The translations under genes were made by a program, and so were the position numbers. From contig JBEKHC010000058.1 of the NCBI GenBank assembly GCA_050012475.1, positions 1 through 41,714 of the forward strand: 41,714 bases of DNA. The letters are read 5' to 3'. Numbering within the stretch: the first letter of the stretch is position 1; the number at the start of each line of letters is the position of its first letter. Shown here one piece after another: positions 1 to 41,714 of this stretch. Origin of the DNA: Candidatus Velthaea sp. (lineage in GTDB: Bacteria > Vulcanimicrobiota > Vulcanimicrobiia > Vulcanimicrobiales > Vulcanimicrobiaceae). The notes below the pieces were generated by a model that saw nothing but the letters and a program-made list of their open reading frames with translations, searched no databases and had not been told where the DNA came from.

Positions 1-26
1 TCAACAACAGATAAGGACGAGCCGTC

Positions 27-225
27 ATGGTAACGCAAATGCACCGACTCACCGAGCTTGGCCAGAGTATCTAGCTCGATAACATCCGCCGCTCGATGTT
101 CGCTTCGGGCGAACTCAAAGCGATCATCGATCAGGGATTGCGCGGGATGACTTCCAACCCGACAATCTTCGAAAAAGCGATCGGGCACGGTAATGATTAC
201 GACGGGCAGCTGCGATCGATTGTCG
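27..225 (+). pseudogene. tal: Transaldolase N-terminal fragment with in-frame stop
   Basis: AAGGA RBS then ATG27 reads MVTQMHRLTELGQSI*LDNIRRSM...GMTSNPTIFEKAI; GQSIWLD and TSNPTIF are transaldolase motifs; TAG at 72-74 replaces the Trp codon; similarity ends near 225. Confidence 0.85.
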
Positions 226-504
226 TGCGATCGCACCGACCTCGGTGTACCGCACTTTCGCCAGTACCGGATACATCATGAGCAGCAGGCCGATCGCGAT
301 GGGAAATGAGGTTGAACCGATATGGCCGGCATCGAGCAGGCTGACGACATTGGGCGCCCAGCGTCCGAGCAGCAACCCAGCCGCCATGGCGAGCAGAATC
401 CAAACCGGCAGAAAGCGATCGAGTAACGACAGTCCGGCAATGACTTTTTGCTCGAGCGCCAGCCTCGCGTCAGCGCTGATCAGTGCGGTCGGACTAGCTT
501 CCAT
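225..504 (-). pseudogene. acr3: Acr3-family arsenite efflux permease, 5' fragment only
   Basis: LSLLDRFLPVWILLAMAAGLLLG...PIAIGLLLMMYPVLAKVRY is the Acr3 N-terminus; only about 93 codons are present before it runs into the antisense strand of tal; follows arsR-arsI. Confidence 0.85.
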
Positions 505-543
505 GGACGTGCCCGGCTGCGGCGCTCGCACGCTGCGTGAAGT

Positions 544-1065
544 TCACGCTCCGACCGCGGCCTGAGCAACAATCGTTTTCGATCCGCAACCGCAGCCGGC
601 CGCCCCGGCCGCCTTCGCGTCGGCATCCGTGACGCAGCAGGCGTCCGTTTCGGATGCGGCCGGTCCGCCGCAGCACGAGGTTTCTTCGCTAGCGCGTTCG
701 TCGCTCTCGGCGACAACGAAGTAGGTCTCCCAGCGACGTCCGTCTGGATCGGTTGCCCAGACCTTGCTTTGCACGGCGTAGCAACACGTTTCTCCGCGCT
801 CGACATCGATCGGATAGCCGGCAGCCCGCAGACGCACGATCGCCGCGTCGACGTCTTCAGGTTTCTCGACCACGACGCCGTAATGGGCGCCTTCGCGAAC
901 GTCGGTTTCGGCGCTCTGGTCTAGCGCGAGTTCAAGGCCCGGCTCGTCGGTCACAAAGAGCGCGTAGTCGGCGTAGTGCTTTGCCGGCTCGGCCAGCAGC
1001 AACGTGCGATAAAACGCAACGCTCGCGTCGAGATCGCGCGTGGCCAAGTTGAGATGCATTTTCAT
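544..1065 (-). CDS. arsI: ArsI/CadI-family VOC (glyoxalase-fold) metalloenzyme, putative C-As lyase
   Basis: HLNLATRDLDASVAFY, ETCCYAVQSKVWATDPDGRRWE with vicinal Cys pair; Cys-rich C-terminal tail; lies between arsR and acr3. Confidence 0.85.
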   Translation of the reverse strand: MKMHLNLATRDLDASVAFYRTLLLAEPAKHYADYALFVTDEPGLELALDQSAETDVREGAHYGVVVEKPEDVDAAIVRLRAAGYPIDVERGETCCYAVQSKVWATDPDGRRWETYFVVAESDERASEETSCCGGPAASETDACCVTDADAKAAGAAGCGCGSKTIVAQAAVGA

Positions 1066-1394
1066 GCGAGAACCTTCACGGGAAGAACGGATGCGAGCGC
1101 CGCCTCAAGGCGAACGCGTGCGTCGGGCGCGAGCGAGTAGTAACCCCAGGTGCCGCGGCGGACGGATGTCACCAGGCCGGCATCCTTGAGCAGTTTGAGG
1201 TGGTGCGAGACCGTCGACTGATTGAGGTCTAGTCCCGAGGTGAAGTCGCAGACGCAGACCTCGTGATCCGTGCGCGCGAGCGTCGCCAGGATTGCCACCC
1301 GCGCGGGGTCGCCCAGCGCTTTGAACAGCATCGCCTCTTCGGTCAGATCACCGTCGTAAACCGGGGCCTCAGGGCAGCACCTCTGTATCGATAT
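1062..1394 (-). CDS. arsR: ArsR/SmtB-family repressor (ATG start 1331; frame open to ATA at 1394, adding a CCP motif)
   Basis: FKALGDPARVAIL...VCVCD...LNQSTVSHHLKLLKDAGLV...RRGTWGYY winged HTH; ATGA overlap with arsI. Confidence 0.9.
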   Translation of the reverse strand: MSIQRCCPEAPVYDGDLTEEAMLFKALGDPARVAILATLARTDHEVCVCDFTSGLDLNQSTVSHHLKLLKDAGLVTSVRRGTWGYYSLAPDARVRLEAALASVLPVKVLA

Positions 1395-1430
1395 ATATCG
1401 ATGCTAGGCGATTGGATCGGTGAATGTCAA
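1387..1430 (-). promoter_or_regulatory. Sigma-70 promoter and ArsR operator of the ars operon
   Basis: Minus strand TTGACA (1430-1425), 18-nt spacer, TAGCAT (1406-1401), overlapped by the perfect 16-bp palindrome ATCGATATATATCGAT (1387-1402). Confidence 0.75.
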
Positions 1431-1499
1431 TACAACGACTAGCCCTCAGGCGGGCGAGTCGCGCGCGACCGGGGCGAGCCAGCGGTCGGGATTATAGGC

Positions 1500-2040
1500 C
1501 GATCGCGGCGACGGGATTGTCGAGCCAACGGGAGCCCTGGCGGATGTAGCGGCGGGCGACACCTGTACGCTCTTCCAGCGGCCGTGACGCATGATTGCCG
1601 CCTCGGTGCGCCCGGCGCGCGCCGCTGCAGTCGCGAAGCCGGCGCGCGCCCCGATCGCGTCGACGTCGCTCGCTGCCGCGCCGGCATCCCGAAAGAGCCG
1701 CTTCACCACTTCGGCCACCAGCCGCCCCTCGATCCGGGTCGCGCGGGGTTCGCCGTGCGGCGAAAACACGACGAACACCGGCCCCTTCTTCTTCTCGCGG
1801 ATAGCGAGCCAGGCTTCAAGCGCCGCCACCGCGCACGGCCCGTGCTCGAGCCGCGGCACCGCCACAAACTGTCCCGCCCCGCTCTGATCGGTCTTGCTCT
1901 TGCGGATCGTAGTAATGAGGAATCCGGGCCGGCCGAAGTCGAGGTCCTCGAGGTTGAGCGCGGCGATCCCCGCTCGTCGTCGTCCGGAAGCGAATATCAG
2001 CAGCAGAATCGCCCGACGCGGATGGCGAGCGGCGTCGTCC
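1500..2040 (-). pseudogene. Cre-like tyrosine recombinase remnant (copy A); ends approximate
   Basis: Reads RAILLLIFASGRRRAGIAALNLEDL...IRKSKTDQSGAG...VAALEAWL...IGA-RAGFATAAARAG...IMRHGRWKS; HSL of the HxxR box is missing; frameshifts near 2017 and 1560; no N-terminal domain. Confidence 0.85.
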
Positions 2041-2352
2041 GCGGCCCCTGAAGCGTGAGCGCCGCGGCGAGCCGTTTGGCCGTGATGGTCGCCCGGCCGT
2101 GGTCGCGGCCGGCGCCTCCGGCCCCTTTCGTGGCCGTTGTCGCGGCCTTCTCGCTTGGTGTGGCAGCCGCGCTTGACTACCTATCGCTCGCCACGATCTT
2201 CGAACTCGGTCGCCGGTCAAACGCAAGTCCGACTCGAATCGACTCGCGTTTTAAAGAGCAAGGCTTGGGTTCACTTGAACAGACGCGGTATGATTGGAGC
2301 GCTTTCCTAAAAATGGCCGGTCGGTTCGACATTTAAGACCAACCCTTACGAT

Positions 2353-4224
2353 TTGCATGAACTACTCAAGAACTGTGAGCGCGGAATTCTGCAATTGCCG
2401 GATTTTCAGAGAAGCTTCGTGTGGGACGAAGACCGCATCACGAGTCTCATCGCGTCGGTTTCCAGAGCTTTCCCGATCGGGGCGTTGATGACTCTTGAGA
2501 CGGGAGGCGAGATGGACTTCAAGCCCAGACCAATTGAGGGCGCTCCAAAATGGGCTATGGATCAGAAGCCGCATTCTCTTCTCTTGGACGGCCAACAGCG
2601 AATGACATCGCTTTATCAAGTCGCATTGAGTGGAAAGATTGTCGAGACCACCACTCTCAAGAAGAAGCTCGTTAAGCGTTGGTTCTATATCGACATCCAG
2701 AGAGCACTCGATCCGACCATTGATCGCGAAGAAGCGATCGTTTCGATTCCTGATAGCAAAATGATCGTTACCGATTTTGGTCGCGAAATCGTTCTCGATT
2801 TGCGTACGGAAGCGGATGAATTTGAGAGATTGATGTATCCCGTCTCGAAGGTGTTTCAGTGGGATGATTGGCAGAAACGCTTCATTGAATATTCAATGAA
2901 AAAAGGCGACTTTAAGGAGAAATGGGAGACCATCGCGGCCTTCAAGGAAAACGTGCTCGACAATTTCGGAAAATACCAGATTCCAGTGATAGCCCTTGGG
3001 TCTGGTACTTCAAAGGAAGCCGTTTGCGTCGTATTCGAAAAGGTTAATACTGGCGGTAAGGCGCTCGATGCTTTCGAACTCGTTACCGCCATGTATGCGG
3101 CGGCCGGCCATGAATTGAGGCGAGATTGGTATGGTAAGGACGGCGAAAAAGGACGCCAACATCGCCTCGCCACGACGATACATCCTGCGGGGCAGGACAG
3201 CGGGATCCTCGCCGAAGTTTCCAACACGGACTTCTTGCAAGCCGTCTCTCTTTTTCATACCCGCGAACGCCGGCAAGATGCCGCGAATAACGGGAAGCAG
3301 GGAAAAGAACTTCCCGCCGTAACTGGCAAACGATCAGCGCTCTTAAATCTGCCACTTGAAGCCTACAAAAAGTTTCAAAATAAAGTCGAAGAAGGCTTTG
3401 TTCGTGCAGCCAAGTTCCTGCATACATTGCATATTTATCGTATCTTCGATCTGCCATACCAATCTCAGGTGGTTCCATTAGCGGCGATTCTGGCCGATAT
3501 TGGAGACGCGTGGACACACGAGACCACTCGCGCCAAGCTAGTGCAATGGTATTGGAACGGCGTTTTTGGAGAGTTGTATGGCTCGGCTGTCGATTCTCGC
3601 ATTGCCCGCGATTTCATGGAGGTTCCCGAATGGTTGAATGGCGGAGAATCGCCGTCGACTGTTCGCGATGCGACATTCCGCGCGGATCGTCTAAAGACTA
3701 TGAGGATGCGGCTTTCTGCCGCATATAAGGGCGTAAATGCGCTTTTGATGAAGGAAGGCGCTGAGGACTTTAGGTCAGGGCAGAAGTTTGACCACACGGT
3801 TTTTTTCGGAGAGAACGTTGATATCCACCACATCTTTCCGAAGGCTTGGTGCGAGACACAAGGCATCAAACCGACGGTTTACGATTCGATCATCAACAAG
3901 ACCCCTTTGTCAGATAAGACGAACCGGATAATTGGAGGCGTAGCGCCATCCGTATATCTTTCAAAACTCGAAGCCGGCGATAAAGAGACTCCTCCGATTG
4001 CGCACGCGAGCCTCGATGCTCACTTGGCATCGCACCTAGTCAATCCGGCGCTTCTTCGTAGCGATACTTTTCTGGCATTCATGCTGGATCGACAACAGAT
4101 GTTGCTCGCACTAATCGAACGAGCAACTGGAAAGGCTGTTTATCAGAGTGAAGAATCTGCAGAGGGCCCGGAAGCCGAGAATGACGAGGAAACGGCCGAA
4201 GCTGAACTGACTATGAGTGCCTGA
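2353..4224 (+). CDS. DUF262 (ParB/Srx-like) plus C-terminal HNH-like protein, GmrSD-type restriction/defence family; probable original start ATG2313 is out of frame
   Basis: LQLPDFQRSFVW, LLLDGQQR, VFEKVNTGG (DUF262 motifs); DIHHIFP...INKTPLS..TNRII HNH-like motif; lower GC than the flanks. Confidence 0.85.
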   Translation: MHELLKNCERGILQLPDFQRSFVWDEDRITSLIASVSRAFPIGALMTLETGGEMDFKPRPIEGAPKWAMDQKPHSLLLDGQQRMTSLYQVALSGKIVETTTLKKKLVKRWFYIDIQRALDPTIDREEAIVSIPDSKMIVTDFGREIVLDLRTEADEFERLMYPVSKVFQWDDWQKRFIEYSMKKGDFKEKWETIAAFKENVLDNFGKYQIPVIALGSGTSKEAVCVVFEKVNTGGKALDAFELVTAMYAAAGHELRRDWYGKDGEKGRQHRLATTIHPAGQDSGILAEVSNTDFLQAVSLFHTRERRQDAANNGKQGKELPAVTGKRSALLNLPLEAYKKFQNKVEEGFVRAAKFLHTLHIYRIFDLPYQSQVVPLAAILADIGDAWTHETTRAKLVQWYWNGVFGELYGSAVDSRIARDFMEVPEWLNGGESPSTVRDATFRADRLKTMRMRLSAAYKGVNALLMKEGAEDFRSGQKFDHTVFFGENVDIHHIFPKAWCETQGIKPTVYDSIINKTPLSDKTNRIIGGVAPSVYLSKLEAGDKETPPIAHASLDAHLASHLVNPALLRSDTFLAFMLDRQQMLLALIERATGKAVYQSEESAEGPEAENDEETAEAELTMSA

Positions 4225-4642
4225 CGATCACGGTGCGCGTCGGGCTCAAGTATCTCCAGGGATCGGATGAAGGCTTTTGAAATTTTGCTGAGCCGCGCTC
4301 CTGATGTTCGCTAAGTCGGCGCGTTTCATCATGCAACACGGTCCCTTCTTCATCCACAATCGTGTGCCGATAAGGGTCTCGCTCTTTGTCGATAATTTGC
4401 GTACCCGGGAGACCATCGGATTTCCGAAAAACAGGGAGCTCAGTCTTGACGCGGAGGCGAAACCTTTTCTTCTTTCCCTCCGAGCCACCCGCATATTTCT
4501 CGAGCATTATGCCGTCCCGAATCGGCGCACGCGGGTCGACGAGATGTATCGAGATAGTTCGCCGCAACGAGCCACAGGCCGCACAAGGCTTTAGGCGGAC
4601 GGGTTCTTCAATATCTGCGGAACAATGGGAGCACGTTAACAT
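4211..4642 (-). CDS. Hypothetical protein with N-terminal Zn ribbon
   Basis: CSHC...CAACGS at the N-terminus; 143 aa; same lower-GC tract as, and convergent on, the DUF262 gene. Confidence 0.6.
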   Translation of the reverse strand: MLTCSHCSADIEEPVRLKPCAACGSLRRTISIHLVDPRAPIRDGIMLEKYAGGSEGKKKRFRLRVKTELPVFRKSDGLPGTQIIDKERDPYRHTIVDEEGTVLHDETRRLSEHQERGSAKFQKPSSDPWRYLSPTRTVIVRHS

Positions 4643-4699
4643 AATTATGTATCTTCGTTAGGTCTCGAACAGCTTGGGCAGGACGGGGTCGTGGAAGCT

Positions 4700-5330
4700 C
4701 GTGGAGCAGCTCGCGGCGCGTACAGCGTCGCAGCCGACTTCGGATCCCGATGCCCCGTCACGTCCATGATCTGGGCGGTGGTCGCGTCAGCCATGTCGGC
4801 CGATGTAACGAACCCCCGCCGCAGGCTGTGCGCCCCGATGGAATCGATCTCGCCCGGCGCCGTGCCGACGTCCCGAAAAAGCCGTTTGACGACTTCCGCC
4901 ACGAGCCGCGCCTCGATCCGCGTTTCGCGCAGCTCGGCGTGGGGCGAGAACGCGACGATAGCGGCCCCTTCCTCTGCTCGCGGATTGCCAGCCACGCCTC
5001 GATCGCCTCGACCGCGTACGGTCCGTGCTCCAGCCGCGGCACCGCTACTACTGCCCTGCCCCGTCCTGATCGGTCTTGCTCTTGCGGATCATCACGATGA
5101 GGAAACGCGGCCGGCCGAAGTCGAGATCCTCGACGTTCAGGCCGGCGATCTCCGCCCGCCGCCGCCCCGAGGGTCAGTTTCTCGCCGCCGTTTCCAGTCC
5201 TCAAGTCCGGCAGGTGCGGCGCGGACCGCGACGATCTCCGCCAGCGCCCGATGCGGTAACGTCAGCCCGAGTTTGCCGGGCCGATCGAGCCGGCGGAACA
5301 CGCACCCGTGGCCGATCGCCGTAGCCGCCA
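4700..5330 (-). pseudogene. Cre-like tyrosine recombinase remnant (copy B); ends approximate
   Basis: Across several frames: RRRAEIAGLNVEDLDF...IRKSKTDQDGAG / VAVPRLEHGP..EAWL / IGAHSLRRGFVTSA...IMDVTGHRDPKS; at least three frameshifts. Confidence 0.85.
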
Positions 5331-5526
5331 GTCAGTGGCGCAGCACGCCGACTGGACAACTCTCTTCTTCTCCCGCCAAGCGGCACCGCCATGGTCGCAC
5401 TGGCGCCCTCACGAAATTGACCGCGTAACGCGGCCGCCAGCGGCGGCTTTTTGCGGCTCAGAGAAGCCAAGTTAGCGGCGTGCGCCGGAGGCGACGGTCG
5501 AGACGACGCCTCAACCGGTAAAAAAG

Positions 5527-5635
5527 TGTCTCACGTGAATGACAAAACCGCTATATTGTCTCAAGTACAGTGACAAATACAGCCGTTATCGTCCCATGAG
5601 ATGTGAAATATTGAGCATTAACCTATCTCAATATT
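5527..5635. repeat. AT-rich iterated site: three yGTCyCA-N6/7-TGAmA units plus a 9-bp inverted repeat
   Basis: TGTCTCA-cgtgaa-TGACA (5527), TGTCTCA-agtacag-TGACA (5557), CGTCCCA-tgagatg-TGAAA (5590); AATATTGAG (5607)-N11-CTCAATATT (5635). Confidence 0.6.
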
Positions 5636-5705
5636 CGTGAAAACCGACAGCGCTGCTGGCGTACTTTCGCTTCAAGCGCTGGTTCTAAAACGCGTCGCAC
5701 GCGCG

Positions 5706-6728
5706 CTACAGATCGAGCAGATCGAGCGCCGTTCCCGCGATTTCGAGTTGATCGAGCGTACACGAACGGGACGGCTTGTCGTCGCGCCAGCGCAGCGGCC
5801 GCGTCCCGTGCCGGATACGCCCGCTCGTTACTTGATCGAAGCCGACCTCGAGCACCAGCTCGGGCCGCAGCGCAACATACGACCGATCGCGTTCGGCGCC
5901 CCGATCCCAACGCGAGGGCGCGCTGTCCGGCGCGCCGCCGGTAAAACCGGTTCCGCCTTCGTACGGCTCGAGACGTTCGAGCAGCGCGCGTCGTTCGGCG
6001 AGCGAAAACGCGCTGCAAAATCCAATGTAATCGAGTGCGCCGCCGGTGTCGTACAAGCCCAGCAGCAAGCTGCCGACGCGCGCGCGATCGCTGGCCGCGT
6101 AGCGGTAGCCGCCGATGACGCAATCCGCCGTGCGTTGCGCTTTGATCTTGACGCCGCCCTCGCGCGTCCCGCTCGCGTAGGCGAGGTCGAGCCGTTTGGC
6201 AACGACCCCGTCGAGCGCCCCGCCGACGCGCGCGAACCACCCATCAACGACGCGCCGGTCCGTCGCCGCCGGACTCAAGCGCAGTTCCGGGCCGGCAGCG
6301 AACGCCGCGGCGAACCGCTCGAGCGCGGCGCGCCGCTCGCGCAACGATAGATCCGCGATCGGTTCGCCGCGGCGCAGCAGATCGAAGATCAAATAGCGCG
6401 CCGGCGTCGTGCGCGCCAGCATCGCGACCCGGCTGGCAGCGGGATGGATGCGCTGCTGCAAGGCGTCGAACGACAGCGCTCCGGCCAGCGGCACCACCAA
6501 CTCCCCGTCCAGCACGACGTCTTCAGCCGACAATCGCTCGAGCGCATCCGCGATCTCGGGAAAATACCGCGCCAGCGGCTGGCCGTTCTTGGAAAACAGC
6601 TCGACCCCATCACCGGTTCGTTGCGCGATACAGCGGAAGCCATCCCACTTCGGCTCGTACAACCACTGCGGACCGTCGGGAATCGTCGCGACACTGCGCA
6701 ATTCCATCGGCGCAAAGGGCGGCGGCAC
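5706..6728 (-). CDS. ligC: ATP-dependent DNA ligase, LigC type
   Basis: YEPKWDGFR adenylation motif, LDGELVV, FDLL, DGVVAK, SLLLGLY, RIRHG..PLRWRDDK. Confidence 0.9.
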   Translation of the reverse strand: MPPPFAPMELRSVATIPDGPQWLYEPKWDGFRCIAQRTGDGVELFSKNGQPLARYFPEIADALERLSAEDVVLDGELVVPLAGALSFDALQQRIHPAASRVAMLARTTPARYLIFDLLRRGEPIADLSLRERRAALERFAAAFAAGPELRLSPAATDRRVVDGWFARVGGALDGVVAKRLDLAYASGTREGGVKIKAQRTADCVIGGYRYAASDRARVGSLLLGLYDTGGALDYIGFCSAFSLAERRALLERLEPYEGGTGFTGGAPDSAPSRWDRGAERDRSYVALRPELVLEVGFDQVTSGRIRHGTRPLRWRDDKPSRSCTLDQLEIAGTALDLLDL

Positions 6729-6729
6729 C

Positions 6730-7707
6730 TCAGGCGGGTGCTGCGGAACGAGGCCGGCGCGGCGGGACGCTCACGCCGGCCAGCAGCGGACGCAAGTCGA
6801 AGCGTCCGCGTTCGGCGCGCATCGGCGCCCACAGATCGCCCACGCGCGCGAAGCGTTCGCGCACGTTGTCGAGCCGAAAGTCGTCCAGTTCGATCCCCGC
6901 TTCGACTTCGCTCCACTGGACCGGCGTCGAAACGGTCGCGCGCGGCGTCGCGCGCACCGAATAGACCGAGGCCAGCGTTTTGCCCCAGGCATTCTGGTTG
7001 TAGTCGACGAGCACGCGGCCCAGCGGCCGCTTCGCGATGCGATATTCGGCGGTCACGATGTCGGGGTGCAAGCGTTCGAGCGTTTGAGCAAACGCCTTGG
7101 CGAACGTCCACACTTCCTTCTGCACGGGTCCGCGCACGATGCCGACGTACACGTGCATCCCCGACGAGCCCGTGGTTTTGACCACCGGCTGCATCCCCAG
7201 TTCGACGAGCGCGTCGCGCACGCACAGCGCGACTCGCCGCACGGTCGCGAACGTCGCACCTTCGACCGGATCCAAATCGAAGTGCAGATAGTCGGGCCGG
7301 TCGGTATCGTCACAGCGCGCATACCACTCATTGAGATCGATGCAGCCCAGATTCACCGTCCAGAGCAAGCCGGCGACGTCGTCGACGATTGGAAAATCGA
7401 TAACGCTGCCTGAACCGTGCTCGATCGCGCACGTGCGCAGCCAGGTCGGACGACCGGGCGGTGTGCGCTTCATATAAAAATAAGCACCGGTGACGCCGTT
7501 GGGATAGCGTTTGAGCACCATCGCGCGGGCCGCCAGATAGGGCACGACTAGCGGCGCGATATCGGCGTAATATTGCAGCAAGTCGCGCTTGGTGAAACCG
7601 CGCTCAGGGAAAAACACCTTGTCGAGATTCGTCAATTGCACGCTGCGGCCAGGCGCCGCTTCGATCGTCGCGTTTAGCCGGTCCGGGGGTATCGTCAGCG
7701 TGCTCAT
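6730..7707 (-). CDS. Stand-alone LigD-type primase-polymerase (Prim-PolC-like)
   Basis: LTNLDKVFFP, KRYPNG, PDYLHFDLDP, KTTGSSGMHVYV, VDYNQN, YSVRA...VSTP; immediately upstream of ligC. Confidence 0.9.
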   Translation of the reverse strand: MSTLTIPPDRLNATIEAAPGRSVQLTNLDKVFFPERGFTKRDLLQYYADIAPLVVPYLAARAMVLKRYPNGVTGAYFYMKRTPPGRPTWLRTCAIEHGSGSVIDFPIVDDVAGLLWTVNLGCIDLNEWYARCDDTDRPDYLHFDLDPVEGATFATVRRVALCVRDALVELGMQPVVKTTGSSGMHVYVGIVRGPVQKEVWTFAKAFAQTLERLHPDIVTAEYRIAKRPLGRVLVDYNQNAWGKTLASVYSVRATPRATVSTPVQWSEVEAGIELDDFRLDNVRERFARVGDLWAPMRAERGRFDLRPLLAGVSVPPRRPRSAAPA

Positions 7708-7867
7708 CGGTGAAACCGCCCCGTTCAAGGTTGTGCTTCTCCAGATATATCCGAGCTTGCCGGCCGCCTAACGGCTCCGCGATCGCGCAAACAAAAGCCG
7801 GCGACCGGGGCCGCGCGTGGAACGCGCACGACCCCGATCGCCGGCCAAGGGGCAAAACCCTCGCGCG

Positions 7868-9775
7868 TTACGCGGGCGCGGCGTCCTTGGCGTACCCTTT
7901 GGTGTGGAGCGCATCCGCGACTTCGGTGAGGATCCCCGCGTCCTCGATCGTGGGCGGCACGCGGAACGGTTCCGCGTCGGCGATCTTCTGCATCGTTCCG
8001 CGCAGAATCTTGCCCGACCGCGTCTTCGGGAGATGCTCCAAAACGATCGCTTCTTTCAGGCTCGCGATCGCGCCGATCTGTTCGCGCACCAAGCGGGCGA
8101 CGTCCTTGGTGATGTCGTCATGGGTGTGGGTGACGTTCGCCTTGAGCACGATGAAGGCGAGCGGCACTTGGCCCTTGAGGTCGTCGTGGACGCCGATGCA
8201 GGCACACTCCGCAACGTCGGGATGATTGGCCAGCACCTCTTCGATCGCTCCCGTTGACAAGCGATGGCCGGCAACGTTGATCACGTCGTCGGTCCGCGTC
8301 ATCACGTACACGTACCCGTCTTCGTCGATGTACCCCGCGTCGCCGGAGGCATAGAAGCCCGGAAACGCCGTGAGATACGATTTCACGAAGCGGTCGTCGG
8401 CTTGCCAAAGTGTCGGCAAAGCTCCCGGCGGCAGCGGTAATTTCAGCGCCAGCGACCCGATTTCGCCGTCCTTGACGGGCTCGCCGATCTCGTCGAGAAC
8501 GTGCAGGTTCCAGCCCGGAACCGCTTTGGTCGGCGAGCCGCGCTTGACGGGGAAGAGCTCGATGCCCACGCAGTTGGCGGCAATCGCCCAACCGGTTTCC
8601 GTCTGCCACCAATGATCGATCACCGGGATCGCCAGCATCTCTTCGGCCCACGCGATCGTCGCCGGATCCGCGCGTTCACCGGCTAAAAACAGCGTGCGCA
8701 GCTTCGAGAGATCGTACTTGCGCATCAAATCGCCGTCGGGATCGTCGCGCCGGATCGCGCGAAACGCGGTCGGCGCCGTGAAAAGCACGTCGACGCCGTG
8801 CTGTTCGATGACGCGCCAAAACGCGCCGGCATCCGGTGTCCCGACCGGCTTGCCTTCGTACAAAATCGTCGTGCAGCCGTGGAGCAAGGGGGCGTAGACG
8901 ATGTACGAGTGTCCGACGACCCAGCCCACGTCGGACGCGGCCCAATAGACTTCGCCCGGATCGACGTTATAGATGTTCTTCATCGACCATTTCAACGCCA
9001 CCGCGTACCCGCCGGCATCGTGAATGACGCCTTTGGGCATCCCCGTCGTCCCCGACGTGTAGAGGATGTACAGTGGATCGGTCGCGTCGACCGCCACGCA
9101 CTCGGCGGGCGCCGCTGCGGCGACGGCTTGGGCCCAATCGTAATCGCGGCCGGGGATCAAGTCAGCCTGCTGCTGCGGGCGCTGGAACATCAGCACCGCG
9201 TGCGGTTTGAACGTCGCGAGTTCGATCGCTTCGTCGACCATTTTCTTGTACGCGATAACGCGCTTGCCTTCGATGCCGCAGGAGGCCGATACGACAACCT
9301 TCGGCGTTGCGTCGTCGATCCGTGTTGCCAGCTCGGGGGCGGCGAAACCGCCGAACACCACCGAGTGAATCGCGCCCAAGCGCGCGCACGCGAGCATCGC
9401 CATCGCGGCCTGCGGAATCATCGGCATGTAGATGAGAACGCGGTCGCCCTTTTCGACGCCGAGCGCGCGCAGCGCACCGGCAACCTTGGCAACTTCATCG
9501 CGCAATTCGCGGAACGTCCAGGTTGCGGTGCTGCCCGTCACGGGGCTGTCGTGCACCAGCGCGCGCCGGTCGCCGTTTCCTTCATCGACGTGACGGTCGA
9601 GCGCGTTATAAGCGACGCTCAGCTTCCCTCCGGAAAACCAGCGATAGAACGGAAGCCGCGAATCGTCCAGCACGCGGTCCCAAGGCTTCTCCCAGACCAA
9701 CGCCTGGGCGGCTTCGCCCCAGAACCCGTCGGGATCGTCGAGCGAGCGACGATAAACCTGATCGTATCCAGCCAT
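7868..9775 (-). CDS. prpE: Propionyl-CoA synthetase (acetate/propionate-CoA ligase)
   Basis: YILYTSGTTGMPKG, SDVGWVVGHSYIVYAPL, DHWWQTETG, LPKTRSGKILR; start taken at MAGYDQ (9775). Confidence 0.85.
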   Translation of the reverse strand: MAGYDQVYRRSLDDPDGFWGEAAQALVWEKPWDRVLDDSRLPFYRWFSGGKLSVAYNALDRHVDEGNGDRRALVHDSPVTGSTATWTFRELRDEVAKVAGALRALGVEKGDRVLIYMPMIPQAAMAMLACARLGAIHSVVFGGFAAPELATRIDDATPKVVVSASCGIEGKRVIAYKKMVDEAIELATFKPHAVLMFQRPQQQADLIPGRDYDWAQAVAAAAPAECVAVDATDPLYILYTSGTTGMPKGVIHDAGGYAVALKWSMKNIYNVDPGEVYWAASDVGWVVGHSYIVYAPLLHGCTTILYEGKPVGTPDAGAFWRVIEQHGVDVLFTAPTAFRAIRRDDPDGDLMRKYDLSKLRTLFLAGERADPATIAWAEEMLAIPVIDHWWQTETGWAIAANCVGIELFPVKRGSPTKAVPGWNLHVLDEIGEPVKDGEIGSLALKLPLPPGALPTLWQADDRFVKSYLTAFPGFYASGDAGYIDEDGYVYVMTRTDDVINVAGHRLSTGAIEEVLANHPDVAECACIGVHDDLKGQVPLAFIVLKANVTHTHDDITKDVARLVREQIGAIASLKEAIVLEHLPKTRSGKILRGTMQKIADAEPFRVPPTIEDAGILTEVADALHTKGYAKDAAPA

Positions 9776-9941
9776 CAAATGTCCCCCCGGACTTCGTTTG
9801 CGTAGACGCGTAGAAAAAAAGCAAGCAAGTTGTAAGTGAGTCGGCTCCTTCCCTATCTTCCCTCGGCCTCCTTGCCGACGAGCCCGTAAGGTGAAACGGC
9901 GCCGTACCACGACGCGTTGGCGCTGCGCGGCCGGGCCCGAA

Positions 9942-10841
9942 TCAAACTTTGATGTAGTCGTGCTCCGAAATGTACGGTCCGCCGGCCGCGGCCTTGACGT
10001 GATAGGTCCCGTAATAGTGGCCCTTCGCCGCGGCGATCTCACACCCGACCGAAGCGTTCGAGGCGTCGAGCCGCGTTACTTTGAGCAACACGATCCGCGC
10101 GCTCGGATCGAGAAACGCCTGCTCGGAAAACGTGCCCTCGTTGCCCAACAGCGCCTTCGCGGTTTTCTCGTCGCCGCGAACGAGCGCCTCGATGTAGCGG
10201 CGGACCACGCCCGAGGCGCGCTCGTCGTAATCCGACGGCGCTTGCGACGCAACGGCCGCCGGCGCGGTGGACGCCGCGGACGAGGCCGGGCTCGCGGCCG
10301 GCACGGGCGTTTGCGTCGGCTCGGCAGCCGCCGGCTTCGGTGTGTTCGTTGCCGCCGCGACGACTGCGGCGGCCGGGGCCGGTTTGGCGGTGCGCACGGT
10401 CGGCTCGCGCACGGTCGATGCTGCGAACGGCGTCGGCTTACTGGTCGCTACGGGTTTGGGGGTCGGCGCAGCCGTGGCTCGTTGCGTCGGCTCCGTGCTT
10501 GGGGCAACCGACGGCTGGCCGGTCGGCGAAGCCGCTGCCGATGGAGACGCCGACGGGGATGGCGAGGGAGAAGGTTGCGGCGTATGCGGCGGCATCAAGG
10601 TGGCGATCGCAACAGGGGCCGGCAGGCGCGTGGGCGGAACGGGACGCGCCGGGGTGCTCGTCACGACCGCGACCGGCACCGGTTTCGTATTGTGTTGCAT
10701 CATTACCGCGACGAGGGCCCCGATCCCCAATCCGGCGATGACGACGCCCAATCCGATCGCAATCGTCGGCAGCCAACCCCCGCCTCCGCTACCGGAATTG
10801 GGAGCGTCGGGGTTGCGGCGGCGGCGTGGCGGAGTCGACAT
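9942..10841 (-). CDS. Membrane-anchored Pro/Ala/Thr-rich hypothetical protein
   Basis: N-terminal hydrophobic helix, long low-complexity linker, compact C-terminal domain (VVRRYIEAL...HDYIKV). Confidence 0.7.
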   Translation of the reverse strand: MSTPPRRRRNPDAPNSGSGGGGWLPTIAIGLGVVIAGLGIGALVAVMMQHNTKPVPVAVVTSTPARPVPPTRLPAPVAIATLMPPHTPQPSPSPSPSASPSAAASPTGQPSVAPSTEPTQRATAAPTPKPVATSKPTPFAASTVREPTVRTAKPAPAAAVVAAATNTPKPAAAEPTQTPVPAASPASSAASTAPAAVASQAPSDYDERASGVVRRYIEALVRGDEKTAKALLGNEGTFSEQAFLDPSARIVLLKVTRLDASNASVGCEIAAAKGHYYGTYHVKAAAGGPYISEHDYIKV

Positions 10842-10903
10842 CGCTGCGCGGGTTTCAACGTGGTCGGCAAGAGGCCTCGCTCGGCGGCGCGAATCGTCGG
10901 CGG

Positions 10904-11212
10904 ATGATCCGGGTCAGCGTGCCGATCGATCTCAATGCCGTCGTCTCGAACGCGTCGGCGGCATTCGCGTTGGCCACACCGCTGCGCTTGGCAGATATCG
11001 TCGCGACGGCCGTCGTGGTTTCGCTCGGCCGGCGAGCCCCGCAGGATAAGCGCGAACGTGCCGTGCGGCGCACGCTCGACGGCCTTCACGCGGGAGAGTT
11101 CGTCGTTGAAATCGACGGCCGTGTCTACAGCGATGCGCACGAGGTCGTCGTTTGCACCGGAGTCGTTGCGCTGCGGTTCTTCGCGCGCCGATCGTACCGG
11201 CACGCCGCCTAA
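10904..11212 (+). CDS. Hypothetical protein
   Basis: 102-aa ORF of protein-like composition filling the gap; divergent from the previous gene. Confidence 0.55.
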   Translation: MIRVSVPIDLNAVVSNASAAFALATPLRLADIVATAVVVSLGRRAPQDKRERAVRRTLDGLHAGEFVVEIDGRVYSDAHEVVVCTGVVALRFFARRSYRHAA

Positions 11213-11410
11213 TGGATTTGCCTCGGCTTCGCTCGAGTGGATCCGTCTGGGCTTCGCTCGACAGATCCATCGCGTTCGGCCCGCAGGGCCGAGCCGCCAT
11301 CTCGCTTACGCTCGATGATCCATCGCGTTCGGCTTCGCCCAGCCGGACGGTTCGGGCGTACCGAGCGAAGCCGAGGGCGCCCTTCGGGGCGAAGCCGAGG
11401 GCACCGATCC
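11213..11410. repeat. REP-like palindromic cluster
   Basis: GGCTTCGCTCGA twice, GATCCATCGCGTTCGGC twice, GCGAAGCCGAGGGC twice; shares motifs with 39564-39762. Confidence 0.75.
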
Positions 11411-11447
11411 CGTCGTCGCATGCCGGGCAAAGCCCCACACACTCCTG

Positions 11448-12188
11448 ATGCTCGACGAACGGCTGCCGCTGCCCGAGTCCGTCGGCGCGCTCACGCACAT
11501 CGCGCTGCGCGGCTATCGACGCCGCTTTCTGCTCTATTTCGGGACGGCGTTTGCGGGGTTGCTCTTCGAGGCCGGCATCGCGTATCTGCGGCCCGGCGAC
11601 ATCGGGTTTTTTTATGCCGGTTCGATCGTGGTCGACGCACTGCTGGCCGCGCTCGTTACGATCGGCGTGGTAGCCGACTTGCGCGATGGCGATCGGCCCA
11701 CGAACGGCGCCGTCGCGGGGCGCGCGTTCGGGCGCTGGGGCATCGTCGCCGCGGTGACGACGCTCGTCGACGTCGTTACTTTCTTTAGCAGCAACGCCGT
11801 GTTCGGCCCCCCCGAATCGACCGCCTACGGATTGCTCAGCTTGCCCATCATCGTGCTCTGGGGCAGCGTCGCCTTTGCCAGCGTGATTGCCGCAATCGAC
11901 GAAAAAACGGCACCGGCGACGCTCGTTTTGTCGAGCATCGGCCGCAGTATCGGGCTTGCGTTCGCCCGCCAGAATTTCGGCCGGCTAACGCTGTTGGCGA
12001 TCGTCGCCGTGGTTCCGATGCTCATCGAGGCCGTGCTTTCCGATCAGCTCGAGATGCGCAAAGTGGCGGCCTGGCAATTCATCGCCAACATCCCGATCGA
12101 CGCCCTGGTGACCGGTCCGCTGCAAGCCGTCTTCACCGTCTTCTATCTCGACTTCGTGCGCCGCACCTCAGGCCCGCGCCCAACGTAA
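11448..12188 (+). CDS. Multi-pass membrane hypothetical protein
   Basis: About six hydrophobic segments; ends VFTVFYLDFVRR. Confidence 0.75.
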   Translation: MLDERLPLPESVGALTHIALRGYRRRFLLYFGTAFAGLLFEAGIAYLRPGDIGFFYAGSIVVDALLAALVTIGVVADLRDGDRPTNGAVAGRAFGRWGIVAAVTTLVDVVTFFSSNAVFGPPESTAYGLLSLPIIVLWGSVAFASVIAAIDEKTAPATLVLSSIGRSIGLAFARQNFGRLTLLAIVAVVPMLIEAVLSDQLEMRKVAAWQFIANIPIDALVTGPLQAVFTVFYLDFVRRTSGPRPT

Positions 12189-12245
12189 CAGCAGGGTTGC
12201 GCCGCGCCCAACCCGTGGCGTTGGCGGCTGCGCGTCAGAGACTTT

Positions 12246-13505
12246 CTAGCGGCCGGTCATGTGAGGCTGCTGTTGGCGGCGCGCCATTACTAGCTCCGCG
12301 TACAGCGCGTTGGGCCAGGCGAAATCGGCGCGGGTGTACTGCTCGGGCCAGTTCACGTCGAACGATTCGTGCAGCCGGTGGTCGCCGACGTCCGACGCGG
12401 CAATGTACCCCAGCACCCGGCGCGCTTCGTCGTTGTCGGTCGCCGTGAGCGCCTGCACGCACAAGGCCAACGGCCAGATGTAACCGTGCGGCGTGTGCGG
12501 GCTGCCGACGCCGGCGGCGTAACGCCCGTGGAAATAATACGGGTTGCGTTCCGACAGCACGAACGCGCGCGTCGTTTTGTAGAGTGAGTTTCCGGCAGGC
12601 AAATAGCCGTAGTACGGAATCGACAGGAGCGAGGGAATGTTGGCGTCATCCATGACGTTCGCATGCCCCAAACCGTCGACTTCGTAGGCGTAGATCCGGC
12701 CCACGCCTTTGAGTTCGAGCGTGCCGTTTTGTTCGATCCCGCGCTGGATTTCGACCGACAGGCCCCATGCGTTCTCGGCCATCTTCCCGTCGTTCCAGGC
12801 CGCCCGCGCGATGTTCGTCAAATCGCGCATGACCACGACGGCGAACATGTTCTCGGGGATATTGAAGTGATAGCGCGCCGGATCGTCGGAAGGCCGGAAG
12901 CCCGTCCAGACCATGCCGGTATAACGCACCGCACTGCCGCGCCCGCCGTTGGCAAGCTGATCGTGGCGATACGTCGAGCGCCGCTCGTGATGCTGCTCGT
13001 CGTGCAGCACTTGCAGCACGCGCGCGAACGCACGCCGAACCTCGGGGGTAAAGATCGAGCTATCGTGCGTCTGCCGGTAATATGCAGCGGCGAACCAAAT
13101 CGGATACAGCAGCGAGTCGACCTCGAATTTGCGCTCGGCAACCGTATAGCGCGACGTAAACGCGTTCGCATACGGATCGATCAAGATGTACTTCGCCTGA
13201 CGCGCGACCACGCCGCGCAATTTCGCGGCCGTTTGCGCATCGTGCATCGAAAACCGGATATACGGCCGGACGATTGCGCTCGAGTCGCGCAGCCAGTCGG
13301 CGTTGATGTCGCCGGTCGAAACGTAGGTCGTCCCATCCCGCTGGGTGGTCGCGTGACGTCCGATCGCTTCGTCGAAAGCGGTAAGATACAGGCGATCGAG
13401 CGTCGCGGTGACGGCCGCCGACAACGCCTCGCCGGCATGCGCGGGCGCCGCGACGATGAACGTTGCGAAAAGCAGCGCGATTGTTAGGCTCAGTAGACGC
13501 TTCAC
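12246..13505 (-). CDS. Secreted glycoside hydrolase family 125 (exo-alpha-1,6-mannosidase-like)
   Basis: TGDINADWLRDS, IDPYANAF, ERKFEVDSL, FRPSDD, MDDANIPSLL, GSPHT, FAWPN; signal peptide from GTG13505. Confidence 0.9.
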   Translation of the reverse strand: MKRLLSLTIALLFATFIVAAPAHAGEALSAAVTATLDRLYLTAFDEAIGRHATTQRDGTTYVSTGDINADWLRDSSAIVRPYIRFSMHDAQTAAKLRGVVARQAKYILIDPYANAFTSRYTVAERKFEVDSLLYPIWFAAAYYRQTHDSSIFTPEVRRAFARVLQVLHDEQHHERRSTYRHDQLANGGRGSAVRYTGMVWTGFRPSDDPARYHFNIPENMFAVVVMRDLTNIARAAWNDGKMAENAWGLSVEIQRGIEQNGTLELKGVGRIYAYEVDGLGHANVMDDANIPSLLSIPYYGYLPAGNSLYKTTRAFVLSERNPYYFHGRYAAGVGSPHTPHGYIWPLALCVQALTATDNDEARRVLGYIAASDVGDHRLHESFDVNWPEQYTRADFAWPNALYAELVMARRQQQPHMTGR

Positions 13506-13588
13506 GTTGTTACGGTATCTATCGGCAGGTTTTCGTAGTACCATGAATGCGAAACGCAATCCGCGTTCGTTCCTCTCCGAGGCAACCG

Positions 13589-14371
13589 ATGACCGTCCGT
13601 CGCCGCGCAGCCGCCGGCTCCATCGCACTGCTGTTCTTCGTGGTTTGCGCGGCGGCGCTCGCTAAAGCCGACCAAAGCTATCGCGTTGATGGAAGCGATA
13701 CATATCAGATCGGCGGAACCGACGTTCGGAGCGAAATCGCCTATACCGGGACCCAGCAGCTCAGCGTCCGGCAGGCCGGGAAAGCCCGTCACTACGTGGC
13801 GCATGCCGAATACCTGCGGAACGACCAAGGCACGCACCAGCGGATCAACGCTTCCTTCGAGTCGACCATTCTGCCCAACGGCGAGCAAGAGGATGGGACC
13901 AACAACGATCCCGATTATCTCACCGTGCTCAACCAGCCCTTTGCCGTTCAGCTCGATGCTGCGACGATGCACGACCTTGGTCATCTCTCAGGCTCCGTCC
14001 CTTTTGACTTTCCGTCGCCTATGACAGGCGCACCACTCCATGGCACGCTGCGTCGCGTTGGTACCGGTACGCTCAACGGCGAGCCCGTTCTCGGCGTTGC
14101 ATTCGATGCTAACGGCCCACTGGACGGGGCCCTTCCTGACCACCCGAACTTGGCCCTTGCGGGCCGCATCCGGATGAATGGAACCGCGTACTACACCGAG
14201 GCGGGCGCGCTGCTCTTGGCCCTCGACGCAACACTGTCGATCAGCGGAAACGTCGTCGGCAATGCCCGCCGCGACCCGGTCGAGATCGTCTACAAGCGTT
14301 CGCTCAAAGCGCTGCCGGCTGGTTCCCAACTCGACACCTCGGGCGAGCCGAAACAAACCGCCAAGCCCTGA
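13589..14371 (+). CDS. Secreted hypothetical protein
   Basis: Signal peptide MTVRRRAAAGSIALLFFVVCAAALAKA followed by a beta-rich-looking body. Confidence 0.7.
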   Translation: MTVRRRAAAGSIALLFFVVCAAALAKADQSYRVDGSDTYQIGGTDVRSEIAYTGTQQLSVRQAGKARHYVAHAEYLRNDQGTHQRINASFESTILPNGEQEDGTNNDPDYLTVLNQPFAVQLDAATMHDLGHLSGSVPFDFPSPMTGAPLHGTLRRVGTGTLNGEPVLGVAFDANGPLDGALPDHPNLALAGRIRMNGTAYYTEAGALLLALDATLSISGNVVGNARRDPVEIVYKRSLKALPAGSQLDTSGEPKQTAKP

Positions 14372-14388
14372 GCAGGCAAGCGGTTCCT

Positions 14389-14528
14389 CGCCAACCGCCA
14401 ACCGCCAATCGCCACCCGCGGCTTGGCGCGAAGCGCTTAACGCCACCGCGGCTTGCGGCGCAGCCGCAAACGCCACCGCGGCTTGGCGCGAAGCGCCAAA
14501 CGCCAAGGGTTCGGGCAAGCCCGAACCC
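14389..14528. repeat. Heptamer run, three 30-bp hairpin tandem units and a final hairpin
   Basis: CGCCAAY x3 (14389-14409); CGCCACCGCGGCTTG-hairpin-AA units at 14410, 14441, 14471; GGGTTCGGGC-AA-GCCCGAACCC at 14507-14528. Confidence 0.85.
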
Positions 14529-14586
14529 AGGTGGGCCAAACATCCCAACCGAGACCCCGGAATCGGCGCGGCTGGGGACGAAGCGC

Positions 14587-14613
14587 GAAACCGTCGCACT
14601 TTGACCCTGGTCT
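14587..14613 (+). promoter_or_regulatory. Possible ECF-type autoregulatory promoter
   Basis: GAAACC-N17-GTCT ending 10 nt before the sigma ATG; fits the general AAC.../GTC ECF pattern. Confidence 0.3.
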
Positions 14614-14623
14614 TGGACCGAAG

Positions 14624-15298
14624 ATGAGTGCCCTTGCACCGATCCTTGGGGATTACCGTTTGACCGTTCCGGCGACGACGCCGGCGCCGGCGCGTTTGGC
14701 AAAAGGTACGCCGGCACCCGAGAACTTCGAGAAGGTCGTCGACGACTACCAGCGGCGGTTGTACGGCTTCGCTTTGCGCATGACGGGCAATCGCGAAGAC
14801 GCCGAAGAGATCGTCCAGGACGCATTCGTTCGCGCCTACCGTGCGCTGACGAAAATGGACGAGCAGCAGCGCGCCGAGCTGCGGCTGCAACCATGGCTCT
14901 ACACCATTACTCTTAATGTTACACGTAACCGGCTGCGTTCGAAGCGCCCCACGAACGTCGCGCTCGATTCGCTTGCCGATCCCGATGCGCTGCTCAACGA
15001 AACGCAAGAAGGACCCGATCAACCCGAACACATCGTCGATCGCGCCGCGGATATGGTGCTCGTCGAGCAAGCCTTGCTGTCGCTGCCCATGCACTTACGT
15101 GCCGCCGCGACACTGCGGTTCATCGAAGGCCGAAGCCATCCGGAGATTGCCGAGATATTGAATCAGCCGATCGGGACCGTCAAGTCGCACGTGCATCGCG
15201 CCGTGCGCATCCTGCGTCGTATCCTCGGTCCACAAGTCGGCCGTATCGTTGCGGCGGAAACCGATGATTCGAAGGAGTCCACCGATGCGGTGCTGTGA
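14624..15298 (+). CDS. ECF RNA polymerase sigma factor
   Basis: Region 2 LYGFALRMTGNREDAEEIVQDAFVRAY...WLYTITLN; region 4 EIAEILNQPIGTVKSHVHRA. Confidence 0.95.
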   Translation: MSALAPILGDYRLTVPATTPAPARLAKGTPAPENFEKVVDDYQRRLYGFALRMTGNREDAEEIVQDAFVRAYRALTKMDEQQRAELRLQPWLYTITLNVTRNRLRSKRPTNVALDSLADPDALLNETQEGPDQPEHIVDRAADMVLVEQALLSLPMHLRAAATLRFIEGRSHPEIAEILNQPIGTVKSHVHRAVRILRRILGPQVGRIVAAETDDSKESTDAVL

Positions 15299-16055
15299 TG
15301 TCGAAGCCCTTTGGGACGATTTGCGTGACGGCGGCGAAGTCAATCGCAAACACGTCCTGCTGCATCTGCGGTCGTGCCCGCCGTGCCAGCAGCTTTACGA
15401 ACAGTACGAAGGCATCGCCTACTGCCTGACGTGTCTGCCGATCGTCGAGCCGCCGCGCGATCTGGTGCCGAAGATCATCGAGCATATCGAGGCGACGGTG
15501 CGTTCGGCGCGTAAGCCTGATTGCGTCGCGAAGGTCGATTCGCCGGTCGGCAAGCTGTACATCGCTTTTCGGTCGACGGGGATAACGGCCGTCGCGTTGG
15601 ACCGCGGCGAAGGCGACGAGGTCGCGCACGAGCATATCTCGCGCCGCTTGCGGCGCGGCGTCGTCGCCGCGGCGGCCCCGGCCTGGGTCAGCGAAACGCT
15701 CAACGCGTTTTTCCGCACGCACTTGCCGGACTACGATCGCGTCGATATCTCCGATCTGAGTCCGTTCGAGCAGTCGGCGTTGCGTGCAGCGGCGCAGATT
15801 CCGCCCGGCGAAGTTCGTTCGTACGGTTGGATTGCCGAAAAAATCGGCGCGCCGAACGCTGCCAGCGCGGTCGGCCGCGTGATGGCGCGTAACCCGGTGC
15901 GCATGTTGTATCCGTGCCATCGCGTCGTCGACGCCGCCGGGCATCTGCACAACTACGGGTACGGCCTCGACGTCAAGGCGCGTATTCTTGAGTTGGAAGG
16001 TTTTGTCGGCACCGTGCAAGTGGCAGAAAAGGCACGCTCGACGCAGCAGGTTTAG
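15285..16055 (+). CDS. Zinc anti-sigma (ZAS/zf-HC2) domain fused to methylated-DNA-protein-cysteine methyltransferase (Ogt/AGT)
   Basis: AAGGAG RBS; C3-x23-H27-x3-C31-x2-C34; then DSPVGKL, IPPGEVRSYG, NP..LYPCHRVV, YGYGLDVKARILELEG; overlaps the sigma stop. Confidence 0.9.
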   Translation: MRCCDVEALWDDLRDGGEVNRKHVLLHLRSCPPCQQLYEQYEGIAYCLTCLPIVEPPRDLVPKIIEHIEATVRSARKPDCVAKVDSPVGKLYIAFRSTGITAVALDRGEGDEVAHEHISRRLRRGVVAAAAPAWVSETLNAFFRTHLPDYDRVDISDLSPFEQSALRAAAQIPPGEVRSYGWIAEKIGAPNAASAVGRVMARNPVRMLYPCHRVVDAAGHLHNYGYGLDVKARILELEGFVGTVQVAEKARSTQQV

Positions 16056-16111
16056 CGCGCAGCGATTCGCGAAAGAAGCTCTTCATACGACGTCCGCGGC
16101 TCCGCTAAACA

Positions 16112-16290
16112 CAGATGATCGGCGGTTAACAGACGGACAAGAGGAGGTGATCATCGTTACTTGCGACAGTTCCCAACACAGCCAGAAATCGATGATTGGA
16201 GGTGCGCAGACGTAGGGTCCGTCCCGAGGCTGCGCAGCTAGAGAAAACCCCGAGATCTTGTCCGCCGGCCGCCGTGGCCGGCTTTTTTTT
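16112..16290 (+). ncRNA. Candidate structured small RNA or leader (family not recognised); 5' end uncertain
   Basis: Intergenic, lower GC, several internal complementarities, two GGAGGTG tracts, ends in a clear intrinsic terminator. Confidence 0.45.
16264..16290 (+). terminator. Rho-independent terminator
   Basis: GCCGGCC-gccgt-GGCCGGC followed by T8. Confidence 0.9.
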
Positions 16291-16524
16291 GCCATCGATA
16301 CGAACGGCATTCGGCCAAAGGCCTTCGGGGCGATTGGGACGAAAAAGACATGTCGTGTCTGAGCGCGTCCTCTCGACGAGCTTCGAGCGGTTCGGTGATT
16401 GCCGTGAGATTGCAGCCCGCGAGCGGCACCCGTTCGCACGCTGGGCGGTTTGCATCGGCTGTCCCGCCCCGACCGATGCAGGCGTTGCTCCCGGCCAAGG
16501 CTTTTCCCGCGGTTTGCGATCCCT

Positions 16525-18885
16525 TTGGCGCACTGCGGCATCCCCGCGGAATACGAACACTTGAACGACAACGCTGAACACGACCCGCGTTTGCACGCGA
16601 TACCCGACACGCACGGGCACGCCAAGGGCGAGCACAAGGCCTTTACCGACGAGCGGCCGATCCCGCTCTCGGCGCGCATGCTCTTCCTCTGGTTCTACCA
16701 CGCCTGCCGGCGCGGGTCGCCGCGTTTCTTGATGGTCAGCGACCACATGAACTATCTGACGTTCGAGGATCCGGCAGCCATTAATCTCGTGCGCCGGGCG
16801 CTCAAGCTGGCTCAAGCCGGGGATCTGTACGGAGCGGCCGAGACAGCAAGCGTCGAGGTTGGCCACGCGGCGGTCGTCTCTGAAGGTTTGCGCCGCGGCA
16901 TGCGCTATTCGATCGGCGCGGAGGTCGACAACGACCCTCGCTCGCGGCCCGACGCGCAAAACATCGTCGACGCGATGAAGCCCGACGGAATGATCCGGTC
17001 GGTCCACTTCCTGACGATCGACCATCCCGCGCACGGACCGAACTGGAACTGGCCGTTCGACAATCCCGAATTTGCCGAAGTCTACGAAATCGTCGGCACG
17101 GCAAAGCTTTGGGAGCTCTACATGGCAACGCTGCTGGACGCCATCGAACGGCTGCCGGGCAACATCGTCGGCCACTTCTATGTGCCGGCGCTCTTCGGTC
17201 ATTGGCCCGACGACGCGGCGCTCGACGAGTACGAAAACCAGCTCGTCGACGCCTGCGAAGCACGCGGCATGGCGATCGAATTCAATACGCGGTTCCTCTA
17301 CCGCGAACACTCCGACGAAGAAAAGGCGAAGTACCTCGCGGCGCATCGCCGGCTGCTCGCGAAGTGCAAGGCGAAAAACGTGGGGATCGCGGTCGGATCC
17401 GATGCGCACAGCCCCAAAGATCAGGGCGGCGCGTTTACGACGGTGCTGGCCCTGCTCGACGAATGCGAGATCAACGAATTGGTGTTTCCGCTGGCTGGCC
17501 GGTTGGCGCGCGTCGCGCTGCGCGTCGAACGCAAGCCGGAACCGGTGCCGGAACCGGCTCCCGCGGCGTCAGATGAACGGAAGTCGGCGCGCCGGGCGCG
17601 GCCGGTCGAACCTGCGGCACTCGAGGAAGCCTCGTCCGCTTCGACTCCGGCCGCCGAACCGCCAAAGGCCAAGCCGGCGCGTCCCAAGCGCAAGCCGAAA
17701 GCCTCCGACAGCGTCGAGGCCGTTGCGGTCGCGCAGGAAATCGCGCACGTATCCGCCGCCGGCCACGAAGGCACCGAGATCGAGCACGCCGATGTCGAAC
17801 CGGTCGCGCCAGAGCCGGTACCAGCGTACGCCGAGGCGGGTTTCGAATCGGCAGCCCAGCCCACGGCAAGCGAAGTTCGGCCCGCGCAGCAGGCCGAAAC
17901 CGAACCCGAGGAAACGGCCGAAGACAGGACCGAGCCGGCCGCCGCGGAGGCTGCCGGAGAAGCAAATTCCGAAGCGGCGGTCGCTGACCACGAAGCCGCT
18001 GAAATCGAGCCGGACGCCGCTTCCGCCGCCGCCGAAGCCGAGCCGGCAGTCGTGGCCGAGGCTGAGCCGGCAGTCGGGTTCGAGCCCGTAATCGTTGCCG
18101 AGACCGAGCCCGCAGTCGTCGCCGAGACCGAGCCCCTAATCGTCGCCGAGACCGAGCCCGCAGTCGTCGCCGAGACCGAGATCGAGCCCGCGATCGTCGC
18201 CGAAGCGGAGGCGGCGGCGGTCGCCGAGGACGAGGTAATCGAAGCCGATTTCGAGTCCGTCGCTGGCGCCGAAGCGGAGCCCGAACCGGCGGCGGCCGCC
18301 GCAATCGAGCCTGGCGGCAACGTTGTAGTCGTCGAAACCGCGGACGCTTTCGTAAGCGCGCCGATCGAGGATATCGTCGGCGAAGCGGAATTCGAGCCGA
18401 TCGTTAACGGGGCGGCGGAATCGGCCGAGAACGAGGCGGCCGAATCCGCCGAGGGCGCCGGCGAAACGCTTGAATTTCCGCCGCTCGAAAGCGAAGAAAA
18501 CGTCGTTATCGTTGTCGCCGAACCGAGCGTTGTCGAGGTGGTCGAAGCTCCGGTCGTGCGGCGGCCGCGAAGCAAAGCTCCGGCTACGAAAGCGAAGGCC
18601 TCGGTCGCCAAGAAGCCCGCCGCCAAGCCCAAACCGGCCGCAAAGAAGGCCGCCAAACCCACGGTTAAGGCAGCAGCGAAGAAGGCTGCGGCCAAGAAAA
18701 CCGCGAGCAAAAAGGCCGGCGCGCAAAAATCGGCCGCGAAGAAAGCGGCGGCCAAAAAAGCCGCGCCCAAAAAAGCCGCTCCGAAGAAAACCGCGGTTCG
18801 TGCGACCGCTGCAAAGAAAGCGGCTCCCAAGAAACCAGCGGCAAAAAAGACGACGCCGAAAAAAGCCGCGCAGCGGCGGCGCTGA
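16525..18885 (+). CDS. PHP-family (HisJ-like) phosphoesterase with long acidic linker and histone-H1-like Lys/Ala tail; start uncertain (TTG 16450 or 16525)
   Basis: DTHGH, SDH, GAEVD, SVH, VGH, IEFNT, GSDAH metal motifs; E/A/P-rich middle; KKAAAKK/PKK repeats at the C-terminus. Confidence 0.85.
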   Translation: MAHCGIPAEYEHLNDNAEHDPRLHAIPDTHGHAKGEHKAFTDERPIPLSARMLFLWFYHACRRGSPRFLMVSDHMNYLTFEDPAAINLVRRALKLAQAGDLYGAAETASVEVGHAAVVSEGLRRGMRYSIGAEVDNDPRSRPDAQNIVDAMKPDGMIRSVHFLTIDHPAHGPNWNWPFDNPEFAEVYEIVGTAKLWELYMATLLDAIERLPGNIVGHFYVPALFGHWPDDAALDEYENQLVDACEARGMAIEFNTRFLYREHSDEEKAKYLAAHRRLLAKCKAKNVGIAVGSDAHSPKDQGGAFTTVLALLDECEINELVFPLAGRLARVALRVERKPEPVPEPAPAASDERKSARRARPVEPAALEEASSASTPAAEPPKAKPARPKRKPKASDSVEAVAVAQEIAHVSAAGHEGTEIEHADVEPVAPEPVPAYAEAGFESAAQPTASEVRPAQQAETEPEETAEDRTEPAAAEAAGEANSEAAVADHEAAEIEPDAASAAAEAEPAVVAEAEPAVGFEPVIVAETEPAVVAETEPLIVAETEPAVVAETEIEPAIVAEAEAAAVAEDEVIEADFESVAGAEAEPEPAAAAAIEPGGNVVVVETADAFVSAPIEDIVGEAEFEPIVNGAAESAENEAAESAEGAGETLEFPPLESEENVVIVVAEPSVVEVVEAPVVRRPRSKAPATKAKASVAKKPAAKPKPAAKKAAKPTVKAAAKKAAAKKTASKKAGAQKSAAKKAAAKKAAPKKAAPKKTAVRATAAKKAAPKKPAAKKTTPKKAAQRRR
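18031..18230 (+). repeat. Coding 24-bp tandem repeat (AE[T/A]EPA[V/I]V)
   Basis: GCCGAGACCGAGCCCGCAGTCGTC-type units at 18097, 18121, 18145, 18169 with degenerate copies on both sides. Confidence 0.85.
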
Positions 18886-18889
18886 GCGG

Positions 18890-20530
18890 ATGAAGCGACG
18901 GCGCCTCGGCGCGCTCGTGTGTGCGCTCCTCTTTGCTGCGTGCTCGAAAGTCGACCCGTCGTCGGCTCCGCCCGCGGGCGGAGAACACGCCTGGACACAC
19001 CCCGGCGAACTTCGCATTGCGATTCAAAGCGAACCGATGACACTCAATCCGGTGCTGTCCTCGAACACGACCGAAGGACTCCTCAATCGGCTGTCGTTCG
19101 ACACCCTCGTCTCGGTCGAGGCCGACGGGAAGACGCTCGTCCCGATTTTAGCCAAAACGGTCCCGAGCGTTGCGAACGGCGGAATCTCGAGCGACGGGCT
19201 CACGATCACGTACCGGCTGCGCTCCGGCGTCAAGTGGCAAGACGGCGTGCCCTTCACGAGCAAAGACGTGAAATTTACCTGGCAAGCAATGTTGAACAAT
19301 AACAACAACGTCACCGCGCGGGTTGGTTACGAGGACGTTCGCCGCGTCGACACGCCCGATGCGACGACGGTCGTTTTCCATCTCAAGCAGAAGTTCGCGC
19401 CGTTCGTCAACACCGTCTTTGCCGAAAGTGACGATCCGATCTGCATCGTGCCCGAGCACATCCTCGGAAAATACAAAGACGTTAATCGGGTTCCGTTCAA
19501 CCAAATGCCGATCGGTACGGGACCGTTCAAAGTGGTGCGCTGGGTGCGCGGCGACCACATCGAATTGGCCGCCAATCCGGAGTACTTTCTCGGGCCGCCG
19601 AAACTCAAGACGATCGTCGTGCGCGAAGTTCCCGACGAGAACACGTCCATCAACCAGTTGCGGACGCACGACATCGATTGGCTCTTCGAGCCATCGCCCA
19701 ATCTCTACAATGTCCTCAAGACGGTCCCGGAAACGACGATCCGTCTCGTCGAGCAGCCGGGGACACTGCGCCTGCTCATGAATCTCACCCGGCCGGTCCT
19801 CGAAGATATCCGGGTCCGCCGCGCGATCGCCTACGCGGTCGATAAAGAATCGCTGGTCGACCGGCTGACAGGCGGCTCGGCCCGCGTCGCCGGCGCCGAT
19901 CAACCGCCGTTCTCATGGGCGTACCGGGCGAATGTGACCACCTACGGCCCGAACGTCGCCAAGGCCCGCGCGCTGCTGACGCAAGCCGGATTCACGCCAG
20001 GTCCGAACGGAATCTTCCAGAAGAACGGCCAGCCGCTGACGCTCGAGCTCTCGACCAACACCGCCAACGTCACCCGGCGGTTGGTTCAAACGCAGGTTCA
20101 GGCGATGCTGCACGCCGCCGGCATCGACGCGCCGATCAAGAACTACCCGGGCAATCTCTTCTTCGCCACGTACGGTCAAGGCGGCGTGCTGTCAACTGGG
20201 AAGTACGATCTGGCGATCTACGGTTGGATTGCCGGCATCGATCCCGACGATCATGCCTTGTACGGCTGCAACCAGTTCCCGCCGCACGGCACGAACTACA
20301 GCCGGTATTGCTCGGCAGCGATGGATTCAGCCCAGCGGGCCGCGCTTGCCAGCTACGAGCAGCCTCCACGCAAAAGCGCCTATTTCACCATTCAAGAGCT
20401 CATCGCCGCGGACGTGCCCGAAGTCATCGTCTGGTATGCCCGTACGCCGCAGGCGACGAATCCGGACTTCAAAGGCTTCGCGCCAAACCCGGTAAATGAA
20501 GCCTGGAACGCCTATCAGTGGGAGATCTAA
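18890..20530 (+). CDS. ABC transporter peptide-binding lipoprotein (family 5)
   Basis: Lipobox LFAAC; SSDGLTITYRLRSGVKWQDGVPFTSKDVKFT; PIGTGPFK; VRRAIAYAVD. Confidence 0.92.
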   Translation: MKRRRLGALVCALLFAACSKVDPSSAPPAGGEHAWTHPGELRIAIQSEPMTLNPVLSSNTTEGLLNRLSFDTLVSVEADGKTLVPILAKTVPSVANGGISSDGLTITYRLRSGVKWQDGVPFTSKDVKFTWQAMLNNNNNVTARVGYEDVRRVDTPDATTVVFHLKQKFAPFVNTVFAESDDPICIVPEHILGKYKDVNRVPFNQMPIGTGPFKVVRWVRGDHIELAANPEYFLGPPKLKTIVVREVPDENTSINQLRTHDIDWLFEPSPNLYNVLKTVPETTIRLVEQPGTLRLLMNLTRPVLEDIRVRRAIAYAVDKESLVDRLTGGSARVAGADQPPFSWAYRANVTTYGPNVAKARALLTQAGFTPGPNGIFQKNGQPLTLELSTNTANVTRRLVQTQVQAMLHAAGIDAPIKNYPGNLFFATYGQGGVLSTGKYDLAIYGWIAGIDPDDHALYGCNQFPPHGTNYSRYCSAAMDSAQRAALASYEQPPRKSAYFTIQELIAADVPEVIVWYARTPQATNPDFKGFAPNPVNEAWNAYQWEI

Positions 20531-20536
20531 CCGTTC

Positions 20537-21088
20537 ATGCGTGATGAGCCGCACTCGTCGATTGCGCGCATCCCCGAGCTGCGCTGGCTGCAACAGATCA
20601 TCATGGAGCGGGCGCTCACGCGCGGCGATTACCTGCTGTCCGGGGGCGCGCGCAGCGACTACTACATCGATAAGTTCCGGCTCTTTTCCGACCCCCAGAT
20701 CTTGCGCCGCATCGCGCGGCTCTTCGCGCCCATCGTTTCGGACCTGAATCCGGATTTGATCGGCGGCACGGAGCTGGGCGGCGTCATTCTGGCGACGGCC
20801 GTCTCGCAGATGACGAACATTCCGATGATCATCGTGCGCAAAGCCCCCAAAGAGTACGGCGCGTTCGCGGACGAGTACGTCGAAGGCGGTCCGTTTGCCC
20901 CCGATCAGAAAGTGCTGTTGCTCGAAGACGTGGTGACCAGCGGCCGCGAAGTCCTCGCCGCGAAGGCGCGGCTGGAGGAGCTGAACCTCAAAGTCACCGT
21001 TTTTGCGGTCATCAGCCGAGGCCTCGCTCCGGTCAACTCGCTGATCTCGTTCTCGCTGCCGCGCAGCGGACCGAAGACCGACAACTAA
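20537..21088 (+). CDS. pyrE: Orotate phosphoribosyltransferase-like protein
   Basis: LSGGARSDYYIDK, VRKAPKEYG, VLLLEDVVTSG PRPP-binding motif. Confidence 0.8.
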   Translation: MRDEPHSSIARIPELRWLQQIIMERALTRGDYLLSGGARSDYYIDKFRLFSDPQILRRIARLFAPIVSDLNPDLIGGTELGGVILATAVSQMTNIPMIIVRKAPKEYGAFADEYVEGGPFAPDQKVLLLEDVVTSGREVLAAKARLEELNLKVTVFAVISRGLAPVNSLISFSLPRSGPKTDN

Positions 21089-21104
21089 GCGGCCCTGCGA
21101 AGAG

Positions 21105-21929
21105 TCAGCCGCGAACGGTCGTCGTCTGCCCGCACAAGTCGGGCGAATGCAACGGCGAGGCGGGAACGATCTCGTACACCGCATGGTCATCGGCAACCGC
21201 GACGTCGCCGGTAAAATATTCGCGCGCGCTTTCATCGAGGTCGCGAGCCGTCGCCAATTCGGCGTAGTGGGTGAGGATGAGCCGGCCGACTCCGGCCGCC
21301 TGCGCCATCTGGCCGGCTTCGCGGCCGGAACTGTGCCCGCGCATCCCCCGCTCGATATCGTCGGCCAACAGCGTCGATTCGCAGACGAACAGATCGCTGC
21401 CGCGAGCGAGTTCGACGAGCCGAGCTTCCGGCGCCGAATCGGCCGAATACGTCAGGCTTTGTCCTTGCCGGTCGTAGCGAATCGCGAACGCCGGGATGTA
21501 GTGCGAAGTCAACGCGAAGGTCAGCCGTCCGCCGCCGATCTCCAGCGTCGCGGCCGGGTCGTAGGAATGCACGTCAAACACCTCGGTAATGAAATCGCCG
21601 CCGCCTTCGTCGGCGAACGCGCTCACGAGCTGATGAAGCATCCGCTCGCCGTCCGGGGGCAGATACAGCGGCAATTTGCGTTTGCGACGGAACACGCCGT
21701 AGCACAAGGCGTAGCGCAGCGGGATGAGATCGATGAAATGATCGGCGTGCATGTGGGTGATGACGATCGCGTCGAGCCGGTTGTAGTCAACGTGCCGGCG
21801 CAAATTCGCAAAAGCGCCCGTACCGAGGTCCAGCACAAGCGAGGTTTCATCGTCCTGCACGAGATACGAACTGCACGCCCGGTCGGGTCGCGGAATCGAG
21901 GAACTCGAACCCACGACCGTCAGTCGCAA
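21105..21929 (-). CDS. MBL-fold metallo-hydrolase (RNase Z-like)
   Basis: LDLGTG, THMHADH, YSADS, GHSS, LILTH; TTG start at 21929 (RLTVVGSSSSIP). Confidence 0.88.
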   Translation of the reverse strand: MRLTVVGSSSSIPRPDRACSSYLVQDDETSLVLDLGTGAFANLRRHVDYNRLDAIVITHMHADHFIDLIPLRYALCYGVFRRKRKLPLYLPPDGERMLHQLVSAFADEGGGDFITEVFDVHSYDPAATLEIGGGRLTFALTSHYIPAFAIRYDRQGQSLTYSADSAPEARLVELARGSDLFVCESTLLADDIERGMRGHSSGREAGQMAQAAGVGRLILTHYAELATARDLDESAREYFTGDVAVADDHAVYEIVPASPLHSPDLCGQTTTVRG

Positions 21930-21937
21930 TCCCGCGT

Positions 21938-22384
21938 CTATAGCGATTGGAGCACCTCTTGAGCGTGCCCCTCGACCGACACCTTGGGCCACACGCGCGC
22001 GATCTTCCCCGACTGGTCGACCAAAAACGTCGAACGCTGGATCCCCAAGCTCTTCTTGCCGTACATGTTCTTTTCGACGATGACGCCGAAAGCGTCGCAA
22101 ACTTTCGAGTCGGTGTCGGCCAGCAATGCAAACGGCAGCCCATATTTGGCCTTGAATTTGGCCTGAGCCGCCACCGAGTCGCGGCTCACCCCGACCACGG
22201 CCACCCCGCGCGCCTTGAAGTCGTCGTAGATGTCGCGGAACTGCATCGACTCGTTCGTGCATCCCGGCGTGTCCGCTTTGGGGTAAAAATAGATGACCGC
22301 CCGGCCCAGGGCCGCGAGCGCAACCGTGTTTCCGGCATCGTCCGGCACCGCGAGGTCGGGGACCGTTGCTCCGGTTTCCAACAT
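21938..22384 (-). CDS. bcp: Peroxiredoxin Bcp/PrxQ
   Basis: YFYPKADTPGCT, GVSRDS, RSTFLVD, WPKVSVEGHA. Confidence 0.92.
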   Translation of the reverse strand: MLETGATVPDLAVPDDAGNTVALAALGRAVIYFYPKADTPGCTNESMQFRDIYDDFKARGVAVVGVSRDSVAAQAKFKAKYGLPFALLADTDSKVCDAFGVIVEKNMYGKKSLGIQRSTFLVDQSGKIARVWPKVSVEGHAQEVLQSL

Positions 22385-22503
22385 TCGAGCAGCTCCCTCC
22401 AGCATGCAACTCTCTGCACGTAACGTTAAGTATCGCCCGCGTGGATGACCGCAAACACTCCTACGGCCAATGTGTGACGCACGCAGACGAAAGGAACCTG
22501 CTC

Positions 22504-23079
22504 ATGAACGCCGCTTCTCCGCAAATGCCGCATCCGCTTGCGGCAGACCTCGCGTTGGTTTATCGCGAGCAGCACTTGATCGGACCGATCGTCGAGATCG
22601 CTGCGGGTTCGGGGCGCAATACCCGTTATTTAAGAGAGTCGGACATCCCGGTCGTTTCGACGCGCGATGACGAAAGCTATACGCAACTGCCGGGGGGCCG
22701 CCGTTCCTATGCCGCCGCACTATCGACGCACGGCTACCTGCACGGGACGATCGCCAAGCTGCGTCTGGGCTTCGCGGAGCTGCGGCGCGTCCTGCGCCCG
22801 CGAGCCCCGATATTCATTACCCTCGGCTCGATTCACGATGCGCGTTTCGGCCTCGGCACTGCCTACGACGAGACCACCTTTGCGCCCGGCGACGGCGATG
22901 AGGCCGGCGTTCCCCACCCCTACTTCGATCGCTCCGGCGCGATCGAGGTGCTCGCTCCCGCTTTCACGGTCGAGTCGTTAGACGAAGTTGAGGTCGATGC
23001 GATCGTCGGTCGCTGGGCGCACGACATGCCCACGGGACTGTGTCATTGGTTCGTGATCGCGCGCCGTAGTGCCGATTGA
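22504..23079 (+). CDS. Class I SAM-dependent methyltransferase-like protein
   Basis: IVEIAAGSGRN motif I; ELRRVLRP. Confidence 0.65.
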   Translation: MNAASPQMPHPLAADLALVYREQHLIGPIVEIAAGSGRNTRYLRESDIPVVSTRDDESYTQLPGGRRSYAAALSTHGYLHGTIAKLRLGFAELRRVLRPRAPIFITLGSIHDARFGLGTAYDETTFAPGDGDEAGVPHPYFDRSGAIEVLAPAFTVESLDEVEVDAIVGRWAHDMPTGLCHWFVIARRSAD

Positions 23080-23104
23080 GGAGCGCCTGCCCGGCAGTAG
23101 ACCA

Positions 23105-23422
23105 TTAGTAGCGTGCGGTCGCCGAATCGATCTGCGCCGCCCACGCATCGATCCCTCCGGCGAGGTTGACGGCGTTCGGAAAGCCGTTCGCATTCAAGAA
23201 ATTCGTGACGTTCGCGCTGCGAACGCCGTGATGACACATCACGACGATGGGGCGCGTTCGCGGCAGCTCGTCTAAATGGAGCGGAATGTCGCTCATGCGA
23301 ATGGCGGTTGCTCCAGCGATCGATGCGATCGCGACTTCGGCGGGCTCGCGAACGTCGAGCAGCATCTCGTCGTCGCCGGCATCGCGCCGCCGTTTCAACT
23401 CCGTTACCGAAATCTCGGTCAC
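23105..23422 (-). CDS. Rhodanese-domain sulfurtransferase
   Basis: [30 protein letters not shown] overlap with the thiG stop. Confidence 0.9.
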
Positions 23423-24213
23423 GAACTGCTTTCTTGGCGCGTTGCGATCAAGCCCGAGGTTGGGCTCGACGCGTTGGCGTAGCGCTTCTTCTCCATCCGT
23501 CCGGCCAAAAATGCCAGGCGTCCGGCTTGCGTGGCGAAGTTCATCGCGCGGGCCATCGCGACGGGATCGCGCGCCGCGGCGATGCCCGTGTTCATCAGCA
23601 GCGCGTCGATGCCCAGTTCCATCGCCAGCGCAGCGTCGGAAGCCGTACCGACGCCGGCGTCGACGATGACGGGAATTTTCGCGCGTTCCTTGATGATGGC
23701 GATCGAATACGGATTGCACAGGCCCAGTCCGCTGCCGATCGGCGCCGCGAGCGGCATGACCGCCGCGCACCCGACCTCTTCGAGCTGCTTGCACGCAACC
23801 GGGTCGTCGACGATGTACGGCAGCACGGTAAAGCCGGCGCGCACGAGTTCTTGGGCCGCCGCGATTGTTTCGCGCGTATCGGGATAGAGCGTGTCCGCAT
23901 CGCCGATGACTTCGACTTTGATGAGATCGGTGTTCAACGCTTCGCGCGCCAATTTCGCGGTCAGCACCGCTTCTTTTGCGGTGTAGCAGCCGGCGGTATT
24001 CGGCAGCAGCGTGTACTTGCTGCGATCGAGATAATCGATCATCGTTTTGCCGCTCGGATCGTCGAGGTGAATCCGGCGAATGGCGATGGTCAAGACTTCG
24101 GCCCCGCTCGCCTCGTGCGCAGCCTGCATGACCGGGATGCTCGGATACTTTCCGGTGCCGACGAACAAACGCGAATCGAACGTGTACTTCCCAATGTGCA
24201 GCTGGTCGTTCAT
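23419..24213 (-). CDS. thiG: Thiazole synthase
   Basis: [52 protein letters not shown]. Confidence 0.97.
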
Positions 24214-24263
24214 GGCTAACCTTTCGATGTCGGTCCTAGAGGAACGCACTTCGTGCATTCTGT

Positions 24264-24324
24264 CGCGTTTGGGCTTCGCCCAAGCCGCCCTAGCAGTTTG
24301 GCCGACAAGTCGGCCCACTGCTAG
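24264..24324. repeat. REP-like unit plus long hairpin between thiS and thiG
   Basis: CGCGTTTGGGC-TTC-GCCCAAGCCGC, then CTAGCAGT..GGCCGAC-AA-GTCGGCC.ACTGCTAG. Confidence 0.7.
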
Positions 24325-24358
24325 GGGACTGCGCTACGCGCAGCCCGTCGCGTTTCGG

Positions 24359-24562
24359 CTAACCGCCTGCGACGGCAGCGATGATTTCGATTGCGTCACC
24401 TTCGCCCAGCAGGGTCGCATCGATGGCGCCGCGCGCTACGACGTCGTCGTTGCGCGCCACGGCGATGCCGTCACGCCGGACACCCAAGCGTGCGATCAAA
24501 TCGCCCAGCGTCGTCCCGGCATCGATTTCGTGAGCCACGCCATTCACGCTGACGATCATCAT
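24359..24562 (-). CDS. thiS: Sulfur carrier protein ThiS
   Basis: 67 aa, VNG...IAVARN...EIIAAVAGG C-terminal diglycine; upstream of thiG. Confidence 0.95.
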   Translation of the reverse strand: MMIVSVNGVAHEIDAGTTLGDLIARLGVRRDGIAVARNDDVVARGAIDATLLGEGDAIEIIAAVAGG

Positions 24563-24621
24563 GCCGGGTTCTTCGCGGACGCCCGCCGCCTCTCCGTGCC
24601 GCGGCGGCCGCCCGTCTCCCG

Positions 24622-26280
24622 TTAGCAGTTCGTATAGACCGGCCCCTCGCCGCCTTGCGGCGGAACCCAGGTGATGATCTGGTACGGATCCATGATGTCA
24701 CACGTCTTGCAGTGGACGCAGTTCGAGAAATTAATGTCCAGCTTGCCCTCGACACCGCTCGCGGTTTGGGTGAACTGCGGCTCGTAAACTTTGGCCGGAC
24801 AGAAATACTGACACGGATTACCGAACTCGACCGTGCAGCGGTCGGCGCAGATCTTCGTGTCGGCGACGTGCAAATGCGCCGGCTGATCTTCGTCGTGCAT
24901 GGTGCCGCTGTTGAAGACGTCGGTCAGCTTGTCGAACGTCAACACGTTGTCGGGTTCGATGCGCTGGTCGAGCGCCTTGGGGGCGCGCTGGGTGATCTTG
25001 ACCATTTGCGCGTAGCCTTCATGGCCGGCGATCTTGTCGATCACGCCGAAACCGCGGCCGCCGGTGTACATGCTGATCGCGGCGTTGACCATGCCGCCGA
25101 AGAGCCCGTTCTTGAACCCGGCGTGAAAATTGCGCGCCGTGTGCATCTCGGTGTACGCCCACGATGCGCGGAAGCGCCGATCGTAGTCGGCCAGCGCGGC
25201 CGCGCTGACGTCGTCTTTGCCCAACGCGTCGAAGATCGCTTCGGCGGCCAGCATGCCCGTCTTGATCGCGAGATGGATGCCCTTGAGCCGCATGCCGTTC
25301 AGAAAGCCGGCGGTGTCGCCGATGAGGCACAGGCCGTCGGCATAGAGTTGCGGCACCGCGTGCAGGCCGCCCAGCGGCACGGCCTTCGCGCCGTAGCGCA
25401 CGAGTTTGCCGCCTTCGAGCAGCGGTCGAATGGCGGGATGCGCTTTCATGCGCTGGAAATTCATGTGCGGATCGGTCGTCGGATCGGCGTAGTCGAGACC
25501 GGTCACCAGGCCGATGTCGATGATGTCGCCGTTCATCCCGTAAATCCAGCCGCCGCCGTAGGTGTCGCTCGGCAGCGGTGCGCCCATCGTGTGGATGACG
25601 TCGCCCGGTTTGAAGCGGCCCGCCGGCACCTGCCACAACTCCTTGACGCCGACGGCGTACACTTGTGGGTCACGGTCGCGGTCGAGTTGCAGCTTTTTGA
25701 TCGCCGTCTTGGCCAGCGTGCCACGCGGGCCTTCGCCCAGCACGACGACTTTTGCCATGAGGTCGGGACCGGGTTCGAAGTTCGGCTTGGGGTTGCCGTT
25801 GTGATCGACGCCCTTGTCGCCGACACGCACGCCGATGACCCGGTCGCCGTCCCAGAGCAGTTCCTGACCGGGAAAGGCCGGGAACACATCGGCGCCGGCG
25901 GCCTCGGCCTTTTCGCCCATCCACTTGGCCAGCTTGTTCAGCGAGCCGATGTACTTGCCGTGATTGTTGAGCATCGGCGGCATGAAGGGCGCCGGTATCT
26001 TTCCGCCCGCGGTGAGATACCACAGCGAATCACCGCCCACGGGAGCGTCCAGTCCGCCCGTGATGTCTTCGCCCGGGAAGAGTTCGCGCAGCGCGATGGG
26101 ATCGACGACGGCGCCCGAAAATCCGTGGCTGCCGATATCGGCGCCCTTTTCGATCACCATCACCGAAACGTCGCGCCCGGCCGCGGCCGCGAGTTGGCGC
26201 AAACGAATCGCCCCCGCTAGGCTTGCCGGGCCACCGCCGACAAAAAGGACATCGACTTCAAGTGAATCGCGTTCTGCCAT
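24622..26280 (-). CDS. Electron transfer flavoprotein-quinone oxidoreductase
   Basis: VGGGPASL FAD motif, IGDTAGFLN..RLKGIHLA, CQYFCPAKVYE and NCVHCKTCDI 4Fe-4S ligands. Confidence 0.93.
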   Translation of the reverse strand: MAERDSLEVDVLFVGGGPASLAGAIRLRQLAAAAGRDVSVMVIEKGADIGSHGFSGAVVDPIALRELFPGEDITGGLDAPVGGDSLWYLTAGGKIPAPFMPPMLNNHGKYIGSLNKLAKWMGEKAEAAGADVFPAFPGQELLWDGDRVIGVRVGDKGVDHNGNPKPNFEPGPDLMAKVVVLGEGPRGTLAKTAIKKLQLDRDRDPQVYAVGVKELWQVPAGRFKPGDVIHTMGAPLPSDTYGGGWIYGMNGDIIDIGLVTGLDYADPTTDPHMNFQRMKAHPAIRPLLEGGKLVRYGAKAVPLGGLHAVPQLYADGLCLIGDTAGFLNGMRLKGIHLAIKTGMLAAEAIFDALGKDDVSAAALADYDRRFRASWAYTEMHTARNFHAGFKNGLFGGMVNAAISMYTGGRGFGVIDKIAGHEGYAQMVKITQRAPKALDQRIEPDNVLTFDKLTDVFNSGTMHDEDQPAHLHVADTKICADRCTVEFGNPCQYFCPAKVYEPQFTQTASGVEGKLDINFSNCVHCKTCDIMDPYQIITWVPPQGGEGPVYTNC

Positions 26281-26311
26281 GATGAGCGTGCACTTCGCTC
26301 CGAGCCAGCGA

Positions 26312-27094
26312 TCACCCGGCTTGGGACACGACGGTTGTGACGGCGATGCGGTGCATCGCGATACGCTCGTGCCACGGCCGCAGCATCGGCGTCTCGAATG
26401 TTAGACCGGCCGCCGACGCCCGCCGCAGGAGATAGAGCGACATCGGGAGGCCATCGGCGAAGTAGCGGCTCTCCTCCCGCGCATCGACGGTCACCGTGCC
26501 GTGCCCGATGGTCTGACATACGCGCGCTTCGGGCGGCGAACCCAGATCGAAGCGGATGTCGGCCAAGTCTTGAATCGGGAGCCCCGCCGCCTCGACCGCC
26601 GCAACCGCCGAAGCCGCGAAGCGCGGCTGCGCGCCGGTTGGCAGCGGCTCGAAGCCATAAAACCCGCGAGCCTCGAAATCTTCGTGCAGATCGACCGACA
26701 GCGCGAAGCGCCGATCGCGGTTGGCGGTAACGATCGCGCGCGATTCAGGCGTCGTGCCGCCGCCGCTGAAACTGCGGTTGACGTCGTGGCCCTCGGCGTT
26801 CGCGCGCGTATGCGCGGCGTAGCCGCTGGGATTGATACACGGCCAGATGCGATACGCAAAACGATCGTCGAGCAGCCGATCGGCGGCGAGCGACAGCAGC
26901 GCCCAGGGCGCCGCCGGTTCGTCGCCGTGAATGCCCGCCGACAAGGCGACTGTCGGCAAGCTGTCGCGACCGCGTTCGACGATCAGCAGCGTGCGCGGTG
27001 CGCCGACACAGGCGACTTCGCGGATCTGCAATCCGTGCGTGCGGCGCAAACCTTTCCAGGCGGCCACGAGCTCTTCGTACGGCGGCTTTTCCAT
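26312..27094 (-). CDS. M14-family metallocarboxypeptidase / succinylglutamate desuccinylase-like protein
   Basis: AGIHGDE, NPSG, R.NAEGHDVNR, DLHED, FETP. Confidence 0.85.
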   Translation of the reverse strand: MEKPPYEELVAAWKGLRRTHGLQIREVACVGAPRTLLIVERGRDSLPTVALSAGIHGDEPAAPWALLSLAADRLLDDRFAYRIWPCINPSGYAAHTRANAEGHDVNRSFSGGGTTPESRAIVTANRDRRFALSVDLHEDFEARGFYGFEPLPTGAQPRFAASAVAAVEAAGLPIQDLADIRFDLGSPPEARVCQTIGHGTVTVDAREESRYFADGLPMSLYLLRRASAAGLTFETPMLRPWHERIAMHRIAVTTVVSQAG

Positions 27095-27215
27095 CTCGCT
27101 GGCGGTTCGGCATACCGCGCCAACATCTTGGCCGCTGCGCATTGCCGCGGGCGGCGAGGAACGGCCGATCTTTTCCCGCAGCCAGCACGATGCAGCAGCG
27201 CGTTTTGGGGCTGGA

Positions 27216-28280
27216 ATGAAAACCTATCGAATCGCCGTGATTGCCGGCGACGGGATCGGAACCGAAGTCGTTCCCGAGGGCATCCGCGTGCTCGACGCGG
27301 TCGCGCGGCGACACGGGTTCACGTTCGTTTGGGAAACCTTCGATTGGAACTGCGAGCGCTACGCGCAAACCGGCACGATGATGCCGCCCGACGGGCTCGA
27401 ACGGATCCGCAATCACGACGCCATCTTTCTCGGCGCCGTCGGCTTTCCGGGCGTTCCCGATCACGTCTCGCTGTGGGGACTGCTCATTCCCATTCGGCGG
27501 CAATTCCGGCAATACGTCAACCTGCGCCCGGTGCGGCTGATGCCCGGCATCGTCTCGCCGTTGGCGGGACGCGCGCCGGGCGACATCGACTTCTGGATCG
27601 TGCGCGAAAACAACGAAGGCGAGTATTCGTCCGTCGGCGGGCGCTTCAACGAGGGCACCGACGACGAGATCGTCATCCAAGAAACCATCTTCAGCCGGCG
27701 CGGCGTCGATCGTGTGCTGCGCTTCGCGTACGAGCTCGCCGCTCGACGGCCCAAACGCCACTTGACCTCGGCGACGAAATCGAACGGCATCGCCATCACG
27801 ATGCCGTACTGGGATGAGCGCGTGCGCGCGATGGCGGCGCACTACCCCGGCGTGCGGACCGATCAGTTTCACATCGACATCCTCGCCGCGCACTTCGTCG
27901 CGCACCCCGATTGGTTCGATGTGGTCGTCGGCTCGAATCTGTTCGGCGACATCCTGTCGGATCTGGGGCCGGCGGTCACCGGAACGATCGGCATCGCGCC
28001 CTCGGCGAACCTCAACCCGGAGCGGGAGTTTCCGTCGATGTTCGAGCCGGTACACGGTTCCGCGCCCGATATCGCAGGCCGCGGGATCGCGAACCCGATC
28101 GGCCAGATCTGGTCCGGCGCAATGATGCTCGAACATCTCGGCCAGCCCGAAGCGGCTGCCGCCGTCGTGCAAGCAATCGAAACGAGCCTCGCGCGCGGTC
28201 CGCGCACGCCCGACATCGGCGGGAGTGCCGGTACGCGCGACGTCGGCGCCGCGATCGCCGCCGCCGCAGCCGGCGACTGA
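27216..28280 (+). CDS. Tartrate / D-malate dehydrogenase (decarboxylating)
   Basis: IAGDGIGTEV, VPDHVSLWG, RENNEGEYS, ATKSNG, NLFGDILSDL, FEPVHGSAPDI. Confidence 0.92.
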   Translation: MKTYRIAVIAGDGIGTEVVPEGIRVLDAVARRHGFTFVWETFDWNCERYAQTGTMMPPDGLERIRNHDAIFLGAVGFPGVPDHVSLWGLLIPIRRQFRQYVNLRPVRLMPGIVSPLAGRAPGDIDFWIVRENNEGEYSSVGGRFNEGTDDEIVIQETIFSRRGVDRVLRFAYELAARRPKRHLTSATKSNGIAITMPYWDERVRAMAAHYPGVRTDQFHIDILAAHFVAHPDWFDVVVGSNLFGDILSDLGPAVTGTIGIAPSANLNPEREFPSMFEPVHGSAPDIAGRGIANPIGQIWSGAMMLEHLGQPEAAAAVVQAIETSLARGPRTPDIGGSAGTRDVGAAIAAAAAGD

Positions 28281-28340
28281 CCGGAACGCGGCGCGCGCCG
28301 GGCAGGGCCCGCACGGGGACGGCAAACATACTTTACGGCG

Positions 28341-29411
28341 ATGGAAAAACGCGTTGCGTCGGGAGAGCGAATCGCTGCGCAGCGGCGCGCGCTGGGCTTA
28401 TCGCAGGAGGCCGTGGCCCAAGCCGGCGGCGTGACGCGGCAAGCCGTCGGAGCGATCGAAAGTGGCCGCACGCAGCCGAGCGTGGCGCTTGCGCTCGCCA
28501 TCGCCCGCGCCCTCAACGCCAGCGTCGAGGAACTTTTCGGCGGCGATGCCGATGAGGACATCGCCCGGCGAGCCGGGGAGCCGCAACTCCAAAGCGGCCA
28601 GCGCGTCGTTCTAGCAACGATCGGATCGCGGCGGATCGTGCGCAATCTCGATCAGGCATCGCCAGGCTGTGCCCTCGAGCCGGCGGGCGCCATCGTCATC
28701 GACAGCCGCCCGCAGCAGACCCGGGTGCGCATCCTGGACACCGCGGCCCATGACGATCCGGTGCTCGTGTCCGGCTGCGACGTGAGCCTCGGCCTGCTGG
28801 TGCGCCATCTGGACGCGCGGCGAGCGCACGGCGTCTGGTTCGCGGCCAGCAACACCGATGCCCTGAACGATCTGGCTGCGGGCCGGACCCACGTGGCGGC
28901 GATCCACGGACCCGAAGCGGAGCGCAAGCGAGTTGCGCGCGTGCATCGCTTCGATCTCGCCGGCATCGAAGAAGGCTGGCTCGTGGCCCGCGGCAATCCG
29001 CACCGCTTCCGCGGTGCGCGCGATCTCGTCCGTGACGGCATCCGGCTCGCCAACCGTCCGCCCGGCTCGGCAGCCCGATCGCTCCTCGATGCGCAGCTTC
29101 GCCGTGCAGCGCTCGACCCACGCCGCGCTGCCGGTTACGAGCGCGTCCTCGCGGGTCATCTCGACGTCGCTCGCGCCGTCCAGCAAGGCTTCGCCGACGT
29201 GGGCGTTGGGATCGCTTCGGCGGCGCGGCTGTTCGATCTGGAGTTCATCCCGCTGCGCTCGGAGCGTTGCTCACTGCTGATTCCCGGTGCATATCTGCAC
29301 CACGCCGGCGTTGCCGCACTCGTGGAGACGTTGCGCTCGAATGCCTACCGGCGTGACCTCGAAGCGTTCGGGCCGTACGACACGCGACGCACCGGTGAGT
29401 CCATCGCTTGA
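28341..29411 (+). CDS. XRE-family HTH regulator with C-terminal PBP-like (molybdate-binding-like) domain
   Basis: LSQEAVA...VTRQAVGAIESGRTQPS; GCD, NRPPGSAARSLLD, HLDVARAV..G.ADVG; directly upstream of modBCA. Confidence 0.85.
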   Translation: MEKRVASGERIAAQRRALGLSQEAVAQAGGVTRQAVGAIESGRTQPSVALALAIARALNASVEELFGGDADEDIARRAGEPQLQSGQRVVLATIGSRRIVRNLDQASPGCALEPAGAIVIDSRPQQTRVRILDTAAHDDPVLVSGCDVSLGLLVRHLDARRAHGVWFAASNTDALNDLAAGRTHVAAIHGPEAERKRVARVHRFDLAGIEEGWLVARGNPHRFRGARDLVRDGIRLANRPPGSAARSLLDAQLRRAALDPRRAAGYERVLAGHLDVARAVQQGFADVGVGIASAARLFDLEFIPLRSERCSLLIPGAYLHHAGVAALVETLRSNAYRRDLEAFGPYDTRRTGESIA

Positions 29412-29456
29412 AACGGGAACGCGGCTTTCTGGCGCCTCCGGGGTCCGTCGAACCTG

Positions 29457-30242
29457 TTGCGCCGGCGCCGCTTCGATAGCGCAAAGCTGGCCGTCGCGAT
29501 CCCCGCGGCGCTCTTTGCGGCGTTCATCCTCGCGCCGATTGCGGCGCTTTTCGTGCGCTCGACGCCCGGTGAGTTTTTCGCCGCATTGCAGCAGCCGGAC
29601 GTGCAGCAGGCACTTCGGCTCAGCGCGCTCACGACCACGATCACGCTGGCGTGCGCGATCGCTTTCGGGACCCCGATCGCGTATCTGCTGGCGCGCTGGC
29701 GCTTTCCGGGCCGCGCGCTGCTCGACACGCTGGTCGATCTTCCGATCGTGGTTCCACCGGCCGTGGCCGGCGTCGCGCTGCTGATCGCGTTCGGCCGTCG
29801 CGGCATCTTCGCGCCGCTGCTCGCGGCCGCCGGCGTCGAGCTTTCGTTCACGACCGCCGCCGTCGTATTGGCGCAGTTGTTCGTCGCATCGCCGTTTTAC
29901 GTGCGAGCTGCCCGCGCCGGCTTCATCGGCGTCGACGGACGCCTGGAGGAAGCCTCGGCAACGCTGGGGGCAGGCCGCTTTGAAACATTTTGGCGCATCA
30001 CGGTCCCGCTTGCGCTTCCGAGCTTGATCGGCGGCGCGGTGCTGACGTGGGCCCGCGCGCTGGGAGAATTCGGCGCGACCATCATGTTCGCCGGAAACCT
30101 CGTGGGCGTTTCGCAAACGATGCCGCTGGCCGTGTATCTCAAACTCGAAAGCGGCGATCTTCCCGCCGCCCTCGCGGTGTCGGTCGTGCTCGTCGCAACG
30201 AGCATTGCCGTGCTGCTCGTCGTGCGGCTCGTCGAACAGTGA
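29457..30242 (+). CDS. modB: Molybdate ABC transporter permease (start uncertain)
   Basis: DLPIVVPPAVAG, LEEASATLGA (EAA loop), ARALGEFGATIMFAGN. Confidence 0.92.
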   Translation: MRRRRFDSAKLAVAIPAALFAAFILAPIAALFVRSTPGEFFAALQQPDVQQALRLSALTTTITLACAIAFGTPIAYLLARWRFPGRALLDTLVDLPIVVPPAVAGVALLIAFGRRGIFAPLLAAAGVELSFTTAAVVLAQLFVASPFYVRAARAGFIGVDGRLEEASATLGAGRFETFWRITVPLALPSLIGGAVLTWARALGEFGATIMFAGNLVGVSQTMPLAVYLKLESGDLPAALAVSVVLVATSIAVLLVVRLVEQ

Positions 30243-30946
30243 CGCTCCACGCGCGGATCGTCAAGCACCGCCGCAATTTCACGCTCGACGTCGACCTCCG
30301 GTGCGCGTCCGGGGTGACCGTGGTCGTCGGGCCGAGCGGAGCGGGGAAGACGACTTTGTTGCGCGCGATCGCGGGACTCGACGAAATCGACGGCGGCTGC
30401 ATCACGCTCGGCGAGCGCGTCCTCGATGACGGTGACGGACGGTTCGTGCGCGCCGGACGGCGCGACACCGCCTACGTGCTGCAAGAGTACGCGCTGTTTC
30501 CGCATCTGACGGCCGCCGAGAACGTCGGCTATGGTCTGCGGGTGCGGCGCGTGCGGCGAACGGAGCGGGAACGGCGGGTGGGCGCGGCCCTCGAGCGCTT
30601 CGGCGTCGCCGACGCCGGAAGCGTTAAACCCGACAAACTGTCGGGCGGGCAACGTCAGCGCGTCGCGCTGGCGCGCGCGCTCGTCCTCGAACCACACATC
30701 CTGCTGCTCGACGAACCGCTCGCAGCATTGGATTTACAAACCCGCAGCGCGGTGCGCAACGAACTGCGCGCCATCATTGCCGGGTTGCCGATCCCAACCA
30801 TCCTCGTAACGCACGACCGCGCCGATGCGCGCACGTTTCCCGAACGCATCGTGGTGCTCGAAAACGGTCAGGTCGTGCAAACCGGCTCGTGCGCCGATCT
30901 CTTCGGCGACCCTGCAACCCCGTTCGTCGAGGAATTCGTCCGCTAA
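30239..30946 (+). CDS. modC: Molybdate ABC transporter ATP-binding subunit
   Basis: GPSGAGKT, LSGGQRQR, LLLDEP, VTHD; GTGA overlap with modB. Confidence 0.9.
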   Translation: MTLHARIVKHRRNFTLDVDLRCASGVTVVVGPSGAGKTTLLRAIAGLDEIDGGCITLGERVLDDGDGRFVRAGRRDTAYVLQEYALFPHLTAAENVGYGLRVRRVRRTERERRVGAALERFGVADAGSVKPDKLSGGQRQRVALARALVLEPHILLLDEPLAALDLQTRSAVRNELRAIIAGLPIPTILVTHDRADARTFPERIVVLENGQVVQTGSCADLFGDPATPFVEEFVR

Positions 30947-31095
30947 TCTGGGTGCGTCCCGTTTGCCGGCGCGCGACGAACGGCGGCTTGGCGAAGGGCG
31001 CGTCCCGTTTGCTTCATCGAAGGCATCGATCATGCTTCATATGGGTAGCGCGACGTGGCAGGGGCGGCAGCGGGCAAGCAAACAGAATAAACACC

Positions 31096-31968
31096 ATGTT
31101 AAGAATATTTGCCTCAACGGATCGCCCTCCCAACGTGCGGCGCGGCGGACCCAGCCGCTTTCAAGCGGTGCTCGGGCTCACGGCGCTCGTCGTTTCACCG
31201 GCGTTCCTCGCGCCGCCGTGCGCCGCGGCCGCCGACGCGCAACCGCCGGTCAGCGTGTTCGCCGCAGCTTCACTGCGCGAATCGTTCGAGGCTGCGGGAC
31301 GGGCGTTCGCGGCAAAAACCGGCACGGACGTGACGTTCAACTTCGGCGGTTCGGACACGCTCGAAGAACAGATCGCCGAAGGTGCGCCGGCCGACGTTTT
31401 TGCTTCGGCCAACAAGACGCAGATGCAGAAAGCCGCTGACGGCGGTTTTATCGCTGGCGAGCCGCGCGTCTTCGCGCGCAATCAATTGGTCATCGTTATG
31501 CCGAAAAATAATCCCGGCAAGATCACCGGCGCGGCGGATCTGGCCCGCGGCGGCGTAAAACTCGTCCTGGCCGCTCCGACGGTGCCGGTCGGCAATTACG
31601 CTCGCACGACGTTCGCCAATCTTGCCAAGCTGCCGGAGTACGGCGCAGCTTACGAAGCGGCGGTCGCGTCGAACGTCGTTTCCAACGAAGTCGACGTCAA
31701 GGCCGTGGTCACGAAGGTGTCGCTCGGCGAAGCCGATGCCGGGGTTTGCTACCTTACCGACGTCACCCCGAGCGTCGCGAAAAGCGTCAGCACGCTGGCG
31801 TTCCCGGCCGGAACGGCGCCCGAGGCGACGTATCCCATCGCGATCGTGAAAGCGTCGAAAAATCCGGCCGGAGCCCAGGCGTTCATCGATTTCATCCTCT
31901 CGGCCGACGGGCAGGCCTTTCTCAAGGAGCGCGGCTTCATTGTCGCCCAGCCCGCAATGGCCCGATGA
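31096..31968 (+). CDS. modA: Molybdate ABC transporter substrate-binding protein
   Basis: VFAAASL, FGGS..L..QI..GAPADVFASAN, VPVGNY, GEADAG. Confidence 0.92.
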   Translation: MLRIFASTDRPPNVRRGGPSRFQAVLGLTALVVSPAFLAPPCAAAADAQPPVSVFAAASLRESFEAAGRAFAAKTGTDVTFNFGGSDTLEEQIAEGAPADVFASANKTQMQKAADGGFIAGEPRVFARNQLVIVMPKNNPGKITGAADLARGGVKLVLAAPTVPVGNYARTTFANLAKLPEYGAAYEAAVASNVVSNEVDVKAVVTKVSLGEADAGVCYLTDVTPSVAKSVSTLAFPAGTAPEATYPIAIVKASKNPAGAQAFIDFILSADGQAFLKERGFIVAQPAMAR

Positions 31969-31972
31969 CCGC

Positions 31973-32455
31973 GTGAATCTCACGCCGATCGGCACGATCC
32001 ACTCGGCGTTCGTGCAAGCCGCCGGTGCGCCGATTCAACCGTACCGCGCCGAGGATTCGCTGGGGACCGTCGAGATCTTCAGCCCCTACGTCGAAGGTCT
32101 GGGCGACCTCGAAGGCTTCGATCGAATTTGGCTCGTCTACTGGTTTCACCGCGCGTCCGCTGCTCGGCTGCGCGTCACGCCATTTCTCGACACGGTCGAA
32201 CATGGGATCTTCGCCACCCGCGCGCCGGCTCGACCGAACCCGATCGGCCTGTCGTCGGTCCGCCTCATCGGCATCGAAAGCAATGTACTGCACATCGCCG
32301 AGGTCGATATTCTCACCGGCACGCCGCTGCTGGACATCAAGCCCAATATTCCGCTCTACGACAACTACCCGATAACGCGCTGCGGCTGGTTCGATCGTGT
32401 CGCGCACGATCCGGTCGTCGCCGATGCTCGCTTCGAACGCTCGGACCTGCCGTAG
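31973..32455 (+). CDS. trmO: TrmO/TsaA-family SAM-dependent methyltransferase
   Basis: PIGTIHS, GIFATRAPARPNPIGLS, GTPLLDIKP. Confidence 0.85.
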   Translation: MNLTPIGTIHSAFVQAAGAPIQPYRAEDSLGTVEIFSPYVEGLGDLEGFDRIWLVYWFHRASAARLRVTPFLDTVEHGIFATRAPARPNPIGLSSVRLIGIESNVLHIAEVDILTGTPLLDIKPNIPLYDNYPITRCGWFDRVAHDPVVADARFERSDLP

Positions 32456-32554
32456 GGAAATCGACCGCCTCTCGCCCTTACCAATCGACCCCAGACAGAA
32501 GATAGCGCTCGCGCAGCGGCGCGTGCGAGCGAGCCGATAAAGAACGACTCCGGA

Positions 32555-32608
32555 GCCCAGTAGCCGGCGCGCGCGTGGCGGGCCCAGTAGCCGGCGCGCG
32601 CGTGGCGG
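32555..32608. repeat. Exact 27-bp tandem duplication
   Basis: GCCCAGTAGCCGGCGCGCGCGTGGCGG twice. Confidence 0.9.
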
Positions 32609-32831
32609 GGCTTTGTGGATTGTCAGGAGAGTAAGCGCGTTTCAGCAAGCGGCGCGACGGCAAGAACTCGGGTGTCCCATCGAAGCACTTCGCCCCCGCG
32701 TTTCGCACTCGCTCAAGAGATCAGGGAAAACCCGGCGCGAGAGCAGCAAATCGCCGAGCGCCGGCCGATGCCGGACACTTGCCGCGCGCGCAACGCGGCT
32801 CTTTTCCTACGCCCGCTTACTGAGGAACTAC

Positions 32832-33413
32832 ATGTCACAAGCGACTGCTCCGACGATCAACACCTACATCAGCGACATGCTCGCACTCGAACAGCATATT
32901 GCCACGCCGCTTCAAGGCCAGGTCGACGACAGCGACGTTCAAGCCCAGCCGATCGCCTTGCGCGTTATCCAGGAAGCGCTCGACACCGTGCAGCGCCACA
33001 TCAGCACGCTTCAGACGCGACTCGACGCCGTCGGCGGACATAACGGGTCGCCGGTGAAGAACGCGGTGTCGACGGCGTTCGGCACGGCGGCTTCGGCGAT
33101 CAACAAAGTCCGCAAAACCGAAGTTTCGAAAAATTTGCGCGACGACTACACCGCCTTGTCGCTGTCGTCGGCGGGTTACACCATGCTGCACACGACCGCG
33201 CTCGGACTGGGCGACGCCCAAACCGCCGCGCTGGCCAAGGAGCATCTCGCCGACGTCGCCACCGCCATCATGAAGATCAGCCGCGCGCTGCCGACGGTCG
33301 TCTTGGCCGAACTTCAACAAGAAGGCGTCAACGTGACCCCGGACGTAGCGCAAACGGCCGAACGCGACGCGGAAGCAGCCTGGAAAGAGGGCGGCGCGCG
33401 CTCCGCAAACTAA
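32832..33413 (+). CDS. Hypothetical helical protein, possibly ferritin-like
   Basis: GAGGA RBS; YISDMLALEQH, LRDDYTAL, YTMLHTTA; amphipathic helices. Confidence 0.7.
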   Translation: MSQATAPTINTYISDMLALEQHIATPLQGQVDDSDVQAQPIALRVIQEALDTVQRHISTLQTRLDAVGGHNGSPVKNAVSTAFGTAASAINKVRKTEVSKNLRDDYTALSLSSAGYTMLHTTALGLGDAQTAALAKEHLADVATAIMKISRALPTVVLAELQQEGVNVTPDVAQTAERDAEAAWKEGGARSAN

Positions 33414-33437
33414 CCCCGTCGGAATCGTACCCGTCGC

Positions 33438-33466
33438 AGCGCTCGGACCTTGATGGGCCGAGCGCT
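33438..33466. terminator. Hairpin between convergent genes
   Basis: AGCGCTCGG...CCGAGCGCT 9-bp stem; no long U tract. Confidence 0.4.
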
Positions 33467-33499
33467 TAGCTCTTTCCGGCGCGAAGGCGTTACCAGGTG

Positions 33500-34801
33500 C
33501 TATGACGAGCGGAACGCGTCGAGCTTTCGTCCGGCGATCGAGGCGTCGAGGATTTCGATTGGATGCGCCGCCGGCAACTTGGCTCCGCGAGCGCGGAGGA
33601 TCGACTGAATCTGAACCGTGCAGCCGGGATTCGCGCTCGCGAGCAGATCGGGCGCAACGCTGAGCACGCTGGTGGCTTTGCGCTCGCCGATCTCACGCGC
33701 CGATTCGGGCTCGAAGAGATTGTAGGTGCCCGCACTTCCGCAGCATTGTGCGCCGTCGGGAATCTCGACCAGTTCGAGCCCCGGGATGCCGCGCAGCAGC
33801 GCTCGCGGCTGCGCGGTGATGCGCTGCGCGTGCGCCAGGTGGCAGGCATCATGATAGGCGACGCGCATGGCGAGCGGCCGGCGCGGCGCCGCCGGTTCGA
33901 TGCCGGCCAGGAACTCATTGATGTCTTGGACCTTCGCCGAAAACGCCTGCGCCGCGTCGCGCAGTTTGCGTTCATCGGCGAAGAGTTCCGCGTACTGCTT
34001 GAGCGTCGAACCGCAGCCCGCGGCATTGACGAGGATCGCGTCGACGTTCTCGCGCGCGAACCGGCGGATGAGCGCGCGGGCAAAACGTTTGGCTTCGCCG
34101 GACCGGCCGGAATGCAGCGAGAGTGCGCCGCAGCAGCCCTGGCCCGGCGGAACGAGAACGTCGTACCCTTCGGCTGCCAAGACCCGAATCGTTGCCGCAT
34201 TGACGTTGGGGAAGAACGACCGCTGCACGCAGCCGGCCACCAGCGCGACGCGGCCGCGCGCGCGCTCGGGGTGAGCGGGGGTGAACTCGGGCAGCGGCGT
34301 GCGCAGGTCCGACAGCCGAACGTTGGGTGAAAGGGCTTCGAGCTGCGCGAAGCGCAGCGGAACCCGCGCGAGCAATCCGCTGCGCCGAATCAGGGCTTGC
34401 ACGCCGCTCTTGGCGTAGAGCAGCAGCGGCACACTGAGCACCTTGAGCCGGCTGGGATAGGGGAACAACGCGAAAATCAACTCGCGAAACGCACGATCGG
34501 CCGGCGTGCGGGGCGCCGATACCTCGAGCTTGGCCCGCTGCGCTTCGATCAGCAGGTCGTAGCGCACGCCGGACGGACAGGCCGGCACGCACGCCATGCA
34601 CGCCAGACAGCGATCGAAATGCGCGCTCACCGTTTCGTCGAGCGCGATCGCTCCCGTGCTCAACCCCTTCATCAAGTCGATGCGCCCGCGCGGCGAATCC
34701 ATCTCGTTGCCCCATGAGCGATACGTGGGGCACGACGGGAGGCAAAAACCGCAGTGGACGCAATCGCCGATGAGATCGTCGAACGTGCGCGGCGCTTCCA
34801 C
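33500..34801 (-). CDS. glcF: Glycolate oxidase iron-sulfur subunit
   Basis: CVHCGFCLPSCP, CLACMACVPACPSGV, two CCG domains, YHDACHL. Confidence 0.92.
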   Translation of the reverse strand: MEAPRTFDDLIGDCVHCGFCLPSCPTYRSWGNEMDSPRGRIDLMKGLSTGAIALDETVSAHFDRCLACMACVPACPSGVRYDLLIEAQRAKLEVSAPRTPADRAFRELIFALFPYPSRLKVLSVPLLLYAKSGVQALIRRSGLLARVPLRFAQLEALSPNVRLSDLRTPLPEFTPAHPERARGRVALVAGCVQRSFFPNVNAATIRVLAAEGYDVLVPPGQGCCGALSLHSGRSGEAKRFARALIRRFARENVDAILVNAAGCGSTLKQYAELFADERKLRDAAQAFSAKVQDINEFLAGIEPAAPRRPLAMRVAYHDACHLAHAQRITAQPRALLRGIPGLELVEIPDGAQCCGSAGTYNLFEPESAREIGERKATSVLSVAPDLLASANPGCTVQIQSILRARGAKLPAAHPIEILDASIAGRKLDAFRSS

Positions 34802-34803
34802 CG

Positions 34804-35979
34804 TTACAGCCCGCCCACGAAGCGGCCGGGGTTGCACAGTCCCTTGGGATCGAAAGCGTTCTTGAGCCGGCGCATGATCGCGAACGCTCCCGGCGACGGT
34901 TCGCCCCACGCGTCGACCGTTGCGCGCGCTTCCTGCGGGAGCGCCGCGACGACGACGGAGCCGCCTTCGACGTGCGCGCGCCAACGCGCAACCGTTGCTG
35001 CGTCGAGCGAGTCCGCGGCGACGAACGCCGTTCCGAGCAGCGGATACACCACGTGCTTCGATCCCTCCGGGAAGGGTGCCGACTGCAGAAAACGCGCCAA
35101 CACCGTCGGCCGGGCGGAGATCTTGAGCCGCCAGGGAGCCGCGCAGCGGATCGCGCGTTCGCGTTCGTCCAAGGTCGCGCCGATCTCATTGCGCGCGGTC
35201 CGGGCGTTGACGTGCAAGCGCGATGCGATCGCCGCCGCACTCTCGAGCTGCTGTTCGACGCCGCGCGCAAAGCCTTCGAAGGTCACCCGGCACTCATACC
35301 CATCGCCGCCCGCATTTGCAAACGCGATCATCGCGGCGGGAACCAACGCTTCGCGGAGCAGTTCGTTGCCGAGCTGTGTGAGCGCGTCGACGCCGAGGTC
35401 CGTAACCACCAGTGCGGCGCACTGCTCGGGAAGCGGATGGACGCGAAAGGTCGCGCCGACGATCGCCCCCAGCGTCCCGAGCGAACCGACCATGAGTTTG
35501 GGCATGTCGAACCCGGCGACGTTTTTCACGACCTTGCCGCCGCCGCGTGCTTGAACTCCGTCCGGCCGCACGATCTCGATGCCGACGATAACGTCCTTGA
35601 TGCTGCCGTAACGCAAGCGGCGTCCGCCGTACAGACCGGTCGCGATTGCGCCGCCGACCGTGGTGCGCTCCGGTTCGGGGGCGTCGATGGCCAAGAATTG
35701 CCCCTCGCTGGCCAACACCTCACCGACGGCGGCCAGCGTCATCCCCGCCTCGACTGTAATCGTCTGGTCTTGCGGCGCGTAGTCGACGACACGATTGCAG
35801 GCCGTGGTCGTCACCATGGTGTCGATCGAGCGCGGAGCGTTGCCCAAGTCGAGTTCGGTGCCGCCGCCGGCAAACGCGAACGGCGTGTCGCCGGCATACA
35901 GCGCGCCGACGCAGGCGGCGAGTTCGGCGACACCACTCGGTTCGACGACGGCACGGGGCGCACAACCGGCGACGATCAT
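34804..35979 (-). CDS. glcE: Glycolate oxidase FAD-binding subunit
   Basis: GGKVVKNVAGFDMPKLMVGSLGTLG, FDPKGLCNPGR. Confidence 0.9.
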   Translation of the reverse strand: MIVAGCAPRAVVEPSGVAELAACVGALYAGDTPFAFAGGGTELDLGNAPRSIDTMVTTTACNRVVDYAPQDQTITVEAGMTLAAVGEVLASEGQFLAIDAPEPERTTVGGAIATGLYGGRRLRYGSIKDVIVGIEIVRPDGVQARGGGKVVKNVAGFDMPKLMVGSLGTLGAIVGATFRVHPLPEQCAALVVTDLGVDALTQLGNELLREALVPAAMIAFANAGGDGYECRVTFEGFARGVEQQLESAAAIASRLHVNARTARNEIGATLDERERAIRCAAPWRLKISARPTVLARFLQSAPFPEGSKHVVYPLLGTAFVAADSLDAATVARWRAHVEGGSVVVAALPQEARATVDAWGEPSPGAFAIMRRLKNAFDPKGLCNPGRFVGGL

Positions 35980-37427
35980 CCGCGGCCTGCTTGACCCGAA
36001 AGCTCAATGGGGTGAGCAACGTACACGCCGGGCTTGTCGCCGCACAAACGCGGCGTCGGAAACACCTTCTCGGGATTGAGGATGCCGTGCGGGTCGAACG
36101 CCGTCCGCACCAACTTCATCGTCGCGAGGTCGTCGTCCGAAAACTGTTCGCCGAGATAACACGCTTTGTCGTGACCGACGCCGTGTTCGCCGGTCACCGA
36201 TCCGCCGTATTTCAAACACACGCGCAGGATCTCGCCGCCGACGTGTTCGGCCTTGGCCTCCTCACCCGCGACGCGGCCGTCGTAGAGCACGAGCGGGTGC
36301 AGGTTGCCGTCGCCGGCATGAAAGACGTTGGCGACGCGCAGGTTGGCTTCGGCGCCCAGCCGCGCGATCTCACGCAGCACCGCCGCGACGTCCTTGCGCG
36401 GGATGACGCCGTCCTGCACGTAGTAGTTGGGCGAGATGCGCCCCATCGCCGCGAACGCGGCTTTGCGGCCCTTCCACATGAGTTCGCGTTCGGCTTCATC
36501 GCGCGGCGTGCGCATCTCGATCGCACCCGCGGCCTGCATGATCGCGCGCGCCGCCTCAGCGGTGTGCTCGACCTCCGCGCTGATGCCGTCGACATCCATG
36601 AGCAGGGCCGCACCGACATCGAGCGGCCAGTCGACGCGCGTTGCCGCGACGATCGCTTCGATCGCCAGGCCGTCCATCATTTCGATCGCGGCCGGCACGA
36701 TGCCTGACGCGATGATCGAGGACACCGCGCTGCCGGCTTCGTCCGTCGTCGGGAAGGTGGCGAAGATCGTGCGGGTTGCTTGCGGCCGGCGCAAGATCTT
36801 CACGACGACCTCGGTGACGATGCCAAGCAAACCTTCGCTGCCAACGAACACCCCCATGAGATCGTAGCCCAGCGGATCGGGCTCGCCGGCGCTCTCGCCG
36901 ATCGCCACGATGTCGCCGTCCGAGGTGACGATGGTTGCCCCCACCGCGTGATTGACGGTAAAGCCATATTTGAGACAGTGCGCGCCGCCGGAGTTCTCCG
37001 CCACGTTGCCGCCGATCGTGCACACGCTCTGCGACGAAGGATCGGGCGCGTAATAATATCCAAGCGGCGCGAGCTGCCGCGAGAGGTCGAGATTGATGAC
37101 GCCGGGCTGTACGCGCATGCGCCGGTTCGCGAGGTCGACGCCCAGGATTTTGGTCATGCGGGCAAGCCCGATCACGACGCAACCCTCGCACGGCAACGCG
37201 CCGCCCGACAAACCGGTTCCCGCACCGCGCGGTACGATCGGCAAATCCAGCGCGCGCGCTAATTTCACCGCCTCGGCCACCTGCGCCGTCGTTTCGGGCA
37301 GCACGACGACCGCTGGGCGAACGCGAAATCCAGCTAAGCCATCGCACTCATAGGTTCGCAATTCGCTCGGCTTGGTGATGGTGTTCCGTTCGCCGACGAT
37401 GCGTGCAAAGTCGAGCAGCGCTGCCAT
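35976..37427 (-). CDS. glcD: Glycolate oxidase subunit GlcD
   Basis: PRGAGTGLSGG, APDPSS, NSGGAHCLKYG, FHAGDGNLHP, GEHGVG. Confidence 0.93.
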   Translation of the reverse strand: MAALLDFARIVGERNTITKPSELRTYECDGLAGFRVRPAVVVLPETTAQVAEAVKLARALDLPIVPRGAGTGLSGGALPCEGCVVIGLARMTKILGVDLANRRMRVQPGVINLDLSRQLAPLGYYYAPDPSSQSVCTIGGNVAENSGGAHCLKYGFTVNHAVGATIVTSDGDIVAIGESAGEPDPLGYDLMGVFVGSEGLLGIVTEVVVKILRRPQATRTIFATFPTTDEAGSAVSSIIASGIVPAAIEMMDGLAIEAIVAATRVDWPLDVGAALLMDVDGISAEVEHTAEAARAIMQAAGAIEMRTPRDEAERELMWKGRKAAFAAMGRISPNYYVQDGVIPRKDVAAVLREIARLGAEANLRVANVFHAGDGNLHPLVLYDGRVAGEEAKAEHVGGEILRVCLKYGGSVTGEHGVGHDKACYLGEQFSDDDLATMKLVRTAFDPHGILNPEKVFPTPRLCGDKPGVYVAHPIELSGQAGRG

Positions 37428-37650
37428 CGTTCTACCTTCAATGACGGCGGGCAATCGCCCGCTTGGAATACCGTTCGCCCGTGACAGGCGCTCGGGTTCT
37501 AGTATTCCCGCGGCCCGGCGGCAGGCCCGCCTGCGGCGCGGATCGCCCCGGCGCCCGCAGCCGCGCCGGCGACATGCGTCACAAACGCGGTTCATACTGC
37601 CCGCAAGCGCAACCGCTCGATGGAAAGACGCTCCGAAACCAGCGTAGGAA

Positions 37651-38058
37651 ATGCGCGTGTCGCCGCGTATCGCCCGCTACACCCCGTTCAAACTTCCGGA
37701 GCGTCGACCCATCAATCCTCGACTCGTCAACCTGCTTGGTTCGTTCATCGGCGGCACTAGCGCCTACACGTTGGCGCGGCTAGAATTTTGCTTGGAATTC
37801 TCCGAGCGACCGGCGCCGCCAGTATTGGAACGCTTGCCCGATGCCTCCGAACGCACGCTGCGCGAGCGTTGGGATCGGATCGAAAACGAACTCCACGAGA
37901 TCGTCGACTACGTCAAACGGGTCGATGCGGACGTGCGCAGTAAGCGCCGGGCAGCAGCCTCATTCCGATCGCTCAAGCGCACGGTCCGTGAACTCGACCA
38001 ATACGCGCGCGCACTGCGTTGGGTGTTGACGGTGACCGAACAAGACCCGGCCGAATAA
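37651..38058 (+). CDS. Hypothetical protein
   Basis: 135-aa ORF preceded by AGGA; helical charged C-terminal half; divergent from glcD. Confidence 0.65.
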   Translation: MRVSPRIARYTPFKLPERRPINPRLVNLLGSFIGGTSAYTLARLEFCLEFSERPAPPVLERLPDASERTLRERWDRIENELHEIVDYVKRVDADVRSKRRAAASFRSLKRTVRELDQYARALRWVLTVTEQDPAE

Positions 38059-38120
38059 CGAGTTTGGAATTCTCCGGCAAACGCGAATCGGCCGGAACTC
38101 CCGGCGAAAGGGGCCTGTGC

Positions 38121-38647
38121 ATGCGCTATCTTCAAGTCGCAGCCCTAACGTCGTTCCTGTCATCTCCGCAGCGGACCGTGCTCGCGGCGGATCGGCGGTT
38201 CAGAAGCAGCTGCCGGCCGGCGACGTTTATTTTCTCCCGCGGGCGGGCAGCGCGAAGGGGACGGTGGTCTTCGGCGATACGCGCGTGAGCGGTACGCTCG
38301 TGTCCGCGTTGACCGCACACGTCGTCGCCGGGAAGGTGACGTCGATGCATGCGAAGAGCGGCATCGCCGCCGTCAACACATTGTATGGTTCGGGTGGCGT
38401 GGGCCGCGATCTCCTATCGTTCGTGGACTTTGGAACGAACCGGTCCATGAAAGTGCCGGCGACCGGACAGTGGGGCGGCGGGCCGTCAATGGCTGCCGGA
38501 TACGTCACGATGGGCATCGGCAGCAACCTCTTCTTCGGGGGAACCGACGCGTCGCCGTTCTTCTTCTTGTCGAACATCCCGAACGCAACCGTTACCGTCG
38601 ACGGCAAGCCGCTGATCACGAGCGGAACGCTCGCCCTGACGCCGTAA
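38121..38647 (+). pseudogene. Aminopeptidase (M29-like) C-terminal fragment
   Basis: LPAGDVYFLP, DFGTN, VTMGIGSN..FGG, NATVTVDGKPLI resemble the M29 C-terminus; the likely start MRYLQVAALTSFL is in another frame. Confidence 0.6.
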
Positions 38648-38849
38648 CGCGCAACGTGGCCCCGACGCACATGCGAAATGCCTACGGTTTCACGTCGCCG
38701 CCGTGGAAAGTCCGTGACGGTGACACGCAACTGCTCGCGATGAACCGCCCCGCCGATGCATTCCGAATGTCGCGCGATGCCGACGGCCTGGTACCTTCCG
38801 CCGCTGTCGCTGGTTCACCGCGGCGGCGGGGGTCGCGAGCGCACGGACG

Positions 38850-39773
38850 ATGAGGTCGACGGGGCGATCGACGACTCGCGCATTTCCCTTCATCATGGTT
38901 TTGTGCTTTTGCCTGACGGTTGTGCTCACCGCAGCCAACGCTGCGGCTAAACCCGTTACGATCTTTCATGCTAACGATATCATTCCATCGCCTCGACCCA
39001 CAGCGGCCACGCGCTGGACCAATGCACCGGGCCGCCACGCCGTCTCATTGGCTGCCCCGGGCGCAGAGCTGCGTGGCTACGTCTACTCCGGCAGTGCGCC
39101 AAACGCTCCCATGATGCTGCTCTTTGGCGGGAACGGTTACTCGATCTCGAGCGCCGACCGGGGGTACCGGACCTACGCCAGATTTTCCTCGCGCGTTGTC
39201 ACCTATGACTATCGTGGTTACGGATTCAGCACGGGAAGAGCCCACTTTGCCGATTTCGAATCGGACGCGGTTCGCATCCTCGAATATCAGGATCCAAAAC
39301 ACTCCTACGTTCTGAGGTCCGATGCAAAGGTGCTTTTCCATACGGTCGCCATGATGGAGACAATTCGCGCGCCGCTGCTCGTGCTCCAAGGAACACGCGA
39401 CGAGGTGATCGCTCCGACGCAGGGCCGGACGCTCGAACGCGCTGCCGCGTCAGCCGATAAACGCTTTGTTCCAATCGTCGGTGCAAAGCACAGCGGCCTA
39501 CTGAGAAACGGGCAAACGCAAACTGCCGTGCACAACTTCCTAGAGCACGAATCGGCGAAGCCCTTAAGGATTCGCCTCGGCTTCGCTCGACGAATCCATC
39601 GCGTTTGCGGCTCCGCCGCAAGCCGCACGAGCTGCGGCCAGCAATCGGAGTCGACGACGGACGTTAAGGATTCGCCTCGGCTTCGCTCGACGAATCCATC
39701 GCGTTTGCGGCTCCGCCGCAAGCCGCACGAGCTGCGGCCAACGATCGAGTCGACGACGGACGTTAGGGAGTAA
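38850..39773 (+). pseudogene. Alpha/beta hydrolase lacking the nucleophile elbow; frame runs through the downstream repeats
   Basis: LLFGGNG, YDYRGYGFSTG, PLLVLQGTRDEVI and GAKH are present; no GxSxG between them. Confidence 0.65.
39564..39762. repeat. 100-bp tandem duplication of a REP-like palindromic element
   Basis: TTAAGGATTCGCCTCGGCTTCGCTCGACGAATCCATCGCGTTTGCGGCTCCGCCGCAAGCCGC... starts at 39564 and at 39664, near-identical. Confidence 0.95.
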
Positions 39774-41714
39774 CCTGAGCCTCGGGAACCTGATCGTGAA
39801 GCGGATGCTGCTCAGCGATGAGCTTCTCCGCCGGCGGTGCATAGCGCACGAACCGGTCCAGCGCTCCGTCCCAATGCTCGAAGAGCGCCTGCACGCGCGG
39901 CGATTCGGTCGCGAGCAAATGCCGTTCGAGGATGTCGCGCAGGCGAAGCGCCGCGGCGCTTCCCGATTCGACCGCCATCGGCAGCATATCGGTCGGCCCG
40001 ACGCGCAAGCCCGACGGCCGCAACGTGCCCGTTCCGAGCAAGAACACTTCTCCGCCGGACATACCGCTGGCGAAATTGCGCCCGGCACCACCGAGGATCA
40101 CGACGGTTCCCGCCGTCATGTACTCGCAGGCGTGATCGCCCGCGCCCTCGACGACGATCGTCGCGCCGCTGTTGCGCACGGCGAGCCGCTCGCCTGAACC
40201 TCCACTGATGAACGCTTCACCGCCGCGCGCGCCATAGAAGCACGCATTGCCGATGGCGGGCTCGCCCGGGTTGCCGGGCCCGTGAACGACGATCTTCCCG
40301 CCCTCCATGCCCTTGCCGACGTAGTCGTTCGCGTCGCCCTGAAGCTCGAGCACCACACCATCGGTGAGGAACGCGCCAAAACTCTGTCCGGCGCTCCCCG
40401 CATAGCGATGCGTCACCTCGGTGACCGCTTCGCCGCGAATCCGCCGCTCCACGATCTGATGCGCAACCCGGGCCCCGACCGCACGATCGGCCGGCTTGAT
40501 CGGCATGACTTGGCCAAAGGCCGGCTGGTCGTCGATGTGCCGGCGCTCCTCGACGAAGGGCGCATTCACGCTCTCCATCCGTTCGGGCAGCCGTAGAATC
40601 GCACTCAGGTCGATGCTGCGCTCCCAGCCGCCGAGGTCGGAGCGTGGCCGCAGCAAGTCCGAACGGCCATGGATATCATCGAGGCTGCGCGCGCCCAGAC
40701 GCGCCAACCGGCGGCGAACGTCGCGGGCGATGAACGTCAGAAACCGCTCGGCGTCTTCGGGCGTGCCTTTGAATTTGGCGCGCAGCTCGGGATCCTGCGT
40801 GGCGATGCCGACCGGACAGGTGTTCTTATGGCATTGCCGCGCGTAGATGCAGCCCAGCGAGACCAGCAGCGCACTGCCGAAGGCCATGTCGTCGGCGCCC
40901 AACATCGCCGCCAGCACCACGTCGCGGCCGGTTTTAAAACCGCCGTCGACGCGCAAGCGCACGCGCGAGCGCAGGCCGTTGGTGATCAGGGCGTGATGTG
41001 TCTCGACCAGACCCAGTTCCCACGGCAGACCGGCATTCTTGATCGACGACAGCGGCGAAGCGCCCGTGCCGCCGTCGTGACCGCTGATGTGAATGACGTC
41101 GGCGCGCGCTTTCGCCACGCCGCTGGCGACGTAGCCGATCCCGGCTTGACTCACCAGTTTGACCGCGATGCGCGCTTGCGGCGCAGCGCGGCGCAAATCG
41201 TAGATCAGCTCGGCCAGATCTTCGATCGAATAGATGTCGTGATGCGGGGGCGGCGAGATCAACGCTTGACCGGGCGTCGCGCCGCGCAGCACGGCTATTT
41301 CGGGCGTGACCTTGAAACCCGGAATCTGGCCGCCTTCGCCGGGCTTCGAGCCCTGAGCCATTTTGATTTCGATCTCGTCGGCGCTGGCCAGATAGGTTGC
41401 GCCGACACCGAAGCGGCCCGAAGCAACCTGTTTGATGGTGCTGCGGCCGGAATCGGGCGTGCGCGAGTACCGGCGAGCTTGCTCGCCGCCCTCGCCGGAA
41501 TTACTCAGCGAACCCAAGCGCGCGGCGCCGATCGCGATCGTTTCATGCGCTTCGGGTGACAGCGCGCCGATCGACATCGCCGCGGTGACGAAGTGCTTGA
41601 CGATCTCCTCGGCCGGCTCGATCGCATCGAGCGGTGGAGCTTCACCCATCGGCAGCGCTTCGACCAGTTCGCGCAGGGCGATCGGTTCGCGTGCTTGCAT
41701 CTCGTCCGAGAGTT
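39763..41714 (-). CDS. gltB: Glutamate synthase large subunit, 3' part (continues beyond the window)
   Basis: SNSGEGGE, IKQVASGRFGV, QGSKPGEGGQ, SPPPHHDIYSIEDL, GCIYARQCHKNTCPVGIATQ, GXGXG-domain motifs. Confidence 0.97.
   Translation of the reverse strand, partial: LSDEMQAREPIALRELVEALPMGEAPPLDAIEPAEEIVKHFVTAAMSIGALSPEAHETIAIGAARLGSLSNSGEGGEQARRYSRTPDSGRSTIKQVASGRFGVGATYLASADEIEIKMAQGSKPGEGGQIPGFKVTPEIAVLRGATPGQALISPPPHHDIYSIEDLAELIYDLRRAAPQARIAVKLVSQAGIGYVASGVAKARADVIHISGHDGGTGASPLSSIKNAGLPWELGLVETHHALITNGLRSRVRLRVDGGFKTGRDVVLAAMLGADDMAFGSALLVSLGCIYARQCHKNTCPVGIATQDPELRAKFKGTPEDAERFLTFIARDVRRRLARLGARSLDDIHGRSDLLRPRSDLGGWERSIDLSAILRLPERMESVNAPFVEERRHIDDQPAFGQVMPIKPADRAVGARVAHQIVERRIRGEAVTEVTHRYAGSAGQSFGAFLTDGVVLELQGDANDYVGKGMEGGKIVVHGPGNPGEPAIGNACFYGARGGEAFISGGSGERLAVRNSGATIVVEGAGDHACEYMTAGTVVILGGAGRNFASGMSGGEVFLLGTGTLRPSGLRVGPTDMLPMAVESGSAAALRLRDILERHLLATESPRVQALFEHWDGALDRFVRYAPPAEKLIAEQHPLHDQVPEAQVTP

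Follow-up and report, generated by a model that had tools for sequence, protein, structure and literature searches.

The window, which is the whole stretch of 41,714 nucleotides analysed here, carries an ECF sigma factor gene and, overlapping its 3' end, a gene for a fusion protein in which a zinc anti-sigma (ZAS)-like domain precedes an O6-alkylguanine-DNA alkyltransferase (AGT) domain. The following features have been assigned to the locus.

14587..14612, + strand: predicted ECF promoter (-35 hexamer 14587-14592, 17-nt spacer, -10 ending at 14612)
14624..15298, + strand: ECF sigma factor gene, 224 aa (Pfam Sigma70_r2, E=3.8e-16, and Sigma70_r4_2, E=8.7e-13; TIGR02937 above cut-off)
15285..15512, + strand: ZAS/ASD-like domain, residues 1-76 of the fusion (C3/H27/C31/C34, extra C47-x2-C50, fourth helix 61-75)
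15513..16055, + strand: AGT domain (PF01035, E=5e-27; TIGR00589, 76.4 bits against a cut-off of 46.4)
16092..16290, + strand: conserved structured element with a perfect Shine-Dalgarno sequence, a 20-codon ORF and an intrinsic terminator; its link to the gene pair is unproven

The sigma ORF (14624-15298) and the 256-aa fusion ORF (15285-16055) overlap, as the original prediction had stated, the overlap being 14 nt long, and the two genes are translationally coupled through these overlapping ORFs. The residue patterns that it had listed, C3-x23-H27-x3-C31-x2-C34, C47-L-T-C50 and P210-C-H-R-V, can each be read in the window sequence. The best NCBIfam matches of the sigma factor are SigW models, all below their cut-offs. 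In our literature search, which covered sources other than subscription journals, no experimental work on the sigma/ZAS-AGT system was found, and a term search in an AGT review (PMC10779285) gave no occurrence of "sigma". Concerning the downstream element, its 20-codon ORF (16153-16215) has no AUG start, and Rfam gave no credible match within positions 12000-20000. Since the region 16056-16295 did not fold better than its shuffles as a single sequence (z -1.1), support for structure in this element comes from the alignment only.

Domains of the fusion protein

For the N-terminal part, an alignment of the query and the best 120 of 1353 homologues (121 rows) was used. The zinc ligands are kept in nearly all rows (C3 in 116, H27 in 117, C31 and C34 in 118 each), and the missing ones are gaps in N-terminally truncated sequences. 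The extra cysteines C47 and C50 occur in 120/121 rows of this alignment and do not belong to the consensus of the distant family. The HMM check proposed in the original prediction gave a divided result: DNA_binding_1 (PF01035) matched as listed above, while zf-HC2 missed the window protein, both as a whole and as its first 76 residues, but matched the N-termini of 22/33 orthologues at E<=1, the lowest value being 1e-5. When a profile of the N-termini was compared with PDB sequences, the top two matches were RsiW (5WUQ, E=0.0026) and an anti-sigma factor, 3HUG_B (E=0.092), which we take to be RslA. AlphaFold modelled the AGT part with confidence and residues 1-76 weakly; the helices that it placed there, at 3-14, 21-30, 32-42 and 61-75, have low confidence (pLDDT 48-69). 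When folds were searched with the ZAS model alone (mean pLDDT 62), the best Z was 2.8, and RsiW was found at Z 2.5 with an rmsd of 16.9.

A position directly behind an ECF sigma gene, which characterizes class I ZAS proteins, was observed in 37/37 loci, with a gap between -14 and +8 nt in the loci for which both ends could be called. On these sequence comparisons, homology of the N-terminus to class I ZAS anti-sigma domains is supported. The signature described for redox sensitivity in RsrA consists of E39, E40, L45 and E46 flanking the HCC residues (PMC3177212). This signature is largely absent here: the window protein has R29, S30, Q35 and Q36, and only the last of these positions is occupied by E, in 86/121 homologues.

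The AGT fold begins straight after the ZAS part (about residue 77-83 to 240), and the top Foldseek match of the domain is OGT of M. tuberculosis (E=1.1e-12). Y180, N203, C211, H212, R213, K231 and E238 are kept. The features by which the AGT family is recognized, namely PCHR, the equivalents of Tyr114, Asn137, Lys165 and Glu172 (in what we take, partly, to be the human AGT numbering) and the two-domain fold, were all found, and PCHR is intact in 121/121 sequences (the query and the best 120 of 1353 homologues). Two further features of the window protein had been overlooked in the original prediction, that is, S194 at the arginine-finger position and R206 at the position of human P140. The arginine finger, Arg128 in the human enzyme, is described as stabilizing the flipped base (PMC10814553). 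Arg is kept at this position in 95/121 homologues and replaced by Ser in 26/121, and the pair of S194 and R206 occurs in 25/121, corresponding to the window's own subclade. No paper on an arginine-finger mutant was found in our literature search. Under what we assume to be the consequence of losing this residue, S194 makes repair of duplex DNA by the window's copy less likely, and the assignment to the AGT family is unaffected. As for the reactivity of such domains, Cys145 of human MGMT is reported to be inactivated by thiolation and nitrosylation (PMC11854478), and alkylated AGT is reported to alter its structure and undergo degradation (PMC10814553).

Conservation of the pair in near and distant relatives

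Those relatives that carry a name belong to Vulcanimicrobiota (Eremiobacterota). In the window's own family, 113/113 genomes, the unpublished genome G178 among them, encode the fusion at full length, as do 3/3 genomes of the other family in the order (116/116 for the order); in other orders, AGT-domain matches alone were obtained, with no full-length fusion. The sigma factor was present in 3/3 same-order genomes and in 0/14 genomes of other orders. Conservation of the gene pair, which had been suggested as a check, was examined in 37 full-length loci (8 from the homologue set and 29 from the genome survey), and the sigma gene lies upstream of the fusion in every one. The sigma core is 84-98% identical across 32 relatives, and this fits the expectation for a core regulator.

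For distant relatives, 80 loci were collected as the best hits from 3 of the 64 parts of the genome collection, and 72 of these had enough flanking sequence. An ECF sigma gene is directly upstream of AGT in 67/72 loci. Where the partner contains HxxxCxxC, the sigma is upstream in 15/15 loci, nine of which are from Acidobacteriota, Chloroflexia and HR23. The partner lacks HxxxCxxC in 57/72 loci; 52 of these 57 still stand behind the same kind of sigma and keep AGT, which points to AGT as the component that stays constant across the family. Eight of 39 hand-picked distant proteins have zf-HC2 and AGT together with Ada_Zn_binding at the C-terminus; in many others, the part before AGT is reduced to a short helix. 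In the sigma tree, which was built without SigR and SigH, 71 rows, the window's among them, formed one supported clade (95/85), and six AGT-partnered sigmas were placed outside it. Genes located 3' of the distant pairs are mostly not repair-related; the six that were scanned included one Oxygenase-NA and one LigD. One protein (P0134), considered as a sigma-ZAS-AGT triple fusion, reads as a frameshifted copy of an ordinary pair and was rejected.

The window genome also encodes a canonical Ada, whose separate gene lies on contig C57, as well as a plain Ogt and another ECF-AGT pair, in which the C-terminus of the helix-AGT partner weakly matches Ada_Zn_binding. Two to four AGT domains per genome were found in all 11 genomes checked, and Ada_Zn_binding was found in 14/27 genomes of the family, two of these being partial matches. 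In the window fusion, neither Ada_Zn_binding nor the AraC helix-turn-helix, which would mark an Ada regulator, was detected by the Pfam scan.

Promoter motif and predicted regulon

A reporter on the stretch 14540-14623 had been proposed in the original prediction, and a promoter motif of autoregulatory type was located there at 14587-14612. It ends 11 nt before the sigma ATG, a distance into which a Shine-Dalgarno sequence would not fit. Judging from sequence, the sigma operon is likely autoregulated, and its transcript is likely leaderless or nearly so. The motif G[AC]AAC[CT]-N16-18-GT[CT] was found upstream of 33/37 orthologous sigma loci against 0.4 expected, and the sigma promoter had the top score of the 2757 upstream regions in the genome when a matrix trained without that site was used. 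TGCAAC was found as a -35 sequence upstream of 40/61 distant AGT-partnered sigmas (2.2 expected), usually with GTT 17-18 nt further on, and this indicates that the motif travels with the sigma clade; the ECF122-type promoter CTCAC..CGTCT was found at 0/61 distant loci. RNA contigs of one study start at 14623-14636 in 3/4 runs, and the bin 14489-14609 was uncovered in all. Since contigs cannot fix a transcription start, these were not counted as promoter evidence.

To other sigma genes the motif is not attached: in seven genomes and one own-genome locus, it was found upstream of 6/7 copies of this sigma and of 0/48 other sigma-like genes, in a survey of the best 30 loci per search in which 55/61 loci gave a sigma-like ORF. 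Upstream of four further ECF types conserved in the family, no such motif is present. Three of these types have distinct motifs of their own, which score 0 at all the target genes described below.

Motif occurrence was counted within 130 nt upstream of orthologous genes across genera and compared with shuffle expectation. With a regular expression that was fitted after the sites were seen, and among relatives that are not independent, the motif was present at trxA in 18/21 (0.2 expected), trxB in 21/26 (0.2), htrA in 17/19 (0.2), clpC in 7/13 (0.2), clpB in 6/15 (0.1) and folK-folE2 in 6/27 (0.1). The test gene trxA was picked a priori; htrA, trxB, clpB and folK came from an initial look at five genomes, and two of these (G011 and G045) recur in the test sets. 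The repair genes counted here seldom have the motif (tag 2/27, 0.4 expected; mpg 1/27, 0.2; ada 2/13, 0.2), and msrB, a typical thiol-stress gene, has it in 2/30 (0.3 expected) and another ECF's motif in 4/30. At these frequencies, tag, which had been taken as a target from one genome, was dropped, and msrB, taken from the window's own genome, proved mostly not conserved as a target. Earlier matrix scoring gave the same ranking of genes, with other AGT genes at 4/19 against 1.4 expected; because ada exceeded a matrix score of 10 in 4/13 (0.2 expected), some genera may count a few repair genes among the targets.

The motif is located 11-13 nt upstream of the trxB ATG and mostly 24-31 nt upstream of that of trxA, where a Shine-Dalgarno sequence stands in between. 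In the window genome, trxA, htrA, clpB, clpC and folK have the motif and its own trxB does not. When five genomes were searched for the leaderless pattern, 68 matches were obtained, compared with 28 for its reversed control. In these genomes the sigma, a protease resembling HtrA, ClpB, a fusion of FolK with FolE2 and a glutathione-synthase-like protein recur as targets, and single matches include TrxB, OsmC, Dps, NifU and Tag among others. The glutathione-synthase-like protein is linked by Atlas to glutathione synthase/ATP-grasp clusters, and we treat this as a lead. Three clpB sites overlap a repeat that we presume to be CIRCE-like.

In five genomes of a family that lacks the sigma, the motif was found within 130 nt at trxA in 0/5 and at trxB in 0/5; two of the five trxB regions match it at 130-250 nt upstream. 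In an Actinomadura genome, the promoter of the clade (11 matches against 4 for the control) stands before the sigma, Ogt and an Oxygenase-NA gene, and a GGAAT..GTT site was found at trxB both there and in one genome of Nonomuraea. This single Actinomadura genome gives a hint that the ancestral output was alkylation repair.

Possible mechanism and relation to known systems

We propose that the fusion would keep its co-encoded ECF sigma inactive through the ZAS domain, a binding that can be presumed from what is known of this anti-sigma family, and that alkylating or other thiol-reactive agents would free the sigma by damaging cysteines of the fusion covalently. Modification of the AGT residue Cys211, or of the cysteines in the ZAS motif and the extra CxxC, may unfold the protein or mark it for proteolysis. 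The freed sigma would switch on its own operon and the genes for thioredoxin, thioredoxin reductase, HtrA, ClpB and ClpC, and the Clp/HtrA and Trx outputs might also reset the switch. That the sigma reads the motif is argued from autoregulation, from co-occurrence and from the exclusion of other conserved ECFs. An anti-sigma factor released by covalent cysteine damage, gating a SigR/SigH-like regulon for thiol and protein damage, is a reading whose chances we consider to be about evenly balanced. As genes for thioredoxin, proteases and chaperones have the motif upstream in most relatives checked, and repair genes rarely do, the system is likely an alarm for cysteine damage in the whole cell and not a substitute for Ada. 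It appears that an ancestral alkylation-sensing ECF-AGT module took over the SigR/SigH job in the window's bacterial order.

The original prediction had instead proposed an adaptive response like that of Ada. In such a system, methyl transfer from O6-methylguanine to Cys211 would be the sole physiological trigger, and its purpose would be to replace spent AGT and to induce alkylation repair. With a likely autoregulated operon, release would indeed yield more AGT, and several observations on relatives point in this direction: the combination of zf-HC2, AGT and Ada_Zn_binding in 8/39 hand-picked distant proteins, the sigma upstream in 9/9 ZAS-AGT-AdaZn loci outside Vulcanimicrobiota, the arginine finger kept in 95/121 close homologues, and the Actinomadura genome with the clade promoter at the sigma, a separate Ogt and Oxygenase-NA (and with GGAAT..GTT at trxB). 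For the window's lineage, however, we judge this proposal unlikely, because the genome already has a canonical Ada, a plain Ogt and the second ECF-AGT-AdaZn pair (with 2-4 AGT domains in 11/11 genomes), because family members of tag, mpg and ada seldom have the motif while trxA, trxB and htrA mostly do, and because the window's clade has Ser in place of the arginine finger (26/121).

A redox or heat switch of the RsrA type, in which the ZAS cysteines and the extra CxxC alone sense through disulfide formation with zinc loss and AGT is a co-regulated leftover passenger, would suit the SigR/SigH-like predicted regulon, the presence of C47 and C50 in 120/121 homologues though not in the distant consensus, and the loss of the arginine finger in one subclade. 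It is nevertheless improbable in our judgement, since all 121 sequences retain the AGT catalytic residues and the fusion is full-length in 116/116 same-order genomes, the RsrA signature is largely absent, and 52 of the 57 distant partners without HxxxCxxC (of 72) still follow the sigma and keep AGT. It could also be that a different sigma reads the motif and the sigma-AGT operon is just one of its targets, or that the zinc domain has a structural role without binding this sigma, considering that ECF promoters resemble one another and that the domain evidence is modest (RsiW at E=0.0026, and the window protein without a Pfam match in this part). We consider this very improbable: the four other conserved ECF types have no motif upstream, three having distinct ones, and the motif tracks the sigma clade across phyla and is absent where the sigma is absent.

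Release by covalent cysteine damage, which we prefer, can be extended to a broader and more doubtful picture. The suicide AGT itself would be the sensor of the anti-sigma factor and an order-wide master switch for defence against thiol and protein damage, in which alkylation of the cysteine directly induces thioredoxin, Clp and HtrA; the subclade would have exchanged the base-flipping Arg for sensing of small electrophiles, and the module, in its ZAS or single-helix form, would be the missing anti-sigma factor of ECF122/ECF203-type sigmas.

What would be new in this system is ZAS-controlled ECF signalling with an AGT C-terminal domain and, in the window's order, a predicted output in thiol and protein damage. 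It had been supposed that the pairing may already appear in ECF classifications, and this is true of the MGMT neighbour in ECF122 and ECF203 but not of the anti-sigma domain, since these groups are described without one. In the portions of their descriptions used here, both are 100% Actinobacteria, have MGMT at +1 and lack a putative anti-sigma (PMC7826278; PMC8999054); ECF203 contexts also contain Ada_Zn_binding, and other groups in the supplement may also mention such MGMT pairs (PMC7826278). The window locus shares with both groups an O6-methylguanine methyltransferase gene at +1 of the sigma, and ECF203 has Ada_Zn_binding in common with the helix-AGT-AdaZn partners found in this study. By those descriptions, the window differs from both in that its +1 protein has a full ZAS domain and its host belongs to Vulcanimicrobiota; the promoter given for ECF122 is CTCAC/CGTCTAC, against G[AC]AAC/GT[CT] here, and the regulon predicted here concerns thiol and protein-quality control. 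If our reading is right, it would provide a mechanism for ECF groups that are listed with an MGMT neighbour, no anti-sigma and an unknown mechanism.

The SigH promoter of M. tuberculosis is given as GGAAYR-N17-GTT, with trxB2, clpB and possibly clpC1 as targets (PMC4803200), and SigR is associated with thiol redox, proteolysis and trxB (PMC4921905). A soluble ZAS anti-sigma factor, positive autoregulation and a similar promoter geometry, all predicted for the window, are shared with SigR-RsrA of S. coelicolor and SigH-RshA of M. tuberculosis, and so are trxB and clp targets (here by motif alone) and a clpB promoter overlapped by a heat-shock repressor site. In contrast to these systems, the window has AGT fused to the anti-sigma factor, A or C as the second base of the -35 element and an extra CxxC, the RsrA redox signature is largely absent, and msrB is mostly outside the predicted regulon. 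If this comparison is right, a probable counterpart of SigR/SigH has been identified in an abundant and little-studied soil lineage. RsiW of the SigW-RsiW system of B. subtilis (5WUQ) is the nearest solved sequence to the N-terminus, including the helix after the linker. RsiW is anchored in the membrane and freed by intramembrane proteolysis, whereas here an AGT domain stands where RsiW has its membrane and extracellular parts.

In E. coli, Ada signals through an N-terminal phosphotriester site and an AraC-type domain (PMC10779285). The window fusion resembles it in having a methyl-accepting repair domain on a regulator, and distant relatives of the fusion carry both acceptor domains of Ada. 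It differs from Ada in having neither the phosphotriester site nor the AraC-type domain, and would work by release of a sigma factor; furthermore, it coexists with a genuine Ada in one genome. If right, this would be a second route, beside Ada, by which a self-consuming repair enzyme is linked to transcription, and a sigma factor gated by alkylation would be a useful sensor part.

Other alkyltransferase genes and fusions

Alkyltransferases were found in two further arrangements, and their positions are as follows.

L052 (contig C44 of the window's own genome), 537-1941: second ECF sigma and alkyltransferase pair
L121, 2291-3007: Phd/YefM antitoxin-like–alkyltransferase fusion (domain match)
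L123, 2306-3025: Phd/YefM antitoxin-like–alkyltransferase fusion (domain match)

In the second pair of the own genome, the N-terminus of the alkyltransferase partner is a short helix only, and its C-terminus carries an Ada-like zinc motif (E=5e-4, below the cut-off); pairs resembling it were present in all three sister-family genomes. In the L121 and L123 proteins, the antitoxin-like domain lies N-terminal to the alkyltransferase (E about 2e-5, below the cut-off), and no sigma gene was present upstream of either fusion. This fusion is possibly another AGT-based regulator.

Genes sharing upstream motifs

The sigma's promoter motif was found upstream of a gene for a protein of about 480 aa in three genomes.

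L211 (contig C49 of the window's own genome), 12425-13876: gene of the ~480-aa protein; also at L162 and L191

The three proteins gave no Pfam or NCBIfam match, and Atlas features connect the protein to glutathione synthase/CP-ATP-grasp clusters; it may be an enzyme of low-molecular-weight thiol synthesis. For msrB, the comparison covers 30 upstream regions (L317-L346) together with L387, L389 and L427. Because the motif GCATCC..CGTT is common to the upstream regions of msrB (4 of 30) and of another ECF sigma having an RskA-like partner (4 of 4 copies), the sequences suggest that msrB is controlled by a separate ECF.

Sequences flanking the sigma–fusion locus

About 14410-14505: three imperfect repeat copies of ~30 nt, read from the window sequence
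16092-16290 (+): conserved structured element, containing an ORF at 16153-16215
16525-18885 (+): PHP/HisJ-family phosphoesterase fusion (domain match)

The repeats sit between the upstream gene and the sigma's promoter, and did not appear in those relatives whose 130 nt upstream were inspected. The PHP gene is a conserved neighbour of the locus. In its product the PHP/HisJ-family domain is followed by a linker that is long, acidic and of low complexity, and by a Lys/Ala tail resembling histone H1.

The structured element has a two-part hairpin on its 5' side, with compensatory changes in 7 of 28 at two pairs, and includes a terminator; an Rfam scan of 12000-20000 gave no match to it. GTDB matches are almost all from Vulcanimicrobiota; the fusion precedes the element in 71/77, and the PHP gene follows it in 76/77. 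Two RNA contigs connect the element with the AGT gene. The small ORF has 15-24 codons across matches and a C-terminal end of MIGG-x3, and its reading frame is preserved in 95 of 96 GTDB matches. The element may encode a small peptide whose start codon is not AUG, or may be a ribosome-binding sRNA. A perfect Shine-Dalgarno sequence in it is followed by an ATC/GTC codon, and a GTC start has been reported for sigR (PMC5472188).

Follow-up and report, generated by a model that had tools for sequence, protein, structure and literature searches.

The locus and its RNA

The window, that is, the whole stretch of 41,714 nucleotides analysed here (contig JBEKHC010000058.1 of Candidatus Velthaea sp., host genome G000), carries a small RNA element on its forward strand, between an ECF sigma/anti-sigma–ogt gene pair and a PHP-family gene. 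Within the pair (14453–16055), the ECF sigma factor gene overlaps a gene in which an anti-sigma-like domain is fused to an O6-alkylguanine methyltransferase (15249–16055; PF01035, TIGR00589). The downstream gene (16450–18885) encodes a PHP/HisJ-like domain, a long acidic linker and a Lys/Ala-rich, histone-H1-like tail (PF07382, below the cut-off); ahead of it lies the decayed start of a pcp-like gene (16355–16564), presumably of a pyroglutamyl-peptidase-like protein as judged by its N-terminal motif. A second AGG...GAA motif and the pcp remnant together span 16319–16396. Over 14 residues the remnant is 50% identical to an intact relative (E 0.14 in a comparison with this stretch alone); the host genome yielded no intact copy of pcp. 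Among loci with a homologous short element, hereafter mini forms, the anti-sigma/methyltransferase gene lies upstream in 108 of the 119 with enough flank, while PHP and pcp genes follow in 98 of 114 and 61 of 116, respectively.

A promoter-like motif of the form AGG-N18-20-GAA is found at 16046–16074, placing the likely transcription start near 16080–16082. The same motif stands 18–20 nt before the first helix, P1, in 79 of 102 long mini forms, all 38 protein-coding forms and 4 of 28 short forms, compared with 0.0–0.5% in shifted control windows. It resembles what we take to be the SigH consensus, and a SigH gene exceeding the cut-off is present in the host and in 59 of 61 genomes of the class; the transcript is thus probably driven by SigH. 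A sigma-70-like promoter at 16126–16154 was set aside, as it lies within the conserved RNA. We looked for RNA in contigs of four metatranscriptomes from one study (X1–X4), which show presence and not strand, ends or level. An identical 101-nt RNA-library contig in X3 covers 16113–16211, its word depth of 461 being the highest among the 32 listed pieces. Contigs of X2 and X4 extend from ogt into the element and X1 does not cover it, so read-through or DNA is a possible source. None of the four runs covers 16215–16376, which we do not count as evidence.

A preliminary description of the locus had proposed a discrete terminated transcript from 16112 to 16290, with an 11-nt tract complementary to the 16S rRNA tail (at 16142), a second GGAGGTG (at 16198), a 22-codon open frame (16147–16215), a strong terminator and five complementarities (16134/16256, 16132/16217, 16150/16190, 16114/16149 and 16203/16230). 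All of these motifs and arms are where it placed them, and a discrete, terminated transcript fits the comparative evidence; the conserved element begins further 5′, at about 16081–16092. The description missed the conserved 5′ domain, the conservation of the frame and the fixed position of the stop codon discussed below. Two of its alternative pairings are local to the host genome or genus, the arm at 16217 having a counterpart in 1 and that at 16114 in 5 of 127 mini-form homologues.

The 5′ domain (16092–16138) consists of P1 (16092–16096 with 16134–16138) enclosing P2 (16102–16106 with 16121–16125) and its purine loop (16107–16120). In the comparison of homologues, P1 is 98% and 86% paired with few two-sided changes. 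P2 is 98% paired, has two-sided changes at two of its five pairs and, in a second alignment, at four, and covaries across both orders of the class. Its loop follows an (A-N)n pattern, with A at 16107, 16109, 16111, 16113, 16115 and 16118 in at least 90% of 58 aligned rows. The domain is followed by SD1, an extended Shine–Dalgarno sequence (16140–16152), whose 3′ end, together with the first base of the likely start codon, is covered by P3 (16150–16156 with 16190–16196). P3 is paired in 100% of the 58 rows with zero two-sided changes, a pairing largely fixed by the search pattern, as is part of the SD1 motif; in 37 long protein-coding forms, its counterpart has a partner of different sequence that is nearly invariant. 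A second SD-like motif, SD2 (16198–16204), leads into P4 (16203–16236), a hairpin whose 5′ arm is made up of the last three codons and whose loop contains the stop codon; 16216–16229 is an insertion specific to the window. The covariation is strongest in P4: among 111 hairpins there are 58 different 5′ arms, each with its own matching 3′ arm, and the mean energy is −12.5 kcal/mol compared with −6.8 for shuffled partners. The UA of the stop codon is unpaired in 100 of the 111. The intrinsic terminator (16264–16290) is 92% paired and has two-sided changes at five of seven pairs. The long-range pairing described earlier between 16134 and 16256, here P1′, is real and looser: its 3′ arm (16256–16264) can pair with 16134–16142, competing with P1 and covering part of SD1, and is 78% paired with weak covariation. 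Folding favours P1′ over P1 in 47 of 97 long mini forms, and the short forms lack it.

Taken together, the five-helix model is 91.9% paired in the 58 rows against 84.9% in shuffles, with 118 and 36 two-sided cells, respectively, a comparison in which relatedness alone can beat the shuffles; all slid controls remain below 49%. By folding energy the element is modestly better than shuffles only (z −2.17; −1.67 in a repeat). We regard the predicted helices P2 and P4 and the terminator as shown by comparison. No Rfam family matches at gathering score anywhere in the window, with sub-threshold, terminator-type matches locally, and six homologous loci likewise gave only matches of that kind. A tmRNA and a divergent 6S RNA were rejected since other loci hold them: neither ARAGORN nor Rfam (RF00023) finds a tmRNA in the window, the host tmRNA lying on contig C193, and RF00013 has no match at the element, sub-threshold 6S candidates being found elsewhere in four of five genomes. 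The tmRNA match of the host (C193, 2510–2983), missed by ARAGORN, is about 474 nt long, and that of genome G001 473 nt, compared with about 350–360 nt in other family members. The 6S candidate of the host (C62, 16939–17122) has counterparts in three of four relatives.

Selection on the frame and the stop codon, and the likely start

SD1 forms 11 Watson–Crick pairs, or 13 pairs with one G–U, with the 16S 3′ tail, a duplex of about −20 kcal/mol. The tail was taken from relatives, four of the five searched having one complementary to the tract, because the host 16S gene is not in the assembly. The 11-nt tract occurs once in the host genome. Among 8161 GGAGG or GGGGG sites, it is one of four with 11 Watson–Crick pairs; allowing G–U, seven have 13 or more. 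Thirteen contiguous pairs, including G–U, are kept in 123 of 127 mini forms (maximum 14), while the Watson–Crick count varies. Other long-SD sites in the host and in G007, G009 and G027 are situated in coding sequence or on its opposite strand, or lack a frame of this kind, and we saw no replacement element in G009, G012 or G144.

The mini-ORF of the window (16156–16215) has 19 codons plus UAG, and those of its relatives have 14–23. In a tree of 124 mini forms, the distance from SD1 to SD2 has changed at least 33 times and the frame has been broken once (L202), whereas three flanking spacers break the frame in 41 of 48, 50 of 68 and 20 of 26 changes. When a search pattern permitted match lengths from 52 to 82 nt, 80 of 80 match lengths among those listed were divisible by three. 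Spacings between the two motifs range from 40 to 67 nt. The coding signal is that of a frame under selection; the comparative evidence is consistent with the earlier suggestions of a non-AUG micropeptide mRNA and of an RNA that binds the 30S subunit. The end of the frame is conserved too: of 134 complete mini forms, 132 have an in-frame stop placed exactly 15 nt from where SD2 begins, the exceptions being L202 and L049, in which the stop is lost with a five-codon read-through. Offsetting frameshifts in L171 alter the peptide and keep the stop position. The stops comprise 92 TAG, 40 TAA and zero TGA, with at least 22 switches between TAG and TAA across the tree; in the host, TGA terminates 1346 of 2724 long frames. 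With the stop codon in the A site, the GGAGG of SD2 stands 7 nt before the last sense codon, in the P site, compared with 8 nt at the start. Part of the conservation of SD2 could be accounted for by its internal pairing, as an arm of the terminator in short forms.

The peptide is constrained unevenly. In 48 disjoint pairs, pN/pS is 0.21 at codons 5–8, 0.59 in the loop and 0.92 at the last three codons; as the method drops below 1 under transition bias, the loop value may be near neutral. The low value at codons 5–8 indicates constraint at the amino-acid level, and the peptide may thus matter. We read the pattern as selection that acts chiefly on translation of the frame and on its end point, the first residues being under some constraint as well. 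Three elements cut by contig ends (L026, L187 and L074) were left out of the frame and codon counts, and L049, L171 and L202 out of the codon tables; L075 and L100 were left out of alignment A2, and L194 and L204 out of A3 (mis-trimmed).

The likely start is a non-canonical GUU at 16156–16158. This position, codon 4 of the open frame and 8 nt after GGAGG, is GTT in 94 of 122 distinct ORFs, GTA in 17, GTC in 9 and ATT in 2, and none of the 122 has GTG or ATG at codons 2–4; 55 metagenome loci in which the pattern fixed codon 4 as GTH were kept out of this claim. The element thus combines a conserved codon other than AUG, GUG or UUG, presumably a start, with a putative AU/GU-extended SD, the pairing of SD1 stopping 3 nt before it. 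Codon 4 has departed from GTT about eight times, six times to GTA and never to GTG, while six genes of the window use GTG 58 times and GTA 3 times; the six-to-zero split is no more than suggestive. In a rough genome count, ATG is commonest 4–7 nt after GGAGG, 8 nt being still in range, and the infC gene of the host (C91, near 14000) appears to begin at AUA behind a normal SD. Initiation at 16156 would give an N terminus of M-S/T, as in the normally started orthologues of the protein-coding form described below.

The rival start is the canonical GUG at 16147–16149 inside the SD1 tract, which would be read from a weak upstream GGA hidden by P1, with SD1 acting as an early-elongation pause site. 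All 122 ORFs keep this GTG in frame without variation, which the pairing of SD1 alone explains, and a purine run stands 11–12 nt upstream of it in many long protein-coding forms; the distance is 15 nt in 5 of 37 of these, however, and shifts often in mini forms. Moreover, binding by SD1 is far stronger, and the three extra hydrophobic residues are found in none of the normally started orthologues. We therefore favour codon 4, roughly 3 to 1, and consider a start at the GUG improbable. The alternative concerns the start site only and can be combined with any mechanism.

Distribution and the protein-coding sister form

By BLAST, the element is found in 21 of 60 relatives, and an exact pattern retrieved 88 stretches from the species collection, mostly labelled Vulcanimicrobiota or Eremiobacterota, a few bearing other labels. 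Of 150 family genomes, a covariance model built from 58 sequences is positive in 95; the remaining 55 lack the element, which is hence dispensable. In one genus of the family the model found it in none of 25 genomes. In a sample of the phylum, the model matched 27 of 71 genomes of the family, 1 of 1 of the order's second family and, weakly, 8 of 9 of the class's other order, and there was no match in 69 genomes of other families. We collected 252 loci, corresponding to 176 distinct elements, of which 136 are mini forms and 40 protein-coding forms; being from relatives, they are not independent samples. Elements from unpublished genomes are included, L016 (G032) and L017 (G024) in alignments A1–A3 and the tallies and L247 (G048) in the long-form tallies, and dropping the three leaves the result unchanged. 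The genome tallies (relatives, family, phylum sample, DUF1858 and SigH) also contain genomes marked unpublished. Two loci without a frame were excluded (L029 and L184, the latter a weak model match in G007, E 0.003), and a single viral match was dismissed as the end of a phage gene with no match to the covariance model. The element is single-copy in the host genome. Three genomes have two copies each, L010 and L030 in G001, L189 and L193 in G023, and L026 and L031 in G040; these may be duplications or artefacts of assembly or binning.

The P1/P2 domain, SD1 and the first codons recur in the sister order, where they head a frame of 78–81 amino acids (from codon 4) that is followed by its own terminator. 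The encoded protein exceeds the TIGR03980 cut-off (53.3 bits against 44.95) and belongs to the DUF1858 hybrid-cluster-associated redox disulfide domain. The codon at the start position of these forms is GTC. An orthologue of the domain is kept as a single copy in all three families, in 70 of 71, 1 of 1 and 9 of 9 genomes, respectively. In the host order it sits elsewhere and has a normal start codon followed mostly by S, T, A or N, an N terminus as expected if the sister form is initiated at codon 4. The mini-mRNA may derive from a regulated mRNA leader that became detached, or the leader from the mini-mRNA; from two lineages, the order of origin cannot be told. One further DUF1858 match, in G140, had no leader match. 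The host-order orthologues (C81, 8693–8875 in the host, and L248–L268) have a longer C-terminal part; at the three loci examined, the gene lies upstream of what we take to be a rapZ-like gene, and it follows the presumed 3′ end of an RNase P-like RNA. Judging by motifs, two protein-coding forms (L181 and L223) lie downstream of a presumed prfB-like gene and before a glycosyltransferase, and in a third (L178) two genes stand between the presumed prfB-like gene and the element, what we take to be a glycosyltransferase again following.

Interpretation and known systems

The element is a real, conserved and probably translated mini-mRNA of soil Vulcanimicrobia. We give about an even chance to the reading that the RNA works by being translated, and not by way of its peptide, as a weakly initiated mini-mRNA that holds ribosomes. 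A stand-alone transcript of about 205–210 nt would offer the 30S subunit an extended SD of 11–13 pairs, while P3 and the near-cognate GUU would make initiation an infrequent and probably IF3-sensitive event. The small number of ribosomes that do initiate would read 19 codons and arrive at the UAG in the hairpin loop, where pairing of SD2 with the 16S tail, at an almost initiation-like spacing, should slow release or recycling. Ribosomes would thereby be held at both ends of the tiny frame, and the stability or activity of the RNA would be coupled to the fidelity of initiation; the same leader would control the 78–81-amino-acid redox-domain protein in the sister order. A more specific version is put forward tentatively, namely, a "two-grip" ribosome clamp freed from the leader of a protein gene. 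In it, SD1 would park a 30S subunit on the near-cognate start and SD2 hold a terminating ribosome at a stop readable by RF1, the RNA serving, under SigH control, as a store, sensor or titrator of ribosomes or IF3. The two motifs are never less than 40 nt apart, which leaves room for two ribosomes.

Alternatively, the element could be an ordinary, tightly repressed small-protein gene whose product acts in trans through an N-terminal S/T-S/T-D/E-S/G motif, one conceivable target being the redox-domain protein that carries it as a fusion in the sister order. The constraint at codons 5–8 speaks for this, as do the use of both AGY and TCN codons for serine, the same residues at the start of the long sister-order protein and the retention of the partner domain in nearly every genome of the family. 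Against it, the frame varies from 14 to 23 codons with a near-neutral middle, its last three codons track an RNA helix, the MIGG stretch has changed in L167, L170 and L171, and in long protein-coding forms codons 5–8 are almost invariant by nucleotide, although this is partly fixed by the pattern; we regard an active peptide as unlikely. A type I toxin mRNA, with its hydrophobic peptide and antisense antitoxin, does not fit as far as the peptide goes, the loop being rich in S, N, Q, K and R. A slim chance remains for an RNA that acts in trans or binds proteins, either Hfq through the (A-N)n loop or as a sponge for CsrA or for sRNAs bearing CCUCC, with translation only stabilising it or timing its decay. 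The host encodes Hfq (NGFQ stretch) and CsrA. The five alternate A's of the P2 loop conform to the (A-N)n pattern preferred by Gram-positive Hfq (PMC3505971), and a strong SD is reported to protect RNA against RNase J1 (PMC5737220). A sponge for CsrA is harder to reconcile with SD1 being GGGGG in all long protein-coding forms and several short ones, so that the GGA is gone, and CsrA was not found in the single sister-order genome tested; neither version explains the fixed distance from SD2 to the stop.

In a translation-coupled version of the earlier proposal of an attenuator for the PHP gene, extended here to pcp, a ribosome held by SD2 at the stop would block formation of the terminator. P4 itself serves as the terminator in 19 short forms; there, its pairing falls from 0.98 to 0.00 once a ribosome at the stop is masked, and for these forms only, attenuation is plausible. 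In the window, masking the start region cuts terminator pairing from 0.98 to 0.31, and PHP and pcp genes are frequent downstream neighbours. Yet the 97 long mini forms share no such switch: on average, their terminator pairing is 0.71 in the free RNA, and 0.88 or 0.75 when a ribosome occupies the start or the stop, respectively. Nor is there a fixed downstream gene that depends on the leader: ogt is directly followed by pcp or PHP in five of five genomes without the element, the host retains the element with a mere remnant of pcp, the second promoter-like motif lies downstream, and the neighbours differ around long protein-coding forms. For the long form carried by the window attenuation of the PHP gene is not supported, and we think the attenuator reading very unlikely.

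In the mostly open-access literature searched, we found no account of the element, or of an SD at a constant distance ahead of a stop codon. Such a motif is a testable handle on control at termination or recycling; the natural fusion of leader and protein is a second, giving a reporter and a possible origin. Leader-peptide transcription attenuators combine a short translated frame, a stop near the terminator and alternative helices, all shared by the element, whose long mini forms differ in having no shared antiterminator, no fixed regulated gene and presumably weak, not efficient, initiation. The TIGR03980/DUF1858 redox domain is encoded behind the element's leader in the sister order, whereas in the host order its gene lies elsewhere with its own normal start.

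Extended SDs with non-canonical starts are established in Staphylococcus aureus, where AU- and GU-extended SDs lengthen the spacing, accompany conserved AUU or AUA starts and can have GU in place of AU, with infC, ccpN, citZ (AUA) and cvfC1 (AUU) as examples (PMC13009471). The element resembles these sites in its putative start-proximal AU/GU extension and conserved weak start, and the long sister form fits directly; it differs in that its codons are mostly GUH (GUU being absent from the main text of the paper), its start is in a hairpin and the mini form has no protein domain. A protein gene present across the class may start at GUC, and gene finders would miscall it.

We know of no job assigned to rre-type mini-mRNAs since they were first described. 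The rreB and rreR RNAs are small mRNAs of Alphaproteobacteria; rreB binds 30S subunits, is weakly translated from a start 7 nt after the core SD and, overexpressed twenty-fold, leaves growth unchanged, its authors doubting simple sequestration of ribosomes (Hahn et al., RNA Biol, PMC5711450). The likeness, which is one of features and not of sequence similarity, is broad: a stand-alone small transcript, an SD extended past its core toward the start, a ribosome-binding site in a hairpin, a weak start and a 14–23-codon frame that ends in UAA or UAG and has no assigned function. For the element, the stand-alone transcript and the hairpin are predicted from the promoter motif, the terminator and P3, as RNA contigs cannot show ends. 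Its small ORF is conserved in frame and stop and partly in peptide sequence. We do not file it as an rre member, though it may work like one, because rre RNAs have a complement of 16 nt or more to the 3′ end of 16S rRNA, which extends as far as the first base of a GTG start lying 7 nt beyond AGGAGG, and the element has neither. It forms 11–13 pairs where rre RNAs form 16–17, and its start is probably GUU, GUA, GUC or AUU at 8 nt after GGAGG, not GUG at 7 nt. It further adds, relative to what is described for rreB and rreR, a second SD fixed to the stop, the upstream P1/P2 domain, a variable peptide and a protein-coding sister form. If the clamp reading is true, the gene of the sister order would reveal how rre-like RNAs arise from mRNAs.
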